Assembly (NCBI GenBank): GCA_947449035.1
Contig: CANFQC010000008.1
Coordinates: forward strand, 4,617-68,616
Length of the DNA: 64,000 nucleotides
Source of the DNA: Actinomycetota bacterium
GTDB lineage: Bacteria; Actinomycetota; Actinomycetes; S36-B12
Direction of reading: 5' to 3'
Shown here: one piece after another, positions 1-64,000 of the stretch
Layout: the number at the start of each line of letters is the position of its first letter
Position numbering within the stretch: position 1 is the first letter of the stretch
Position numbers and translations under genes: made by a program
Notes under the pieces: model-generated
Told to the model about the DNA's origin: nothing
The model's input: the letters and a program-made list of their open reading frames with translations, nothing else
Databases searched by the model: none

Positions 1-2
1 AG

Positions 3-194
3 GACTCTGTCACCTGCGTGGTGCAGATCCAGGGCAAGGTGCGCGATCGACTCGAGGTCTCACCCGACATCAGCGAGGCTGATCTGCGTGCGCAGGCTCT
101 AGCTCTGCCAGGCGTGGTGGCAGCACTCGAGGGTCGCGGTCTCAAGACCGTCATCGTGCGGGCACCCAAGCTCGTCAACATCGTCCCGGAGTAG
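3..194 (+). CDS. leuS: leucine--tRNA ligase, C-terminal end (partial)
   Basis: Manual translation [22 protein letters not shown]...[14 protein letters not shown] matches the LeuRS C-terminal domain (VQ.GK.R, LVNIV); it precedes the degV-comEA block as in other Actinomycetota. Confidence 0.93.
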
Positions 195-197
195 CGC

Positions 198-1433
198 GTG
201 AGCGTCTCGATCACTGCCGATCAGGCGCGACGCATAGCGCTCTGGCGACAGGGGTTACTCGGCACGCCGCCGAAGCCGGGTAAACCGGCCGTGCAGGAAC
301 AACGGGTGCACGACATGGTGCGCTCACTCGGTGCAGTGCAACTCGACACCATCTCCGTCCTGGCGCGCACCCATGAGCTGGTGGCTTATGCCAGATTCGG
401 TGCCATTGAGCGCAGGTCGATCGAGGCCGCGTATTGGAACGGTAATTCGAGCTTCGAGTACTGGTCCCATGCGGCGTGCATCCTTCCCGTGGAGTCATGG
501 CCGCTCTTTGCCTTCCGCCGTCGCCACTACGCGAGGCGGGGAATCCGTTGGCACGAGGTGACACAGAAGTCAGTTGACGCCGTGCTCGCGCGACTGCGCA
601 GTGATGGGCAGCTGACTACCAAGGACATCGGGGGAGCGAAGGCCTCCGGTTACTGGTGGGACTGGTCTGATTCGAAGATCGCAATGGAGTACCTGCTCGA
701 TATCGGAGAGGTGGTATGCACCTCCCGCGTCGGATGGCGCCGCGTATACGACCTCGCGGAGCGGGTGATTCCCACAGGTTTGCGCACTAAGCGCGGCTGG
801 TCTGATGCCGACGGCATCATTGGGCCGTCCGATGAGGAATGCACTCATGCGCTCATACGTGCCGGTGCAGATGTGATGGGTGTCGGCACAGCAGATGACA
901 TCGCCGACGTGCATCGAATCTCGAAGGTCGACGTACGAAAATTTGCCGTTGAACTCGGCCTGGTGCCGGTAACAGTGCGCGGCTGGAGTGATCCTGCCTG
1001 GGCAACTGTTGAGGCGCTCGAATGGCTGGGAAGTGGGAGTCGTGCGAAGTCGCGCACGACTTTGCTCTCGCCCTTCGATTCGATCATCTGGCACCGGCCG
1101 CGAACTCAGCGGCTCTTCGGAATGCACCATCGACTCGAGGCATACACGCCCGCACCGAAGCGGGTTCATGGTTACTTCGCGATGCCTGTGCTGCACCGTG
1201 GTGATCTTGTCGCCCGCGTCGATCCGAAGCGTGAGGGAAGCGTGCTCGTTGCTTCGCGAGTGACCTTGGAGGAAGGCCCGGTCGGTACGGCCGCCGAGGG
1301 TGTCGCACTCGCATTGCTTGAGGCCGCCAGGTGGGTGGGGTGCGAAGACATCCGCATTGATGAGGTGATTCCCGCCTCAGCGGCGCGCAAGGTTCGTGCT
1401 GCATTGAAGGATGCCCGTAGGCTCGCATCGTGA
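198..1433 (+). CDS. YcaQ/AlkZ-family (HTH_42) crosslink-repair DNA glycosylase
   Basis: VQLDTISVLARTHEL (QxD motif), FEYW, LLSPFDSIIW, YTPAPKRVHGYF. Confidence 0.88.
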   Translation: MSVSITADQARRIALWRQGLLGTPPKPGKPAVQEQRVHDMVRSLGAVQLDTISVLARTHELVAYARFGAIERRSIEAAYWNGNSSFEYWSHAACILPVESWPLFAFRRRHYARRGIRWHEVTQKSVDAVLARLRSDGQLTTKDIGGAKASGYWWDWSDSKIAMEYLLDIGEVVCTSRVGWRRVYDLAERVIPTGLRTKRGWSDADGIIGPSDEECTHALIRAGADVMGVGTADDIADVHRISKVDVRKFAVELGLVPVTVRGWSDPAWATVEALEWLGSGSRAKSRTTLLSPFDSIIWHRPRTQRLFGMHHRLEAYTPAPKRVHGYFAMPVLHRGDLVARVDPKREGSVLVASRVTLEEGPVGTAAEGVALALLEAARWVGCEDIRIDEVIPASAARKVRAALKDARRLAS

Positions 1434-2281
1434 GCTCGAGAGTCGCTGTCGTCACCGACTCCACCTCCTACCTGCCTCGCGGGTGGGCGGGAGATCTCGG
1501 CATTGCGGTAGTGCCTGTTCAGGTCATTGTCGGCGGTCAGCCGCTGGACGAGACAAATGACGACCAGGCGCAGCAGGTCGCCAATGCACTCACCTCATTG
1601 CTGCCCGTATCAACATCCCGCCCTTCCCCGGAGAGATTCCTCCAGGCTTTTCGCGCTGCGCAGGCTGCCGGCGCAAGCGACATCGTCGTGGCTACCTTGT
1701 CTTCGGCAATGTCTGCGACGTATGAGTCAGCGCTTCTTGCTGCGCGCGACGCCGCCATACCTGTCACTGTCATTGACAGTGGGAGCATCGCCATGGGTCT
1801 GGGCTTCGCGGTTACGAGGGGTGCCGAGGCAGCGCACGCGGGGGTGAATTCTGCTGAGGTTGCACGCATCATTGAATTGTCAGCCCGTTCGGCGCGCGTC
1901 TTCTTCTATGTCGACACACTCGAATACTTACGTCGTGGTGGTCGAGTGAGCTCGGCGAAAGCCGCTATGGGTCAGGCTCTGCAGGTGAAGCCACTTCTTC
2001 ATGTGGATCATGGTCGCGTCGAGCCGCTGGAAAGAGTTCGCACCGCTGGTAAGGCACTTGCCCGGCTCGCCGAGCTCGCAGTCATGGAGGCCGGTAGTAG
2101 TACCTGCGATATTGCCGTCCAGCATCTCGGTGCCACGGATCGCGCCTCAGCCCTCGCGAAGCAGTTACGTTCCGAACTTCCGGCCTGCGAGATTGTCGAA
2201 TGCCCGGTGGGTGGAGTCGTAGGTGCGCATGTCGGGCCTGGCATGGTCGCCGTCGTTGTCTCGCCGAGAGTGAATCAGTGA
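1430..2281 (+). CDS. DegV/FakB-family fatty-acid-binding protein
   Basis: VVTDST, TSRPS, SSAMSATY, DTLEYLRRGGR, HVGPG motifs. Confidence 0.93.
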   Translation: MSSRVAVVTDSTSYLPRGWAGDLGIAVVPVQVIVGGQPLDETNDDQAQQVANALTSLLPVSTSRPSPERFLQAFRAAQAAGASDIVVATLSSAMSATYESALLAARDAAIPVTVIDSGSIAMGLGFAVTRGAEAAHAGVNSAEVARIIELSARSARVFFYVDTLEYLRRGGRVSSAKAAMGQALQVKPLLHVDHGRVEPLERVRTAGKALARLAELAVMEAGSSTCDIAVQHLGATDRASALAKQLRSELPACEIVECPVGGVVGAHVGPGMVAVVVSPRVNQ

Positions 2282-2868
2282 TGACTCCGCTGATGTGGTG
2301 GCTGCTGGCAGCTCCGGCGAGTTATCTGCTCGGCTCGGTGAACCCTGCAGCCTGGATCGCGCGAGTGCTCGGTGTCGATATTCGCACGGTGGGTTCAGGC
2401 AATCCGGGTGCAACAAATGTTGGTCGGGCCCTTGGCCCGCGTTGGGCAGTGCTCGTCGGCGCAATCGACATTCTCAAGGGCTTCCTGCCCGCATTGATCT
2501 TCGGAATTCTCGGCGGTGAGGTAGCGGGCGAAATCGCAGGCCTGGCAGCAGTGCTTGGTCATGTCACCTCGCCCTGGCTTCATGGCCACGGGGGCAAGGG
2601 CGTGGCCACCACCTTGGGCGCGATCCTCGGCGTTCAGCCCTGGCTGGCAATACCGGTGTTGATCGTGTTCTTCATCGGTGTGAAAGTTTTCCATCGCGTG
2701 GGCCTTGGCGCTGTCATGGCGGCGGTGGCCCTAGCCGTGAGCGGCATTGTCGGCGGCATCGCCGGGTGGTTCGATCCGTCAGACGTCGTGTTCTCTGTCG
2801 TGCTCGCAGGCCTTGTGCTCTGGCGCCATCAGCGCAATATTCGTGCAGCGGTCGCTGCACGCTTCTAG
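2281..2868 (+). CDS. plsY: glycerol-3-phosphate acyltransferase PlsY
   Basis: [32 protein letters not shown] motifs; ATG at 2281 overlaps the degV stop (TGATG). Confidence 0.93.
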
Positions 2869-2946
2869 ATTTCCACACGGTGTCAGGTCGTCCACAGGTT
2901 TCGTGACGGCCCTCATCCACGGTCACGTGCTGCCTAACGTGACCAG
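2869..2946 (+). promoter_or_regulatory. comEA promoter region: -10 TAACGT, inverted repeat GGTCACGT-N8-ACGTGACC and three TCCAC boxes
   Basis: TAACGT 2935-2940 lies 6 nt before GTG 2947; perfect 8-bp inverted repeat 2921-2944; ATTTCCACA, TCGTCCACA and TCATCCACG upstream. Confidence 0.55.
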
Positions 2947-3639
2947 GTGAACATCGGACGTCAGCAGACTCAGGCCGTGCGGTCCGATGTAGAAGAGCGT
3001 CTTCGTCGGCTGGCTGCAGGCTGGACTCCAACTCCGGCGACCCCACTCGACCTGCAGCCCCCACGTGAGCCAGTCCCTCCGCTGAGCACCGGCCACTGGA
3101 GTCGTCGATCCTGGCGGGCCTTCGTTCTGCTGCTCACTGCGGTGGCACTCGTCGCTGGCTGGCTGTGGTGGCAGGGACAACCACGTGGTGTGACGGCCAT
3201 CCCGGGCGCCGTGGCAACTGGTGCCACAGCAGCAGCGCCGTCCGGCGAGGTAACCGTGCACGTGGCCGGTGCCGTCAGGCATCCCGGGCTGGTCCGACTC
3301 GTGGCAGGTGCACGGGTGGCTGATGCGATCGAGAAGGCCGGAGGAGCGAAGTCACCGCGGTTTCTCGACAGTGTGAACCTGGCACGAGTTCTCGTCGATG
3401 GTGAGCAGATCGTTCTTGGTGCAAAAGCCAGTGGCTCGACCACGAGCGGCAAGCTCAGCCTCGGCGCGGCAACCGCGGCCGAACTGGAACAACTACCCGG
3501 GGTTGGCCCTGTGCTCGCCCAGCGCATCGTGTCGTGGCGCGCTGACCACGGTCCATTTCACGCAGTCGACGATCTCAATGACGTGTCAGGGGTGGGTGAC
3601 TCGCTCATGGATCAGCTTCGCCCGTTGGTCATTCCCTGA
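2947..3639 (+). CDS. comEA: competence DNA receptor ComEA
   Basis: TM helix, SLBB domain (VHVAGAVRHPG...RVADAI...NLARVLVDGEQI) and HhH motif (LPGVGPVLAQRI). Confidence 0.93.
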   Translation: MNIGRQQTQAVRSDVEERLRRLAAGWTPTPATPLDLQPPREPVPPLSTGHWSRRSWRAFVLLLTAVALVAGWLWWQGQPRGVTAIPGAVATGATAAAPSGEVTVHVAGAVRHPGLVRLVAGARVADAIEKAGGAKSPRFLDSVNLARVLVDGEQIVLGAKASGSTTSGKLSLGAATAAELEQLPGVGPVLAQRIVSWRADHGPFHAVDDLNDVSGVGDSLMDQLRPLVIP

Positions 3640-5975
3640 TGGACGCCCGCCTGCTCGCGCCGGCCGGCGCGGCGTGGGCTTCGGCGGCTGCTGTGCTGTA
3701 TCTCTGCTCCACTGCGCCGCAATTCGTCCTCATTGTTGTGCTGCTCTCCGTCCTTATCGCGGTGGTGGCCATCGCCACGCGAGGCCGAGGCGCTCTCCGT
3801 GCCATCGCTCTCGCGTGCGCTTTCGGTGCACTCCTCGCGGCAATTCACGTTCAGGCTCGGCACAGCGGTTCACTCGAGCATTGGGACAACACTCATGCAC
3901 TCGTCGATGTGCATGCGGTTGTTACCGGTGATCCCGTACATCGCACGTCTGCGACTACACCCGTCTGGTTGCCTGCGAATTCGACTAGCGTGTCAGTGCG
4001 CGTCACGGCCATCACCGACAATGACTCGTCGATAAGCCTCAGCGCACCGATGGTGCTGCAATTGAGTGAGGGTCAAGGCGTGCCGCCGGTCGGTTCAACA
4101 ATCGTCGTGCGCATCAGGCTCGCACCCGCGCCCTGGAATCGCGATCTTGCGGCCTATGCGCGTCAATCGGGGGCACTGACTGTTGTAGGCGAACCAGGCC
4201 CCGTGAACCGCGTGGCGAATGCCATGCGTGCGGGTTTGCGTCAGTCAACCCGAGGGCTCAGTCCCGATGTCGGCTCACTCGTTACTGGCCTCGCGGTCGG
4301 CGATGTGTCGCAGCAACCGCCGGAACTCGATGCCGCAATGCGCGCATCGGGGCTCACTCACCTCACCGCGGTATCGGGCGGAAACGTGGCCATTGTGATC
4401 GCAGCGGTGCTGCTCGCCACATCGCGATTTCGGATCCGTCGACGATCTCGAGTGATCATTGCCATGGGTGCCCTCGTCTTCTTCGTGATCTTGGTGCGAC
4501 CGCAGCCGAGTGTGATCCGTGCGGCGGTGATGTGCGCACTCGTGATCCTGGGAATGCTCACCGGTGGCAGGCGAGCAGGGCCGGCCGTGCTGTGTGCATC
4601 GGTGCTCATTCTCATCGGGCTTGAGCCTGGGCTCGCAGTCTCCTGGGGCTTTGCTCTCTCCGTGGCGGCTACTGCGGGATTGATCATCGTCTCGCCGCGC
4701 ATACAACGCATCCTCGAGCGCTCACGCTTCAGCCGTCGATGGCCGCCTGCTCTGCGTGAGGCCTTAGCTATTGCGGCTGCGGCGCAGATCGCCACTTTGC
4801 CGATCCTCGTTGCGATGGGTGCCGGACTAGGCGTGCTGTCGATCCCGGCGAACCTGCTCGCGATGCCTGCGGTAGCTCCGGTCACGATCCTCGGCCTGTT
4901 GGCCGCGCTGGTGGCCAATGTTGCAATGCCGGTCGCCACCGTGCTCAGTCACCTCGCTGCGCCATTCGCCTGGTGGATCGCCCATGTCGCAATCACGCTC
5001 AGCAGTCTGCCCATCGCGCATCTGGGTTGGCCCGCGGGTTTCGGCGGAGTTCTGCTTCTTGCCGCAGTGGCTGCCTCGCTCTGGTGCATTCGGCGCTGGT
5101 TGCGTCATCGCTGGCCGCATGGAGTCCCGTCAGAGGTCTCGCTTACGGCCCTCGCGATGTGCTGCGTGCTGATCGCGGTGCTCATTGTCGCTCCGCCGAG
5201 CAGGCGAGGCTGGCCCCCGGCGAATTGGAAGCTCGTGATGTGCGATGTCGGCCAAGGCGATGCCATAGTCCTGCATGACTCGCATGACGACGTAGTCGTC
5301 GTGGATGCAGGGCCTGACCCCGAGCTCATTGATTCGTGTCTTGCTGATCTGTCTATCTCGCGTATCGACACGGTGCTGCTCACTCACTTTCATGCCGATC
5401 ACGTCAATGGCCTGCCAGGCGTTCTGCGTGGGCGCAGTGTGCGGCAGGTCCTGGTGACCTCGATTGAGGAACCGCCGCAACAGGCGGAATTCGTGCAACG
5501 CACCCTCGCCGATGCTGGCCTTGCTGCCACGGTGGCGCATGTCGATGACCGGGGGAGTGTGGGAGCAATCAGCTGGCGGGTGCTGTGGCCGCGTCGACGT
5601 ATTGACTCTGGCTCAGTTCCGAATAACGCGAGCGTGGTGATTCTCGCTGTCGTCGACGGCGTGAGCATGCTCCTGACGGGCGATGTAGAACCCGAAGCTC
5701 AGGCGGCGATCATCGTTGCTGAAGCGGGTCTCCACGTTGACGTTATGAAGGTGCCGCATCACGGCTCGCGGTATCAAGACCCTCGGCTGCCCGCCTGGAG
5801 TCACGCCCGCGTAGCCCTGATCAGTGTGGGCGAAGGGAACACCTACGGCCATCCAGCTCCCGAGACCGTAAGCGCGTGGCAGGAGTCCGGAGCTCTGGTG
5901 GCCCGTACTGACACCGGCGGTGACCTCGCCGTGGTCGGAGGCACATCCGTGGGACTGGTCTCCCGGGCGGGGTGA
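3639..5975 (+). CDS. comEC: DNA uptake channel ComEC/Rec2
   Basis: HLTAVSGGN competence domain; MBL domain DVGQGDA, THFHADH, KVPHHGS, NTYGHP. Confidence 0.95.
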   Translation: MDARLLAPAGAAWASAAAVLYLCSTAPQFVLIVVLLSVLIAVVAIATRGRGALRAIALACAFGALLAAIHVQARHSGSLEHWDNTHALVDVHAVVTGDPVHRTSATTPVWLPANSTSVSVRVTAITDNDSSISLSAPMVLQLSEGQGVPPVGSTIVVRIRLAPAPWNRDLAAYARQSGALTVVGEPGPVNRVANAMRAGLRQSTRGLSPDVGSLVTGLAVGDVSQQPPELDAAMRASGLTHLTAVSGGNVAIVIAAVLLATSRFRIRRRSRVIIAMGALVFFVILVRPQPSVIRAAVMCALVILGMLTGGRRAGPAVLCASVLILIGLEPGLAVSWGFALSVAATAGLIIVSPRIQRILERSRFSRRWPPALREALAIAAAAQIATLPILVAMGAGLGVLSIPANLLAMPAVAPVTILGLLAALVANVAMPVATVLSHLAAPFAWWIAHVAITLSSLPIAHLGWPAGFGGVLLLAAVAASLWCIRRWLRHRWPHGVPSEVSLTALAMCCVLIAVLIVAPPSRRGWPPANWKLVMCDVGQGDAIVLHDSHDDVVVVDAGPDPELIDSCLADLSISRIDTVLLTHFHADHVNGLPGVLRGRSVRQVLVTSIEEPPQQAEFVQRTLADAGLAATVAHVDDRGSVGAISWRVLWPRRRIDSGSVPNNASVVILAVVDGVSMLLTGDVEPEAQAAIIVAEAGLHVDVMKVPHHGSRYQDPRLPAWSHARVALISVGEGNTYGHPAPETVSAWQESGALVARTDTGGDLAVVGGTSVGLVSRAG

Positions 5976-6009
5976 TCTCAGGCAGCTGCCGTGGGAGGAT
6001 GGCAGCCTC

Positions 6010-7020
6010 ATGGCCAAGGCATCCGCGCAGCCCGCTCGCGTCACCATCGCGATCGGCAACGAGCCGCTCTTCATCGAGCGCACGGTGCGCGCTGTCGCCA
6101 AGGCGGCCACGAAGGATGACCCCCAGGCACAGCGCTTTGACATCGCAGCAGGTGACGCCAATGGTGGCCTGGCAATCCGCGAAGCCTGCGCACCAACCCT
6201 GTTCGGTGACACCTCCGTTGTCATCGTCTCGGGCATCGACTCGTGCAGCGATGAGGTGGATGCCGCGCTTCGCGAGGTTGTCACTGACTTCCCCGATCAC
6301 GTCTGGCTGATCGTCACTCACCCCGGTGGAGTCAAGGGCAAGAACTTGCTCGATGCGCTCAAGAAGGCCGGTGCCGAGCAGGTCGATTGCGTGGCGCCGA
6401 AGAAGGGCAAGGACACCCTCGAGTTCCTCTCTCGTGAATTCGCTTCGCATAAGCGCACGATCACTCGTGACGGCATGGACGCCCTCTATGAGGCCCTCGG
6501 CAATGACATTCGCATGCTCTCGGCCGCTTCCTCACAGCTGTCGAGCGACGTCGTGAATGAGCCGATCACTCGTGATGATGTCGCCGCGTATTTTGAAGGC
6601 GTCGCTGAGGTCAGCGGTTTCGCGATCGCCGACGCAGTCTGGGATCGTCGATCAGTCGATGCCCTGCGCATGCTGCGCCAGGCGATGCTGAACTCCGATT
6701 CCGTTGCGGTGCCCACGGTCTCGGCCATGGCGATGGGCTTGCGTCAGGTTGTTCGCGTGGCAGGTATGCCGCCAGGTGCCTCAGAGTTCGACATCGCGAA
6801 GGAGGCCGGCGTACCGCCGTGGAAGGTGAAGACCTTGCGTCGCCAATGGTCGGGCTGGAGTGGCGACCAGCGTCGCCTCGCTGCTGCGGCTGTTGCGCTC
6901 GCAGATGCTGATGGCGCAGCCAAGGGTGGCATCGCGCAGGGAAGCAGTCTTGATCCCGAGCAAAAGCTGCTCGAGCTCGAGCGCTTGGTGATGCTCACCT
7001 CGGCTCGAAAGTCCGAGTAA
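6010..7020 (+). CDS. holA: DNA polymerase III delta subunit
   Basis: PTLFG, HPGGVKGK and PPWK motifs; comEC-holA-rpsT order. Confidence 0.9.
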   Translation: MAKASAQPARVTIAIGNEPLFIERTVRAVAKAATKDDPQAQRFDIAAGDANGGLAIREACAPTLFGDTSVVIVSGIDSCSDEVDAALREVVTDFPDHVWLIVTHPGGVKGKNLLDALKKAGAEQVDCVAPKKGKDTLEFLSREFASHKRTITRDGMDALYEALGNDIRMLSAASSQLSSDVVNEPITRDDVAAYFEGVAEVSGFAIADAVWDRRSVDALRMLRQAMLNSDSVAVPTVSAMAMGLRQVVRVAGMPPGASEFDIAKEAGVPPWKVKTLRRQWSGWSGDQRRLAAAAVALADADGAAKGGIAQGSSLDPEQKLLELERLVMLTSARKSE

Positions 7021-7035
7021 CACCGCGACAAAGCG

Positions 7036-7061
7036 AAAGGCCCCTCCGAAGAGGGGCCTTT
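7036..7061. terminator. bidirectional intrinsic terminator between holA and rpsT
   Basis: AAAGGCCCCTC-CGAA-GAGGGGCCTTT. Confidence 0.85.
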
Positions 7062-7072
7062 GGAAGTAAGGG

Positions 7073-7330
7073 CTAGAGAGACGAAGCCTGCTTCGAGATC
7101 GAAGACTTGCGGTTCGCTGCCTGGTTGGCGTGGATGACGCCCTTGCTGACGGCCTTGTCGAGTGCCTTGGTGGCATCGGCTGCGAGTGCCTTTGCATCGC
7201 TGCTGCCGGCTGCGGCGGCCTCGTGGAACTTGCGCACGGCGGTCTTGAGCGAGCTCTTGACCGACTTATTGCGAAGGCGTGCCTTCTCGTTGGTGAGAAT
7301 GCGCTTCTTCTGCGACTTGATGTTTGCCAC
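7073..7330 (-). CDS. rpsT: 30S ribosomal protein S20
   Basis: [21 protein letters not shown]...[13 protein letters not shown]. Confidence 0.98.
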
Positions 7331-7474
7331 GGAGCAACCTTTGTGTCTTCGGGCTCGGATGAGCCCTGGGTGGGAACTACCAGGTGTTACGGCCTCCTAG
7401 ATTAGCCGTAGGCTGGCCTCAGACCCAAATTGGCCCCCTTGGCCCCCTCGGGGGCCCCTTTCGTGAGGACATCC

Positions 7475-9313
<1,839 letters not shown>

Positions 9314-9316
9314 TTC

Positions 9317-10447
9317 GTGCCCTTCGGCATCTACGTCCACGTTCCGTTCTGCGCCAGCCGCTGCGGATACTGCGACTTCAATACCTACACGGCCACCGAG
9401 CTCGGCAATTCCGTCACTCGCGACACCTTTCATCAGGTGCTCATCGAAGAGATCCGTTATGCCCGAGGTATCGCAGGCGATCGTGAGGTCGACACGGTGT
9501 TCTTCGGTGGCGGAACCCCGACCCTGCTTGAAGCAGATGCGCTGAACGAAATCCTCGCTGTGATTCGTGAGGAGTTCGGGCTGTCAGAAGGTGCCGAGGT
9601 GACCACCGAAGCGAATCCTGATTCCGTCGATGCCACGAAACTTGGCGCGCTGCGCGAGGGCGGATTTACTCGTATCTCACTTGGCATGCAGAGCTCGGCT
9701 GCGAATGTGCTGAGGGTGCTCGAGCGCACTCATACGCCAGGCAGTAGTTCGGCGATGGCGAAGGCTGCCCGTTCGGTTGGCTTCGAGCACGTGAACCTTG
9801 ATCTCATCTATGGCACGCCTGGAGAGACCGACGACGACCTGCGTCGCTCCCTCGACGAGGTCCTCGACGCCGGCGTCGATCATGTCTCCGCTTATTCGCT
9901 GATCGTCGAGCAGGGAACACCGCTTGCGCGCAAGGTCGCGCGCGGCGAGGTCGCCGAGCCTGATGACGACGTTGCCGCCGGTCGCTACGAACTCGTCGAC
10001 GCGGTGCTGCGTGACGCAGGCTTCACCTGGTACGAGGTCTCCAACTGGGCGAAGCCAGGCGGCGAATGCCGTCACAACCTCGCGTATTGGCGAAACACCG
10101 ACTGGTGGGGAATTGGTCCGGGCGCACACAGCCACATCGCGGGGGAGCGCTGGTGGAATCACAAGCACCCAGCCACGTATGCCGAGGCGCTCGGGCAAGG
10201 CGGCTCGCCTGCCGCAGATCGTGAAGTGCTCACTCCCGAGCAGGTGCAGACCGAGTCCGTGATGCTCGGCGTGCGCCTTGCCGAAGGCCTGCCAGTTTCT
10301 TCGATCCCAGCGAGTTCACGCACCGCCGCCGCGGTTCTCGTGGGCCGTGGCCTGCTCAACGGAGAGGCCCTGTTGGCCGGCCGCATTCAGCTCACCGACT
10401 CCGGGCGCCTGCTCGCTGATGGCGTGGTGCGCGAGCTTCTCGGTTAG
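9317..10447 (+). CDS. hemW: radical SAM heme chaperone HemW
   Basis: YVHVPFCASRCGYCDF, FGGGTP, YEVSNWA, HNLAYW. Confidence 0.93.
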   Translation: MPFGIYVHVPFCASRCGYCDFNTYTATELGNSVTRDTFHQVLIEEIRYARGIAGDREVDTVFFGGGTPTLLEADALNEILAVIREEFGLSEGAEVTTEANPDSVDATKLGALREGGFTRISLGMQSSAANVLRVLERTHTPGSSSAMAKAARSVGFEHVNLDLIYGTPGETDDDLRRSLDEVLDAGVDHVSAYSLIVEQGTPLARKVARGEVAEPDDDVAAGRYELVDAVLRDAGFTWYEVSNWAKPGGECRHNLAYWRNTDWWGIGPGAHSHIAGERWWNHKHPATYAEALGQGGSPAADREVLTPEQVQTESVMLGVRLAEGLPVSSIPASSRTAAAVLVGRGLLNGEALLAGRIQLTDSGRLLADGVVRELLG

Positions 10448-10449
10448 GT

Positions 10450-10476
10450 GTACCACTGAGGCTAAAGTGGTACTCT
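10450..10476 (+). promoter_or_regulatory. TA operon operator/promoter
   Basis: Perfect inverted repeat GTACCACT-N8-AGTGGTAC (10450-10473) overlapping -10 TACTCT, which lies 6 nt before ATG 10483. Confidence 0.65.
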
Positions 10477-10482
10477 CACCTC

Positions 10483-10752
10483 ATGCCCACGACCAAGCCG
10501 CGCCTCCAGGTCACCGAGACTCCCGAGCTAACGGCCGCCCTCGATGCAGTGTGCGCCAAGGCCCCCGAAGAGCCGCGGTCACAGGTGCTCGCTCGCCTGG
10601 CGCTCGAGGGCTTTGCGGCCCGTGCGGATTCCGAGGTCGAGCGCCGAACTGCTCGACTGTTGGCGCTACATGACCTGACGACGAAGTTCGCTGATTGCTA
10701 TCCGCCCGGCTACCTCGAAGAACTCCGCAAGGACTGGGATGGCAGACCATGA
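10483..10752 (+). CDS. putative VapB-type antitoxin
   Basis: 89 aa (MPTTKPRLQVTET...YLEELRKDW); its stop overlaps the PIN gene start (ATGA). Confidence 0.75.
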   Translation: MPTTKPRLQVTETPELTAALDAVCAKAPEEPRSQVLARLALEGFAARADSEVERRTARLLALHDLTTKFADCYPPGYLEELRKDWDGRP

Positions 10753-11135
10753 TCGTCTTTGATGCGAGCGTGCTCATTGCTGCGTTGTCGCCAACCGACA
10801 CACACCACCTCGCGGCCAGGTCGCTGCTCGTGAGATGCGATCTCGATCAGGGCGGCATGGTGCACCCCATCAATCTCGCCGAGGTACTCGTCGGACCGTC
10901 ACGGCGGGGCAAGCACGTAGAAGCAGCGGAGGCTATTGCGGCCTCAGGCGTCGAGACCATGGCCGTGGATCTTCACACTCCCATTCGACTTGCTCAACTA
11001 CGTGCCGCGACCGGGCTCGCAATTCCGGACTGCTGCGCACTCGATGCCGCGATCGAAACGGGTTGCGCCATCGCGACCTTCGATGACCGCCTTGCCCGCG
11101 CCGCCACGTCTTTGGGTATCCCGCTCGCCGCGTAG
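10749..11135 (+). CDS. vapC: PIN-domain VapC toxin
   Basis: MIVFDASVLIA, NLAEVLVG, PDCCALD, ATFDDRL with the acidic PIN residues intact. Confidence 0.88.
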   Translation: MIVFDASVLIAALSPTDTHHLAARSLLVRCDLDQGGMVHPINLAEVLVGPSRRGKHVEAAEAIAASGVETMAVDLHTPIRLAQLRAATGLAIPDCCALDAAIETGCAIATFDDRLARAATSLGIPLAA

Positions 11136-11161
11136 GCCGAATTGCCCCTGACTGCGTAGGA

Positions 11162-11188
11162 TTGGCACTCAGGATCCCCGAGTGCCAA
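11162..11188 (+). promoter_or_regulatory. CIRCE operator (HrcA binding site)
   Basis: TTGGCACTC-N9-GAGTGCCAA directly upstream of hrcA. Confidence 0.95.
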
Positions 11189-11215
11189 TGCCCGGGGTGA
11201 GTCGAGGAGGTGCCT

Positions 11216-12235
11216 GTGCTCGAGGATCGTCGCCTCGCCGTGCTGCGTGCCATCGTCGATGACTACGTCACGACCCAAGAGCCCGTCGGCTCCAAAGCCC
11301 TGGTCGAGCGGCACAATCTTGGCGTCTCGCCGGCCACCATCCGCAATGACATGGCCGCGCTCGAGGATGAGGGCTACATCACCCAGCCGCACACCTCGGC
11401 CGGCCGGGTGCCCACTGACCTGGGCTACCGCATGTTCGTCGATCAGCTCTCCACAGTGAAGCCGCTCACCTCAGCAGAGCGCCGTGCCATTCAGAGCTTC
11501 CTCGAAGACGCCGTCGATCTTGACGACGTCATGGCACGCACGGTGCGACTGCTCTCTCAGGTCACTCGTGAGGTTGCGCTGGTTCAGTACCCGACTCTTT
11601 CGCGTTCATCCGTGCGTCACGTCGAGGTCGTCTCGCTCAGCACGACTCGCATCCTTGTCGTCCTGATTGCTGACACTGGCCGCGTTGACCAGCGGATGCT
11701 CGATACTGCAGCGCCGATCGACGAGACCGTCGTGGCTGATGTGCGGGCGCGCATCGCCTTGGTCATTGGCGGACGTCGTTTCGTTGACGTCCCCGAGCTT
11801 CTTGTTGGCTTCGTCGAGTCCTTTGACATTCACGACCGTGCATTTGTCACTGCCGTGGCCGCAAGTGTCATGGAGCTCGCCGTCGAGAAATCAGATCAGC
11901 GCGTGATGATCGGCGGCACGGCCAACCTGACCCGACGCGGCGACGGCCTGCCGATAAATCTGCAGTCAGTTCTCGAGGCACTAGAAGAGCAGGTCGTGCT
12001 GCTAAAGCTGCTGGGTGAGACATCAGCCGGTGATTCGATCCTCGTGCGCATCGGACATGAGAACTCGGTGCAGGGCATGGAGGCCACCTCGGTGGTCAGT
12101 ACCGGTTATGCCCGCGGCGATGAACTCGTTGCATCACTCGGCGTCGTGGGACCGACTCACATGGATTACGCCTCCAACATGGCCTCGGTGCACGCGGTTG
12201 CGCAGTACCTCGGTCGAATCCTGAGCGATCAGTAG
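11216..12235 (+). CDS. hrcA: heat-inducible transcription repressor HrcA
   Basis: [32 protein letters not shown]; SD GAGGAGG before GTG 11216. Confidence 0.97.
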
Positions 12236-12243
12236 GGATATAC

Positions 12244-13374
12244 GTGGCTACCGATTACTACGCACTCCTCGGAGTCTCCCGCGACGCGGGGGCCGATGAG
12301 ATTAAGAAGGCGTACCGAAAACTCGCTCGCGAACTTCACCCTGACGTCAATCCGGATCCGGCGGCCCAGGAGAAGTTCAAGATCGTCACCGCTGCCTACG
12401 AGGTGCTCAGTGATCCCGAGAAGCGCCAGATGTACGACATGGGCGGCGATCCACTCAGTGCGAGCGGCGGTGGCTTCGGTGGCTTCACCCAAGGCTTCGA
12501 CTTCGGCGACATCATGGATGCCTTCTTTGGTAGCGGTCAGCAGCGCGGGCCACGCACTCGCTCACGTCGCGGACAAGATGCCCTGATCCGCATCCAGATT
12601 GATCTTGCCGGCGCAGTCTTCGGCGAGGAGCGCGAGATCACCATCGACACTGCGACCACCTGCGGTAGTTGCAAGGGCGCTGGCACTGCAGCCAACAGTC
12701 AGCCCGAGACCTGCGTGATGTGCAAGGGCCGCGGCGAGATCCAGCAGGTGCAACGGTCCTTCCTCGGTCAGGTCATGACCTCGCGTCCGTGCCCCACGTG
12801 CCAAGGGTTCGGCACCACGATCCCGCATCCGTGCCACGAGTGTGCCGGCGATGGCCGTGTGCGCACCCGTCGCACGATCACGATCGCCGTTCCGCCGGGC
12901 GTCGACACCGGCACGCGAATTCAACTCACCGGTGAAGGTGAAGTCGGTCCGAACGGTGGCCCGGCCGGCGATCTCTACGTTGAGATCCAGGTCAAGGCAC
13001 ATCCGGCCTTCGAGCGTCACGGCGATGAACTTCACTGCGAGGTCACCTTGCCGATGACGTCTGCGGCACTGGGCGCCTCGGTCACCCTTGACACTCTCGA
13101 TGGTCCGCAGTCAATCGACGTGCGTGCCGGAACCCAGCCCGGTGAGGTACTCGTCCTGAAGGGCAAGGGCGCCGGCCGACTTCGTGGTGGCGGACGTGGT
13201 GATCTGCATGTTCACCTCACGGTTACCGTGCCGGGCAAGCTCAATGACGAGCAGGCTTCGCTGTTGCGCAAGCTCGCTGACCTTCGCAATGAGCAGGCAA
13301 CCCAGGTCGGAGTCGGTGAGGCAGAAGGTGCCGGCCTGTTCTCCAAGCTCAAGGGTTCGTTCAAGAGCCGGTGA
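12244..13374 (+). CDS. dnaJ: molecular chaperone DnaJ (DnaJ2 type)
   Basis: J domain with HPD, G/F region and four CxxCxGxG repeats. Confidence 0.97.
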
Positions 13375-14144
13375 CAGCCTCCGTATTTCTTGTTGACCCG
13401 GCCTCGCTCGCGCAGGTCGGTGACACCTATGTGCTCGACGGCCCGGAAGGGCGCCACGCAGTCGCGGTCTCGCGCATTGGCATCGGTGAGCGCATTCATG
13501 TGGTTGATGGCGAGGGCACCAGGGTTATCGGAACTGTTCGCGAGTATCAGGGCAAGGACTCCTGTGTCATTGCAGTGGAGTCCGTCGAGCGAATTCCCGA
13601 ACCATCACCGCGCTTGATCGTCGTTCAGGCTCTACCCAAGACCGAGCACGGTGAGCTTGCGGTTGATCTGCTCACCCAGGCAGGCGCTGATGTGATCGTG
13701 CCGTGGGCTGCGTCTCGTTGTGTGACTCAATGGCGCGCAGATCGTGCCGATAAGTCGCGGACCAAGTGGGTGCAGGCTGCGCGAGCAGCGACGAAGCAGT
13801 CGCGCAGGTCGCGGGCCCCGCAAATTCGGCCAGTCGCCTCGCTCGCTGAAGTTAAGGCCTTGGTTGCGTCCGCCTCTGCTGCCTACGTCCTGCATGAGGA
13901 AGCGACAGCCCTCCTGGGTACCTGCGACGTTCCGACCGCCGGAGACATCGTGCTCATCGTCGGCCCCGAGGGCGGAATTTCACCCGATGAAGTCGCCGCG
14001 CTCACCGAGGCAGGTGCCCGCGCGGTACTCATCGGTGCCACGGTTCTGAGGTCATCGTCCGCCGGGGCAATGGGTATCGCGGCGCTGATGTCACGCTCCC
14101 CGTCCTGGACAGGTCGGTCCATGGGAGGATCAGCAGGTGAGTGA
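13371..14144 (+). CDS. rsmE: 16S rRNA m3U1498 methyltransferase
   Basis: KQSRR, VGPEGG, VLRSS SPOUT motifs; follows dnaJ. Confidence 0.93.
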
Positions 14145-14475
14145 CTGTTTGTTCTGCCGGATCGTCGCGGGGGAGATCCCCGCTGACATGGTGCTGCGCA
14201 CCGATGACTTCGTGGCATTCCGCGATATCTCGCCGCAAGCTCCCGTGCACGTGCTGGTAATTCCGGTGGCGCATCACGCCAATGCGGGTTCGCTTGCCGA
14301 TGCTGACCCCTTGCTGGCCGGACACTTGCTGGCCGCTGCCAAGGAGGTCGCTGCGAGCGAAGGCCTGACTGACTACCGCTTGGTGTTCAACACGGGCGCC
14401 GAGGCCGGCCAGTCGGTCTTCCATGTTCATGCTCATGTGCTCGGTGGTCGCTCGCTTACCTGGCCGCCCGGATAG
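14137..14475 (+). CDS. histidine triad (HIT) nucleotide-binding protein
   Basis: CLFC, QSVFHVHAHVLGG, WPPG. Confidence 0.95.
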   Translation: MSDCLFCRIVAGEIPADMVLRTDDFVAFRDISPQAPVHVLVIPVAHHANAGSLADADPLLAGHLLAAAKEVAASEGLTDYRLVFNTGAEAGQSVFHVHAHVLGGRSLTWPPG

Positions 14476-14477
14476 TC

Positions 14478-15476
14478 ATGACCTCAATCGTTCCCGCGCC
14501 TGCGCCCGCCGGGCCTCCGCATGCACAAGCCATGATCACCGTTCCCGCCTCGCAGCCCATGGTTGCTCTGCTGGGCACAAGTGATGAGTACCTGCGCCTG
14601 ATTGAGGCCGCCTTCGGCGATGCCGACATCCTGGTGCGCGGAAATCAGATCACGATCACTGGCACTCCCGCTGATATTGCCTTGATCGAAACCCTCTTCG
14701 GAGAGATGCTCGCCTTCCTGCGCACTGCGCAACCATTGAGCGCCGAGAACATTGAGCGCTCGATCACGCTGCTTCGCTCGGGTGAGCGTCCGACTGAGAT
14801 CTTGAGCTCGAACATCCTCAGCAATCGCGGTCGCACGATCCGACCAAAGACTGTTAACCAGAAGAACTACGTCGACGCCATCGATAAGAACACGATCGTG
14901 TTCGGCATCGGACCTGCGGGAACTGGCAAGACGTATCTCGCCGTGGCCAAGGCCGTTCAGGCTCTTCAGGCTAAGCGCATCACTCGTATCGTGCTCACTC
15001 GTCCGGCAGTCGAAGCAGGTGAGCGTCTCGGATTCTTGCCTGGCACGCTCTCCGAGAAGATCGACCCGTATTTGCGGCCGCTCTATGACGCGCTGCACGA
15101 CATGATCGATCCGGAGTCGATTCCTCGCCTAATTACGAGCGGCACCATTGAGGTTGCACCGCTGGCCTACATGCGTGGTCGCACCCTCAATGACGCCTTC
15201 ATCATCCTTGACGAGGCGCAGAACACCACTGCAGAGCAGATGAAGATGTTCTTGACCCGTCTTGGCTTCGGCTCGACGATGGTTGTTACCGGCGACGTCA
15301 CTCAGGTCGACCTTCCGGGTGGTGCCACAAGCGGACTTCGTGTGGTGTCCGACATTCTTGAAGGAATTGAGGATGTCGAGTTCTGCCGCCTCACCTCGCA
15401 AGACGTCGTGCGTCACAAGCTCGTGGGCCGAATCGTTGAGGCCTACGACAAGTACGACCAGAAGCGGGAGCAATGA
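14478..15476 (+). CDS. phoH: PhoH-family ATPase
   Basis: GPAGTGKT, RPAVEAGE, YMRGRT, DEAQN. Confidence 0.95.
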   Translation: MTSIVPAPAPAGPPHAQAMITVPASQPMVALLGTSDEYLRLIEAAFGDADILVRGNQITITGTPADIALIETLFGEMLAFLRTAQPLSAENIERSITLLRSGERPTEILSSNILSNRGRTIRPKTVNQKNYVDAIDKNTIVFGIGPAGTGKTYLAVAKAVQALQAKRITRIVLTRPAVEAGERLGFLPGTLSEKIDPYLRPLYDALHDMIDPESIPRLITSGTIEVAPLAYMRGRTLNDAFIILDEAQNTTAEQMKMFLTRLGFGSTMVVTGDVTQVDLPGGATSGLRVVSDILEGIEDVEFCRLTSQDVVRHKLVGRIVEAYDKYDQKREQ

Positions 15477-15925
15477 CGGGCATCACCGTGACTAATGAGA
15501 GTGCGGTCAATTGCGATACTGACGCTCTCGCTCGACTGGCAGCCTTCTTGCTCCCCTTGGTTCGAGTCTCCGATGATTGCGAACTGTCCATCACCATTGT
15601 CGATGAGCCGCGCATGGAGGAACTCCACATCCAGTGGATGGATCTGCCTGATGCGACGGACGTGCTCTCATTTCCGATGGACGAGCTTCGAAGCGCTGGC
15701 CAGGGTGAGGAATTCCCGATCGGGATCCTCGGCGACATCGTGCTCTGCCCGGAATTCGCGCGTAAGCAGGCAGCCGAGGCCGGTCGGTCCCTTGATGCCG
15801 AGCTTCAATTCCTCACGACCCATGGGATTCTTCACTTGCTCGGCCACGACCACATGACTCCCGAGGAGTACGACCTCATGTTCGCCCTGCAAGACGAGTT
15901 GCTCGCGAAATGGAATGTGTCATGA
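15473..15925 (+). CDS. ybeY: rRNA maturation RNase YbeY
   Basis: TDVLSFP, LGDI, HGILHLLGHDH. Confidence 0.96.
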   Translation: MTGITVTNESAVNCDTDALARLAAFLLPLVRVSDDCELSITIVDEPRMEELHIQWMDLPDATDVLSFPMDELRSAGQGEEFPIGILGDIVLCPEFARKQAAEAGRSLDAELQFLTTHGILHLLGHDHMTPEEYDLMFALQDELLAKWNVS

Positions 15926-17232
15926 ACACCTCCCAGGCTTGGCTGCTGATCCTCTCACTGGTGCTGATCGTGATCTCCGGGCTCATGGTCAGCGCGGAGA
16001 CCGCCATTGGTCGTGTCTCGCGGGGTCACATTGAGGAGCTCGGCCGTGAGGGCGAGAAGCGCGCTGCACGATTGATTCGGGTGCTCGATGATCGTGCCCG
16101 TTACGTGAACGTGCTGCTCTTCCTCTCGACCGTCGCAACCGTGACGGCGACAGTGCTCGTCGGTTACGTCTGTGTCGGCATGTTCACTAGCTGGCCGATC
16201 GGCTGGGCAATGGCCTTGGCCGTGGCCATCATGGTCGTGATCTCCTACGTGGCTCTTGGTGTTGCCCCGCGCACCCTCGGTCGTCAGCACGCTGATCGCA
16301 TTGCCCTCGCTTCGGCCGGAATCGCGCGCTTCCTCGCGGTGATTCTCGGTCCGATCACATCCCTGCTCATCCTCGTGGGCAATGCACTCACCCCGGGCAA
16401 GGGCTACCGCGAAGGTCCCTTCGCTTCAGCGGCTGAATTGCGCGAGTTCGTCGACATGGCCGAGGCCAGCAGTCTTATCGAAGATGACGAGCGCCAGATG
16501 ATCCACTCAGTGTTCGAGCTGGGAGAGACCTACGCCAAGGAGGTCATGGTCCCGCGAACTGAAGTCGTATTCATCGAACGTGACCGAACCCTGCGCCAGG
16601 CACTGTCGCTTGGATTGCGATCAGGGTTCTCTCGCATTCCCGTGATCGGCGAGAACACCGACGACATCATTGGCATTGTCTACTTGAAGGATGTCGTCCG
16701 CCGTACCTTTGAGCATCGTGAGGCCGAGCAGTCCGAGAAGGTCGACTCGATCATGCGCCCTGCGTACTTCGTCCCCGATAGCAAGCAGGCGGACGATCTC
16801 TTGCGTGATATGCAAGCCAACCGACAGCACTTGGCCATCGTGATTGATGAATACGGTGGCACCGCTGGCGTGGTCTCGATTGAAGATGTCCTTGAGGAGA
16901 TCGTCGGTGAGATCGCTGATGAGTACGACACTGAGCTCCCGGAGGTCATCGAACTGGCCGATGGTGGCTACCGACTCAGCTCGCGTATGCACATTGAGGA
17001 TTTCGCGGAACTTGTCGATATTGAGCTCGACTCGGAGGAAGAGGGCGTCGACACAATTCTCGGCCTCATGGGCTTGCGCCTCGGGCGCGTGCCGATCGCA
17101 GGCTCCGAGGTCGTCGAGAACGGCTGGCGACTCGTGGCGGAGCAGGGAGTCGGTCGACGCAAGCGCATCGGCACGATCCATGCACTGCCGGTCAAGGCTG
17201 CTGTATCGGAAGAAGGTGACGGCGATGAGTGA
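15922..17232 (+). CDS. HlyC/CorC-family CNNM-CBS domain transporter
   Basis: N-terminal TM helices, VMVPR, SRIPV, DEYGGTAG..IEDVLEEIVGEI. Confidence 0.92.
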   Translation: MNTSQAWLLILSLVLIVISGLMVSAETAIGRVSRGHIEELGREGEKRAARLIRVLDDRARYVNVLLFLSTVATVTATVLVGYVCVGMFTSWPIGWAMALAVAIMVVISYVALGVAPRTLGRQHADRIALASAGIARFLAVILGPITSLLILVGNALTPGKGYREGPFASAAELREFVDMAEASSLIEDDERQMIHSVFELGETYAKEVMVPRTEVVFIERDRTLRQALSLGLRSGFSRIPVIGENTDDIIGIVYLKDVVRRTFEHREAEQSEKVDSIMRPAYFVPDSKQADDLLRDMQANRQHLAIVIDEYGGTAGVVSIEDVLEEIVGEIADEYDTELPEVIELADGGYRLSSRMHIEDFAELVDIELDSEEEGVDTILGLMGLRLGRVPIAGSEVVENGWRLVAEQGVGRRKRIGTIHALPVKAAVSEEGDGDE

Positions 17233-17557
17233 GTTACTTGATGCTGAAGACGCCAAGTTGTTGACATTGGCACGTGGGGCTCGAGGTCGCATCGCAGCGG
17301 CCGAGGGAGCTGCCATCCGTGACGAGATGGGCCGCACCTATTCGGCAGCTACTGTCGACAACGGCACTCTCTTCATCAGTGCCCTGGATCTCGCAGTTGC
17401 CCAGGCCATCTCTGCGGGTGCCCGAGGTGCTGAAGCCGCTGTAGTTGTCACTCATGCAGATATCGAGACCACTGGGTTTCGATCACTCGCCGGTGAAGGC
17501 GTTCCCGTCTACGTCTGCACTCCCGCAGGCGCCCTGACCGATACCGTGCTCACGTGA
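17225..17557 (+). CDS. cytidine-deaminase-like protein lacking Zn ligands
   Basis: GAAIRDEMGRTY resembles the Cdd N-terminus; position between corC and era; no CAE or PCxxC motif. Confidence 0.75.
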   Translation: MSELLDAEDAKLLTLARGARGRIAAAEGAAIRDEMGRTYSAATVDNGTLFISALDLAVAQAISAGARGAEAAVVVTHADIETTGFRSLAGEGVPVYVCTPAGALTDTVLT

Positions 17558-18471
17558 GCGATTACAAGAGCGGGTTCGTCTCCCTCGTCGGCCGTCCCAA
17601 CGCCGGCAAGTCAACCTTGACCAATGCCATCGTGGGTCAAAAGGTCGCCATCATGTCCGACCGCCCGCAGACCACTCGTCGTGCGTTACGTGGAATTGTG
17701 ACTCGCGAGGATGCGCAGCTGATCCTGGTTGATACGCCCGGTCTGCATCGTCCGCGAACCCTTCTTGGTGAGCGACTGAACGACGAAGTCCGCGAGACCT
17801 GGAACAGTGTCGATGTCATCGGCTTCTGCATCGCTGCCGACCAGGAAATCGGACCTGGCGATCGGTTTATCGCCAACGAGATCAAGAACCTTCATCGCAA
17901 GAAGCTCGTCGGCATCCTCACGAAGACCGATCTGGTCAACAAGGACATCCTTGCCGAGCGTCTGCAGGCAGTAGCCCAGCTTGCCGAAGAACTCGAGTTC
18001 GCTTGGGCCGACATCGTGCCCGTCTCCGCTCGCGACGGTGCCAATGTGCAGGTTCTCACTGATCAGTTGATTGCACTTCTTCCTGATGGTCCGATGCTCT
18101 ACCCCGATGGTGAGATCACCGACGAAGACATCGAGATTTCCGTAGCCGAGTTAATTCGCGAGGCTGCCCTCGAAGGGGTGAACGACGAACTTCCTCACTC
18201 CATTGCCGTCGTGGTCGAAGAGATCGTTCCCCGCGAGGATCGCCCTGCTGATCGGCCGCTCACCGATGTTCGGGCCTTCCTCTTCGTCGAGCGCGATAGC
18301 CAGAAGGCGATTGTGATCGGCAAGGGTGGTGCGCGGCTGAAGCACGTGGGCACCAAGGCTCGCAAGGGCATTGAGGAACTCCTCGGTGTGCCGGTCTACC
18401 TCGATCTTCATGTCAAGATCGCCAAGGACTGGCAGAAGGACCCCAAGCAACTGCGTCGACTGGGCTTCTGA
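17554..18471 (+). CDS. era: GTPase Era
   Basis: GRPNAGKS, PQTTR, DTPG, TKTD and KH domain VIGKGG. Confidence 0.97.
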   Translation: MSDYKSGFVSLVGRPNAGKSTLTNAIVGQKVAIMSDRPQTTRRALRGIVTREDAQLILVDTPGLHRPRTLLGERLNDEVRETWNSVDVIGFCIAADQEIGPGDRFIANEIKNLHRKKLVGILTKTDLVNKDILAERLQAVAQLAEELEFAWADIVPVSARDGANVQVLTDQLIALLPDGPMLYPDGEITDEDIEISVAELIREAALEGVNDELPHSIAVVVEEIVPREDRPADRPLTDVRAFLFVERDSQKAIVIGKGGARLKHVGTKARKGIEELLGVPVYLDLHVKIAKDWQKDPKQLRRLGF

Positions 18472-18518
18472 CCGCCGCGCCGCCACCCCTCGAGGGTCGC
18501 AGCGCGAGACAATGAACT

Positions 18519-19256
18519 GTGCCCCTCTACCGTGACGAAGCAGTCGTGCTGCGCGCCCAGAAGCTGGGTGAGGCCGATCGCATCGTCACGCTACTAACCC
18601 GCAATCACGGGCGAGTGCGGTGCGTGGCCCGCGGCGTCCGCAAAACCACGAGTCGTATCGGGGCGCGTCTGGAGCCCTTCAGCCACGTCGATGTGCAGTT
18701 GTATGAGGGTCGCTCCCTCGACACAGTCAGCCAGGTCGAGTCAATTCAGTCGCATGGCGGAACTATTTCGGGTGACTATGCGGCCTATACGGCGGGCACG
18801 GTGATGCTTGAGACCGCCGAGCGCATGACCCCCGAGGAGCGCGAACCTGCAATTCAGCAGTACGCCCTTCTTGTCAGTGGCCTGCGCTCACTGTCGGCGC
18901 GTGAGCATGAGCCCACCTTGATCCTCGACTCGTATCTCTTGCGTTCGCTGTCGGTAGCAGGGTGGTCACCGTCATTCGACGCGTGCGCACGATGCGGTGC
19001 TGAAGGCCCGCACCGCGCCTTCTCGATCCAGGCGGGTGGCATGGTGTGCGCCGAGTGCCGTCCACCTGGTTCGGCAGCACCGTCACCGGATTCGGTCGAG
19101 CTGCTCGGCGCCCTGCTCAGCGGCGACTGGTCGGTTGCAGACTCCAGCGATGATCGACCTCGGCGTGAGGCAAGCGGCCTGGTGGCGGCGTTCTTGCAGT
19201 GGCATCTCGAGCATGGCCTGAGATCCCTGCCTCTTGTCGATCGCACCAGGCCATGA
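18519..19256 (+). CDS. recO: DNA repair protein RecO
   Basis: [18 protein letters not shown]...CAEC zinc finger. Confidence 0.95.
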
Positions 19257-19272
19257 CTGGCAGGATGCTGGG

Positions 19273-20058
19273 GTGACCCGCCATCGTCCGCCGACTCCGC
19301 ATCCCAGCGGCGCCACGCCTCCGGTGATCCCGCGGGATCTGGTGCCGAAGCATGTCGCCATCGTGATGGACGGGAATGGTCGGTGGGCAAAGGAGCGCGG
19401 TCTGCCGCGTACGGCCGGTCACGAGATGGGCGAGGCAAGTCTCTTTGACTGCGTCGAAGGAGCACTTGAGCTCGGAGTCGAGTGGCTCTCGGCGTATGCC
19501 TTCTCCACCGAGAACTGGAAGCGCTCGCCGGAGGAAGTCCGCTTCCTGATGGGCTTCAACCGCGATGTCATCCGCCGGCGCCGAGACGAGATGAACGAAC
19601 TCGGGGTGCGGGTGCGCTGGGCGGGGCGTCGACCGAAGCTGTGGCGCAGCGTGATCTCCGAGCTGGAAGAAGCCGAGGAGCTCACCAAGAAGAATCGAAA
19701 GCTCACTCTCACGATGTGCGTGAACTACGGCGGTCGCGCCGAAATCGCTGACGCCGCTGCGGCAATGGCCCGCGATGTGCAGGCAGGCAAGCTAGATCCC
19801 AAGCGCATCGACGAGCGCATGTTCCACAAGTACCTCGACGAGCCCGACATGCCTGACGTTGACCTCTTCGTGCGTTCCTCAGGCGAGCAACGCACCAGCA
19901 ACTTCCTGCTCTGGCAGGCAGCTTATGCCGAGATGGTCTTCCTTGACACTTTGTGGCCTGACTTCGATCGCCGTGACTTCTGGCATGCCTGCGAGATCTT
20001 TGCGTCACGTGATCGCCGGTATGGCGGTGCAGTACCGAATCCGCCCGCTAAGGGCTAG
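19273..20058 (+). CDS. uppS: cis-isoprenyl diphosphate synthase
   Basis: [36 protein letters not shown]. Confidence 0.95.
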
Positions 20059-20070
20059 ACGCCGAAAGCC

Positions 20071-20457
20071 TCAGTTGCACCGTGGGCAGAGGCCGAACAG
20101 TTCCATGGTGTGGCTGACCTGCGAATACCCATGCTCGGCGGCCACGGCGTCAGCCCACTTCTCGACGGTTGGTCCGGCAATCTCGACAGTGGCGCCGCAA
20201 CTTCGGCACACCAGATGGTGATGATGCTCGCCGCTGCACTTTCGATACACGGTCTCGCCCTCGTCGTTGACGAGTTGGTCGACATCTCCTGATGCTGCAA
20301 GTGACTGCAGGGCGCGGTAGACGGTGGTGAGGCCAACAGAGTCACCGCGGTGACGTAGATCGTCGTGCAGCTGCTGAGCTGAGCGAAAGTCGTTGATCTC
20401 GGCGAGTAGCTCCGCGACCGCGGTGCGCTGGCGCGTCTGGCGCTGGGGCACGCTCAT
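20071..20457 (-). CDS. zur: Fur-family regulator, probably Zur
   Basis: TRQR, GLTTVYRAL, HHHHLVCRSC, CPRC; last gene of the zinc ABC operon; start ATG 20457. Confidence 0.88.
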   Translation of the reverse strand: MSVPQRQTRQRTAVAELLAEINDFRSAQQLHDDLRHRGDSVGLTTVYRALQSLAASGDVDQLVNDEGETVYRKCSGEHHHHLVCRSCGATVEIAGPTVEKWADAVAAEHGYSQVSHTMELFGLCPRCN

Positions 20458-21281
20458 GAGTGCTCCCGTCGTCGGCGTCGAATAGGCACGGCCACGATGG
20501 CCAGGATCGCGAAGCAGGCCAGGGCGATGATGACGATCGCGGGGCCGGGGGGAGCTTCGACATAGAACGAGCCGACTAGGCCGGTCACTGAGGCGATCAC
20601 GCCGATCACGACAGCCAGCGCTGCAGTGGCGCGGAAGGAACGGGTCACCTGCTGCGCTGCGGCGACGGGCACGATCATGATTGCGCTGACAAGAAGTAGG
20701 CCGACCACGCGCATACCGACGACCACCACGATGGCAGCGAGAATCGCCATGAGCGTGCTCATCGCGCGAACCTTGATGCCCTGCACCTGGGCGATGTCGG
20801 GGTCCAGGCTCACCGCAAACAGTTCGCGGCCGAAGAACAGCAGGACTAAGAGCACGGTGACGACGAGAGCGCCGAGAGCCCATAGGTCACCACTGGCCAC
20901 GGTAGAGAGTGATCCGAACAGGTACGAGTTCAAAGACGAGCTAGCCCTGCCCGGCGCGAGCGAGGCAAAGAGCACGCCGCCGGCAATACCGCCGTAGAAC
21001 AAGAGCGCGAGAGCAACATCGCCAGCAGTACGACTGCGGTAACGGATGAACTCAATCAGGAATGCACCGAGCGCCGCTGTTGCCATGGCGGTCGGGATTG
21101 GTGCCGTACCGAGTAAGAAGGCCAGGCCCACGCCTGTCAGAGCCACATGTCCCATGCCGTCGCCGAGCAGGGCGAGCCTGCGCTGTACCAAGAAGACGCC
21201 GATGAGCGGCGCGATAAGCCCGACGAGCGCGGCGGCGAGAAGTGCGCGCCGCATGAAGTCGAAGTCCCAGATCATCGTCAT
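20454..21281 (-). CDS. znuB: metal (Zn) ABC transporter permease
   Basis: GDGMGHVALTG, YLFGS, VGLLLVSA. Confidence 0.88.
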   Translation of the reverse strand: MTMIWDFDFMRRALLAAALVGLIAPLIGVFLVQRRLALLGDGMGHVALTGVGLAFLLGTAPIPTAMATAALGAFLIEFIRYRSRTAGDVALALLFYGGIAGGVLFASLAPGRASSSLNSYLFGSLSTVASGDLWALGALVVTVLLVLLFFGRELFAVSLDPDIAQVQGIKVRAMSTLMAILAAIVVVVGMRVVGLLLVSAIMIVPVAAAQQVTRSFRATAALAVVIGVIASVTGLVGSFYVEAPPGPAIVIIALACFAILAIVAVPIRRRRREHS

Positions 21282-22054
21282 GACTCCATCCCGATCACCG
21301 GGGGAGAGTCGTCGATCACGGCATCGTGGTGATGGTGATGATCATGGGCAAAGGAGTTAGGTACGGGCGGTGGCCCGTCGTACTGCACCGAGTGATGCGC
21401 ATCGGGTGCAAGCACTATTGCGCGCGTCACCAGCGACTCGATCGCATCGATCTCGTGCGTCACCACGATGATCGTGCGGCCTCGGGCTTTGAGTTCGCCC
21501 AGCAGACGGGCCAATGCAGTCACGTTTGCCGCATCGAGCCCTGCCGTCGGCTCGTCCATCAAGATCACGTCGGCATTGCTCGCGAGGGCTCGGGCGACGA
21601 GAACTCGGCGCTGTTGACCACCGGAAAGTGTGTCGAGACGTGAGTGACGGCGATCCCAGAGATCGACATCGTGAAGTGCCTGGACTGCTGCGTTCTTCTC
21701 GGTACGAGAGAAAGGGCGCCAGCGGGTGCGCGGTGAGATCGCGCCGGAGAGCACGGTCTCCCAGACCGAGACGGGAATGCTGCTTGCGCCCGGAAGACGT
21801 TGCGGCACCAGAGCAATGCGCTGCCACTGCTTGAACCTGCGCAGGGGAGTACCAAAGAGAGTGATGCGACCGTGATCGACAGGCTGCAATCCGAGGATTG
21901 CGCGAATCAGCGTCGACTTGCCGCTTCCGTTGGGGCCGAGAAGCGCGATGACGTCACCGGCCTGGATATCGACGTTGACATCCTCGAGCACGTGGGCGCC
22001 GTCGAATTCCACGCACAGGCGCTCGATCGAGATCACTGTGTCGTTCACGAGCAA
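21278..22054 (-). CDS. znuC: metal (Zn) ABC transporter ATP-binding protein
   Basis: GPNGSGKS, LSGGQ, DEPT and a His-rich C-terminal tail. Confidence 0.88.
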   Translation of the reverse strand: MLVNDTVISIERLCVEFDGAHVLEDVNVDIQAGDVIALLGPNGSGKSTLIRAILGLQPVDHGRITLFGTPLRRFKQWQRIALVPQRLPGASSIPVSVWETVLSGAISPRTRWRPFSRTEKNAAVQALHDVDLWDRRHSRLDTLSGGQQRRVLVARALASNADVILMDEPTAGLDAANVTALARLLGELKARGRTIIVVTHEIDAIESLVTRAIVLAPDAHHSVQYDGPPPVPNSFAHDHHHHHDAVIDDSPPVIGMES

Positions 22055-22929
22055 CCCTGACCTTTCGCAAGAGTTGCGAGGTTCTCGCGCATCACCGTGG
22101 CGTAATCGCCGGTTGCGCCGGGCTGAAGGCCCTCAAGTGGATCGAGTTTCTGTGCGCTTGCACCTGTCTCGTCCGCAATAGTTTGCGCGACCTTGGGGTC
22201 GACGAGAGTCTCGTAGTAGATGGTGTTCACGTTCTCCTTTGCCACCACGTCGGCCACCTCGCGAATTCGCGCAGGGCTCGGCTCGGCCTCCGGTGAGAGA
22301 CCGGAGATGCCCACCTGGGTGAGTCCGAAGGCCTTGGCCAGATAGGCGAAGGCATCGTGGCTGACGACCATCGTGCGCGTACGGCAGTTCGTGAGTGCGG
22401 CGGAATAGTCACTCGAGAGCGCTGACATGGTGCCTGTGAGTGCAGCACTGTTCTTTGCGTAGGACGCAGCGTCGTCGGGGGAGATCTCGGCAAGACGCTC
22501 GGCGATCGCGGTTCCGATTGTCGACATGTTGCTGGGATCTAGCCAGACGTGCGGATCCGCGGCGCCGTCGAGGGTTAGCCGAGAGATTGCCGCGCTGACA
22601 TCGATTGCGCGATCGGGTGCCTGTTGGGCGATGGCCTCGTCGACAGCCGGCTGAAAGCCCTTCACGTAGAGCACGAGGTCGGCGTTCGCGATCTCGCCGA
22701 CCTGCTGTGCGCTGAGCTCAAGATCATGTGGCTCGACGCCGGACTGGGTGAGATTCGTGACGCTCACACTGGAGCCGCCCACCTGCTCGGCGGCGTACTG
22801 AAGTGGATAGAAGGCGGCGACGATCCGCGGACCGCTGGAGGCCTGGTCGGGAGTGCCCATGGAGGCGGGGGCACACGCTGCAGTGAGGGGAATGGCGGCG
22901 GCCAGCACCAGGGCAGGCCAACGTCGCAT
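22045..22929 (-). CDS. znuA: metal (Zn) ABC transporter substrate-binding lipoprotein
   Basis: lipobox-like LTAAC, EPHD, DPHVW, SHDAFAY, LDPLE. Confidence 0.88.
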   Translation of the reverse strand: MRRWPALVLAAAIPLTAACAPASMGTPDQASSGPRIVAAFYPLQYAAEQVGGSSVSVTNLTQSGVEPHDLELSAQQVGEIANADLVLYVKGFQPAVDEAIAQQAPDRAIDVSAAISRLTLDGAADPHVWLDPSNMSTIGTAIAERLAEISPDDAASYAKNSAALTGTMSALSSDYSAALTNCRTRTMVVSHDAFAYLAKAFGLTQVGISGLSPEAEPSPARIREVADVVAKENVNTIYYETLVDPKVAQTIADETGASAQKLDPLEGLQPGATGDYATVMRENLATLAKGQGCS

Positions 22930-22935
22930 AACCCG

Positions 22936-22967
22936 AATTTAGGCCTTAATGAAAATGATTGTCAAGT
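22936..22967 (-). promoter_or_regulatory. Zur box overlapping the znuA promoter
   Basis: Minus strand ACTTGACAATCATTTTCATTA (22967-22947) resembles the actinobacterial Zur palindrome; -35 TTGACA, -10 TAAATT 6 nt before the ATG. Confidence 0.85.
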
Positions 22968-22971
22968 GCGA

Positions 22972-23346
22972 TTAGAGGATGCCGATGAACTTGAACAAGG
23001 CCAGCAGCACCACGACGATCACGATGAGCACGCGCAGGAACTTCGACTGACCGTTGATCACCGGCCATGACAGGGCGAGCAGCCAGCCCAGGAAGAAGGC
23101 CACGATCAGCAGCAGGATGCCGCCGAGCCACGAAAGCGAACGCGGCATAACCAGGCCGAGGAACAGGCACAACGCGATGCCGACCACGAGTAGCCAGCGC
23201 GGAACACGAGTCAGGCGCATCAGGATCGGCAGGCTGGCCTTCTCGAGTTGAGGGCGCATTGAGCTTGGCTGGTTCGCAGGGCCGCCGGGGCCGCGCACGG
23301 CCGAGGGCTTCTTCTTGCCCGACGAGCTCTTATTCGCTTTCGCCAC
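22972..23346 (-). CDS. small membrane protein (DUF6703-like)
   Basis: Three hydrophobic segments and WLLALSWP; usually found next to actinobacterial glyQS. Confidence 0.65.
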   Translation of the reverse strand: MAKANKSSSGKKKPSAVRGPGGPANQPSSMRPQLEKASLPILMRLTRVPRWLLVVGIALCLFLGLVMPRSLSWLGGILLLIVAFFLGWLLALSWPVINGQSKFLRVLIVIVVVLLALFKFIGIL

Positions 23347-23376
23347 GTGCTTACTCCCACCGCTAGCGTGTGTCAG

Positions 23377-23769
23377 GTGACCGACCCTACCTTCATCGTC
23401 CTCAATCGCTTCCGTACCCAGAGCCCCGATTTCCCGGCGTCAGCCCGTACGGCGATTGCGGCCCTTGCCGTCTGCCCCGGCTTTGTCGATGCCCACCTGG
23501 GTCAATCCACCGACGAGGCCGATCTGCGCACAATCACCACCCGTTGGGTCTCGGTCGGCGCATATCGCAGGGCGCTGTCGAACTTTGAGGTCAAGATGAC
23601 GGCTATTCCCCTGCTCTCGACCGCGATCGACGAGCCCAGTGCGTATGAGGTCGTGCATTACCGCTCACCCGAGGGCTTCGTCGATGCCGTCACCGGCCTG
23701 GCCCTCGATGCCGGCTCCATCGGTCTGGGGGAGGCCGCCGGCCCCGATATCCGTGCCGTGGATGCCTGA
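23377..23769 (+). CDS. antibiotic biosynthesis monooxygenase (ABM)-like protein
   Basis: CPGF..GQSTDE..W.SVGAYRRALS..EPSAYE. Confidence 0.75.
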   Translation: MTDPTFIVLNRFRTQSPDFPASARTAIAALAVCPGFVDAHLGQSTDEADLRTITTRWVSVGAYRRALSNFEVKMTAIPLLSTAIDEPSAYEVVHYRSPEGFVDAVTGLALDAGSIGLGEAAGPDIRAVDA

Positions 23770-23871
23770 CCCCTCTCACTCTCGTCACACCAGCCTCACC
23801 GCCTACACTTACCGCGTCCGCCGACAACCAGCCGGAGTGGAGCGCACAAGCGCTCAGAAATGGAGCGCCCA

Positions 23872-25254
<1,383 letters not shown>

Positions 25255-25265
25255 AGCGCAAAGCG

Positions 25266-25292
25266 AAAGGGCCCGCCATCGGCGGGCCCTTT
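25266..25292. terminator. bidirectional terminator between glyQS and the MFS gene
   Basis: AAAGGGCCCGCC-ATC-GGCGGGCCCTTT. Confidence 0.85.
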
Positions 25293-25293
25293 G

Positions 25294-26976
25294 CTATTCC
25301 TTGTCCTTCGGCGGCTCGTAGCCCTCTGACTCAACGCGCGCTGCATTGCGCGGCAGCAGGAAGCTCGTGAGCAATCCGAGGAAGACGAACAGTGCGGCAA
25401 CCCACGACACAGTCTTCGTGGCATCGACGAAGCCTTCGGATGCACCTTCGACCATGACCTGACCATCAGGCATGGCTCCCATGCCGGTGACCGCTTGGCC
25501 CGCTGATGCCTGCATCGCATCCGCTACCTGCGTAGCCGTGGCAGCGGGAACGCCGCGGTCGGTGAGCTGGTTGGTCGTGTAATGGCCAAGGCCGATGAGA
25601 AGTGTGGTGCCGAGAATCGCGGTACCAATGGCTGCGCCCACCTGGCGCGCTGTCGACGTCACCGCGCTCGCTGAGCCAGATTCCGAGACCGGAATCTCGG
25701 AGAGCACCACGCCAGTCAGCTGCGCCGTAGCGAAGCCGACGCCCGCGCCATAGATAAACAGCCATGGCGCAAGACCCCAACCGGTGACAGTCGTGGACAT
25801 GGAGACACCGATACCGATGATGCCGATGACCTCGAGCGCCATACCGATCTGCAGAACGCGAACCGGACCAACGCGCTGCGAAAGGCCTGCACCGATGCCT
25901 GATGCCACGAAAGCGCCGGCAGCAAGTGCTACGAGGATGACGCCGGTTTCCATTGCGCTGTAACCGCGCACCGCCTGCAGGAACAGCGGAATCGTAAAGA
26001 GCAGACCGAACTCACCGAGGCTGACGACCAACGCGACGATGTTGCCGGCGCCAAAGCTTCGAATCTTGAACAGACGCAGATCGATGATCACGATCTTGCC
26101 GGCGCGAAGCCTGGACTTCTCGACGAAGACCAGCGCGATCAGCGCAGCGATGCCTATGAGTCCGGCGACAAGCACGACTGAGATGGTGTCGGCCGGCCAG
26201 GTGAAGCCACCGGCCTTGAACTCGGTGGTTCCGACGATCCAGCCGTAGTGCTGACCCTCGATCAGCGCAAAGACAACGCCGAGAAGTCCGAGAGTGACGA
26301 GAACCGTTCCGGGTACGTCAATTCCCTTGCGACCGGTTTCATCCTTGGTCTCGGGAACGAAGAGGAAGAGGCCGATGAGCACGATGATGCCGATCGGCAC
26401 GTTGATCAAGAAGGCCCAGTGCCAGGACTGATACGTGGTCAGGTAACCGCCCACCAGCGGGCCGAGGGCAGCCATGCCGCCAATCGTTGAGCCCCACACT
26501 GCGAAAGCGATCGCGCGCGAGCGACCGGTGAAGACCGCGTTGATCACCGAGAGTGACGCGGGCAGGATCATTGCGCCACCGATGCCCTGCAGGGCACGTG
26601 CGCCGATGACCTCGATCGAGTTCGTCGACATCGCGACGAGCACGCTTGCGCCGACGAAGACGACGATGCCGATGGCGAAGAGCAGGCGGCGACCGAACCG
26701 ATCGGCCAGGCGGCCGTTGAGAATCAGCAGTGACGCGAAGGTCAGCGAATAGGCCGCAGTCACCCATTCGGCATCAGTGGTGCTGAGGTCGAGGTCCTTG
26801 ACCATTGCCGGGAGCGCGACATTGACGACAGTGCCGTCGAGGATGATCATCGCGACGCCGAGCGCAAGCACCACGAGTGCCCACCAGCGCCTCTTGCCCA
26901 TCAGTTCGACACTCGTACTCATGCGGGGTCCATTCGTGAGGGAATCAGGCCCCTTGAGACTACTGGGGGCGGACAC
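25294..26976 (-). CDS. DHA2-family (EmrB/QacA) MFS efflux transporter
   Basis: LDGTVVNVALP, GRLADRFGRR, WHWAFLINVPIG; start uncertain. Confidence 0.92.
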   Translation of the reverse strand: MSAPSSLKGPDSLTNGPRMSTSVELMGKRRWWALVVLALGVAMIILDGTVVNVALPAMVKDLDLSTTDAEWVTAAYSLTFASLLILNGRLADRFGRRLLFAIGIVVFVGASVLVAMSTNSIEVIGARALQGIGGAMILPASLSVINAVFTGRSRAIAFAVWGSTIGGMAALGPLVGGYLTTYQSWHWAFLINVPIGIIVLIGLFLFVPETKDETGRKGIDVPGTVLVTLGLLGVVFALIEGQHYGWIVGTTEFKAGGFTWPADTISVVLVAGLIGIAALIALVFVEKSRLRAGKIVIIDLRLFKIRSFGAGNIVALVVSLGEFGLLFTIPLFLQAVRGYSAMETGVILVALAAGAFVASGIGAGLSQRVGPVRVLQIGMALEVIGIIGIGVSMSTTVTGWGLAPWLFIYGAGVGFATAQLTGVVLSEIPVSESGSASAVTSTARQVGAAIGTAILGTTLLIGLGHYTTNQLTDRGVPAATATQVADAMQASAGQAVTGMGAMPDGQVMVEGASEGFVDATKTVSWVAALFVFLGLLTSFLLPRNAARVESEGYEPPKDKE

Positions 26977-27000
26977 CAGGGATCGTGGGAGAATCGCCGC

Positions 27001-28179
27001 ATGTCGGTCACCATGTCGCCCCGCTTCCTGCAGGTGGGTGCCGTCCAGATCGACTCACCTGTGGTGCTGGCGCCGATGGCCGGCATCACCAATCGGGCCT
27101 ATCGCACGCTGTGCCGCGAATACGGGAACACCGATCCCTCGAAGCCCAATGGTCTCTATGTCTCCGAGATGGTGACCTCGCGAGCGTTGATCGAGCGCAA
27201 TGCCGAGACCCTCGACATGGTCACCTTCGGTTCAAGTGAGAATCCGCGCTCCGTGCAGCTCTACGGTGTTGATCCCGTGGTGATGGCCGGCGCCGTGAAG
27301 ATCATTGTCGATGAGGACCGTGCCGATCACATTGATCTGAACTTCGGCTGCCCTGTTCCCAAGGTGACTCGCAAGGGCGGCGGCAGTGCACTGCCGTGGA
27401 AGAAGGATCTCTTCCGCTCGATTGTTCGCGCTGCGGTCACGACGGCCGATGGGCGAGTGCCGGTGTCGGTGAAGATGCGAAAGGGCATTGACGACGATCA
27501 CCTGACGTATCTCGAGGCCGGTCGTGCTGCTGCTGAAGAAGGAGTGGCCTGGGTAGCCCTGCACGGACGCACTGCACAGCAGATGTATGGCGATACCGCA
27601 GATTGGGATGCCATCGCGCGCCTGAAGAGCGAGCTCGCGCCGCTGGGCACCCCGGTTCTGGGCAACGGAGATATCTGGACCCCGCAGGATGCCCTCGACA
27701 TGGTTGCTCGCACCGGCGCCGACGGCGTTGTAGTCGGTCGCGGCTGCCTCGGGCGCCCCTGGCTCTTCGGCCAACTCGCAGCAGCATTCGCAGGTGAGCC
27801 GATCCCGGCCGATCCTCGCCTGGGTGAAGTACTCACCATCTTGCGTCGTCATGCCGAGCTTCTCGTCGTCGATTACGGCGAGGTGAAGGGCTGCCGCGAT
27901 ATCCGCAAGCACATGGCCTGGTATCTCAAGGGCTTCAGTGTGAAGCAGCAGGTGCGCCAGGCGCTGGGCACGGTTGCAACTCTTGTTGAGCTCGATTCAC
28001 TCCTTGCCCAGATTGATCCTGATCAGGATTTCAATGCGGAGGTCGGTTCGGGGCCGCGCGGGCGCACGTCCGGCGGTCGACGTCCGACCCTTCCTGACGG
28101 TTGGCTCGATTCGCCGTATCTCGATGAAACGCAGGCCGCGGAGATCTCGCAGGCCGAACTTCATGTCTCCGGCGGCTGA
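27001..28179 (+). CDS. dusB: tRNA dihydrouridine synthase B
   Basis: LAPMAG, NFGCPVPK, HGRT, GNGDI, GRPW. Confidence 0.95.
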   Translation: MSVTMSPRFLQVGAVQIDSPVVLAPMAGITNRAYRTLCREYGNTDPSKPNGLYVSEMVTSRALIERNAETLDMVTFGSSENPRSVQLYGVDPVVMAGAVKIIVDEDRADHIDLNFGCPVPKVTRKGGGSALPWKKDLFRSIVRAAVTTADGRVPVSVKMRKGIDDDHLTYLEAGRAAAEEGVAWVALHGRTAQQMYGDTADWDAIARLKSELAPLGTPVLGNGDIWTPQDALDMVARTGADGVVVGRGCLGRPWLFGQLAAAFAGEPIPADPRLGEVLTILRRHAELLVVDYGEVKGCRDIRKHMAWYLKGFSVKQQVRQALGTVATLVELDSLLAQIDPDQDFNAEVGSGPRGRTSGGRRPTLPDGWLDSPYLDETQAAEISQAELHVSGG

Positions 28180-28252
28180 TCACTAGATCACAAGCGGGTA
28201 CCCACGGTGTGTTGTCGGACGCGTGACGCGAGTGACATGTGAGCATGGGGGG

Positions 28253-28918
28253 ATGTCCACTGCAGCACCAGCGCCGTCGCGCCCAAGTGCTTCCAGTCAG
28301 GTTGCCGCAAGCGTTCCGCGCACCGGCAGAGGCATCATCACGGCACTGGCCATGCTGCTGGCCTTCGCTCTGCTCCTCATCCCCATCGGTGTGGTGCTCC
28401 AGATCGTGCTGACGGCCCAATTCGACGATCGCACCAAGACCCAGGCCATCGTTGTGCTCGACCCGGCCCGCGTCTGGGGCGATCCGGCACCCGTGCTCAA
28501 GGCTCGGCTCGACCATGCGGCAGACCTCTATGGCCAGGGGGTGGCTCCGGTCATCATCGTCGCCGGGCCGCAGAAGTACGCCGACGATGCCAAGACTCAT
28601 CTGCTCAGCAAGGGCGTGGCGAACGAGGACATCGTCATCTTCACGACAGGGCGCGACACGGTTGGCTCTCTCCAAGTGATCGCCACGGTCATGAAGGATC
28701 TCGACTGGTCCTCGGCCACAGTCGTCACGGACCCGGCCAATGCCGCGCGCGCCGATGCCACCGCGACCCAATTCGGTATTGATGCGCACCTATCGCCGAC
28801 CAAGACTGGTCCAGGTACGGCATTGACCTCGGAGTACGTCGGCCGTGAGACAGCAGCGCTCATGCGCTACTACCTGCTTACCCGCTGGGGCCAGCAACGG
28901 ATCCTCCCCGGCGATTAA
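28253..28918 (+). CDS. YdcF/DUF218-family membrane-anchored protein
   Basis: TM helix, then AIVVL, ARLDHA..LY, VVTDP, RE; dusB-ydcF-dgt order. Confidence 0.78.
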   Translation: MSTAAPAPSRPSASSQVAASVPRTGRGIITALAMLLAFALLLIPIGVVLQIVLTAQFDDRTKTQAIVVLDPARVWGDPAPVLKARLDHAADLYGQGVAPVIIVAGPQKYADDAKTHLLSKGVANEDIVIFTTGRDTVGSLQVIATVMKDLDWSSATVVTDPANAARADATATQFGIDAHLSPTKTGPGTALTSEYVGRETAALMRYYLLTRWGQQRILPGD

Positions 28919-28989
28919 TTCAGATGGCGAGCGAGAGTTCGCTCGGCCTGCTGAGACGCACTGCGCAACTGCGGCAGTAGTCTCGTAGC

Positions 28990-30213
28990 GTGACCCGCGG
29001 CTATACCGAGCATGACGCAGCCCGGTACGTGCATGAGCCTGTCAAGGAATCCGTGCGCAGTGACTTCGCTCGAGACCGTGCCCGTGTTCTGCATTCAGCA
29101 GCGCTGCGCCGCCTAGCCGCCAAGACCCAGGTGATGGTGGCGGGGGAGGCTGACTTCCCGCGTACTCGCCTGACCCACACCCTCGAGGTTGCCCAGATCG
29201 CACGCGAGCTCGGCGAGGCCCTCGGCTGCGACCCTGACGTGGTCGATATCGCGGGTCTGGCTCATGACCTCGGTCACCCGCCTTACGGTCACAACGGTGA
29301 GGACGAACTCAACGAGCTCGCCGCATCCTTCGGCGGCTTTGAAGGCAATGCCCAGTCGTTCCGCATTCTCTCCAGGCTCGAAGCCAAGGTTGTCGATCCC
29401 CGCGACGAACGCAGCGTCGGCTTGAATCTGACGCGTGCGTCGCTAGACGCGGCGTGCAAGTATCCGTGGGCGCGCCAACCTGGAGTGCGCAAGTTCGGTG
29501 TCTATGACGACGATCTGCCGATCTTCAACTGGTTGCGTGACGGCGCTCCTGAGGGCCGCACCTGTCTCGAAGAGCAGATCATGGACTGGGCCGATGACGT
29601 CGCGTATTCCGTGCACGATGTCGAGGATGCGGTTCACGGCGGGCATGTTCATCTGAGCGAGTTCACGTCACCGGGCGAGCGCGCTGCTTTAGTCGAGATC
29701 GCGCACGAACGCTACGGACTCGATGTCGGAATGCTTACCGACGCGATCGGCCGCCTCACCAAACTCGAGTACTGGCCGTCGTCATTCGACGGCTCAATGA
29801 ATGACCTCGTCGCTCTCAAGCGCTTCACCAGTTACCTCATCGGGCGCTTCTGCGTTTCGGCGCAGGTGGCCACGCAGGTCGAGTACGGCAGCAATCCGCT
29901 TACCCGTTACGCCGCCAACCTGGTTGTGCCCGAGGAGGTGCGCGGCGAGGTTGCGGTGATGAAGGCCATCGCCGTGCGCTACGTCATGAACCGCGAAGGC
30001 GCGGAGGCCGAATACGCCCGCCAGCGCGAGCAGATTGCCGAGCTGTATCACGCACTCGTTCTCGACAGCGGCCGATCACTCGAGGCCTGGCTCAAGCCCT
30101 CATTCGATTCTGCACAGACAGACGGCGAGCGCAAGCGAGTGATCGTCGACCAGATCGCCAGCCTCACTGACGTGAGCATCGTCGACTGGCATGCACGACT
30201 CGTGCGTCACTGA
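28990..30213 (+). CDS. dgt: deoxyguanosinetriphosphate triphosphohydrolase
   Basis: RRLAAKTQV, RTRLTH, HDLGHPPYGH, FEGNAQ, ADDVAY. Confidence 0.95.
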   Translation: MTRGYTEHDAARYVHEPVKESVRSDFARDRARVLHSAALRRLAAKTQVMVAGEADFPRTRLTHTLEVAQIARELGEALGCDPDVVDIAGLAHDLGHPPYGHNGEDELNELAASFGGFEGNAQSFRILSRLEAKVVDPRDERSVGLNLTRASLDAACKYPWARQPGVRKFGVYDDDLPIFNWLRDGAPEGRTCLEEQIMDWADDVAYSVHDVEDAVHGGHVHLSEFTSPGERAALVEIAHERYGLDVGMLTDAIGRLTKLEYWPSSFDGSMNDLVALKRFTSYLIGRFCVSAQVATQVEYGSNPLTRYAANLVVPEEVRGEVAVMKAIAVRYVMNREGAEAEYARQREQIAELYHALVLDSGRSLEAWLKPSFDSAQTDGERKRVIVDQIASLTDVSIVDWHARLVRH

Positions 30214-30238
30214 CGCACGATGAATGAGTAAGAAAGCG

Positions 30239-30670
30239 CTACTGCTTCTTCATCACGATGATGGTGAGCTTCTGCGGTGCATCAGCCGTTCCGCCAGGGC
30301 TCGTGGCAATGATGTTCACGGTTGCTGTGCCCACCGCCTTGGCTGCGATATCCCAGGTTGTGGTGCCCGGAACGCCGACCATGCCATTGGCACTTTCCGG
30401 TGCGGCGTACACGCCTTCGTAGACCTTGACGGCCGAGGTCTTCCCGGTCACCTTGGTGGTCCAGGTGTAACCGGTCGTCTTATTGGTCGAGAGCGACAGA
30501 AGGATGTGCTCGCCTGGGATGAGGCGCACCTGAGCGGGGAGCTGGGTGACCACCAACGTGGGCTTCGTCGCTGCCGTGGCGGCGGGGGAGATCCCGACGG
30601 CTGCGGTGGCGGCAAGGGAGACGGCGGCAAGGGCGATCAGCGGCTTCTTGGTCATGAGTCCATTAGACAT
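30239..30670 (-). CDS. secreted chagasin-like (I42) protease inhibitor
   Basis: signal peptide; NKTTGYTW (NPTTGYxW variant) and VGVPG loop motifs. Confidence 0.78.
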   Translation of the reverse strand: MSNGLMTKKPLIALAAVSLAATAAVGISPAATAATKPTLVVTQLPAQVRLIPGEHILLSLSTNKTTGYTWTTKVTGKTSAVKVYEGVYAAPESANGMVGVPGTTTWDIAAKAVGTATVNIIATSPGGTADAPQKLTIIVMKKQ

Positions 30671-30704
30671 CGGCCAAGGTCGCTTGGAAAGACCGACTCG
30701 CAGT

Positions 30705-31475
30705 TCAGTTCTCGGATGCGGGGAGCAGGCCCATCTCGACAGCTCGCTGAGCGGCGGTTGTCCGGTCGCTTGTGCTCGTGGAGCGCATGATCCGCTGGAG
30801 TTCCTGCTTCACGGTTGACACCGACACGTGAAGCTCAGTAGCAATCTGGTGATTGCCGATGCCCCGATTGACCATCTCGACGATGTCCTGCTGACGTTGA
30901 GTGAACATCAGCATCGGTTCAGTGCCGGCAGATCGATACAGGGGAGCGACGGGGGTATGCGGATGAGTGGCCCAGAGTCCGAGCGCGGAGGAGATTGCGG
31001 TCAGCACTGAGAAGTCATGTGAAGTCCAGTCGCGAGGGGTTTCTGTCGTGAACTGAACAACTCCATGAGTGATCCCCTGGTGAACGATCGGGATCCCCAC
31101 CAGGTCACCTTCATTCATGCTGAGCCGATCCATCATCTGCTTGTAATGGATTCGGTCAAAGGTGGCGTTCGGATACTTCGTCGGGAAGTCGGCGCTTGCC
31201 GTCACATAGATCTCGCCAAAACGGACAACATCAACCATCTGGGAGTCAAACGTCAGGGGGATTCGATGCCAGCGCGCGAGATCCTCACCGCTGAAGCCGA
31301 CGTACCCCACCATTCCGAGGGACTGCCGATCCTCGACCAGCCACATCACGGTGGCTCGCGCGTCGAATGAGGCGAAGATGCCGTCGTTGAGCGCAGTCGT
31401 CAGGTGCTGTCCGTCGGGGTGACTCGAGAGAAGCCGAAGTAAGGACGGCAGTCCGAACACGGGATCAGAACTCAT
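30705..31475 (-). CDS. GAF-like sensor plus LuxR-HTH transcriptional regulator
   Basis: C-terminal FTQRQ..GIGNHQIA..VSVSTVKQE; N-terminal GAF-like region. Confidence 0.8.
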   Translation of the reverse strand: MSSDPVFGLPSLLRLLSSHPDGQHLTTALNDGIFASFDARATVMWLVEDRQSLGMVGYVGFSGEDLARWHRIPLTFDSQMVDVVRFGEIYVTASADFPTKYPNATFDRIHYKQMMDRLSMNEGDLVGIPIVHQGITHGVVQFTTETPRDWTSHDFSVLTAISSALGLWATHPHTPVAPLYRSAGTEPMLMFTQRQQDIVEMVNRGIGNHQIATELHVSVSTVKQELQRIMRSTSTSDRTTAAQRAVEMGLLPASEN

Positions 31476-31817
31476 GAGTCCTCCCGGGGATAGCCGTGTC
31501 GGCGGAAGCTGATCCAGCCGACCCTCGGCTGACTCTCGAACGATATCGCCGGAACTTCATGTCGGCTGATCGAGGAAAGAATCAGGGGAAGTCGGGACAT
31601 ATCCCGATTTGTCCTCGGCCAGGCCTCACCGCGGAGGCGGATCCCACCTGCGCCCATTAGTTTCATGAGGTCGATTAGTCGGCCCGGGCGGGAGACGTAG
31701 CTCCGGTGCGCATCTGCAGAGATGTCGCCGGAGGGACGGGGGTGTGCGTCTCCCATCCGCCCGAAGGCTGACGATTCCTCCGTCGGCCGCAGGTGATTTC
31801 CCGCCTAGAATCAGCCC

Positions 31818-33686
31818 ATGGCCGGCCGAATTCGTGATGAGGACATCGCGGAAGTCCGTGAGCGGGCCAAGATCGACGATGTTGTCCGTGAGTACGTCAC
31901 GCTGAAGAGTGCCGGCGGCGGCTCGATGAAGGGTCTGTGCCCTTTCCATGACGAGCGAAGCCCGAGTTTCCATGTCACCCCGAGCAGGGGCATGTGGTAC
32001 TGCTTCGGCTGCGGCGAGGGCGGCGATGTTCTCTCCTTCCTCCAGAAGATCGACCACCTGAGTTTCGCCGAGTCGGTCGAGAAGCTGGCCGCCAAGACCA
32101 ACGTCGAGCTCCGTTATGTCGACGGCGGTGCCGCGGTTAACCGGCAGGCGGGTCAGCGCACTCGATTGGTGGAGGCACACAAGACTGCTGCCGAGTTCTA
32201 TCGCCATCAGCTCGAGTCACCCGAGGCTCAGGTCGGACGCGAGTTCTTGAAGCAGCGCGGCTTCGACAATGAGGTATGCGCCCACTTCGGCGTCGGTTAC
32301 GCACCTAAGTCGTGGGATGCACTGACCTCGCATCTGCGCAAGAAGGGCTTCACTGACGCCGAGTTGCAAGCCGGCGGCCTCGTGAGCCAAGGCGATCGCG
32401 GTATCTATGACCGTTTCCGCGGCCGTGTGGTCTGGCCGATCAAGGATCTCGCCGGTGATGTCGTCGGTTTCGGAGCTCGCAAGCTCTATGACGACGACCA
32501 GGGCCCGAAGTACCTGAACACCCCTGAGTCACCTCTCTATAAGAAGAGTCAGGTGCTCTATGGCATCGATCTCGCCCGCAAGGACATCTCCAAGGAGCAG
32601 CAAGCAGTCATCGTCGAGGGCTACACCGACGTCATGGCATGTCATATTGCCGGTGTCACGAATGCCGTCGCCACTTGCGGCACCGCATTCGGCGCCGAGC
32701 ACATCAAGGTTCTTCGCCGTCTCCTGATGGACTCCGATCAGATGCGCGGCAGCGTCGTGTTCACGTTCGATGGTGACGCCGCTGGCCAAAAAGCCGCTCT
32801 GCGTGCCTTCGAGGAAGACCAGAAGTTCGTCAGTCAGACATTCGTGGCCGTGGAGCCCAGCGGCCTTGACCCGTGCGATCTTCGCCTGCAGCACGGTGAT
32901 GCGGCAGTGAAGGCACTAGTCGATCGGCGAGTCCCGCTGTTTGAATTCGCGATCAAGTCAGCACTGAAGCAGCATGACCTCGATCGAGTTGAGGGTCGCG
33001 TTGCGGCGATGAACGATGCTGCGCCGATCGTCGCCAAGATTCGGGATGCAGCGATCCGCCCCGAGTACACGCGCGAGCTCGCGAAGTGGCTCGGCCTTGA
33101 CGTCGAGACAGTGACTAAGGCGGTCAGTAAGGGCGCGAAGTCGTCTGCACCTGCACCGCGCAACGCGGAGTCTTCCGCGCAGGTGCTGCCTAGCCGCCCG
33201 ACACAGTCTGGTCGACGCGATCCCGTGATGGTGATCGAGCGCGAAGCTCTCAAGTGCGCATTGCAACAACCGGCCATCGTCACGCACTGGTACGAGAGCG
33301 TTGAAGAAACCGCCTACACGCACCCGAGCGCTGTTGCAGTTCACCAGGCAATCGCTGGGGCGGGCTATCCATCCGAGGATGTCGATGGTCTCGCATGGAT
33401 CGACGCGGTTCTCGAACACTGTGCCGATGATCAGGTGCGTAATCTCGTGCGCGAGCTCTCGGTTGACCCTCTGCCGGCTGACGCCGGTCAGGACGTCCGC
33501 TACGCAACAAGTGTCATTGCACGCTTGCTCGAACTCGATGCCTCACGTCGTATCGAAGAGCTCAAGGGCCGCCTCCAGCGCACCGATGATGATCCCGAGG
33601 CAGCAACTGAGGTGATGCGCGATCTCATGGCGCTTGAGGACTACCGCCGGTCACTGCGCGCCAACGCCACCGGGCAGACAAGCTGA
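31818..33686 (+). CDS. dnaG: DNA primase
   Basis: CPFHDE..C.GC zinc-binding domain, KYLNTPE, VEGYTD, FDGD.AG (TOPRIM). Confidence 0.98.
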   Translation: MAGRIRDEDIAEVRERAKIDDVVREYVTLKSAGGGSMKGLCPFHDERSPSFHVTPSRGMWYCFGCGEGGDVLSFLQKIDHLSFAESVEKLAAKTNVELRYVDGGAAVNRQAGQRTRLVEAHKTAAEFYRHQLESPEAQVGREFLKQRGFDNEVCAHFGVGYAPKSWDALTSHLRKKGFTDAELQAGGLVSQGDRGIYDRFRGRVVWPIKDLAGDVVGFGARKLYDDDQGPKYLNTPESPLYKKSQVLYGIDLARKDISKEQQAVIVEGYTDVMACHIAGVTNAVATCGTAFGAEHIKVLRRLLMDSDQMRGSVVFTFDGDAAGQKAALRAFEEDQKFVSQTFVAVEPSGLDPCDLRLQHGDAAVKALVDRRVPLFEFAIKSALKQHDLDRVEGRVAAMNDAAPIVAKIRDAAIRPEYTRELAKWLGLDVETVTKAVSKGAKSSAPAPRNAESSAQVLPSRPTQSGRRDPVMVIEREALKCALQQPAIVTHWYESVEETAYTHPSAVAVHQAIAGAGYPSEDVDGLAWIDAVLEHCADDQVRNLVRELSVDPLPADAGQDVRYATSVIARLLELDASRRIEELKGRLQRTDDDPEAATEVMRDLMALEDYRRSLRANATGQTS

Positions 33687-34192
33687 TGTTCGGTCTGCGT
33701 CGCACGCGCCGCCTGCCTTCGGGTATTCGCGAACGTCTCGAGGTTCCCAAGAGCGAGCGGGTCATTGCGTGGGGAGTCGACCCCGTGAACGACATCTACA
33801 CCCTCGCCACTGACAAGGCGCTCTATCCCGAGCAAATTCACGAGCGACTGCGCTGGGATTCCATCAGCAAGGCCACCTGGGACGAACCGATCCTCAATGT
33901 CACCGTTCAAGACACGACCGGAGCCATGAAGGGAAATCTCAAGCTTCGCGTCGAGGAGTCCGGCGATTTGCCCGCGGCTGTGTTCGCCCTGGTCACCGAC
34001 AGCGTGGTGATTTCCGAGCATGTCGAGCTCGGCGAAGGTGCGGGGGCTCGCATGGTGGCTCGCCGTGATGGCGATGAGGGCACCATCTGGTGGTCGGTGG
34101 TCTTCGACACCGGGCTCAATCCCGCAGATCCCGCCCTGCGGGCGCGAGCAGATGAGGAACTTGCCTCCTTGCGCGAGGCCCTGGGCATCTAG
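33686..34192 (+). CDS. hypothetical protein coupled to dnaG
   Basis: TGATG overlap with dnaG; typical codon usage. Confidence 0.7.
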   Translation: MFGLRRTRRLPSGIRERLEVPKSERVIAWGVDPVNDIYTLATDKALYPEQIHERLRWDSISKATWDEPILNVTVQDTTGAMKGNLKLRVEESGDLPAAVFALVTDSVVISEHVELGEGAGARMVARRDGDEGTIWWSVVFDTGLNPADPALRARADEELASLREALGI

Positions 34193-34208
34193 CCCGAGAA
34201 GTGCGGAG

Positions 34209-34367
34209 TTACTGAGAGCTAGGCGTTGGGTTCTCAGACTTAGTCGGGATTTCTTTGAAGTTCGTGAAGACGTCATTCGTCTCTAGATAGTCGGCGAGTT
34301 CGTCGGCTTGCTGCTCAGTGAGAGTTGAGCCGTCTGCGAAATGCCAGGTGTTCCCGATCTTGCGCAC
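34209..34367 (-). CDS. putative truncated antitoxin
   Basis: SD AAGGAGG 6 nt before GTG 34367; acidic 52-aa product directly after a toxin-like gene. Confidence 0.45.
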   Translation of the reverse strand: MRKIGNTWHFADGSTLTEQQADELADYLETNDVFTNFKEIPTKSENPTPSSQ

Positions 34368-34368
34368 C

Positions 34369-34722
34369 TCACACCTCCTTGGCCAGCAGGTCGCGCCACT
34401 TTTGCCGCGCATCCATCGCGTGAATGATCACGACATCTCCATTCTCCTTCAGGATCACCCCGATCTCAAGCAGCCGACCGCTGTCATCAGAGCCGATGGC
34501 CATAAGGAAATTTCCGTCTGCTCTGGAGGAGGTATCGAGGAACAGGCGAGGTGAGTTCATTAGGCAGGACTGCATTCGCGATCGCCCGATACGGTGACGC
34601 CTGCTCGATGTCGAAAAGTCGAGTGTGGATTCCAGTGCAGATTTCCTCAAGATCGAGGCCAGATAAGGGCCGGCATCGATGAAATCGGGCATGAAGCAAG
34701 CAGACCTGATCCTGCGGTTCAT
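34369..34722 (-). CDS. putative small RelE/BrnT-like toxin (start uncertain)
   Basis: S.RRH.I ... IGSDDSGRLLEIGV...VIIHAM pattern of small actinobacterial toxins. Confidence 0.55.
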   Translation of the reverse strand: MNRRIRSACFMPDFIDAGPYLASILRKSALESTLDFSTSSRRHRIGRSRMQSCLMNSPRLFLDTSSRADGNFLMAIGSDDSGRLLEIGVILKENGDVVIIHAMDARQKWRDLLAKEV

Positions 34723-34838
34723 CCGGGTGCCCAGCTACTACCTGGGGATGAATGGACGGTGAGGCAGGGCTTGTGAATGCCTCAGCTCGGGCCAGTCACG
34801 AGCACGGTCCGGGACTTGATATCCTTCTCAGGCCTTGA

Positions 34839-34914
34839 TCCCCCATAGCTCAATTGGCAGAGCATTCGACTGTTAATCGAAGGGTTTCTGGTTCGAGTCC
34901 AGATGGGGGAGCCA
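34839..34914 (+). tRNA. tRNA-Asn (GTT)
   Basis: TCCCCCA/TGGGGGA acceptor stem, TTCGA-CTGTTAA-TCGAA anticodon arm, GGTTCGAGTCC T arm, encoded CCA. Confidence 0.97.
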
Positions 34915-34919
34915 GTGTG

Positions 34920-34946
34920 AAGGGCCGGGAGAAATCCCGGCCCTTT
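34920..34946 (+). terminator. intrinsic terminator after tRNA-Asn
   Basis: AAGGGCCGGGA-GAAA-TCCCGGCCCTTT. Confidence 0.88.
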
Positions 34947-34998
34947 GTCTTTAACCGCAAGTAGCCGCTTGAGTTCCCCGCTCAGGCGGGCGACGGGC

Positions 34999-35367
34999 TC
35001 AGGCCCCGCAACTGAGGTTGCCCGTGCAGAGGAACTGGAGCCCGGCCAAGCCGATCACCGTGACGAGGATCCCGATAAGCGGAAGCAGGTAGACGATGCC
35101 GCGGAACAGGCGAGCAGATCCACCTCGATGCTGACGAGTCGCTGCCCAGATGATCCACGAACCGATCACAGACAGGCCGCACAGCACCAGGGATGACAAG
35201 AGACCGACGAAAATCGTGACCGCCCAGAACGAGGTTCCCGAGTCAAAGAGCATCGGACTGAAGACCGTCGGGATGAAGAGAACAAGCGCGGTGATGATCC
35301 AGCCGACAGTGGCAAGGATGGGCAGCAGTGGTCCCGTAGCAGGGTGCGTACGTGTGTCGGTGCTCAT
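34999..35367 (-). CDS. small membrane protein
   Basis: three TM segments; GAGG SD; SPMLFDS motif. Confidence 0.65.
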   Translation of the reverse strand: MSTDTRTHPATGPLLPILATVGWIITALVLFIPTVFSPMLFDSGTSFWAVTIFVGLLSSLVLCGLSVIGSWIIWAATRQHRGGSARLFRGIVYLLPLIGILVTVIGLAGLQFLCTGNLSCGA

Positions 35368-35418
35368 GGATTACCTCGCTTAGGAAATCGGCGGAAAACG
35401 ATGTCTGAGAACTGGGAG

Positions 35419-35712
35419 TCAGGACCCTGTCAGCGTTGCCGCCCGTGCGGCAAGCTGCTGCGGCTCCTCGGTCTCGATCGACACAATCTTGGTGCGAGCA
35501 GTATGGCCTGAGACCACTCGGATATCTCGAGACTTGATTTTGAGCGCCTCGGCGAGAGCTTTCACCACGGCCTCATTGGCTGCGCCATCAACCGGCTGGG
35601 CATTGACGGCCACGATGAGGGCGCCGTCGTGGTTACCGCCGACCTTGGCCCGACTCGACCCCGGCTTCACTCGCACGCTCAGTCGTATCTCAGCCACGAT
35701 CAAGACTCCCAT
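35419..35712 (-). CDS. DUF167 (YggU) family protein
   Basis: VRVKPGS, A.PVDGAAN, G.TARTK. Confidence 0.88.
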   Translation of the reverse strand: MGVLIVAEIRLSVRVKPGSSRAKVGGNHDGALIVAVNAQPVDGAANEAVVKALAEALKIKSRDIRVVSGHTARTKIVSIETEEPQQLAARAATLTGS

Positions 35713-35754
35713 GGTCCGTTGCCTAGACTGTCAGGACATCCCGATTGGAGCCTC

Positions 35755-36348
35755 ATGTCACGCGTTCGCGCACTGCCCGCTGCCCTTGCCGTTCTCGGCC
35801 TGACTGGCGCCCTTGCTCTTGCAGGCTGCTCCAACTCCTCTTCATCGACCTCTGCGTCTTCGGCTACACCGGCTGCATCAGCTGGCGCCTCCGCCGCGGC
35901 TTCGCCGGCAGCCTCGGTCGACGCCGGTGCCGCCTCGGCCGCCGCATCCGCACTTCCGGCGGATCCGTCACCCATCCCGTCTGATCTGACAAAGCCGGCT
36001 TTCTGCCTGCTGACTGCGCCTCTCTACGACAAGGCTGCGTTGCCGAGCACTTCGACTGACTCTGAAGCCGGTGTGCTGCTCGCCGCCAAGCGCCTGATCA
36101 AGGGCACACAGGCCCTGAGCCAAGCTGAGCGACTCAAGGCACTAACCGCGAAGCAGGTTGCTGAGATCCAGGTGACTATGGCGATTCTCCTGACTTTGTT
36201 GCAGGACCCAACCCTGGAGAAGGGCACGGTTGAGGAGATGTCCAAGGCCAGTGGTGTCGACACCAAGACTCTCGAGATCGCCCAGACTCAGGGCTTCAAG
36301 GACGAGAGCGCCGTCGCGTTCGCGGATCTCGGCAAGTTCTGCGCATAA
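35755..36348 (+). CDS. lipoprotein of unknown function
   Basis: lipobox LAGC, Ser/Ala/Pro linker, helical domain bracketed by two Cys. Confidence 0.75.
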   Translation: MSRVRALPAALAVLGLTGALALAGCSNSSSSTSASSATPAASAGASAAASPAASVDAGAASAAASALPADPSPIPSDLTKPAFCLLTAPLYDKAALPSTSTDSEAGVLLAAKRLIKGTQALSQAERLKALTAKQVAEIQVTMAILLTLLQDPTLEKGTVEEMSKASGVDTKTLEIAQTQGFKDESAVAFADLGKFCA

Positions 36349-36357
36349 GGACGACTC

Positions 36358-36915
36358 ATGACCGACTCTGACGTGATCATGTTCATCCGTCACGGCGAGA
36401 AGCCTGGCGATGACGGCCCGCCTCATGGCATCAACAACAAGGGCGAGAACGATCCGCATTCACTCTCGGTGCGCGGTTGGACTCGTGCAGGTGCGCTTGC
36501 CGCGCTTTTTGCCCATGCTCCCTACGTGACGCACCCGAACATCGTTGTACCCGCACGTATCGTCGCCACCAAGTCGACTGACAACTACAAGAGCAAGCGT
36601 GAGGTTGATACGGCAACGCCGCTCGCTCACCGGTTGACCCTCACTGTCGATCAAAGCTTCGATCACGAGCATGCGACGCAGCTCTGCGACTCACTCCAGA
36701 GTGACCCTCGTCCCACTCTCGTCGTGTGGCATCACGGATCGATGACTGAAGTCCTTGCAGGTTTACCTGTCAGCAACCGTGCCGACATTCCTCACCACTG
36801 GCCCGAGGATCGCTTCGACCTCATCTGGACCCTGAGTAAGCAGCAGGGGGAGTCCGATTACGCGTTCGACGTCGTCGCCCAGCAACTGCTCGACGGAGAT
36901 CTGCCCACCGTCTAG
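36358..36915 (+). CDS. histidine phosphatase superfamily protein
   Basis: IRHGEKP, LSVRG..RA, TATPLA, VVWHHG. Confidence 0.78.
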   Translation: MTDSDVIMFIRHGEKPGDDGPPHGINNKGENDPHSLSVRGWTRAGALAALFAHAPYVTHPNIVVPARIVATKSTDNYKSKREVDTATPLAHRLTLTVDQSFDHEHATQLCDSLQSDPRPTLVVWHHGSMTEVLAGLPVSNRADIPHHWPEDRFDLIWTLSKQQGESDYAFDVVAQQLLDGDLPTV

Positions 36916-36977
36916 CCACCTGTGCACTAGCCCGGATGGCCAAGTATTCGGGCCGATAGGATTCAGCATCCCCATCG

Positions 36978-37051
36978 GGGGCGGTAGCTCAGCTGGTTAG
37001 AGCCCCGGACTCATAATCTGGTCGTCGTCGGTTCGAGCCCGACCCGCCCCA
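36978..37051 (+). tRNA. tRNA with CAT anticodon, probably tRNA-Ile2 (lysidine type)
   Basis: GGGGCGG/CCGCCCC acceptor, CCGGA-CTCATAA-TCTGG anticodon arm, discriminator A, no encoded CCA; lacks initiator features; Ile2 versus elongator Met is an inference. Confidence 0.9.
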
Positions 37052-37351
37052 CTATTCAGGTGTGCTTCCGTCTCATAGTCGAGAGGTTGACGTCGGTTCA
37101 TCAGTCACATGATCTCGTGCTGGCCGATCCTTGCAGGCATATTCGGAGCGGACTTCCTTGCCACACATGACAGTCTGCGCCTGCCTGGCGCCACATCGCC
37201 AAAGAGAAGGCGTGGCCTTTGGTGTCCAAGCTTTGGAGTCGCTTTCGACTCAAAGGCTTGAAGCAGCGTGACAGGAAAGTACAGACTCCGCATGCAGGCG
37301 CATTAGACTCGTCAAAAAGCAATTGCAGTTGAGTTGACCCAGGGGGCCCGA

Positions 37352-38584
37352 ATGCGCCGAGATCAGTTCATCGCGCGAAAGGTCGTCACTAGCGCGCTGC
37401 TTGTTTTGGCTTCGGTGCTGGGTGTAAGCGCGCTCGCGCCCCAGGCGATGGCCGTGACCACGCAGGCCGTTCTAGCGCCCAACACTGCCAATCAGGTCGT
37501 CACCTTGCCCGCGGTGACCGGATTCGCGTCTTCGGATGTTCTCCTAGTCGGAGTCTCGCTCAATGGCGCGCCTGTCGGAACGTCATTGAGTTTCACATCA
37601 ACCACCGGACTCACTCCGGCATACGGATACTCATTCACTGCCGGCATGCAGGAGATCAGTTTCGTCGGAACACAGGCGAGCGTGAATGCAACGCTGGCCT
37701 CGGCGCTGATCTCCACCGGCGTGGCCGAGGGCGCTTTCACGATCCACGTCGGTGCCGTCCTGAACTCTCCGAATGTCTACTACCTGCCCTCGAGCGGCAG
37801 CTTCTACGAATTCGCCTCCGGAGACGTCTCGTGGACATCCGCACGAGCGAGCGCAGCGACTGCCGTGTTCTGGGGCTCGACCGGTCATCTTTCGAACATC
37901 ACCAGCTCCCACGAGAACGATTTCATCAGCTGTCATGTCAATGCCCAGAACGTCTGGATCGGCGCGAGCGACTCGGCTCAGGAGGGAACCTGGATCTGGG
38001 TCGATGGCGCGGAATCAGGCACACAGTTCTGGCAAGGCGACTCGTCCGGCAGTACGACGCAGCCATGGAATTTCGCATCATGGGCAATCGGTCAGCCGAG
38101 CACAGATAACGCGGGGAACGACTACGGCGTCACGAATTGGCGCGGCACCAACGGGTTCTGGAATGCCGTGCCTAACCGACCTGATCGCACGATGAACGGA
38201 TACCTCGTTGAGTTCGCCGGGCCATTCACTGGCGTGTTCACGGATCAGCTGACTGTTGCTGTCGGCGGGGGTGACTACGCAATCTCGGATGTTGCGCCGC
38301 CGAACACCGCATGCGATTCGGGCGCGATCACTCCCGATGCCGTTGTAGTCACCCCGAGCACGGGATGGTTGCAGTCCTATGCAAGGACTAAGGGCGCTGA
38401 ATGCGCGCGGAGTTGGAGTCCCTCGTGGGCGGTATGGGCTGTGCCCGTGAGCGGCGGGTCGGTATGTAATCGGGGCGTGTACTGGAGCGGTACTCAATGG
38501 ATGCAAAATCCTGACCTGGGCTGGGGAAACTTCGATTCTGCGCTTTCTGGTCCGTGGGATGGTCTCTCCGCGCCACCTGGCTGA
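37352..38584 (+). CDS. secreted C-type lectin-domain protein with Trp/Cys C-terminal module
   Basis: signal peptide (AMA), W..A..GHL.NITS..EN.F..WIG.SD..EG.W.W CTLD pattern. Confidence 0.8.
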   Translation: MRRDQFIARKVVTSALLVLASVLGVSALAPQAMAVTTQAVLAPNTANQVVTLPAVTGFASSDVLLVGVSLNGAPVGTSLSFTSTTGLTPAYGYSFTAGMQEISFVGTQASVNATLASALISTGVAEGAFTIHVGAVLNSPNVYYLPSSGSFYEFASGDVSWTSARASAATAVFWGSTGHLSNITSSHENDFISCHVNAQNVWIGASDSAQEGTWIWVDGAESGTQFWQGDSSGSTTQPWNFASWAIGQPSTDNAGNDYGVTNWRGTNGFWNAVPNRPDRTMNGYLVEFAGPFTGVFTDQLTVAVGGGDYAISDVAPPNTACDSGAITPDAVVVTPSTGWLQSYARTKGAECARSWSPSWAVWAVPVSGGSVCNRGVYWSGTQWMQNPDLGWGNFDSALSGPWDGLSAPPG

Positions 38585-38664
38585 CGTCGCACGACGACAA
38601 ATATTTCTGACGGGGGAGCTACTGCGGCCTGTCCATCGGAAAGTGGAAACCAGCTCTTGGCCGT

Positions 38665-39327
38665 TCAGCTCCCGTAGGCGGGCAGGAACTTGTTGCACAC
38701 GTACCCGCCCTTGCCGCCGTTAGGCCAGGTGTCCCAGGAGTCGGTGTAGCCATCCGGGCAGGTAGCGGTGGCTGATGCCCGGCCGATGGCCTGTTGCCAC
38801 ATCGGGATGGCTGCCGTTGTTTCTTCTGGCAACGTTACTGGGACCAGAACGTCATTGGCGGAGTCCCATACCCACACAGTCGCGCCTGATAGCGACGAGT
38901 TGGTAGTCGTGTATCCGCTGCCCCAGGACACCGTAATGACATCACCGGAATGAGCGGAAGTACTGGCGTCCACAAATAGGAAGGCGCCGTCCCCTTCGGT
39001 GTCGTCGCCCGAGAACGCCCTGCTTTGGCAGGACCTAATCGTTTGCGGGACCAAGTTATAGCTCAAGGTAATTCCGTAATCGACGCAGTGACTTGGGTCA
39101 TTGCCAGTCCAGGTGTTTGACGTGAAAAACGCGGTTGGCAGGTCAATCTCGGCCCAGTTCGCATCACCAGTGAGTGTGGTGGACGCACTTCCCGAAACCG
39201 CCACTCCTGATGCAAATGACGCGAACTGCGCTGTCTCATTTGCCGCGAAGGCGACCGGAGCTAAACCCACGCCGCGCGAAGATGCCTGTTCTAGAGGCGA
39301 TCGTGAGGTACTTTCCCATCGTGTCAT
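38665..39327 (-). CDS. putative secreted protein with Trp/Cys C-terminal module; signal peptide appears frameshifted
   Basis: GVGLAPVAFA cleavage region; C-terminus WQQAIGR..C..SWDTWPNGGKGGYVCNK. Confidence 0.65.
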   Translation of the reverse strand: MTRWESTSRSPLEQASSRGVGLAPVAFAANETAQFASFASGVAVSGSASTTLTGDANWAEIDLPTAFFTSNTWTGNDPSHCVDYGITLSYNLVPQTIRSCQSRAFSGDDTEGDGAFLFVDASTSAHSGDVITVSWGSGYTTTNSSLSGATVWVWDSANDVLVPVTLPEETTAAIPMWQQAIGRASATATCPDGYTDSWDTWPNGGKGGYVCNKFLPAYGS

Positions 39328-39391
39328 TCCTCCCTTTGTGGGGGACTGGCCGACTGGATGTTCTTAGTGGCTGGGATGCGAGGAGTTCGTA

Positions 39392-40597
39392 ATGCGCAGG
39401 TTATTGGTAACGGTTGCCTCGATTGCTGCGCTCGTTGTTCCTGGGGTCTGGTCCAGTCCGGTTGCATTAGCGTCAGTCGGGGATGTCACCTTCACCAACA
39501 AGACCACCCTCGACGGACTCGGAAACGACCGAACGTACGGCGTGTTTGCCGCCGGTGGCACGGTATATGCCGCAACTTCCGCGGGCCTGAGTATCTCCAC
39601 CGATGGCGGGGCGTCGTTCACCAACAAGACCACGGGCAGTGGACTTGGCGACAACCAGGTAAACGGCGTTTATGTCGCCGGAGGCACGATCTATGTCGCC
39701 ACCGGCGGGGGTCTGAGTATTTCCACGGATGGCGGCGCCTCCTTCATCAACAAGACCACCACTAGCGGACTCGCCGACAATTACGTGTATTGCGTTTATG
39801 CCTCCGGTGACACGATCTACGCAGGCACATCCTCGGGCTTGAGTATCTCCACGGATGGCGGGACGTCATTTACGACCAAGACCGCCATCGCCAATGGACT
39901 TGGCGATGACTATGTGTACGGCGTTTTTGCCGCAGGTGGCGTGATTTACGCTGCTACCAACGCGGGCTTGAGTATCTCGGCAGATGGCGGCACGTCGTTC
40001 ACCAACAAGACCACCATCAGTGGACTCGGTGACAACGTCGTGAACGGCGTTTTTGCCGGGGGTGGCGTGATTTACGCCGCCACCTTCGCAGGCTTGAGTA
40101 TCTCCACGGATGGCGCGGCATCCTTCATCAACAAGCCCGTCGGGAGCGGATTCGGGAACGACAGTGCGTACAGCGTGTACGCCTCTGGCGCCACTGTCTA
40201 CGTCGGTACCGCCTCAGGCTTGAGTATTTCCACAGATAGCGGGACTTCCTTTACCAACTACACGACCACGAGCGGACTCGGAAATGACACCGTGCCGGGC
40301 GTGTATGCGGACGACAGCACGATCTACGCCGCTACCGCCGGAGGGTTGGGTATCTCCCATTCCTTCGCGGCTGTTGGGAGCGATGTGCCAGTCGCACCAA
40401 TGCAGGCATACGGGCGAGGAGCCGACGGAAAATGCGACAGCAATGCACCTTCGTGGGTGAACTGGTCCGGGGTTGCTGACAAGCAATACGCGGCTTGGGT
40501 TACGAGCTGGCAGTGGTGGCCGAATAACGGAACTGGCGGATATGTATGTGTACGCCAGCCGTACTACACCACGAGCAACGCTTGGGCCGTTCAGTAA
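39392..40597 (+). CDS. secreted seven-repeat beta-propeller protein with Trp/Cys C-terminal module
   Basis: signal peptide (ALA); seven ~42-aa repeats FTNKTTxxGLGxxxVxGV..TIYAAT..GLSISTDGG. Confidence 0.85.
   Translation: MRRLLVTVASIAALVVPGVWSSPVALASVGDVTFTNKTTLDGLGNDRTYGVFAAGGTVYAATSAGLSISTDGGASFTNKTTGSGLGDNQVNGVYVAGGTIYVATGGGLSISTDGGASFINKTTTSGLADNYVYCVYASGDTIYAGTSSGLSISTDGGTSFTTKTAIANGLGDDYVYGVFAAGGVIYAATNAGLSISADGGTSFTNKTTISGLGDNVVNGVFAGGGVIYAATFAGLSISTDGAASFINKPVGSGFGNDSAYSVYASGATVYVGTASGLSISTDSGTSFTNYTTTSGLGNDTVPGVYADDSTIYAATAGGLGISHSFAAVGSDVPVAPMQAYGRGADGKCDSNAPSWVNWSGVADKQYAAWVTSWQWWPNNGTGGYVCVRQPYYTTSNAWAVQ
39487..40357 (+). repeat. intragenic tandem repeats (~126 nt x 7)
   Basis: recurring TGAGTATCTCCACGGATGGCG and TTCACCAACAAGACCAC. 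Confidence 0.85.
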
Positions 40598-40657
40598 CGC
40601 ATTGGTATTCTCTTCGCCCTGAGTTTGCCTGAACGACGGTTCTTGGCGTAGTGACAC

Positions 40658-41662
40658 CTACCGTGGGTTGACCTCGGCACTTTGCAGAGAAGGTATTACC
40701 TCATTCAGTACGTCAACCACTTGCTGCACATGGGGATGCATCAGAACGCTGCCGTGATTGCCCGCGGCCTCAAGCACAGTGATGTGCGGTGTAAGCCCCA
40801 TCCATGTTGCGGCGGCGCGCGAATCTGCGACTTGGAGCACCGTGATCGGGAAGTCCGCGGGCGCAGGTCGGTAACGTCTTCGAGCGCGTGCAGCGATGCC
40901 GCCAATCAGTCGATAGCGATCTGCCCCGGCTGGCACGGTGCGCACCGTTCGGTTGTAGTAGGCGTATCGCAAGCGTTCGCGAAACTCACTGATTCTGCTC
41001 TGTAATCGAGCTGGGTCCAACTGCCGCGTTGACACCACTTTCGTCCGAAGCGTTCGGTCGTACACCAGGTAGGAATCAATCATGATGACATGGGTGAGGC
41101 GACCGTCACGTCGCAACAGCTGAGCACATTCGTAAGCGGGGACACCACCAGCTGAGTACGCGACCATGACGACTGGTCCCTCTGGTTGATACTGCCGAAC
41201 CTGGTCGTACAGATCGGCTCCGGCTTCGGGAATGCTTCGAGCGACTCTGCCCTGATTGTGCATCCCCTCCGGTTCGATGACCACGACTGGTTGATGCGAT
41301 GGGAGTGAATCAATCAGAGCCGCGAACGCCAATCCGGTTCCAGCTGGAGCACTGACGCAGTGAATGGGCGGGAGTGTTCCTGAATCATGGAAAAGCAGGC
41401 TTGCTGACTGCCGCAGTGGGGGCGTCCGCAGTATGTGCGCGGCAATGGCGGCAGAAGTTCGATACGTCAGAAAGATCGTTGGGTCAATGTCAGCGAGTCC
41501 CGCTTCGGAACACGCCTCAGCGAGTTCCAAAGCGTTGAGTGAGTCGAAGCCGGCATCCCAGAGGTCATCGTCAAGCCGCAGATCCTCCCGCATCATCTCC
41601 ACGCGAGCAGCGCTCAGCACGAAGGACTGGAGCTCGTGCAGCGGGCGAAGCGGTTCAGTCAT
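40658..41662 (-). CDS. stand-alone carrier protein (PCP/ACP)-thioesterase didomain
   Basis: DDDLWDAGFDSL phosphopantetheine site; TE motifs AYSAGG, IDS, GNHGSVL. Confidence 0.82.
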   Translation of the reverse strand: MTEPLRPLHELQSFVLSAARVEMMREDLRLDDDLWDAGFDSLNALELAEACSEAGLADIDPTIFLTYRTSAAIAAHILRTPPLRQSASLLFHDSGTLPPIHCVSAPAGTGLAFAALIDSLPSHQPVVVIEPEGMHNQGRVARSIPEAGADLYDQVRQYQPEGPVVMVAYSAGGVPAYECAQLLRRDGRLTHVIMIDSYLVYDRTLRTKVVSTRQLDPARLQSRISEFRERLRYAYYNRTVRTVPAGADRYRLIGGIAARARRRYRPAPADFPITVLQVADSRAAATWMGLTPHITVLEAAGNHGSVLMHPHVQQVVDVLNEVIPSLQSAEVNPR

Positions 41663-41827
41663 CGCTAGATTCTTCTCACGTCGTATCAATGAATGGCTGA
41701 TCAGGACGATAGTCGTGATTGAGCGTGACTTTGGTGAAGCGCGTCTTCGGGCTTCATTGGTCAGATGGGGTTAGGCGTCCTCGACACGGCGTGTCATCGC
41801 GATGAGGGTTCGCGATTGCTCTATACA

Positions 41828-42068
41828 TTGACGAAGACCCCTCGAAGTATGAGTTCGAGGGGTCTTCGCGTTGGCTGCTCGAGTTCCGTCCGATTTCTCG
41901 GGGCCTGCGCCGGATGCTGTCCGTCGCCGCTCGCCTCGCGTTTCCGCGCTGCCGTCTCTCTGTACCGCCTCAGCCCTTCTTCGCGGCCACCCCACCAGCA
42001 TGTGGTGCCCCGGACCTTCCCCGGGCGGGCCTTCGATCTTGGTACTGACCCTCGCCTTGCGGCTCGGT
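41828..42068 (-). ncRNA. candidate structured non-coding RNA (~240 nt), family unassigned
   Basis: promoter at 42103-42075, three GNRA-capped hairpins, purine-rich linkers and a terminal hairpin. Confidence 0.6.
41832..41868 (-). terminator. 15-bp perfect stem ending the candidate ncRNA
   Basis: CGAAGACCCCTCGAA-GTATGAG-TTCGAGGGGTCTTCG; no long U tract. Confidence 0.7.
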
Positions 42069-42074
42069 AGGAGA

Positions 42075-42140
42075 TTTCTACCCCCGCGATACGAGCCGTG
42101 CAAGAGTTTTTTCCAAGAAATTCAAAAAATTTTTTCTTTC
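42075..42140 (-). promoter_or_regulatory. promoter with AT-rich UP-like element
   Basis: minus strand A/T tracts, TTGCAC, 17 nt, TAGAAA(T). Confidence 0.6.
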
Positions 42141-42294
42141 ATCGCTACTCCAGCAACGTTGATACGAATACGTCACATCAGCATCACGCATGCACGGATT
42201 CACGGGACATGCTGATGCTTCGATCGATGCTCATTCTCGCTAGCCTTGGTCGACCGGGACATGACCCGCGCTCAGGACCCGCAGGGGGAGTGAC

Positions 42295-44478
42295 ATGAGA
42301 TTCGAGCGCTTGGGCCATTGGATCTTTCGTCATCGCCGATCGACTCTGGCTGTCGGCACCGTTCTCCTCGTGATTGCGGGCGTGGTCGGCTTTGGTGTCT
42401 TCCCACGACTGCTAGGTGGGGGATACGACGATCCCAACTCAGACTCTGCTGCAGTCGCTCGAATCCTTCAGGATGAGTTCGGATCGCCGGATTCCGACCT
42501 GGTCATCGACTTGGCATTTCCGGGTTCCGCGGCGACACCTGAGGCTGCTGCTGCGGGTACGGCTCTGAGCACTCGAATCGCCGATGTGTCTGACGTACTT
42601 CGAGTGACTGATTACTGGTCAACGGGTGCGACTGCGTTGCTCAGCGCTGACGGAAACTCGTCAGTGATCCTCGTGACCTTCGACCCAAATGCCCCCCGAC
42701 AACCGTCAGAGATCACCGACGAGATCTATTCGATGGTCGACTCGGCGAAGGCATCGGGCGAACTCGCGGGAGCGACTGCCTACATCGGCGGTATTCAGGC
42801 TGTGTTCAAGTCGATCAATGGACAGATCAGCAAGGATCTCGCGAAGTCTGAGTCCATTGCTGTGCCGATCTCGCTGGTGCTGCTTTTCATCATCTTCGGA
42901 AGTCTCGTAGCCGCAGGCATGCCACTTCTTGTCGCCGGCGCATCGATTCTCGGCAGTTTCTTCGTGCTCTACGTGATCTCACTCTTCACTGAGACGTCCG
43001 TATTCGGTCTCAATCTCGTGACCGGCCTCGGGCTGGGGTTGGGCATCGATTACGCGCTGCTCATCGTGAGCCGATTCCGCGAAGAGCTCTTGGTTCAGCC
43101 AAATGTCGAGTCGGCCGTGGCCCGAACAGTGGGCTCAGCTGGGCGCACGGTGTTCTTCTCCGGCTTCACCGTGGGCGTGACTCTCGCGGCACTGCTGTTC
43201 TTTCCGCAGTACTTCCTGCGTTCATTCGCCTACGCGGGTATCTCGGTTGTGGTCTTCGCGATGGTGGGCGCGATCTTGATGCTGCCGGCCGTGCTCTCCA
43301 TGGTCGGCCCGAGAGTTAACTCTCTGCGCATTCGCAAGAACGTGGCACGACCGAGTTCAGGAAGGCGCTGGGCAGCACTTGCCACCTTCATCATGAAATA
43401 CCCGTGGCCAATCGCGCTTGCAGCCATTGCTTTGCTGGGCGTGTTGGCGTGGCCGGCTATGGGGGCCAAGTTCAATCAGGCCGATGAGCGCACCTTGCCG
43501 GTCACCGATTCCACCGTGGTAGCGATCGCCCAGCTGACAGATAACTTCCCCCAATTGGGAGCGTCACCGATCGAGATCATGCTGCCGGCCGGCGTGGATG
43601 CATCAGCGGTGGCTGATTACGCGACTCGCCTTTCGCAGGTGGCGACGATCAAGGTCGTGACGACCCAAGGTGGCACTTATTCAGACGGCGCCCGGGTGGG
43701 AGATTCCTTGCCCACGGTGACCTACCTGTCGCCGCAGCATGAGCGGCTGCTTGCGTATTCGTCGGAGCGTTCGCGGAGCCCCGCAGGTGAAGTGGTGATT
43801 GCCGATGTCCGGGCGACCGCGCCACCCGTCGAGGGTGTGCTCGTGGGCGGCGTGGGAGCCGCGTACACCGATTCGCAGCATGGCATCGGCAAGGCGCTGC
43901 CTTGGGCCATCGCCTGGGTGCTCGCGACCGTGCTGATCCTGGTCTTCCTCTTCACTGGCAGCGTGCTGCTGCCGATTAAGGCCGTGATCCTTAACATGCT
44001 GAGTCTCGCAGCCACCATGGGCGTGTTGGTCTGGGTTTTCCAGGGGGAACACCTCACCTGGCTGGTCGGCACATTTGTCCCGACGGGGGCCATCGACACA
44101 TCAGTAGTCGTCCTCACGGCGATTGTGGCCTTCGGCCTGTCGATGGACTACGAGGTTTTCCTGCTTTCACGCATCAAGGAGGAATACGAGCACACCGGCG
44201 ACAACGTGAGCTCGGTCGCGCATGGTCTCGCGAAGTCAGCGGGCATCATTACGGCGGCTGCACTGTTGCTCGCCATCGTGTTCGCTGCGTTCTTGACCTC
44301 GTCTGTCACCTTGATCAAGGTCCTCGGTCTCGGTGTCGCAGTGGCGATCTTGCTTGATGCATCGATCGTGCGCGTGTTCTTGGTGCCTGCGTTCATGCGC
44401 ATCGCAGGTTCAGCGAACTGGTGGGCGCCTCGACCTCTCAAGAAGATCTACCAACGATTCGGCCTGCACGACGTCTGA
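42295..44478 (+). CDS. MMPL-family RND transporter
   Basis: GLGLGIDYAL..RFREE, GLSMDYEVFLLSRIKE, NWWAP. Confidence 0.93.
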   Translation: MRFERLGHWIFRHRRSTLAVGTVLLVIAGVVGFGVFPRLLGGGYDDPNSDSAAVARILQDEFGSPDSDLVIDLAFPGSAATPEAAAAGTALSTRIADVSDVLRVTDYWSTGATALLSADGNSSVILVTFDPNAPRQPSEITDEIYSMVDSAKASGELAGATAYIGGIQAVFKSINGQISKDLAKSESIAVPISLVLLFIIFGSLVAAGMPLLVAGASILGSFFVLYVISLFTETSVFGLNLVTGLGLGLGIDYALLIVSRFREELLVQPNVESAVARTVGSAGRTVFFSGFTVGVTLAALLFFPQYFLRSFAYAGISVVVFAMVGAILMLPAVLSMVGPRVNSLRIRKNVARPSSGRRWAALATFIMKYPWPIALAAIALLGVLAWPAMGAKFNQADERTLPVTDSTVVAIAQLTDNFPQLGASPIEIMLPAGVDASAVADYATRLSQVATIKVVTTQGGTYSDGARVGDSLPTVTYLSPQHERLLAYSSERSRSPAGEVVIADVRATAPPVEGVLVGGVGAAYTDSQHGIGKALPWAIAWVLATVLILVFLFTGSVLLPIKAVILNMLSLAATMGVLVWVFQGEHLTWLVGTFVPTGAIDTSVVVLTAIVAFGLSMDYEVFLLSRIKEEYEHTGDNVSSVAHGLAKSAGIITAAALLLAIVFAAFLTSSVTLIKVLGLGVAVAILLDASIVRVFLVPAFMRIAGSANWWAPRPLKKIYQRFGLHDV

Positions 44479-44493
44479 GTCTTGCGGCGGAGA

Positions 44494-44769
44494 TTAGTCT
44501 GCGCAGGCGTGATTGGGGGTAGTCCAGTTGTATCCGCCCGCGACCAACTCGAGATCCGAGTCGCTCAACGCCGAACTGGCCGGGATCACGAGATGGATAT
44601 CGGTGGGGGATTCCTCGTGGATGGTGACGCGGACACTGTCAGGAACCTGCTGGCCGGCGAGCGACTCCAGTGCGGAGCGCGGATCGCTCAACAGAGCCGC
44701 GCGAAACTGGGGGTCTTCGGCAATGCGGTCAGCGATTGCCTGATCAATGGTGGTGCGGTCAATGCTCAT
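44494..44769 (-). CDS. NHLP (nitrile hydratase-like leader) RiPP precursor
   Basis: DPQFRAALLSDPRSAL..HEESP..HLVIP leader, LSDSDLELVAGG cleavage motif, core YNWTTPNHACAD. Confidence 0.88.
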   Translation of the reverse strand: MSIDRTTIDQAIADRIAEDPQFRAALLSDPRSALESLAGQQVPDSVRVTIHEESPTDIHLVIPASSALSDSDLELVAGGYNWTTPNHACAD

Positions 44770-44961
44770 GACGTCTCCGAGGTAGCAGGTGTTCCGGTCA
44801 GACGAGTGAAGCCTACGTCGGCGTTCCCGTTTTCGTTCGTTCTGAGGGCGTGCATGAGGGGTACCAGGGCAAGTCGTGAATAACCCCCGCCTTCATTCAG
44901 AAATCCCCCTTCGTGCCAGGTGTGCGCGACAGGAGGAACCCGATCGCCCTACGGTCCTCTC

Positions 44962-45759
44962 GTGACCGACTCTCGATCCCTCGACCCATCCGATCACGGC
45001 CTTCGCAACCTCGCGGGGCACACATCGCGGGGTCAGCTGACCTCCCGCATCGTGATGATCGTCGTGGTCTATGTCGGCATCGTTCTTGCCTTCGGTACGT
45101 ATGTGTTGCTCAACTCTGCACCGTCACCGGAGCATTGGCCCGCATACCTCGCGTGGGATCCCGTCACTCAAGCACTTGTGCAGCCCGCCACTGGTGACGG
45201 CGCCTACCAGACGTTCGTGCTCAAGTCGTGGCTCGACGAGAAGATCCCGTTCGTGCCGATCCTGGCGCTCCCGTACATCACCTATCTCGTGATCGTGCCC
45301 TTCCTCGTTCCTGCGCTCAATCTCGTAGCTCGCTCAATGCGCCGGTTCCTGACCGTCGGTATCGCGCTGATCGTCAGCCAGCTGATCCTGGACCTGTCGT
45401 ACTGGCTCTTCCAGACGAACGTCCCGCGCACCGTCACTCCGCCGGACGACGTCTTCGGCTGGATGGTCCGCATGGTATGGGGCAACGACCAACCATTCAA
45501 CGGATACCCGAGTGCTCATTGCACCTGGGCGATGATCGGCATCCTCGCGCTCTGGCGGCTTCGTTCACGTTTCCCGAAGACCAGTTGGATTCTGATGCCC
45601 TGGTTGGCGTTGGTATTCCCGGCCACGGTCATGCTGCAGCAGCACTTCTTGATGGACGTTTACGCGGGGGTATTCGTGGGTTTTGCTACCTACTGGGCCG
45701 TGATGTTCGCGGTTGAGCGGCCGACCCTTGTTCCTCGAGGTGAAGCTCCGCTGCGCTAG
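44962..45759 (+). CDS. PAP2-superfamily membrane phosphotransferase (Aur1/IPC-synthase-like)
   Basis: LDEKIPFVP, NGYPSAH, QHFLMDV motifs with several TMs. Confidence 0.78.
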   Translation: MTDSRSLDPSDHGLRNLAGHTSRGQLTSRIVMIVVVYVGIVLAFGTYVLLNSAPSPEHWPAYLAWDPVTQALVQPATGDGAYQTFVLKSWLDEKIPFVPILALPYITYLVIVPFLVPALNLVARSMRRFLTVGIALIVSQLILDLSYWLFQTNVPRTVTPPDDVFGWMVRMVWGNDQPFNGYPSAHCTWAMIGILALWRLRSRFPKTSWILMPWLALVFPATVMLQQHFLMDVYAGVFVGFATYWAVMFAVERPTLVPRGEAPLR

Positions 45760-46208
45760 GCCTTCTTGCGGCAGAACGCGGCGGTGGCGGGAGCGAAGGC
45801 CAATACCAAGATCGCGATGTCGTAGATCGTCAGCATGAGGCCGGCGAACCAACGGCCCTGGATCACCCAGGTGATGTCGGTAATTGTGCCGAAGGCGACC
45901 AGGACGATGAGCACAATTCGCGCCCAGTTCTTCTGGCGAGCGATGTAGATCGCGAGCACGATGTGAACCACTGCGGCGATGAACGAGATGATCGCGAGCG
46001 TCAGCACCATCGACTGAGCCTGCTCCGCATAACCAGCAGCTACACCTGCGTCGACGAGTTCGGCCTTGATGGCGGCTTGGTCGGTCTTGTCCCCGATGAT
46101 CGCGGCGGCGATGAACTGCTCGGCGGCGATGATGAAGGTGAAGGCTGCTCCAATGTAGACAAGCAGCAGCAGGGAAAAGACAGACGAGGGCTTCGTGGTG
46201 GTGGTCAT
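45756..46208 (-). CDS. four-TM membrane protein
   Basis: hydrophobic segments, KNWARI motif; SD AAGGA. Confidence 0.7.
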   Translation of the reverse strand: MTTTTKPSSVFSLLLLVYIGAAFTFIIAAEQFIAAAIIGDKTDQAAIKAELVDAGVAAGYAEQAQSMVLTLAIISFIAAVVHIVLAIYIARQKNWARIVLIVLVAFGTITDITWVIQGRWFAGLMLTIYDIAILVLAFAPATAAFCRKKA

Positions 46209-46346
46209 GGCTTCCTTTCGGGATTGACGAAAGGGTAATGGCCGTCCACGGGCGGCCTCCGTCACGGGAGACCAGGTCGCGACGCACTGAAAGAAATCCG
46301 CAATTCTTCAGAGGGACTCCAGGGGCGCTGCCTCTAGGCTGAACGC

Positions 46347-47063
46347 ATGTCGCGGCCCTACGTGGAACTCGCCCCGGGGGTGTACCGCATCCCGCATATC
46401 GGTGACTTCCTGAACAGCTTCATCGTGACTGAGTCCGATGGGTCCGTGACCTTGATCGACTGCGGCCTGAAGGGTGGACCGAAAAAGATCCTTCGGGCTC
46501 TCGAGGATCTCGGCCGGCATCCGAATGATGTGCAGCGCATCGTGTTGACCCATGCGCATTCGGACCATGCCGGGGGAGCAGCGCAGCTCGTACGCGCGAG
46601 CGGAGTCTTAGGCGCTGAGGCGCACGCGGATGATCATCCGTTTCTCAGTACCGGGACGGCGCCGCCGATAAATGCAGGGCCTACGGCAGGTCGCATCCTC
46701 AATCGACTCCAGGACAGCACCTTCGAACCTGTGCCCCTGGCAGGAGCACTCTCCGATGGCGAGATTCTCGACGTCGCTGGCGGCATGCAGGTCGTGCACA
46801 CGCCCGGCCACACGCCCGGTCATATATCTCTTTTGATTCCGGGCAAAGAGCTGCTACTCACCGGTGACTGCATCATGAATCCGCTTGGCCGGCGCATTTA
46901 TCCGTTTGGGGTCTACTGCGTCTCACCAAAGCAGAACGCCGCATCAGCGTCACTCCTTGGCGAACTTGAATACTCGCTAGCGGCCTTCACTCATGGCACT
47001 GAGATCCGTGAGAACCCGCGTGAGCGCATCCGCTCCTTCCTTACCCGCAAGGGCGCGCTCTAG
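46347..47063 (+). CDS. MBL-fold metallo-hydrolase
   Basis: LIDCG, THAHSDHAG, TPGHTPGH, TGD. Confidence 0.9.
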   Translation: MSRPYVELAPGVYRIPHIGDFLNSFIVTESDGSVTLIDCGLKGGPKKILRALEDLGRHPNDVQRIVLTHAHSDHAGGAAQLVRASGVLGAEAHADDHPFLSTGTAPPINAGPTAGRILNRLQDSTFEPVPLAGALSDGEILDVAGGMQVVHTPGHTPGHISLLIPGKELLLTGDCIMNPLGRRIYPFGVYCVSPKQNAASASLLGELEYSLAAFTHGTEIRENPRERIRSFLTRKGAL

Positions 47064-47065
47064 TC

Positions 47066-47962
47066 ATGTCCTCGGCAGTGATCATCGCGAATCCAAAGGC
47101 GGGCGGCGGCAAGGCCCGAGGCATCGCCGAGAGTTCTGCGCGAACGCTCAATGATTTGGGTATCGATACCCGGCTCGTACTTCCCGCGACTCTCGAGGCA
47201 ATGCGAACGGAGGTAACGGAAGCGTGCGAACGTCGGTCTGCTGCCGTGATTGCCTGCGGTGGAGACGGAACGGTTCACCAAGTGCTGCAGGGAGCGGCTG
47301 AGTATGGGTTGACCATGTCGGTCATTCCTGCAGGCACGGGCAATGACATCGCTCGGTCGCTAGGTATCAAGGCGAAGGAACGCAGCGTATGGCTTCGCCA
47401 CCTCGCTAATCTCGTCCGATCAGGTGCTGAGTCGCGAGTCGATCTCTCACTCATCACTCATAGCGATCGCCGCATCTGGTCGCTGGGAGTTATCTCGGCC
47501 GGTTTCGACTCAGCGGTCAATGAGCGTGCCGATCGACTCACTCGACTCAGCGGTACGCCCCGCTACGTCGCGGCACTGCTGGCTGAACTGAGTGCATTCC
47601 GCATGCACGACTACGACGTCACGATTGACGGCGAGGAAATGTCGGGTCGAGCCTTGCTTATCGCGGTCGGTAATGGAGAAAGTTACGGCGGAGGTATGCG
47701 CATCTGTCCGTCGGCCGACATGAGCGACGGGTTGCTTGATGTCACGTGGATCGACACAGCGCCGAGGCGCACTGTGCTCCGAGTATTCCCGCGCATCTTT
47801 ACTGGACGTCACGTGGACCATCCGCTGGTGCATACCTTCAGGGGAAGAGAGATCGCTATCTCCTCCAAGGGCTCCGTGCTCTACGCCGACGGTGAGCGCA
47901 TCGGCGAGCCTCCTGTGCGAATTCATGTAGTTCCAGGTGCACTGAGCGTGCTGCGCCCCTGA
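47066..47962 (+). CDS. diacylglycerol/lipid kinase family protein
   Basis: NPKAG, GGDGT, PAGTGNDIAR, YGGG, ADGE. Confidence 0.9.
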   Translation: MSSAVIIANPKAGGGKARGIAESSARTLNDLGIDTRLVLPATLEAMRTEVTEACERRSAAVIACGGDGTVHQVLQGAAEYGLTMSVIPAGTGNDIARSLGIKAKERSVWLRHLANLVRSGAESRVDLSLITHSDRRIWSLGVISAGFDSAVNERADRLTRLSGTPRYVAALLAELSAFRMHDYDVTIDGEEMSGRALLIAVGNGESYGGGMRICPSADMSDGLLDVTWIDTAPRRTVLRVFPRIFTGRHVDHPLVHTFRGREIAISSKGSVLYADGERIGEPPVRIHVVPGALSVLRP

Positions 47963-48006
47963 GATGCGCTTTGCCTGACAGCAGCCGAATCGGCGGGTAA
48001 TCTCCC

Positions 48007-49149
48007 GTGCCCGTGGGAGGTTGGCACCCGGTTCGGGCTTTCGCGCAGGCAGGCGCGTTGGCCTCAGTCGTGTTGGCCGCGCATACCGCAGTCAATCTCC
48101 GCCGGATTCCGAGGCTATCTAGTGAACCTAACCTGGATCTCTCCGAACGCGTCTCAGTGCTCATCCCGGCACGCAATGAAGTGCATCGCCTGGGGCCGGT
48201 GCTTACCTCGGTGATGCATCAGGTCGGCGTCCCCGACCTCGAAATCATCGTGCTGGACGATGGATCGTCCGACGACACCGCGACCCTGGCACGCATGGTC
48301 GCGGGCGGCGATGCGCGAGTGCAGGTGGTGTCGGTCGCGGATGAGCCACTACCCGAGGGGTGGCTCGGCAAGCCCTTTGCCTGCCATCGATTGAGCGAGC
48401 TCGCCACCGGCTCGGTACTGGTGTTCCTCGACGCCGATGTTCTTCTCTCCCCGTGGGCGATCAACCAGGCGGTCACCTTCATGCGCCGCGAAGATCTGGC
48501 GCTGGTCTCGCCTTACCCGCGTCAGGTAGCCGAGACGACCGCAGAGCGAGTGACTCAGCCGCTGGTGAACTGGTCATGGATGACAACTCTTCCCATGGGA
48601 CTCGCTCGAAGCGGAAGCCCGGCATTTTGCGCAGCGATTGGGCAGTTTCTCGTGGTCGATGCAAGCGCCTATCGAGCATCAGGTGGTCACGAATCAGTGC
48701 GCGAATACGTGGTCGAGGATGTCGAGGTTCTGCGCTCGATGAAGCGAGCCGGATTTCGTGGCCTTCCACTCAATGGGAGTGGTGTTGCCTCGTGCAGGAT
48801 GTACGACGGTGCGGCTGAGGTGTTCGAGGGCTATACGAAGTCTCTCTGGTCCGTCTTCGGGTCCCTGCCCGGCGCGGTGGGTGGGGTTAGCGCTATGGCA
48901 CTGATCTATGTGGTGCCCGCTGCTGTCCTGATCACCTCGCGAGACCACACCGCTCGGCGCTGGGGAGCACTCGGTTACGTCTCGGGAGTCGCGAGCAGGG
49001 CGCTGACTGCGTCAGCCACTGGTGAGCGCCTCATGCCCGATGTTCTTGCGCAGCCTGTTTCAATCGGAGCATTCGCCGGCATGACGTTGGCATCGATTAT
49101 CCGTCGCAGGCGCGGATCGCTCTCCTGGAAAGGTCGGGCCCTGAGGTGA
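48007..49149 (+). CDS. GT2 glycosyltransferase (resembles carotenoid glycosyltransferases)
   Basis: PARNE, DDGSSD, GWLGKPFAC, FLDADV, VEDV, CRMY. Confidence 0.85.
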   Translation: MPVGGWHPVRAFAQAGALASVVLAAHTAVNLRRIPRLSSEPNLDLSERVSVLIPARNEVHRLGPVLTSVMHQVGVPDLEIIVLDDGSSDDTATLARMVAGGDARVQVVSVADEPLPEGWLGKPFACHRLSELATGSVLVFLDADVLLSPWAINQAVTFMRREDLALVSPYPRQVAETTAERVTQPLVNWSWMTTLPMGLARSGSPAFCAAIGQFLVVDASAYRASGGHESVREYVVEDVEVLRSMKRAGFRGLPLNGSGVASCRMYDGAAEVFEGYTKSLWSVFGSLPGAVGGVSAMALIYVVPAAVLITSRDHTARRWGALGYVSGVASRALTASATGERLMPDVLAQPVSIGAFAGMTLASIIRRRRGSLSWKGRALR

Positions 49150-49200
49150 TCGCTCGCCCCCGACTAGGGTTACGGGAATTGCGCAACTTAAGGGGCAGCG

Positions 49201-49974
49201 ATGCGTGGGTTTGAGTTCGAGGGCAAGGTCGGCCTGATCACAGGTGCAAACCGAGGCATCGGTGCGTGCTTCGTTGACGCACTGATGGATGCGGGCGCCT
49301 CGAAAGTGTTTGCCTGCGCACGAAAGCGTGACAGTCTCGACTGGGCAGTGGAAAAGTACGGATCCCGACTAGTGCCACTGCAGCTCGACGTCGCGGAGCC
49401 GAGTCAGATAGATGAAGTCATTTCGCGGGTGAGCGACGTCGATCTACTGATCTCCAATGCGGGTCGCGGGGGTAGCGGAAGCGTCCACGAGCTAGACGAT
49501 GCTGTTGTGCGCAAACTCTTCGAGGTGCACGTGTTCGGGCCTCGGCTACTGATTACGGGATTACTGCCCGGCATCATCGAACGGCAGGGCGGCATCATCC
49601 TTGTTCAGTCCACTGCCGCGCTAGCCATGTCGCGCGGCGGACCGATGTACAGCGCAAGTAAGTCCGCAGCGACCTTCATGGGAATGGGGCTTCGCGAAGA
49701 TCTGCGCAAGGTCGGCGTGAAGGTCTCGAATGTGCACCCCGGTTTCACGAACACGGACATCATCGCCACCTACGAGATTGCCAAGGCTGAACCGCCTGAC
49801 GTGGTCAATGTCGCGCTCGAAGGTTGGGCGAACGATGAGGCACACGTCTTCACTGATCTTTACTCGCAGATGGTGCATGAACAGGTTGTCGCAGAAATGA
49901 ATGAGCTGCTCTTTGACCCAGTGGTTGCCGGAACTGATCTCATCGCGGAGTACCGACGTCGTACTGAAAGCTGA
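49201..49974 (+). CDS. SDR-family oxidoreductase
   Basis: TGANRGIG, NAG, YSASK, HPGFTNT. Confidence 0.9.
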   Translation: MRGFEFEGKVGLITGANRGIGACFVDALMDAGASKVFACARKRDSLDWAVEKYGSRLVPLQLDVAEPSQIDEVISRVSDVDLLISNAGRGGSGSVHELDDAVVRKLFEVHVFGPRLLITGLLPGIIERQGGIILVQSTAALAMSRGGPMYSASKSAATFMGMGLREDLRKVGVKVSNVHPGFTNTDIIATYEIAKAEPPDVVNVALEGWANDEAHVFTDLYSQMVHEQVVAEMNELLFDPVVAGTDLIAEYRRRTES

Positions 49975-50220
49975 ACATCGTCAGGGGAAACGAGAGCGCT
50001 TTGTGTGCACAGAATGTAAGGCGTACGAGAGTATCGGCTTGAAACGTCCTCGTGAGTGCGCCGAAGGTCCGTACTCTCACTCGGCAAACGTCCCATTTGC
50101 GGTTATGTCATCCAATGTCTGGTCCAACGCCGTTCTCGACCCTTTGTCCGAGCAATAAGGGGCTATGGTGAAAAGAACGGCGCACGAATCCAGGCTGTTC
50201 TGATTAACCAAGGGGGAGTC

Positions 50221-51117
50221 GTGAGCGATTTTCGTACACACTCGAGCGACCGACAGGATCAAGCGCGAGATCAAGCGTTAGAGAGCGTGACCTGGAATGC
50301 CTTCCTTCATAAGCCGAGTGCCGAAGTTCTGCTTGAAGTCATCGAGTTCCTCGGCGGAACGCCGAATCCCCATTCCCTCTGCCGTCACCTGACCTTGAAT
50401 GTGGCGGCAGAGACCCGACCGATTGGCGCGCTCATAACCGTGCTCGAGTCCAACGGCACCCTTCGGATCGCCGGAGCCTTCGGTCTTGATGAGGCAAGCC
50501 TTGCAGCCCGAGCTGATCAGAGTGCTGCTGATGAGACGCCATTGGCTGAGGCAATTCGATCGGGTCAGCCGATGTTTCATGCGAGTGCTGAAGGTATTCG
50601 CGAATTGTTTCCGGAGTTCGCGAGCCTCGACACGACCATCATGCCGACTGCAATCTGGCCGATCGCTTCACGCGGCGAACGAATCGGCGCAATTCAGCTC
50701 TTCTTCGATGAGCACTCTTCACAGTCACCACTTACAGCTGACTTCGAGGCCGTCGTGGCGCTCATCGCACTTTATGTGCGGCTGCAGCTTTCATTCGGAA
50801 TGAGCAACACCAGGTGGTCGACGGTGGATCGACGCCAGCCGACCAGCGTGTCGGCGGCAGCAGGTGATCGTCGCCGTCCATCCGGCATTGCTGAGCTGAC
50901 TGCGCGGCAGTCATCAGTGCTCGATCACATCTGCGCCGGGCGCACGAATGCTCAGATCGCTCACGTTGTTGGGTTCAGTGAATCGACCGTGCGTCAGGAG
51001 ACCATGGCGATTTATCGGACACTTGGTGTCGATGGCCGAGGTCAGGCCGCAGCAATGGCGCGCGCCCATCATGCGGATGCTGTTCAGGCTGCACTTTCCG
51101 CAGTTCCATCTGCCTGA
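50221..51117 (+). CDS. GAF plus LuxR-HTH transcriptional regulator
   Basis: GAF region (TPLAEAIRSGQPMF), HTH LTARQ..TNAQIA..SESTVRQE; SD GGGGAG. Confidence 0.82.
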   Translation: MSDFRTHSSDRQDQARDQALESVTWNAFLHKPSAEVLLEVIEFLGGTPNPHSLCRHLTLNVAAETRPIGALITVLESNGTLRIAGAFGLDEASLAARADQSAADETPLAEAIRSGQPMFHASAEGIRELFPEFASLDTTIMPTAIWPIASRGERIGAIQLFFDEHSSQSPLTADFEAVVALIALYVRLQLSFGMSNTRWSTVDRRQPTSVSAAAGDRRRPSGIAELTARQSSVLDHICAGRTNAQIAHVVGFSESTVRQETMAIYRTLGVDGRGQAAAMARAHHADAVQAALSAVPSA

Positions 51118-51144
51118 ACTTTCATCTCGGGCTACGCCGAGGCG

Positions 51145-51858
51145 CTACATCTGCTCCGCAGTTATCTGACGGCTCACAACTTCATGGGCAATCGTTCGAA
51201 CGAATGCCTGCTTTGTGCGCGCGTAAGCACTCATCAACTCGAACGCTGCTTCCAGGGTGATACCGGCTTGAACCGCCAGCATTCCCTTGGCCTGCTCGAT
51301 CGCGATGCGGCCATGGATTGCGGTCTCCACTTCCTCGGCGAGATCGCGAGGGTTCACCGGCGCAGCCTGCTGTGCCAGGCCAACCGCTGCGAGGTTAGCC
51401 AGAGCTTGCGCGGCGTGCAGGTCGCTCGAGGTGACCTCGTGGGGCGATCCCCCAAAGACGTTCAGCGAGCCGAGCCCATGTCCTCGAAAGCGCAGCGGCA
51501 CTGCACAGGCAGATGCATAGCCGAGCTCAAGTGCGCGTCGGGTGAAATCGGGCCAAGCGGCCTGAGCGGACAAATCTGAGGCGTTGATTGCCTGACCTGT
51601 CACCCAACTGTCGTAACAGGGACCTTGGCGACGTTGGAGTTCGAATACCTCGAGCACGTGGGTGTCTTCATCTGACGCAGCGACGACCTGCAGTTCTCCA
51701 CTGCGGTCGACAACCATCACGCCTGCTGCAGCCGCGTCAAGGGCGTCCACCGTGGAACGGGCGAGGGAGTGTGCGAGATCGATGAAGTCGAAATCCGTGA
51801 CGAGGGCTTCGGCCAAGGTCGCCAAGGCGGCCGGCAGCTCGGTGCGGGGATCAGACAT
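51145..51858 (-). CDS. GAF and ANTAR domain protein
   Basis: QGPC.D GAF motif; IEQAKGML..AF.LM..YAR ANTAR motif. Confidence 0.9.
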   Translation of the reverse strand: MSDPRTELPAALATLAEALVTDFDFIDLAHSLARSTVDALDAAAAGVMVVDRSGELQVVAASDEDTHVLEVFELQRRQGPCYDSWVTGQAINASDLSAQAAWPDFTRRALELGYASACAVPLRFRGHGLGSLNVFGGSPHEVTSSDLHAAQALANLAAVGLAQQAAPVNPRDLAEEVETAIHGRIAIEQAKGMLAVQAGITLEAAFELMSAYARTKQAFVRTIAHEVVSRQITAEQM

Positions 51859-51890
51859 GGTTCCTCCGTTGGTCGTGCGAATGCATTTCT

Positions 51891-52598
51891 CTAGTCGTCA
51901 TGGCTGAACTCCACTTCACGCTCGATGACCTGGGTAGCGAGATCGACAAGCGGAAGCCCCTCGGCGTAAGCACGAGCGCGCATCCGCGCAAACGCATCGG
52001 GCATCTGGCAGCCGAGTATTTCCGCCACCATGCCGGTTGCCTGATGCACTCGAAGCCGGTCAGTTCCTGAAGCGGAGAGCAAATCGTCGAAGTCCGCGTT
52101 CACCAGCCCTGCCTGAAGGAAGAGCACGGCATCTGTTATCAAGTCGGCGATTAGGCGGGCTGTCGCGAATGCGTCATCGCTCAACGGGCCTGGCTGAAGT
52201 CGCACCACATGGGCTACGCCGAGTCGGATGGCACCCAATCGAAGCGGCAAGGTCGCGATGGCGGAGATTCCTGCTTGCAACACGAGAGCACCCACGACCG
52301 GCCAGGCTGCTGTGGTGCTCGTGTTGAGGTGGTCGACGATCACGAGTCGATCGGTCCGGGTTGATTCGAAGGCTGGGCCTTCGCCCAAATCGAATTCGGC
52401 CTCGGTGAGCACTCGAGCACACTCGCCGGCGCTGGCGAGAACTCCGGCGGGGATTCCTTGAGCCGTCAGCACGACTGCTGCGCCGTCACAGGGCACCTGC
52501 GCGATCGCGAGCTTGCACAGGCGCTCGAGGAGATCGCCGTGCTCAATCGAAGCGAGTTCCCGAAGGAGGTCATGACGCCGATCCGGGTCGGGGCTCAT
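51891..52598 (-). CDS. GAF and ANTAR domain protein
   Basis: LGEGP GAF motif; VHQATGMV..A.ARMRARAY ANTAR motif. Confidence 0.87.
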   Translation of the reverse strand: MSPDPDRRHDLLRELASIEHGDLLERLCKLAIAQVPCDGAAVVLTAQGIPAGVLASAGECARVLTEAEFDLGEGPAFESTRTDRLVIVDHLNTSTTAAWPVVGALVLQAGISAIATLPLRLGAIRLGVAHVVRLQPGPLSDDAFATARLIADLITDAVLFLQAGLVNADFDDLLSASGTDRLRVHQATGMVAEILGCQMPDAFARMRARAYAEGLPLVDLATQVIEREVEFSHDD

Positions 52599-52934
52599 TC
52601 GAGATGACGAATGGTGAGGGGGCGACTCATGGCTCGAGATCTCTCGCTGGTTGTGGCCCCCATGGGTGCACGTTAGCCCCTGGTCGAGGTGCGCCGAGAG
52701 TTCCCATAGGGGTGACGCTAGGCGTCCAGTGAGCTCGATGACCTGCCCTGGTGGGTGCTGTGACCGCCGATGACCGAGTCGTGACTGGTCATTGAGGCTG
52801 GATGTGGGGCTGAGATCGGGGTGCTTCGTACCTTCTGGCGTGTTACGACCTGGTGAATTTGCCCTCGTGAGGGGGCGCTGGGCCCTAGGTTTCATCCACT
52901 GACGATCTACGTGTCAATTCACGAGGAGCCCCGT

Positions 52935-54491
52935 ATGAGTACCGAGAGCCCGGAGTTCTCCACCGCCGATATCCGCGAACTGGGCATCACGACTGATGCC
53001 CTCGAGGAGACCAAGCATCTCCAGCGCAACTTCGGTCGCAAGGAGATCCTGTTCTTCACCATCTGCACCCTCGTGGGTGTCGACACCATCGGCCTGCTGG
53101 CCGGTCTCGGTGCCGAGGCATTCACCTGGAACGTCATCATCGCCGTGACCTTCTTCATCCCGAGTGCACTGCTCTTCGCTGAGCTCGGCACGGCCTTTCC
53201 GCAGGAGGGTGGCCCCTACATCTGGGCGCGACTGGCCTTCGGTCGCCTGGCTGCCACCATCAATAACGTCCTGTACTGGGTGACCAACCCGGTCTGGTTC
53301 GGCGGAACCCTTTCGGTCGTTGCCGCTGCCACGGTCTCGGTCTTCTTCCTCAATGGCGCTGAGCTGTCGACTTTCTGGTTCTACGCCTTCACGCTGATCT
53401 TCATCTGGGTGGGCACGTTCGCGGCGATCCTCTCGTTCAAGGTCGGCAAGTGGATCCCGATCCTCGGCGCGTACGCCCGCTTCATCTTGCTGACCTTCTT
53501 CACCCTCTCGACCATCATCTTCGCGATCCAGAATGGCGTCCACGGCGTCGGCTTCGGTGATTTCTCGGTGACGAAGGCAGGTCTGGTCGGGCTTGCCGGT
53601 CTCATCATGTTCGGCTACGTCGGCTTCGAGCTCCCGAATACCGCCGGTGACGAAATGAAGAACCCGAAGAAGGACGTACCGTTCTCCATCGGTCGTTCGG
53701 CCATCGTTGCCATCTTGATGTACAGCATCCCGGTGCTCTGCGTCATCGTGATCCTGCCGGCTGACCAGGTCTCCGGCCTCGGTGGCTTCATCGATGCGAT
53801 GAAGTCAGTGTTCACCGTGTATGGCGGTGAGATTGCTGCTGATGGCACGTCGACTCTCTCGGGTCTGGGTGCACTCTTCGGTATTGCCTCGGCAGTCCTG
53901 TTCATCCTGTGCCTGCTCTCCAGCGGTGTCGCCTGGATCATGGGCTCCGACCGTGCCCTCGCGGTTTCGGGCTACGACGGTGCGGCACCGCGTTGGCTCG
54001 GCAAGATCTCGGAGAAGCACGGCACGCCTGTTCGGGTGAATGTGCTCTCGGGCATCCTTTCCTCCGCCGTGCTGATTGCGGCACATCAGATCAGCGAAGG
54101 TGACTCGGCGAAGTACTTCCTCGTGATCTTGAGCATCGCGGTATCGACGACGCTCATCTCGTACATCGCGGTGTTCCCGGCGCTATGGCGCCTGCGCGTC
54201 ACCCACCCGGATCACCCGCGCCCCTACCGTGCGCCATGGGCACCTTTCCTGTCGATCCTGCTCACCGGCTGGATCATCTTCGCCACCATCGAGTTGCTCT
54301 TCCCCGGCCTTGGCGTGGGCTGGTTCGGTGACGACTTCCGACCCGATGGCTGGGAGGAAGCGGAGAAGTGGAAGTACACGCTCACCGAGCTGATCCCACT
54401 GGTGGCTTTTGTGCTACTCGGCGTGATCTTCTACGCCGTAAGCGGCAAGACGCGCCGAAACCTGGCCGCGTCGAATCTCGTCGGCAAGTAG
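52935..54491 (+). CDS. APC-family amino acid/polyamine permease
   Basis: AELGTAFPQEGGPYIW, GFE..GDEMKNP, RPYRAP; about 12 TMs. Confidence 0.9.
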   Translation: MSTESPEFSTADIRELGITTDALEETKHLQRNFGRKEILFFTICTLVGVDTIGLLAGLGAEAFTWNVIIAVTFFIPSALLFAELGTAFPQEGGPYIWARLAFGRLAATINNVLYWVTNPVWFGGTLSVVAAATVSVFFLNGAELSTFWFYAFTLIFIWVGTFAAILSFKVGKWIPILGAYARFILLTFFTLSTIIFAIQNGVHGVGFGDFSVTKAGLVGLAGLIMFGYVGFELPNTAGDEMKNPKKDVPFSIGRSAIVAILMYSIPVLCVIVILPADQVSGLGGFIDAMKSVFTVYGGEIAADGTSTLSGLGALFGIASAVLFILCLLSSGVAWIMGSDRALAVSGYDGAAPRWLGKISEKHGTPVRVNVLSGILSSAVLIAAHQISEGDSAKYFLVILSIAVSTTLISYIAVFPALWRLRVTHPDHPRPYRAPWAPFLSILLTGWIIFATIELLFPGLGVGWFGDDFRPDGWEEAEKWKYTLTELIPLVAFVLLGVIFYAVSGKTRRNLAASNLVGK

Positions 54492-54517
54492 TACTTACCG
54501 CGCACACCCGTTCCATT

Positions 54518-54547
54518 GAGACCCCCTGCCCTGAGGCAGGGGGTCTC
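54518..54547 (+). terminator. intrinsic terminator after the APC permease
   Basis: GAGACCCCCTGCC-CTGA-GGCAGGGGGTCTC. Confidence 0.8.
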
Positions 54548-54686
54548 GACTTTGTCAGGGGAGTGTCAGTCCTGAAATTGCCTGGCGAGTTCTGCGGCGC
54601 GGATCAAGAAAGGGGAGTAGAACAGGAAGTGACCAGGTCCACCTGGCCGTGATTCGTTCTCATCACTTGGCGTGAAGGAGCGCAAC

Positions 54687-55184
54687 ATGTCACAGCAGTC
54701 CACAGGTCCGAGCCGTTTGAGCCGCACCGCCGCAAAGAAAGTTCCCCACCGTTCATCTGATCGCCTTTTCGCGGCGAAGGCCGCTGCTAAGAAGATGTGT
54801 GAAGACCTCATTCATGACGTGCGCAGATCGGCAGTCCATGAGGCAATGCGCATCGACTTTCTTGATGCGATTGACCAGGTCCAACACCGCCTGCACGACA
54901 TCTCGCCCGATATTCCGCATGCAGCCTCGATGGTGCGTGACTTCACCAAGGAGATCTCGCATCTGCAAGTAGCGCACACCTGGGTGGCCGCAGCAGAGCG
55001 TGTGCTGGGTCGCCTTGGCGTCAATGGTCCAAAGGGAATGCGTGATTCCCTGGTCGAATCGCAGGACTCAGTCATGTGGTGCGTGCGTGCCGGTCACTGG
55101 GACGGCCAGATGACCTCAGCGGTCACCGCTCTCGAATCCTGCGTCAAGGATGCTGAAGTGCACGCCGCGCGCGTCGCCAGCTAG
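54687..55184 (+). CDS. hypothetical alpha-helical protein
   Basis: SD AAGGAG; typical codon usage. Confidence 0.7.
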   Translation: MSQQSTGPSRLSRTAAKKVPHRSSDRLFAAKAAAKKMCEDLIHDVRRSAVHEAMRIDFLDAIDQVQHRLHDISPDIPHAASMVRDFTKEISHLQVAHTWVAAAERVLGRLGVNGPKGMRDSLVESQDSVMWCVRAGHWDGQMTSAVTALESCVKDAEVHAARVAS

Positions 55185-55193
55185 CCTGCACGC

Positions 55194-55508
55194 ATGCGCT
55201 TTCGGATCCCGCTCGTCGCCTCGGCCACGCTGATCATCGGTTTTGCAGTGGCCCGGGCGACGGGTGTGGTCTGGCTAGGGGGAGTCGTGCTGGTCATCGG
55301 CGGCGCCTGGTGCGCCTGGCAGTGGTGGCGCACCCTCGGGGTTTTTCCCGCACTTCTCGGCGTGGTGATCTACTTCGCTGCATTCGTGCTGTCCCACCCC
55401 TTCGCCCACGTAGTGGGGGCATGGCCGTCCACGATCATCGTGGCGCTCGTCGCCGGGGCGCTCGCCTGCCTGATCGAGATTCGGGCCTCCCGACGACTTG
55501 ATCGTTAG
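55194..55508 (+). CDS. small membrane protein
   Basis: hydrophobic; SHPFAHVVGAWPS; -10 TAGCCT 6 nt before the ATG. Confidence 0.7.
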   Translation: MRFRIPLVASATLIIGFAVARATGVVWLGGVVLVIGGAWCAWQWWRTLGVFPALLGVVIYFAAFVLSHPFAHVVGAWPSTIIVALVAGALACLIEIRASRRLDR

Positions 55509-55565
55509 GGCGCGAACGACCAGCGTCGTCGGTGTAGCCTTCCTGCACATCGATCTGGAGGGCAC

Positions 55566-57059
55566 ATGACCACCAACGGCGCGCTGACCGACTGGACCAC
55601 CCTGGCCGGTCGTCTCGATACCCCGACTGAACTGCTCATCAATGGGCAATGGGTGCCGGCTCAAGGCGGTAATCGCCTCGACGTGGTGAGCCCTATTGAT
55701 GGCTCGGTTATTAGGTCAATCGCCCTCGGCTCAGCCGCTGACATCGACCGCGCGGTGGCGAATGGCCGGGCAGCATTCGAGGACGGTCGCTGGTCACGTA
55801 CCGCCCCGGCAGAGCGCAAGGCGGTGCTCATCGCGTGGGCAGACCTCATCACTGCGCATCGCGAGGAACTCGCTGTTCTCCAGACCCTCGAAATGGGAAA
55901 GCCTGCGCACGAGTCATGGACCATTGATCTTCGGTCCGTCGCGAACACGATTCGCTGGAATGGCGAGGCCATCGACAAGATTCTTGACGAAATCCCGCAC
56001 ACCGAGCCGAACTCGCTTGCGCTGGTGACTCGCGAGCCGGCCGGGGTCGTCGGTGCAATCGTGCCCTGGAACTTTCCGCTGGTCATGGCTGCCTGGAAGC
56101 TCGGCCCCGCACTTGCTGCTGGCTGCTCGGTCGTGCTCAAGCCCGCCGAGCAGTCACCGCTTTCGGCATTGCTCCTCGCCAAGCTCGCACTTGAAGCCGG
56201 CATTCCGCTCGGGGTACTCAATGTCGTCAACGGCCTCGGTGCCGATGCCGGCGCTGCGCTTTCTGCTCACCGTGACGTTGATGTGCTTGCCTTCACCGGT
56301 TCGACCAACGTCGGTCGTTCCATCATGGAAGCCTCAGCGAAGTCGAATCTCAAGAGGGTGTGGCTTGAGCTCGGGGGCAAGAGTGCAAACATCATTTTTC
56401 CTGATGCCGATGTCGAGAAGGCGGCCAACACTGCCGCCTGGTCGATCTTCTTCAACCAGGGAGAGATGTGCACGGCCGGATCCCGACTTCTCGTTCACGA
56501 AAGCCTGCACGACGAGGTAGTGCAGCGCGTGCTCGCGATTGCGGAGACCATGCAGCCGACGAATCCGCTCACCGCAGGTGCACCGGCCGGTGCCCTCGTG
56601 AATGCGACTCACCTCGGGCGCGTGCATGCGATGGTCGAGCAGGCCAGGACTGAGGGCTCACGCCTGATTGTCGGAGGCGCCCCGGCACTCGTCGAGACCG
56701 GCGGCAGCTACTACCCGCCCACAGTCTTCGATCGCGTATCCCCGGAGGGCTACATCGCCCAGAACGAGGTCTTCGGCCCCGTGCTGGCCATCAGCACGTT
56801 CTCCTCGGAAGAGGAAGCGATCCGCATCGCTAACTCGACCGATTACGGCCTGGCGTCCGGTGTCTGGACCAACGACCTGTCCCGGGCCCACCGCGTCTCC
56901 CGAGCCCTCAAGGTCGGGGTGTGCTGGGTGAACTGCTACGAGGAGGGCGACATGACCTTCCCCTTCGGCGGAGTGAAGATGTCCGGCTTCGGCCGCGACA
57001 AGAGCCTGCATGCCCTCGACAAGTTCATGGACATGAAGTCGACCTGGATCCAGCTCTAG
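55566..57059 (+). CDS. aldehyde dehydrogenase (PuuC-like)
   Basis: PWNFP, KPAEQ, FTGST, LELGGKS, NQGEMC, EVFGP. Confidence 0.93.
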   Translation: MTTNGALTDWTTLAGRLDTPTELLINGQWVPAQGGNRLDVVSPIDGSVIRSIALGSAADIDRAVANGRAAFEDGRWSRTAPAERKAVLIAWADLITAHREELAVLQTLEMGKPAHESWTIDLRSVANTIRWNGEAIDKILDEIPHTEPNSLALVTREPAGVVGAIVPWNFPLVMAAWKLGPALAAGCSVVLKPAEQSPLSALLLAKLALEAGIPLGVLNVVNGLGADAGAALSAHRDVDVLAFTGSTNVGRSIMEASAKSNLKRVWLELGGKSANIIFPDADVEKAANTAAWSIFFNQGEMCTAGSRLLVHESLHDEVVQRVLAIAETMQPTNPLTAGAPAGALVNATHLGRVHAMVEQARTEGSRLIVGGAPALVETGGSYYPPTVFDRVSPEGYIAQNEVFGPVLAISTFSSEEEAIRIANSTDYGLASGVWTNDLSRAHRVSRALKVGVCWVNCYEEGDMTFPFGGVKMSGFGRDKSLHALDKFMDMKSTWIQL

Positions 57060-57166
57060 AAGAACCCTCGAAGCAGGGTGTTTTCGGGCGGTTTTTGCCC
57101 ACGCGAAAAGCCGACGTACAGTAGTGAGGTAGTCGGCTCTGCCGTGGAACGTTCGTAGGGATTTCA

Positions 57167-58510
57167 GTGAAGCTTCGTGTGGTCGTGGGCGCCGCCCTCG
57201 CCGTTGCCCTGGCCGGTGCTGTCCTGGCCGCGCCTGCCCAAGCTGTGGCCCCGTTCCCCGATGCCCCCACGATCAACGCCATCACCCCCACTGCCACGGG
57301 CACCCTGGTGGTCACCTACTCGATTCCGGCGTCCAATGGCGGTAGCCCCATCACCTCGTACCAAGCCTCCGTCGACGGCGGCGCCAACTGGCCTACCTGC
57401 TCCGATGCGGCCGGCACCTGCACCTTGATCAATCTCACGAATGGCACGGCGTATTCCGTGCAGATCCGTGCGGTCAATGCCGCCGGCCCCGGCGCGGCCA
57501 GCGCAGCGGTCGTCGGTACTCCTGTGGCACCTGCCGGGCCTGATCCCGATAAGCCCGCAACACTGCCCAAGCCCCATGTGTGGGCAACTGCAGTGTTTGA
57601 CCCCGCCGGAAACAATCTCGGTCTTTCCGCCAAGACCACAGACGCCCTCGGCGTGGGCACGTTGCCGCAGTTGACCTTCAATCGCGCGATTCCGAGCAAG
57701 GCAGTCGTAGAGCGGCACCTGACCGTCAAGGCAACAGACATGTTCGGCCGCACGTATGTCGTGCCGGGCTCCTGGGGCTGGCTCAATGACCACACCGTGA
57801 TGTTCCGTCCTAAGTCGTGGTGGCCGGGAAACTCGCGCATCGACATAGCGTCGACACTCGGCAAGGCCGTGCTCGGTAAGACCGGCTCGACCTACGTCGT
57901 CGGCTCCCCGAGCCTGGAGACGACCTACACCTTCTCCACGTCGCGCCGCATGATCATTCGGGTCGACGGTAAGACGCACCTGATGAAGGTCTATGTCAAC
58001 GATCAGAAGGTCAAGACTTTCCCTGTCTCATTGGGACAGAAGGAGTGGGAATCTCGTAACGGCGTCAAGGTGATCAGTACGCGCAAGGAGCCCAAGCACA
58101 CCTACACGAGCGTGTCGTTGGATCTCACCACCGCCGAAGACACCACCAACCCCGATTTCTACGAGCTCAAGGACATTCCCTGGAATACCCGCCTCACCCC
58201 GACGGGCGAGTTCATGCACTCCGCTCCCTGGGCGCTGGGTCGGCTTGGTAAGTGGAACGGCTCCCACGGCTGCACGAATATGCGCACCGAGGATGCCAAG
58301 TGGATCTTCGACAAGACCATTCCCGGTGACGTCGCGATCTACACCAACACAGGCGGCGAAACGGTCGAACCGGGCAATGGTCCCGGCGGCCTGTGGAACA
58401 TCCCGTGGGACAAGTGGTTGAAGAAGTCCGCATTGCGCAGTGTCACCGGTTCGGTCGATACCACTGCACCGGCACCCGTGACCGTCGGCAACGGCTCTGC
58501 CAGCGCCTGA
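57167..58510 (+). CDS. secreted L,D-transpeptidase with N-terminal fibronectin type III domain
   Basis: signal peptide; FN3 (PASNGGSPITSY..LTNGTAY..RAVNAAG); Ig-like domain (GSWGW..FRP..WWP); catalytic H..SHGC.N. Confidence 0.9.
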   Translation: MKLRVVVGAALAVALAGAVLAAPAQAVAPFPDAPTINAITPTATGTLVVTYSIPASNGGSPITSYQASVDGGANWPTCSDAAGTCTLINLTNGTAYSVQIRAVNAAGPGAASAAVVGTPVAPAGPDPDKPATLPKPHVWATAVFDPAGNNLGLSAKTTDALGVGTLPQLTFNRAIPSKAVVERHLTVKATDMFGRTYVVPGSWGWLNDHTVMFRPKSWWPGNSRIDIASTLGKAVLGKTGSTYVVGSPSLETTYTFSTSRRMIIRVDGKTHLMKVYVNDQKVKTFPVSLGQKEWESRNGVKVISTRKEPKHTYTSVSLDLTTAEDTTNPDFYELKDIPWNTRLTPTGEFMHSAPWALGRLGKWNGSHGCTNMRTEDAKWIFDKTIPGDVAIYTNTGGETVEPGNGPGGLWNIPWDKWLKKSALRSVTGSVDTTAPAPVTVGNGSASA

Positions 58511-58527
58511 CGCGATAGCGTGCAGGC

Positions 58528-59682
58528 ATGCGCCTGCTGCACACCTCCGACTGGCACCTCGGGCGCACCCTTCACGGATATTCACTAATCGACGCGCAGC
58601 GTGCCGCAGTCAATGGATTGGTCAATGAGGCCATAGCCCGCGAGGTCGATCTCTTCATAGTCGCGGGTGATGTCTTCGATAGGGCAGTGCCGCCCGTCGA
58701 GGCCCTTCGAATCCTCAACGATGCTGTCGCTCGGCTCAATGAGGCATCAATCTCCACGGTGCTGATTGCCGGCAATCATGACAGCGGAGAACGGCTTTCC
58801 ACGTACTCCAGCGTGCTGCGCGAGGGAGTCTGGGTCGTGGGCGATGCTCGCGAGCTCGCCACCCCGATCGTGCTTGATGACGAGCACGGTGAGGTGCTCG
58901 TCTATGCCCTTCCGTTCCTGGACCCCGATCTGGTGCGTCATGATCTCGCTGACGGTGAACCGCTGGAGCGCAGTCACGACGCTGTGATGACTCGGGCGGT
59001 AGAGCTCATCAACGCTGATCAGGCAGCTCGTGGATATCCGCGCAGTATTGCCATCGGGCATGCATTCGTCGTGGCCGGTGAGCCACCCGAGGTCAGCGAG
59101 AGCGAACGTGACCTTTCGATTGGTGGCGTGCAGTCGGTACCTTCCGCACGTTTTGGCGAATCCTTTGGCTACGTCGCGCTGGGGCATCTGCATCGCCCGC
59201 AGCTGGTTGGCAGCGAGGCGATCCGATACAGCGGCTCGCTCCTGAGGTACTCCTTCTCCGAGGCAGGCCACGAGAAGTCTTTCCTGGTGATCGAGATCGG
59301 AGCACCCGGAAGTGAGATCCAGGTCGAGCAGGTGCTGATCGCCCAGCCTCGACCGATGAGCAGGTTGCGTGGCTCGATGGCAGAACTGCTTTCGGAAACT
59401 CATGCGCCGGCACGCGACCACTTCGTCGAACTGGTTGTTGCTGAGGAGTCGTATCCCGAACGCATGCACGCCCGACTCGACTCGGTTTTCCCATTCGCCT
59501 TGCGCAAGGAATTCGTATCCACTCGACAGGCTGATCAACTCGCACCTCGCGGCGACGCACGGGGTCGCGACCCGGTTGACGTTGTTCGAGACTTCCTGGA
59601 ATCCACCGGAGTGACCATTGGCGATGAGAGTGACTTAGAGCTCGTGCGTGCGGTCTATGAACGTGTCCGTGAGGCGCAATGA
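58528..59682 (+). CDS. sbcD: exonuclease SbcCD subunit D
   Basis: HTSDWHLG, AGDVFD, GNHD, LGHLH, YSGS. Confidence 0.95.
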   Translation: MRLLHTSDWHLGRTLHGYSLIDAQRAAVNGLVNEAIAREVDLFIVAGDVFDRAVPPVEALRILNDAVARLNEASISTVLIAGNHDSGERLSTYSSVLREGVWVVGDARELATPIVLDDEHGEVLVYALPFLDPDLVRHDLADGEPLERSHDAVMTRAVELINADQAARGYPRSIAIGHAFVVAGEPPEVSESERDLSIGGVQSVPSARFGESFGYVALGHLHRPQLVGSEAIRYSGSLLRYSFSEAGHEKSFLVIEIGAPGSEIQVEQVLIAQPRPMSRLRGSMAELLSETHAPARDHFVELVVAEESYPERMHARLDSVFPFALRKEFVSTRQADQLAPRGDARGRDPVDVVRDFLESTGVTIGDESDLELVRAVYERVREAQ

Positions 59683-62174
59683 GAATTCATTCACTTAAAT
59701 TCGCGGCGCTTGGCCCTTTTGCCAGCGAGCAGGTCATCGATTTCGATGCGCTCGGGCCGAGTGCCCTATTTCTCATAGACGGTCCAACCGGCGCAGGTAA
59801 GTCGACGGTCATCGATGCCATCGTTTTCGCGCTGTACGGGGACGTAGCCGGTGAGGCCTCCGACAAGGAACGACTTCGGTCGGCCTTTGCGTCACCCGAG
59901 ACCGAGTCCTTCTCCGAGGTGGATTTCTCCACGATGGCAGGGCGATTTCGAGTCCGACGCACTCCTGCGTACGAGCGTGCGAAGAAGCGTGGCACCGGCA
60001 CCACGGCGGAGCCCTCGACGATTCAGGTGTGGAGATTTATCAGCGAGCAGACCTGGGAGCCCCTGAGCGTTCGGCATGCGGAAGCTGATGCGGAGATCAC
60101 CCGCGCCGTGGGGCTGACCCGGGGGCAGTTCTTGCAGACCGTCGTACTTCCGCAGGGTGAATTCGCGACATTTCTGAGATCCGAGAGCGCTGACCGATTG
60201 CCCATTCTTGAGCGCATTTTCGCGACCGAGGTGTACAGCAGGATCCAGTCAACTTTTGACGATGAACGCCGTTCTGCACTTCGTGCGCGCGAGCAGTCCT
60301 TACAGGAACTCCACAGCGCGCGCGACGTGCTGCGTGGCCAGCTGGAGGGCACCGCGTTCACAATCGAGGTCGAACACGATCTCGAGAATTGGAATGGCGA
60401 GCGTGACGAGTTACTTTCCCAGGTAAATGAGCAGGTCACAAGAGCGGCTGCCGTTACCGATGCTGCTGATGCAGTCTTGGTTGAGGCCACTGCTCGCATG
60501 GATGTTCTCGTCGCGTCTGAGCAAGCGGCCAAGGCAGAAGCATCGGCTCGCGCCCGCCTCGAGCAGATCGATGCGCAGGCGGCCGAACTGTGCCAAGCGC
60601 TGGACCGCAGTGAAGAGTACGAATCGATTGACGATGACATCGCGAACTTGGATGCAGAGATCGAGACCTGCGCTGCCGAAGCTGCCCTCGAAGCTGCACT
60701 TCCTGGTCTGGAGAGGCTAGCTGTTGAGGCAGCTGCACGCCTGGAGCGGCTTAGCGTCTCAGTCCTGGAGCTCCAGCATCAAAGAGACCAGGTGATCCCG
60801 GCACGCATGGCCGCGTATGTGGCGGGGCTCCGAAATGAGGTGCGCGTAGTAGAGGGAGAGGTCGACGCGCAGGAACAGCGGGTGGATGCCCTGCGCACGA
60901 CTCGCTCAGTCGGCCTTGCCGGTGAATTGGCTCAAGGGCTGGTGCAGGGGGATCCTTGCCCGGTCTGCGGTTCGCTCGAGCATCCATTGCCGGCAACAGT
61001 GCATCCAGGACATGTGAGTGCGGAAGTGATCGAGGAGCAAGCACAGCTCCTCGATGCTCAGCGAGAGCAGCTGGAAGCCCTTCGCACGAAAGTCGCCGTG
61101 ATTTCGTCAGCGGTACCTGACAGTGCCGGGGCACCTGAACCCGTGAGTGCAAGCCGTGAGTCAATGCTCGATGCACTTCAATCCGATATCGAGGAACTAG
61201 CAGGCTTCGGAGCTCGCATCGAGGAAGCACGGGCGGAGATCGCCGGGGTTAAGAGCACCCATGATGACCTCCTCTCGCGAATCGACAGAGATCGCAGCCT
61301 GGTGCAGACCTCCCGCGGTGAGTACGCCAGCGTCGTCGAACAATTCGATGTCATTCGTGCACGTCGTGATGCGTTGGTCGCGCTCCGTGAGGCATTCGCA
61401 CTTCGCGCGCAGGCGCAGTCACAACTCGAGTCGTTGAATTCCGACGTGAGCTCTCCGGCTTTCGATGTGCAAGAACTTGAGGCAGCGAAGGGAACGCGCG
61501 AAGAGGCTAATGTCGCAGCTCGTCGTGCCACAGCGGTGTCCACGGCCGCGCGGCAACTTCTCGACGTAGTTGGCGATCTCTGTGCGAAAGTCGATGCAGC
61601 GCAGCTCGCGCTTGAGTTAATCGTCCGAGAAACCTCAGCAACCATTCGGCTGGCGCAAGCCTTGAACGGATCTGGCACCCAGTCGTTGAGTGCCTATGTC
61701 GTACAGCGTGCCTTCGATGAAGTTGTCGAGGCGGCCAACGTACGACTGTCATCAATGCTCGGAGGTCATTTCAGACTCGTCACCACTCGCGAGCGCACTG
61801 GTGGGCGTCGAACTGATCTCGGTCTCGGGCTCAAGGTGCGCGACCTGCGCACCGACTCCGAACGTCGCACCACCACGCTCTCCGGTGGTGAAAGCTTCTG
61901 TGCCTCACTCGCCCTCGCCCTCGGGCTGGCCGACTCGGTCCGGGCACATGCTGGGGGAGTCGAGATCGGGATGCTCTTCATTGATGAGGGATTTGGCGCC
62001 CTCGATGTCGAGCGGCTCGGCGATGTCATGGCCGAATTGCTCCGATTACGGGCCGATGGCCGCTCCGTGGGGGTTATCAGCCACGTCACCGAGATGAAGC
62101 GGGCGATCCCCGAGCGAATCGACGTCCTGCCGGCGGCCTTGGGGAGCACCTTGAACGTGCGCTGGATGGGTTAG
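59679..62174 (+). CDS. sbcC: exonuclease SbcCD subunit C
   Basis: GPTGAGKS, LPQGEF, CPVC hook, LSGGE, FIDEGFG. Confidence 0.93.
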   Translation: MRIHSLKFAALGPFASEQVIDFDALGPSALFLIDGPTGAGKSTVIDAIVFALYGDVAGEASDKERLRSAFASPETESFSEVDFSTMAGRFRVRRTPAYERAKKRGTGTTAEPSTIQVWRFISEQTWEPLSVRHAEADAEITRAVGLTRGQFLQTVVLPQGEFATFLRSESADRLPILERIFATEVYSRIQSTFDDERRSALRAREQSLQELHSARDVLRGQLEGTAFTIEVEHDLENWNGERDELLSQVNEQVTRAAAVTDAADAVLVEATARMDVLVASEQAAKAEASARARLEQIDAQAAELCQALDRSEEYESIDDDIANLDAEIETCAAEAALEAALPGLERLAVEAAARLERLSVSVLELQHQRDQVIPARMAAYVAGLRNEVRVVEGEVDAQEQRVDALRTTRSVGLAGELAQGLVQGDPCPVCGSLEHPLPATVHPGHVSAEVIEEQAQLLDAQREQLEALRTKVAVISSAVPDSAGAPEPVSASRESMLDALQSDIEELAGFGARIEEARAEIAGVKSTHDDLLSRIDRDRSLVQTSRGEYASVVEQFDVIRARRDALVALREAFALRAQAQSQLESLNSDVSSPAFDVQELEAAKGTREEANVAARRATAVSTAARQLLDVVGDLCAKVDAAQLALELIVRETSATIRLAQALNGSGTQSLSAYVVQRAFDEVVEAANVRLSSMLGGHFRLVTTRERTGGRRTDLGLGLKVRDLRTDSERRTTTLSGGESFCASLALALGLADSVRAHAGGVEIGMLFIDEGFGALDVERLGDVMAELLRLRADGRSVGVISHVTEMKRAIPERIDVLPAALGSTLNVRWMG

Positions 62175-62229
62175 CGCAGGTTTCGGGAGGGGTCTGACGG
62201 GCCTGTCTCCAGGTGGCAGGATGACTGCC

Positions 62230-64000
62230 ATGACCGAGAACACCCGTGGACTGCTGAACACCCTGATCGGCCGCCTTGGCCCTGATCTCTCCCTTGCTGA
62301 GCGGTCGGCGCTCTTCGCCGCCGCCGCATCGGTCGGGCCATCTTTCGAGCCGGGTCTCCAGCCGCGCCGCACCATTGATCAGGCCATCGCCACCGGCCTG
62401 ATCTCCGCGACAACTCTTTCTGCGGTCACTGCGACCCAGTCGGTGCTCGAGTCTCTTGGGCGCACCATCGCCCGTGGCCGTACCAACTCAGGTTCTGCCG
62501 CGGCGCGCCTGGCCTTCACCGTCGGAACCAATGCGCTCATCGGCGCGGCGGCCGAGGGTGTCGCACGTGCCATCCCCCCGCGCGAGGATGAACGTCCGCG
62601 ACGCGGGCTCCTGCGTGTAGCGGCAAACCGTACGGCTCGTGTCGCCGCGGTCGGTGCGGGCCTATCAGCGGTGATCGGCACTGTAGACATCATTGCCGAG
62701 GCGCGTCCAGGAACATCGTGGCTCAAGCGTGTGCCTCTCGCGCTACCTGCCGGCGTCGCCGTGTCGGCCTACGAGATTCATCGTGTGCACGTACGCGCAT
62801 CTGCAGTCGGTGACACCACCATCGCCAATGTCTCCACGCGAAATTCCAGCTTGATCGCCATCGGCGTCGGTGCCGGCGTACTCGGGCTGCAGGCTGGTGA
62901 GGGTCTCATCGCCCGCGGTGTCTCGAACGGCTTGAAGAAGGTGGCACCGTCCTACGACTCCGTGTCGAACCCGATTGGCCACCTCGTGGCCCTAGGGCTT
63001 CTTGGTGGTGCGCTCTTCGCGGGTTATGAGTACGCCGTGCGACGAGTGGAGCAAGGCGGTGCGGCAATCGAGCCGGCTTACGATTCCCCGCCCACGAGCC
63101 CATACGTCTCCGGAGGCCCGGGCAGCCTGGTGCCCTTTGACACCTTGTCTCGTGAAGGCCGTCGCTTCACCAACATGGCCCTGACCGGTGATGAAATCGC
63201 CGCCGTCATGGGCCAGCCGGCAAAGGCTGAGCCAGTGCGCGTCTTCGTCGGACTCGACACGGCTGCAGAGCTTGAGGACCGCGTCGACATCTTGATGGAC
63301 GAAATGATTCGCGCCGGTGCATTCGAGCGCCAGGTGCTGGCATTCTCCTCACCGACTGGCTCTGGCTACATCAACTACGTATTCGCCGAAGCGCTCGAGT
63401 ACATGACCCTGGGCGACTGCGCCATCAGCACGATGCAGTACTCGATGCTTCCGTCGTCCATGTCACTCACCCGTACCGGCCTCGCCATTGAGCAGAATCG
63501 TGCGCTCATGCACGCGATGGTCGGCTACATGCGCGGAATCCCCGAGAGCAAGCGCCCGAAGTTCGTGCTGTTCGGCGAGAGCCTTGGTGCGCTCACCCTG
63601 CAGGACATCTGGCGTCACCGCACGGTCGAGGCCATTGATCGCGATTTCGTGCACTCCTCGATCTTCCTCGGTACCCCGTCCGGCACCGAGTTCGCCAAGG
63701 CCTGGCGCCTGGATCCCGAAAAGATCGACCCGAATCACAGCGTCATTGAGGTTGACGATTACGGCCAGTACCTCGCGATGGACGAAGCATCGCGCGCGAA
63801 GGCACGTCACATTCTCATCAGTCACTTCGATGATCCGATCCCGAAGTTCGGTACCAACCTGCTCATGCGCCAGCCCTGGTGGCTTGGCCCGGAGGCTCAG
63901 CGTCCGCCGCGCGTGCCGAAGTCGAGCAGCTGGCGCCCGGGCACGACCTTTGTGCTCACCGGAGTCGACCTCATCAACGCCATGGAGGTCGTGCCCGGCA
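62230..64000 (+). CDS. membrane-associated alpha/beta hydrolase (Abhydrolase_9-like), 3'-truncated by the window
   Basis: Manual translation: SLVPFDTLSREGRRF, PVRVFVGL, PTGSGYIN, YSMLPS, FGESLG; open frame to the window end (absent from the ORF track). Confidence 0.85.
   Translation, partial: MTENTRGLLNTLIGRLGPDLSLAERSALFAAAASVGPSFEPGLQPRRTIDQAIATGLISATTLSAVTATQSVLESLGRTIARGRTNSGSAAARLAFTVGTNALIGAAAEGVARAIPPREDERPRRGLLRVAANRTARVAAVGAGLSAVIGTVDIIAEARPGTSWLKRVPLALPAGVAVSAYEIHRVHVRASAVGDTTIANVSTRNSSLIAIGVGAGVLGLQAGEGLIARGVSNGLKKVAPSYDSVSNPIGHLVALGLLGGALFAGYEYAVRRVEQGGAAIEPAYDSPPTSPYVSGGPGSLVPFDTLSREGRRFTNMALTGDEIAAVMGQPAKAEPVRVFVGLDTAAELEDRVDILMDEMIRAGAFERQVLAFSSPTGSGYINYVFAEALEYMTLGDCAISTMQYSMLPSSMSLTRTGLAIEQNRALMHAMVGYMRGIPESKRPKFVLFGESLGALTLQDIWRHRTVEAIDRDFVHSSIFLGTPSGTEFAKAWRLDPEKIDPNHSVIEVDDYGQYLAMDEASRAKARHILISHFDDPIPKFGTNLLMRQPWWLGPEAQRPPRVPKSSSWRPGTTFVLTGVDLINAMEVVPG

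What the first reader, a model, noticed from the sequence alone, without database searches (positions are those of the whole stretch)
37352..40597. Three unrelated exported proteins share a Trp-rich, two-Cys C-terminal module: candidate new anchoring or sorting signal
Seen in sequence: the lectin protein ends in WLQSYARTKGAECARSWSPSWAVWAVPVSGGSVCNR (38366-38473). The minus-strand protein ends in WQQAIGRASATATCPDGYTDSWDTWPNGGKGGYVCNK (38799-38689). The propeller protein ends in MQAYGRGADGKC(...)WVTSWQWWPNNGTGGYVCVR (40400-40555). Consensus: Q-[AS]-[YI]-[GA]-R-x5-6-C...[WY]xxSWxxW...GG[YS]VCx[RK], each preceded by a Pro-containing linker. The passenger domains are unrelated, all three have signal-peptide-like N-termini, and none has a TM tail, LPXTG motif or lipobox. 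Established: signal peptide + variable passenger + conserved tail is the layout of sorting or anchoring modules such as SLH, PEP-CTERM and the T9SS CTD. Inference: this is a disulfide-closed module, which I cannot assign to a named family, that attaches diverse cargo to the cell surface or marks it for a dedicated processing machine.
Basis: partly seen in the sequence, partly recalled or inferred. Interest (0 to 1): 0.88.

Follow-up and report, generated by a model that had tools for sequence, protein, structure and literature searches.

The report
New Trp-rich two-cysteine exported-protein domain
The three tails are copies of a real, unnamed small protein domain that one family of freshwater lake actinobacteria attaches to dozens of different secreted proteins, most likely as a shared binding or anchoring handle rather than a cleaved sorting tag.

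Summary
The three quoted tails translate exactly as written. An HMM built from them alone finds 29 ORFs (30 modules) in this 2.36 Mb MAG and none in the reversed-sequence control.

The module has about 45 residues in its short form and about 65 in its long form. Two Cys, one Trp and a GG pair are invariant. AlphaFold2 predicts a small beta fold with confidence (pLDDT 91.7 and 89.6).

It matches nothing in Pfam, NCBIfam, PDB sequences or PDB folds. A profile search finds 1390 cluster representatives in metagenomes. The few that carry a name are all "hypothetical protein".

Among sampled genomes it occurs in 56 of 88 of the window's own family. It occurs in 0 of 212 from the other families of the order and 0 of 400 from the phylum sample.

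Passengers are diverse and nearly all carry signal peptides. But the module is N-terminal in 5 of 29 own proteins, tandem in some lipoproteins, and stands alone in phage-encoded ORFs. This fits an autonomous binding or anchoring domain, not a processed C-terminal sorting signal. The ligand is not known. Protein B's signal peptide has decayed.

The parts
37334..38584 (+). Gene A: 416-aa exported protein, signal peptide + C-type-lectin-like passenger + module + short C-terminal extension (alternative ATG start at 37352)
   Evidence: ORF; Lectin_C PF00059 E 1.7e-7 at residues 183-240
37334..37453 (+). Signal-peptide-like N-terminus of A (basic residues, hydrophobic core, ...APQAMA)
   Evidence: Sequence; judged by eye and hydrophobicity window, no SignalP available
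37880..38053 (+). C-type lectin domain match in A (residues 183-240)
   Evidence: Pfam PF00059, 32.4 bits against a cut-off of 22.6
38357..38512 (+).
   Evidence: HMM hit 7.7e-22; translation; row in alignments A2 and A5
38513..38581 (+). 23-residue Trp/Gly-rich extension after the module in A, not part of the family model
   Evidence: 29 residues left after the HMM alignment end; sequence
38665..39327 (-). Gene B: 220-aa protein, passenger without a Pfam family + C-terminal module; signal peptide decayed, possibly a decaying gene
   Evidence: ORF; no Pfam or NCBIfam family; compared with homologues P0153 and P0155
38668..38808 (-). Module copy in B, short form, residues 174-220, ends at the stop codon
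   Evidence: HMM hit 1.4e-23; translation; AlphaFold2 model with pLDDT 91.7
39236..39319 (-). Out-of-frame remnant (MGKYLTIASRTGIF...) resembling the lost start of B's signal peptide
   Evidence: Three-frame translation, homologue P0155 N-terminus, coordinates; no indels in 4 runs
39392..40597 (+). Gene C: 401-aa exported protein, signal peptide + about eight ~40-aa repeats (propeller-like) + long-form module
   Evidence: ORF; weak Reg_prop/PorZ propeller hits and NCBIfam NF045728 at 52.5 bits, below its cut-off of 175
39392..39472 (+). Signal-peptide-like N-terminus of C (MRRLLVTVASIAALVVPGVWSSPVALA)
   Evidence: Sequence; judged by eye
40388..40594 (+). Module copy in C, long form with a ~17-residue insertion after the first Cys and an extra C-terminal strand, residues 333-401
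   Evidence: HMM hit 6.3e-20; translation; AlphaFold2 model with pLDDT 89.6

Best explanation
The three tails are copies of a previously unannotated, self-folding extracytoplasmic domain. It is a small beta-sheet of about 45 residues, or about 65 with an inserted loop. It is built around a Trp cluster (SWxxW[PA]NxGxGG) and an invariant Cys pair that probably forms a disulfide after export.

It belongs to one family of freshwater Actinomycetota; record titles call these MAGs Candidatus Nanopelagicales, Actinomycetales or uncultured actinobacterium. That lineage joins it through short linkers to dozens of unrelated, mostly adhesin-like secreted proteins.

The most likely mechanism has four steps:
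1. Sec export through an ordinary signal peptide.
2. Oxidative folding outside the membrane.
3. Non-covalent binding of the module to one common ligand in the cell's own envelope (a wall glycopolymer, peptidoglycan or a surface protein).
4. Display of the variable passenger on the cell surface as a result.

Shown: the family is real, it works in any position in a protein, it sits in exported proteins, it is more conserved than its passengers, it is restricted to one lineage, and it matches no known family. Inferred: the disulfide, the binding activity, and above all the ligand.
For: Real family:
- 29 ORFs and 30 modules in this genome, 0 in the reversed control.
- 1390 cluster representatives at E<=1e-3 and 713 at E<=1e-10.

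Autonomous folded domain:
- AlphaFold2 pLDDT is 91.7 for the short form and 89.6 for the long form.
- It works in any position. In the own genome 24 ORFs carry it at the C-terminus and 5 at the N-terminus directly after the signal peptide. Among 163 metagenomic proteins, 157 are C-terminal, 5 N-terminal and 1 internal, and 17 have two copies.
- Phage contig L084 (primase, terminase, portal) carries a 79-aa ORF that is a hydrophobic leader plus the module alone.

Exported:
- 26 of 29 own proteins have signal-peptide-like N-termini.
- 120 of 147 assessable metagenomic proteins pass a heuristic, and 9 of those have a lipobox.

Common-partner logic:
- The module is more conserved than the passenger in 22 of 22 paralogue pairs whose passengers align (for example 89% against 46%). 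Only 22 of 325 pairs have alignable passengers at all.
- Passengers are lectin-like, propeller, pentapeptide, TIG, fn3, cadherin-like, FG-GAP and PMP-type. No glycoside hydrolase family appears among the 25 families listed per scan (of 30 and 31 found). These scans covered 29 own and 150 metagenomic proteins.

Self-envelope ligand (weak support):
- Lipoproteins that are already membrane-tethered carry two modules.
- The genome has one sortase, at most a few weak LPXTG-like tails, and no SLH.

Disulfide is plausible:
- Both Cys are invariant in 79 modules.
- The genome has a DsbA-like Thioredoxin_4 protein.
Against: - No experiment or structure shows binding, and the ligand is unknown.
- No peptidoglycan hydrolase appears among the Pfam families listed for the 179 proteins scanned. 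Classical wall-binding domains are often found on such enzymes (review PMC5817068, passages read).
- Most proteins have a single small copy, whereas many wall-binding modules act as repeats.
- Lipoproteins do not need a second anchor.
- In phage proteins L089, L091 and L092 the module follows a 22-residue hydrophobic segment within about 4 residues. If that segment is an uncleaved anchor, the module sits very close to the membrane.
- No co-occurring gene was found beside the module genes.
- VKOR was not found.
Confidence: 0.5

Rival explanations
1. The module is a carbohydrate-binding-module-like domain. It binds an external ligand (algal or particle polysaccharide, chitin, other cells), so the proteins are secreted or adhesive agents aimed at the environment rather than anchored to the producer.
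For: It is a small beta domain rich in Trp/Tyr with Gly/Asn turns, sits at either terminus and is joined by Pro/Thr/Ser linkers. This layout resembles small CBMs such as CBM5/12 (recalled, not tested beyond the Pfam and fold searches). Free module-only ORFs exist.
Against: No glycoside hydrolase or other polymer-degrading family appears among the Pfam families listed for 179 module proteins; one had trypsin. Several passengers are themselves lectin-like binders (Lectin_C, Lcl_C), and two outward-facing binding ends make less sense. Lipoprotein forms are held at the membrane. No Pfam CBM model, PDB sequence or PDB fold matched.
Confidence: 0.2
2. The module is a protein-protein docking unit, dockerin-like in logic. 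It plugs many different proteins into one scaffold, S-layer or membrane receptor protein, or it drives their oligomerisation.
For: There are tens of single-copy terminal modules per genome on unrelated passengers: 30 in G000 and G003, 23 in G005. The module is more conserved than the passengers. Two-module lipoproteins could act as adaptors. Phage-encoded free modules could act as competitors.
Against: No candidate partner was found. No gene family recurs beside more than 3 of 20 module loci. The context of the two-module lipoproteins is uninformative: topoisomerase IV, oxidoreductase, HAD, MmeI. No phylogenetic profile could be computed.
Confidence: 0.15
3. One reading: the tail is a C-terminal sorting signal that a dedicated machine recognises and processes, in the manner of LPXTG/sortase, PEP-CTERM/exosortase or the T9SS CTD.
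For: The layout is signal peptide + variable passenger + conserved tail. The module is C-terminal in 24 of 29 own proteins and 157 of 163 metagenomic proteins, and it is restricted to one lineage.
Against: - N-terminal copies directly after the signal peptide in 5 of 29 own proteins, tandem copies, and module-only ORFs.
- No hydrophobic or charged C-terminal tail.
- Variable extensions of 0 to 30 residues after the module.
- No recurrent neighbouring enzyme gene.
- No NCBIfam or Pfam sorting-signal model matches.
- The module is predicted as a compact folded domain.
Confidence: 0.04
4. The module has no ligand. It is a stabilising or folding cap, or a protease-resistant terminus, for exported proteins, spread by duplication and domain shuffling.
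For: It is very small and probably disulfide-locked. No partner or ligand has been identified.
Against: Strong sequence conservation across unrelated passengers, including several surface-type residues such as Q, R, N and W. Tandem duplication and stand-alone phage copies are hard to explain for a mere cap.
Confidence: 0.08

Closest known systems
WXL domain (PF13731) of Lactobacillales/Bacillales surface proteins
   Same: A C-terminal, Trp-motif-bearing domain on signal-peptide proteins. [quoted passage not shown] Here too module genes often lie side by side: three in the window, and pairs on contigs C5, C9, C31, C37, C70 and C87.
   Different: WXL spans about 120-190 residues and has no conserved Cys pair. 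This module has 45-70 residues with two invariant Cys, occurs in another phylum, and gives no Pfam match to WXL or anything else. Surface binding is shown for WXL and only inferred here.
ChW repeat (PF07538)
   Same: About 50 residues with a conserved Trp. It is presumed to act in surface anchoring or protein-protein interaction, and its ligand is unknown (PMC5817068).
   Different: ChW occurs in 1-12 copies and mostly on endolysins. Here there is usually one copy, no endolysin family among those listed in the passenger scans, and no Pfam match.
Small carbohydrate-binding modules such as CBM5/12 (chitin-binding domain type 3)
   Same: Recalled, not from a call: a beta domain of about 45-60 residues with exposed aromatic residues, attached at either end of a protein through a linker. 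The predicted fold here is also a small antiparallel sheet.
   Different: No Pfam hit at E<=10, no PDB sequence hit better than E=0.5, and no Foldseek hit at E<=0.001. Passengers are not glycoside hydrolases.
Dockerin modules of cellulosomal proteins
   Same: Recalled: tens of proteins per genome each carry one small, mostly C-terminal module that docks them to a common partner.
   Different: Recalled: dockerins are Ca-binding helical repeats. This module is predicted as a beta fold with a Cys pair. No cohesin-like partner was identified.
C-terminal sorting signals (LPXTG, PEP-CTERM-type, T9SS CTD)
   Same: The layout is signal peptide + variable passenger + conserved tail, and the signal is restricted to certain lineages.
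   Different: There is no motif + transmembrane helix + basic tail. The module also occurs at the N-terminus, in tandem and alone. No NCBIfam or Pfam model matches.

Membership tests
LPXTG sortase signal (PF00746) | LPXTG-like motif followed by a hydrophobic segment and a basic tail at the extreme C-terminus | tested here: not met
   The C-termini of A, B and C (...SAPPG...PAYGS...AWAVQ) are not hydrophobic and have no LPXTG. There is no Pfam hit. The genome does have one sortase.
PEP-CTERM / GlyGly-CTERM-type sorting signals (NCBIfam models) | Short motif + transmembrane helix + Arg/Lys cluster at the C-terminus, with a matching NCBIfam model | tested here: not met
   NCBIfam gave 0 families for 30 modules at E<=10 and none on the tails of the three proteins. 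No transmembrane tail is present.
T9SS C-terminal domain | Strictly C-terminal beta-sandwich domain matched by Por_Secre_tail-type models, in organisms with a T9SS | tested here: not met
   No Pfam or NCBIfam match. The module is N-terminal in 5 of 29 own proteins. The presence of a T9SS was not tested.
SLH domain (PF00395) | Match to the SLH model, usually three copies | tested here: not met
   No hit in the proteins or in the whole genome (the control found it in 4 of 14 reference genomes).
WXL domain (PF13731) | Two WxL motifs within the last ~120-190 residues; match to PF13731 | tested here: not met
   No Pfam match at E<=1 for the proteins or at E<=10 for the modules. The module has only 45-70 residues.
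LysM, SH3b/GW, PGB1, CWB1, CWB2, ChW (wall-binding domains in Table 1 of PMC5817068) | Match to the respective Pfam model | tested here: not met
   Scanning 30 modules against Pfam-A at E<=10 returned only cEGF (2 members, best E 0.096) and Zn_Ribbon_Prim (1 member, E 0.078).
CBM5/12 and other structurally solved CBMs | Sequence or fold similarity to a solved CBM | tested here: not met
   The PDB profile search gave a best E of 0.5, to unrelated proteins. Foldseek against PDB gave 0 hits at E<=0.001 for both models, with best TM by query 0.28 and 0.33. Foldseek has little power on folds of 50-75 residues, so a distant relation is not excluded.
Dockerin (PF00404) | Duplicated Ca-binding loop-helix motif; cohesin partner in the genome | tested here: not met
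   No Pfam match. The predicted secondary structure is beta. A cohesin search was not run.
New family proposed here (Trp-rich two-Cys module) | Q-x-[YIV]-[GA]-R ... C ... SW-x-x-W-[PAVM]-N-x-x-x-GG-x-[VT]-C-x-[RK], with two invariant Cys 21 residues apart (short form) or 32-38 apart (long form) | tested here: met
   All three window tails meet it, with E 1.4e-23 to 6.3e-20.

The most novel reading that the evidence does not exclude
The module is the general non-covalent surface-display anchor of a whole family of abundant freshwater Actinomycetota. It binds a lineage-specific envelope polymer and largely stands in for sortase/LPXTG display. Phages of these bacteria have captured it and export free or membrane-held copies that compete for, mask or exploit the same ligand, for example in superinfection exclusion.
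Probability: 0.25. Interest if true: 0.75.

Novelty: new variant of a known kind. Interest (0 to 1): 0.55.

Why it matters
Freshwater Actinomycetota are major lake bacterioplankton and mostly uncultured, and their surface proteins are essentially unannotated.

- One HMM now marks about 30 exported proteins per genome in this genus and about 1400 protein clusters in metagenomes. That gives a handle on the surface proteome that meets phages, grazers and particles.
- The domain deserves a family entry, because nothing in Pfam or NCBIfam covers it.
- Its confidently predicted small fold has no PDB counterpart by Foldseek.
- Its presence in phage genomes suggests a role at the phage-host interface.
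- A 45-residue self-folding binding tag could also be useful as a tool.

Its function, however, is still inferred.

Tried and rejected
I built a narrower alignment of 8 close modules (A4) and sent that to the same tool.
- Known-family searches found nothing on the module: Pfam on the three proteins and on 30 modules, NCBIfam, PDB sequences, Foldseek against PDB for both models, and the ESM Atlas (no usable feature hit, and its structure rows are unrelated families at TM 0.39-0.56 over about 40 residues).
- I considered a likeness to thrombospondin-type WxxW repeats and to WW domains (recalled). I dropped both: there was no Pfam hit and they were not tested further.
- Diversity-generating retroelement idea for lectin protein A: no reverse transcriptase was found in the genome.
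- VKOR was not found.
- Neighbourhood analysis found no partner gene. The context of the two-module lipoproteins was uninformative.
- tblastn against GenBank phages with two modules found no match.
- Homodimer test of the module with complex prediction: no verdict (score 0.04, mark 0.42). This is no evidence either way.
- The look-up of sequencing runs: no RNA holder is listed, so nothing can be said about expression.
- Four full-text literature searches found no description of this domain. Keyword searches suit an unnamed domain poorly, so this is weak evidence that it is not in print. From PMC5817068 I read only the passages returned by 'find'; for the other papers I saw only search listings. 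I did not try to open supplementary files, and none bears on a claim made here.
- Kinship of five genomes reached through loci was not reported by the tool. I used synteny and identity to the own genome instead.
- Two scripts failed and were re-run in corrected form: zero-length sequence, fixed; time limit, fixed.
- In the order and phylum scans only 20 or 15 first-look candidates per genome were scored, so weak copies could be missed. In the 41-genome scan all candidates were scored in 39 genomes and 150 of 170 and 185 in the other two (G032, G033).
- Signal peptides were judged by a hydrophobicity heuristic and by eye. In one search, 16 probable N-truncated fragments were set aside before counting. 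Several of the 27 'no' rows look like truncated gene calls.

Full report
**What is there.** The window is part of contig C8 of a 2.36 Mb, 87-contig MAG that is 97.7% complete. GC is about 60%. Three adjacent genes lie at the reported place:
- A: 37334-38584(+), 416 aa.
- B: 38665-39327(-), 220 aa.
- C: 39392-40597(+), 401 aa.

A carries a C-type lectin match (PF00059, E 1.7e-7). B has no Pfam or NCBIfam family. C has only weak propeller-type matches and a sub-threshold match to NF045728. The three tails align with Q, R, two Cys, SW, W, GG and V invariant.

**Is it more than chance?** An HMM built from the three tails alone was run against all 34,753 six-frame ORFs of at least 40 aa in the genome.
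- It finds 29 ORFs with E between 7.9e-26 and 6.1e-4. The next hit has E=0.62.
- These ORFs contain 30 module copies.
- The same ORFs reversed give 0 hits, both with this HMM and with the HMM of all 30 copies.
- In an alignment of 79 modules from this and related genomes, both Cys, one Trp and the GG pair are invariant, and S, a second W and N are at least 90% conserved.
- There are two length forms. The short form has the Cys 21 residues apart. The long form has an insertion after the first Cys (Cys 32-38 apart) and an extra C-terminal strand ending in a conserved Trp.
- A and B have the short form and C has the long form.

**Where the module sits.** In the own genome 24 of 29 ORFs carry it at the C-terminus, with 0-30 residues following. 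One of these has two copies in tandem.
- 5 ORFs carry it at the N-terminus, starting a few residues after the predicted signal-peptide cleavage site (...ASA/DSIQYQSYQR...) and followed by 103-194 residues.
- Four members have an Lcl_C (PF07603) match. I did not map which ORFs these are; I take them to be N-terminal-module proteins.
- Among 163 metagenomic proteins retrieved, 157 have it C-terminal, 5 N-terminal and 1 internal, and 17 have two copies.
- The best-scoring group (P0001-P0007) has lipoprotein-type leaders (e.g. ...LAGC) plus two modules.

**Signal peptides.**
- 26 of 29 own ORFs have signal-peptide-like N-termini by hydrophobicity window and by eye.
- One of the other three is cut by a contig end and one is an 82-aa fragment without a leader. 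The third is gene B.
- B's N-terminus matches homologue P0155 only from 'GVGLAPVAFA' onward.
- The hydrophobic core upstream of that is replaced by polar residues. A degraded look-alike of the missing part stands in another frame at 39319-39236(-).
- Contigs of 4 lake and freshwater runs from 3 studies cover this place without insertions or deletions. One of those studies may include the source sample.
- Of 147 assessable metagenomic proteins, 120 pass the same heuristic.

**Passengers.** Only 22 of 325 paralogue pairs have alignable passengers. In all 22 of those the module is more conserved than the passenger, for example B against its paralogue on C29 at 89% versus 46%.
- Pfam on the 29 own proteins finds Lcl_C (4), YncE/LVIVD/lactonase-type propellers (2 each), pentapeptide repeats, GLUG, Lectin_C and others.
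- On 150 metagenomic representatives no family matches more than 3 members. Those seen are propellers, pentapeptide, TIG, fn3, FG-GAP, cadherin-like, PMP repeats, one trypsin and one ubiquitin-family hit.
- No glycoside hydrolase or peptidoglycan hydrolase appears among the families listed.

**Known or not.** All of the following found no match to the module:
- Pfam-A: 30 modules at E<=10 gave only cEGF in 2 and Zn_Ribbon_Prim in 1, at E around 0.1.
- NCBIfam release 20: 0 families.
- PDB sequences with the family profile: best E 0.5.
- The ESM Atlas: no usable hit.

AlphaFold2 with my alignments gives confident models. The short form has mean pLDDT 91.7, with strands 7-14, 26-30 and 39-47 and a short helical turn at the PNGG motif. 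The long form has mean pLDDT 89.6. Foldseek against 350,542 PDB chains gives 0 hits at E<=0.001 for either model. Foldseek has little power on such small folds, and I could not inspect coordinates.

Public protein collections hold the family only from metagenome sources. Where a name exists it is 'hypothetical protein': 1 named of 18 proteins, and 5 named of 38 members read. Four keyword literature searches found nothing on it.

**Distribution.**
- A profile search of 1.84 billion cluster representatives finds 1390 at E<=1e-3 and 713 at E<=1e-10.
- In whole genomes it is present in 20 of 24 sampled genomes of the window's family and 0 of 16 from nine other families of the order. All first-look candidates were scored in 39 of the 41 genomes and 150 of 170 and 185 in the other two. 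Copy numbers run up to 30, in G000 and G003.
- A larger sample gives 56 of 88 in the family against 0 of 212 in the other families.
- A phylum-wide sample gives 0 of 400.
- These are samples, so the correct wording is 'not found in those searched'.
- Record titles of 41 matching loci name freshwater MAGs: uncultured actinobacterium, Candidatus Nanopelagicales bacterium, Actinomycetales or Actinomycetes bacterium.
- One title names Rubrivirga, but that locus (L071) has neighbours 70-77% identical to own contigs C20 and C5. Two loci titled only 'uncultured bacterium' (L072, L052) have neighbours mostly 45-89% identical to own contigs C56 and C21. So these loci belong to the same lineage.

**Phages.** Four scans of IMG/VR found three groups.
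- L084 and L085. L084 is a real phage contig with primase/D5, small and large terminase and portal genes. Between its replication and packaging genes it carries a 79-aa ORF consisting of a hydrophobic leader and the module alone. L085 carries a related 80-aa ORF.
- L089, L091 and L092, from three metagenomes. They carry the same gene (identical in L091/L092; one residue different and cut by the contig end in L089): a 22-residue hydrophobic N-terminus, then the module, then a Pro/Ala linker, then about 90 more residues. In L091 the gene sits beside major head, endonuclease VII and tail fibre genes.
- L086, a 105.8 kb contig with 41% GC. It encodes an Ice_binding (PF11999) protein with a long Pro/Thr linker and a C-terminal module. 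Whether this contig is viral, and what its host is, remains open.
- GenBank phages gave no match.

**What it most likely does.** The module works at either end of a protein, in tandem, on lipoproteins and alone. It has no hydrophobic tail, it is predicted as a compact fold, and no enzyme gene recurs next to it. This argues against a processed C-terminal sorting signal and for an autonomous domain.
- Its high conservation across unrelated, largely adhesin-like passengers points to one common partner.
- Because several passengers are themselves lectin-like, and because membrane-tethered lipoproteins carry two copies, I favour a ligand in the producer's own envelope. On this model the module acts as a non-covalent anchor that displays the variable passenger.
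- The genome has one sortase, at most a few weak LPXTG-like tails and no SLH. An additional display system would fit that.
- The invariant Cys pair and a DsbA-like protein in the genome make a disulfide plausible.
- All of this is inference, and I give it a probability of about 0.5.
- The main rivals are a CBM-like module for an external ligand (0.2) and a protein-docking or oligomerisation module (0.15).
- Against the anchor model: no wall hydrolase appears among the families listed for the passengers, most proteins carry a single small copy, and in some phage proteins the module sits next to the membrane.

**Comparison with known systems.** In logic it is closest to the WXL domain of Lactobacillales. 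WXL is a lineage-restricted, Trp-bearing C-terminal domain on clustered genes that binds the wall non-covalently. It also resembles ChW and small CBMs (PMC5817068, passages read; the CBM and dockerin comparisons are recalled). It is a member of none of these, because every family model tested failed to match.

**Verdict.** I rate it a new variant of a known kind, with interest 0.55.

Noticed in passing
window 39236-39327 (-): Gene B has lost the hydrophobic core of its signal peptide. A degraded look-alike (MGKYLTIASRTGIF...) stands in another frame. The sequence is identical, without indels, in contigs of 4 runs from 3 studies, so B may be a decaying or relocalised copy.
   Followed up: partly
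L084 3394-3633 (+); L085 2925-3164 (+): Phage contigs carry a small ORF of about 80 aa that is a leader plus the module alone. L084 also has primase, terminase and portal genes. The ORF lies between the replication and packaging genes. Its role is unknown; a decoy or an exclusion function are possibilities.
   Followed up: partly
L089, L091, L092 4848-5384 (+): Three viral contigs from three metagenomes share the same gene (identical in two; one residue different and end-truncated in L089). It encodes a hydrophobic N-terminus, the module, a Pro/Ala linker and a domain of about 90 aa. It lies near major head, endonuclease VII and tail fibre genes.
   Followed up: partly
L086 4275-5132 (+): A 105.8 kb IMG/VR contig with only 41% GC encodes an Ice_binding (PF11999) protein with a long Pro/Thr linker and a C-terminal module, next to a collagen-repeat protein. 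This hints that the module also occurs in a low-GC host or its virus.
   Followed up: no
G000 contigs C70 and C78 (6.4 and 4.0 kb): These two short contigs share several homologous genes in the same order, including module genes. They are probably strain variants or a duplicated island. Many module genes sit on short contigs (C70, C78, C79, C87), as expected for variable, repeated regions that break assemblies.
   Followed up: no
L071, L072, L052 (genome contigs): One record is titled 'uncultured Rubrivirga sp.' and two are titled only 'uncultured bacterium'. They hold genes mostly 45-89% identical to those of this actinobacterial genome, with neighbouring genes matching the same own contigs (C20, C56, C21), so the Rubrivirga label looks wrong. 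Records titled Bifidobacterium breve or Bifidobacteriaceae (L062, L064, L074, L076) were not checked.
   Followed up: partly
window 39479-40381 (+), gene C: About eight ~40-residue repeats, each with an Asp-box-like 'S-I-S-T-D-G-G-x-S-F' motif. Homologue P0157 gives only a weak BNR hit (E 6.8e-4, below the cut-off).
   Followed up: no
G000 C37:16160-16405 (-): An 82-aa ORF holds a long-form module with no leader, directly downstream of another module gene. It is probably a gene remnant.
   Followed up: no
alignment A7 (150 metagenomic module proteins): One member matches the ubiquitin family (PF00240, E 4.4e-31) and Rad60-SLD. This is an odd passenger for a bacterial exported protein, and it may be a chimeric or eukaryotic contig.
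   Followed up: no

Follow-up and report, generated by a model that had tools for sequence, protein, structure and literature searches.

Bacteria contain orphan RNAs of complex fold, such as the raiA motif, OLE, ROOL and GOLLD. In actinobacteria, the RNA known as Ms1 (RF02566) corresponds to MTS2823 in M. tuberculosis and to scr3559 in S. coelicolor. Ms1 is flanked by a HAD-IB hydrolase gene and in Streptomyces is 228 nt long (PMC9130861), and a further report places 6C RNA one gene away from Ms1 (PMC6582537). Corynebacterium, where Ms1 and 6S RNA are both absent, has an abundant lineage-specific RNA, CoRP, of 516 nt, which is encoded between tRNA-Glu genes (PMC11077062), showing that actinobacteria can hold other RNA polymerase (RNAP)-binding RNAs. 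Here we describe an RNA gene in an actinobacterial genome that matches no family of Rfam 15. An initial annotation of the window (the whole 64-kb stretch of DNA that was analysed), made from the letters alone, had proposed at this site an abundant, stand-alone, structured RNA.

The RNA gene, its homologues and its transcript

The stretch 41831-42068 is a gene for a non-coding RNA, and lies on the minus strand in a spacer between two divergent protein genes. The gene, its promoter and its flanks are as follows.

42295-44478, plus strand: MMPL transporter gene (PF03176, E = 5.4e-75), the divergent flank of the spacer
42104-42140, minus strand: A/T-rich, UP-like promoter tract (29 of 37 positions A/T)
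42098-42103, minus strand: -35 hexamer, TTGCAC as read in the sequence; CTTGCG or CTTGTG (CTTGYG) in 51 homologues
42075-42080, minus strand: -10 hexamer TAGAAA, 17 nt past the -35 hexamer; consensus GTAGAAAT in 51 homologues
41831-42068, minus strand: RNA gene of about 237 nt, from its predicted start; nucleotide 1 is 42068 and nucleotide n is 42069-n
40658-41689, minus strand: carrier-protein/thioesterase gene (PF00550 and PF00975), the other flank of the spacer

The RNA is present in a single copy in its own genome (G000). By BLAST, it was detected at full length and 91-94% identity in four of eight further genomes of the genus, and outside the genus, within the family, at 67-74% identity. 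The remaining four genomes of the genus gave no match (G001, G003, G005 and G006, which are 82, 98, 94 and 76% complete, respectively), so the RNA may be dispensable or may have been missed by assembly. A scan for the terminal hairpin in one genome per species returned at least 119 stretches; nearly all of the matches listed were from Actinomycetota, and many of them were labelled as metagenome-assembled genomes (MAGs) of Candidatus Nanopelagicales. A profile of the first 11 RNAs identified at least 57 full-length copies among the hairpin loci listed, 52 of them distinct, and 51 of these (one with an N was left out) make up the alignment used below. The covariance model built from this alignment, R1, matched 58 of the 151 genomes of the order, this one included. 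Full-length matches of at least 95 bits were seen in 23 genomes of family f1, again with this one (33 scored), and in one genome of family f7, while f10 (19 of 32 genomes), f7, f5 and f4 gave weak matches or the hairpin only. Some genomes contain two or three copies (three in G012, two in G450). The RNA described here scores 182.5 bits over model positions 1-249, as a member of the set on which R1 was trained, and displays the traits of the proposed family, that is, the promoter, a 5' hairpin (P1) with a GNRA loop, the kissing-loop RUGCUG/CAGCAY, two further GNRA hairpins and a terminal hairpin with the loop CUCAUAC. Phage and plasmid collections contained no relative; one 40-nt match to the A/T tract was due to chance.

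The promoter is conserved in all 51 homologues, with 68% A/T at positions -80 to -41, CTTGYG and then GTAGAAAT, and the TTGCAC-17 nt-TAGAAA arrangement read by the initial annotation is borne out. The annotation had also described the A/T tract as very unusual. Indeed, it is the only one of its density in the window (9 overlapping 37-mers of 63,964), and the 2.36-Mb assembly has just three regions that are as A/T-rich (18 of 2,355,007 37-mers). A42068, close to which the start had been expected, lies 7 nt 3' of the -10 element, and the stretch that begins at about this position is 67% G+C and 62% purine and closes with a 16-bp hairpin at 41869-41831. Across genera, the sequences resemble each other only from the promoter to just past this hairpin; both ends of the RNA are thereby placed, as probable positions, from homology and sequence. 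In a simple scan for consensus elements, 41828-42140 yielded no promoter or terminator call; the -10 element TAGAAA is without the final T and there is no T-run after the hairpin.

A 110-amino-acid open reading frame overlaps the RNA gene (41771-42103), and codon-level conservation of this frame would have spoken for a protein product. Its TTG start codon is part of the -35 hexamer, and the inner frame, beginning at AUG or GUG, is interrupted by stops in 24 of 51 homologues, one from the same genus included; the frame is, thus, not conserved.

A look-up of a 2-kb stretch identified two metatranscriptome runs, from two studies, that contained 5-6% of the sampled words. All contigs of both runs (3 in X1 and 31 in X2, 19 of the latter at 99% identity or more) lie within 41859-42061, with library adapters joined at 42056-42061 and at 41860-41872. 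Summed contig depth was up to about 7,000 in X2, the depth in the thousands coming from an estuary metatranscriptome. None of the contigs fell on 41000-41858 or 42062-43000, which does not imply that the neighbouring genes are silent. Contigs give no strand, true ends or level, and RNA libraries can contain DNA; a depth of thousands confined to the predicted RNA is nevertheless what is expected of an abundant small transcript, in agreement with the abundance proposed initially.

The initial annotation had left room for the RNA being an attenuated leader of the carrier-thioesterase gene, that is, a cis-acting attenuator or riboswitch in which the terminal hairpin serves as a conditional terminator. 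In this genome the carrier-thioesterase gene is co-oriented with the RNA and starts about 140 nt past the terminal hairpin, as such a reading requires. However, in the other loci of the same genus that were examined the RNA has no carrier-thioesterase neighbour and is flanked by genes for an SDR and a peptidase S15, or for a DAG kinase. Furthermore, of 50 other loci, 42 of which have 600 nt or more of downstream sequence, 27 have a convergent NAD-epimerase/3-beta-HSD gene less than 600 nt downstream, which argues that the RNA is not a leader; the remaining loci vary in their gene context. The metatranscriptome contigs also end inside the RNA and none covers the downstream gene, although contigs are weak evidence for absence. 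These observations contradict the leader, which we regard as highly improbable; with its own conserved promoter and terminal hairpin and with changing neighbours, the RNA is a stand-alone one, as first proposed. No tRNA gene is a consistent neighbour across loci, and the only tRNAs of the window, Asn (34839) and Met (36978), lie 5-7 kb from the RNA.

Fold and covariation

The minimum free energy of the RNA is -107.8 kcal/mol, as compared with -92.9±4.7 kcal/mol for 200 shuffled sequences, none of which was as low (z = -3.14). Much stronger support for the fold comes from covariation in the 51 homologues. With 11 sequences, RNAalifold predicted 49 pairs, 18 of them with compensatory changes, and with 51 sequences it added a pairing of the loop RUGCUG with the loop CAGCAY. 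The fold model, written by hand and counted on the 51-sequence alignment, consists of 53 pairs in 11 helices, the kissing-loop included, and has the following parts, from 5' to 3'.

42051-42066, minus strand: hairpin P1 with a GCAA tetraloop at 42060-42057; helix 1, with 5 of 6 pairs changed on both sides
42047-42050, minus strand: conserved GGUC without a partner, at least 90% conserved in the 51-sequence alignment
41985-42031, minus strand: 5' domain, in which P3 encloses hairpins P3a and P4; helices 2 and 3
41996-42001, minus strand: P4 loop AUGCUG, 5' half of the kissing-loop, paired by covariation with 41919-41914
41955-41984, minus strand: purine-rich interdomain linker of variable length, poorly conserved, with insertions and no supported pairs
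41933-41952, minus strand: hairpin P6 with a GAAA tetraloop at 41944-41941; helices 6 and 7, with 6 of 6 pairs changed on both sides
41903-41930, minus strand: hairpin P7 with the loop CAGCAU at 41919-41914, 3' half of the kissing-loop; helices 4, 8 and 9
41890-41901, minus strand: hairpin P8, CCGA-GAAA-UCGG; helix 10, with 99% of cells paired and a closing pair that is A-U in 25 sequences and G-C in 25
41831-41869, minus strand: terminal 16-bp hairpin with the loop CUCAUAC at 41853-41847, presumed terminator; helix 11

In the 53-pair fold 91.4% of cells are paired, against 35.5-44.7% when the partners are slid by one to three columns, and both sides of the pair have changed at 33 pairs, in 276 cells. 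None of 500 shuffles reached the fold in any of five measures; the slid controls are the firmer comparison, because related sequences can beat shuffles without having a structure. Clade effects confounded a mutual-information scan too much for it to be of use, and a diagonal scan for canonical pairs gave too much noise at this G+C content. The stems thus covary across 51 distinct full-length homologues, and the selection at the RNA level that had been suspected from three GNRA tetraloops on one strand is supported.

The RNA folds into a 5' domain (P1, P3, P3a and P4) and a 3' domain (P5-P8), which are tied by a kissing-loop of 4-6 bp. The kissing-loop, which is not among the hairpins noticed initially, joins AUGCUG (42001-41996) with CAGCAU (41919-41914); one of its pairs is G-C in 30 sequences and A-U in 8, another is C-G in 47 and U-A in 4, and one position is U-U in 27 sequences. 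In the 5' domain, tandem G.A pairs of P1 are replaced by Watson-Crick pairs in other clades, P3 (GGCC/GGCC) is formed by 42031-42028 and 41988-41985 around P3a (42025-42009) and P4 (42005-41990), and helices 2 and 3 have changed on both sides at 4 of 4 and 4 of 5 pairs, respectively. P3a is visible in every sequence and is poorly aligned. A search of the homologue alignment for a partner of GGUC at 42047-42050 found no compensated one. Helices that the fold of the single sequence draws through the central purine-rich linker are unsupported by the homologue alignment, and the inner stem of P7, CGGA/UCCG, is restricted to this genus. In the terminal hairpin, 8 of 16 pairs have changed on both sides and the 7-nt loop is invariant; the three GNRA loops keep the GNRA sequence in nearly all homologues of the 51-sequence alignment. 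In this model the three GNRA tetraloops and the CUCAUAC loop are displayed on the outer face of the secondary structure.

Five of the hairpins picked out by eye from the one sequence (GCC-GCAA-GGC, CCCGG-GGAAGGU-CCGGG, CGCG-GAAA-CGCG, CGGA-CAGCA-UCCG and CCGA-GAAA-UCGG) are all present. A further one, read as CACCA-CAUGC-UGGUG, does form a hairpin, but covariation sets its register to CCAC-AUGCUG-GUGG. The perfect 15-bp stem that had been described at the end of the RNA is found at 41869-41831 and extends to 16 bp with a G-U pair. The initial annotation had raised the possibility of a protein sponge made of repeated short hairpins; in this RNA the hairpins are not copies of one repeat unit.

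The terminal hairpin and the wider group of hairpin-ended RNAs

In a sample of 401 genomes of the class, 73 have the terminal hairpin with two mismatches or fewer, and the reversed control gave 0. The two-mismatch variants were all compensatory changes of the stem. The hairpin was not found in the large-genome groups of the class sample, including a Streptomyces-like genus (g59). Two positions of the loop had been left open in the search pattern; all 94 matches listed had UA or UG there (CUCAUAC or CUCAUGC), and three matches from Binatia in the wider scan had UC.

Enough upstream sequence was available for 118 distinct CUCAUAC hairpins. Of these, 85 had two or more GNRA hairpins in the preceding 450 nt, as compared with 6.5% of 477 control stretches, and 31 had two or more DnaA-box-like nonamers farther upstream; the 16 CUCAUGC hairpins had neither. 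The hairpin-ended RNAs are 160-420 nt long; besides the terminal hairpin, they have in common a 5' hairpin with GGRYC after it and the type of promoter. The bodies of the other RNAs do not align with the type described here, so that homology of the whole RNA across the group is plausible rather than established; R1 gains little on them beyond the hairpin. Neither this RNA nor its close relatives have DnaA boxes. An origin of replication was considered for the relatives with DnaA-box-like nonamers and rejected, their flanks being genes for VWA-CoxE, an SDR and an aldehyde dehydrogenase, not dnaA or dnaN.

Anticodon loops follow a pattern of a pyrimidine at position 32, U at 33 and a purine at 37. 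The terminal hairpin could, in principle, mimic a CAU anticodon arm and engage a partner that recognizes such a loop: methionyl-tRNA synthetase (MetRS), the ribosomal P site, an anticodon nuclease or the lysidine synthase TilS. The 7-nt loop C-U-C-A-U-R-C fits the pattern, and the two CAU tRNAs of this genome have the loop CUCAUAA, which differs from CUCAUAC in the last base alone. The free covariation of the stem across the class, with free loop positions kept at UA or UG, is in line with such mimicry. On the other hand, the likeness is confined to 7 nt, the stem has 16 bp instead of 5 and no counterpart of the three G-C pairs of initiator tRNA, and C as the last base of the loop occurs in neither of the CAU tRNAs found. 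A conserved loop could equally serve termination or protection of the 3' end. We consider it quite unlikely that the CUCAUAC loop is a CAU anticodon-loop mimic shared by a superfamily of abundant actinobacterial RNAs whose GNRA-rich bodies differ in sequence; if it were, these RNAs would use the loop to engage a factor that recognizes the tRNA-Met/Ile anticodon, and would couple translation or tRNA status to another process.

Possible function and comparison with known RNAs

Searching the window with Rfam 15 (4227 models) at the gathering score returned two tRNAs only, and at E <= 10 the locus (41600-42350) gave only chance matches to snoRNA and miRNA models. Seventeen related loci yielded tRNAs and one Ms_IGR-5 elsewhere. 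The initial annotation had seen no signature of SRP RNA, RNase P, tmRNA or common riboswitches, and in the absence of an Rfam family match the novelty stands. Literature searches turned up no description of this RNA among the titles and abstracts covered. Taken together, covariation, a depth of thousands and absence from Rfam 15 make it a candidate for a major housekeeping or regulatory RNA. Public records with the same RNA are mostly MAGs of Candidatus Nanopelagicales or Actinomycetota. The Candidatus Nanopelagicales, a dominant group among freshwater bacterioplankton, are difficult to culture. Through the shared terminal hairpin, the RNA is linked to GNRA-rich RNAs of the cultured genera Pedococcus, Phycicoccus, Knoellia and Longivirga, which makes the question testable at the bench.

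We favour the reading, with a probability of about 0.6, that this abundant, compact, stand-alone RNA of an uncatalogued family is a stable RNA that binds protein and acts in trans. Recognition by the protein would take place at the invariant loops. The least secure step in this explanation is which protein the partner would be. The leading candidate would be the transcription machinery, as for 6S, Ms1 and CoRP: it is put first because 6S is missing from the genome and the Ms1-syntenic site leaves no space for Ms1 (see below), and because Corynebacterium is a precedent for RNAP-binding RNAs of other kinds (PMC11077062). RNAP specifically is a tentative proposal of rather low probability; against it, the fold is unlike the rod of 6S and Ms1, and hairpin-bearing relatives seem to coexist with Ms1.

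Alternatively, the RNA may be a base-pairing small RNA (sRNA), in which one of the conserved unpaired elements (GGUC, GCGAGCG or the loop CUCAUAC) would bind mRNAs by complementarity and alter their translation or stability. It has the size of an sRNA, is stand-alone with its own promoter and terminator, and presents several short unpaired motifs conserved at 90% or more; the two or three paralogues of some genomes (G012, G450) are also frequent in sRNA families. Yet most of the conserved loop nucleotides are already engaged, in the kissing-loop and the GNRA loops, and GUAUGAG, the complement of the terminal loop, occurs at the starts of long open reading frames at 21 of 110 sites, like control heptamers. 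The fold is also far more elaborate than that of typical sRNAs that present a seed, and the observed depth suits a stoichiometric binder better. Base pairing with mRNAs is thus unlikely, and a stable protein-binding RNA remains our preferred explanation.

6S RNA resembles this RNA in being abundant, stand-alone, structured and about 200 nt long, and the lack of a 6S RNA here leaves its niche open. The 6S model (RF00013) had no match in the window and none at E <= 1 in this genome; as a control, the same search gave matches in 5 of 14 control genomes. Identity with 6S was rejected, there being no model match and no closing stem or central bubble backed by covariation: 6S is rod-shaped and mimics an open promoter with its central bubble, unlike the branched fold with a kissing-loop found here.

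Ms1, too, is described as an actinobacterial RNA that is abundant and stand-alone; its length is 230-300 nt, and its strong promoter is made up in a similar way (PMC4191392, PMC9130861). In two Streptomyces-like genomes the order of genes is CpaE-like gene, 6C, HAD-IB, RNA and convergent gene. The promoter of the syntenic Ms1 of a Streptomyces-like genome consists of an A/T tract, CCCTTGCC, 17 nt and TACAAA, and the RNA, used as a positive control, gave a weak match to RF02566 (23.9 bits, E = 3.3e-4). The RNA described here might, then, be a diverged and relocated member of the Ms1 family: its length is near the 228 nt of Streptomyces Ms1 (PMC9130861), the make-up of its promoter resembles that of the syntenic RNA, and the Ms1 site of its own genome is empty. 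In this genome, the three protein genes of the Ms1 synteny are adjacent (the HAD orthologue is on contig C22), and the HAD gene shares 4 nt with the convergent gene, so that the Ms1-syntenic site has no intergenic space; no 6C RNA was found in the genome. For 50 genomes of family f1 with the HAD-IB and convergent genes on one contig, the gap between them is 100 nt or less in 31, 170-237 nt in 3 and 800 nt or more in 16. Two of the mid-size gaps were read and contain tandem repeats (237 nt, G003) and inverted-repeat elements (171 nt, G022), and each of four gaps above 900 nt that were examined contains a long open reading frame; the gaps may contain smaller RNAs as well. With no 6S in this genome and no room for Ms1 at its usual site in most f1 genomes, the RNA is a candidate for the missing RNAP-binding RNA.

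Several observations, however, argue against membership of the Ms1 family. RF02566, which does recognize the syntenic Streptomyces-like RNA, had no match at E <= 10 on 41600-42350 and none at E <= 1 in this genome, G012 or G009; weak matches to this model mean little in any case, because at E <= 1 it also matches three unrelated control species. Comparison by blastn with the Ms1 RNAs revealed no similarity in the loci searched, with the exception of one 52-nt match (E = 0.02) about 1.6 kb from the Ms1 site of one locus (L189). A tblastn search for the HAD-IB gene on about 130 hairpin-bearing loci found none. The terminal hairpin of the Streptomyces-like Ms1 differs from the CUCAUAC hairpin, and the covariation-supported fold differs too, with two branched domains and no supported helix closing the 5' and 3' ends in place of the Ms1 rod with its central bubble.

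Pedococcus is informative in this respect. Its hairpin RNA is located at 3.10 Mb, while at 2.21 Mb, between 6C and the convergent gene, there is a spacer that contains two 12-nt blocks in the same order as in the Streptomyces-like Ms1. RF02566 gave no score on this spacer, which by synteny and the two blocks is probably Ms1. Pedococcus would, on that footing, have both RNAs, so neither simply stands in for the other. Identity with Ms1 was thus rejected for lack of a model match and of HAD-IB/6C synteny and for the different fold and terminal hairpin, and descent from a relocated Ms1 is very unlikely. Conversely, some of the Intrasporangiaceae and Nocardioidaceae entries among the 824 predicted Ms1 RNAs (PMC9130861) may be hairpin RNAs of the present group.

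CoRP, compared by its published description, differs from this RNA in size (516 nt against about 237 nt) and in tRNA context (tRNA-Glu genes on both flanks, against tRNAs 5-7 kb away).

The RNA is a new family, with no Rfam 15 match, within a known kind, the abundant stand-alone structured RNAs of bacteria. It shares with the raiA motif, OLE, ROOL and GOLLD a stand-alone gene, several conserved helices, a pseudoknot-type contact and GNRA loops.

Sequence elements upstream of the related RNAs

In many actinobacterial families, the promoters of the related, GNRA-rich RNAs have clusters of DnaA-box-like nonamers directly 5' of them. Searching for TTGTCCACA, the DnaA-box consensus, with at most one mismatch allowed, we found at least two such nonamers in 31 of the 118 loci bearing the CUCAUAC hairpin (the terminal hairpin, with an invariant 7-nt loop, that ends these RNAs and the window's own); the background rate is 0.17 per 700 nt. 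No dnaA or dnaN gene adjoined the clusters in the three loci whose flanks were checked, and no DnaA-box-like nonamer was found upstream of the window's own RNA.

A conserved element, GGGTCAGRAYTT, occurs in several clades upstream of the A/T tract. It is similar to GGGUCAG, located just after the first hairpin (P1) within the window's RNA, and could be a regulator site or a coincidence.

Upstream elements and the loci that carry them
DnaA-box-like clusters, 100-800 nt 5' of the CUCAUAC hairpin: L153, L157, L159, L164, L165, L169, L170, L050, L101, L057, L052 and others
GGGTCAGRAYTT, about -70 from the RNA start: L106, L027, L068, L051, L060, L022, L085, L111, L125, L035 and others

Copies, carriers and loop variants

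In some genomes RNAs ending in the same type of hairpin are present as tandem or neighbouring copies, with three hairpins inside 1.5 kb (L164), two hairpins per locus (L036, L087 and L138) or two full copies of the RNA (L072); the stem variants between such copies are compensatory. Full-length copies were also found in bins with taxon labels at odds with those of the remaining carriers, namely MAGs labelled Rubrivirga (L080, L082) and bins labelled Bifidobacteriaceae (L030, L111) or Aquiluna (L125), which may be mislabelled or mixed.

Hairpins with the variant loop CUCAUGC are solitary and lie in short spacers (L174-L182 and other loci); neither GNRA hairpins nor DnaA boxes were found 5' of any of 16 of them. 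This variant is present in 18 of 22 genomes of family f25 in the class sample. A CUCAUCC loop on a near-identical stem occupies one conserved locus in three non-actinobacterial MAGs, labelled Binatia (L075, L102, L107). No GNRA-rich RNA was found upstream of it at these loci, and it is probably unrelated.

Other ORFs of the window and Ms1-syntenic spacers

Two further ORFs in the window are:
44494-44769, minus strand: 91-aa ORF near the MMPL and carrier-thioesterase genes
39392-40597, plus strand: 401-aa protein built from about nine repeats of ...GLSISTDGG(A/T)SFTNKTT...

The 91-aa ORF contains an ...LELVAGG motif and weakly matches nitrile hydratase alpha (E = 4.7e-4, below the cut-off); it looks like a RiPP precursor of the nitrile-hydratase-leader type. 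The 401-aa protein is secreted-looking, with no Pfam match at E <= 0.01.

At the Ms1-syntenic site, the spacer by the HAD-IB hydrolase gene where Ms1 RNA sits in Streptomyces-like genomes, one relative (L191, G003:C183:10280-10620) has tandem 16-17-nt repeats. In another (L192, G022:C11:19800-20070) a perfect inverted repeat, CTCCGTTTGTCCCAT...ATGGGACAAACGGAG, is present twice and looks MITE-like.
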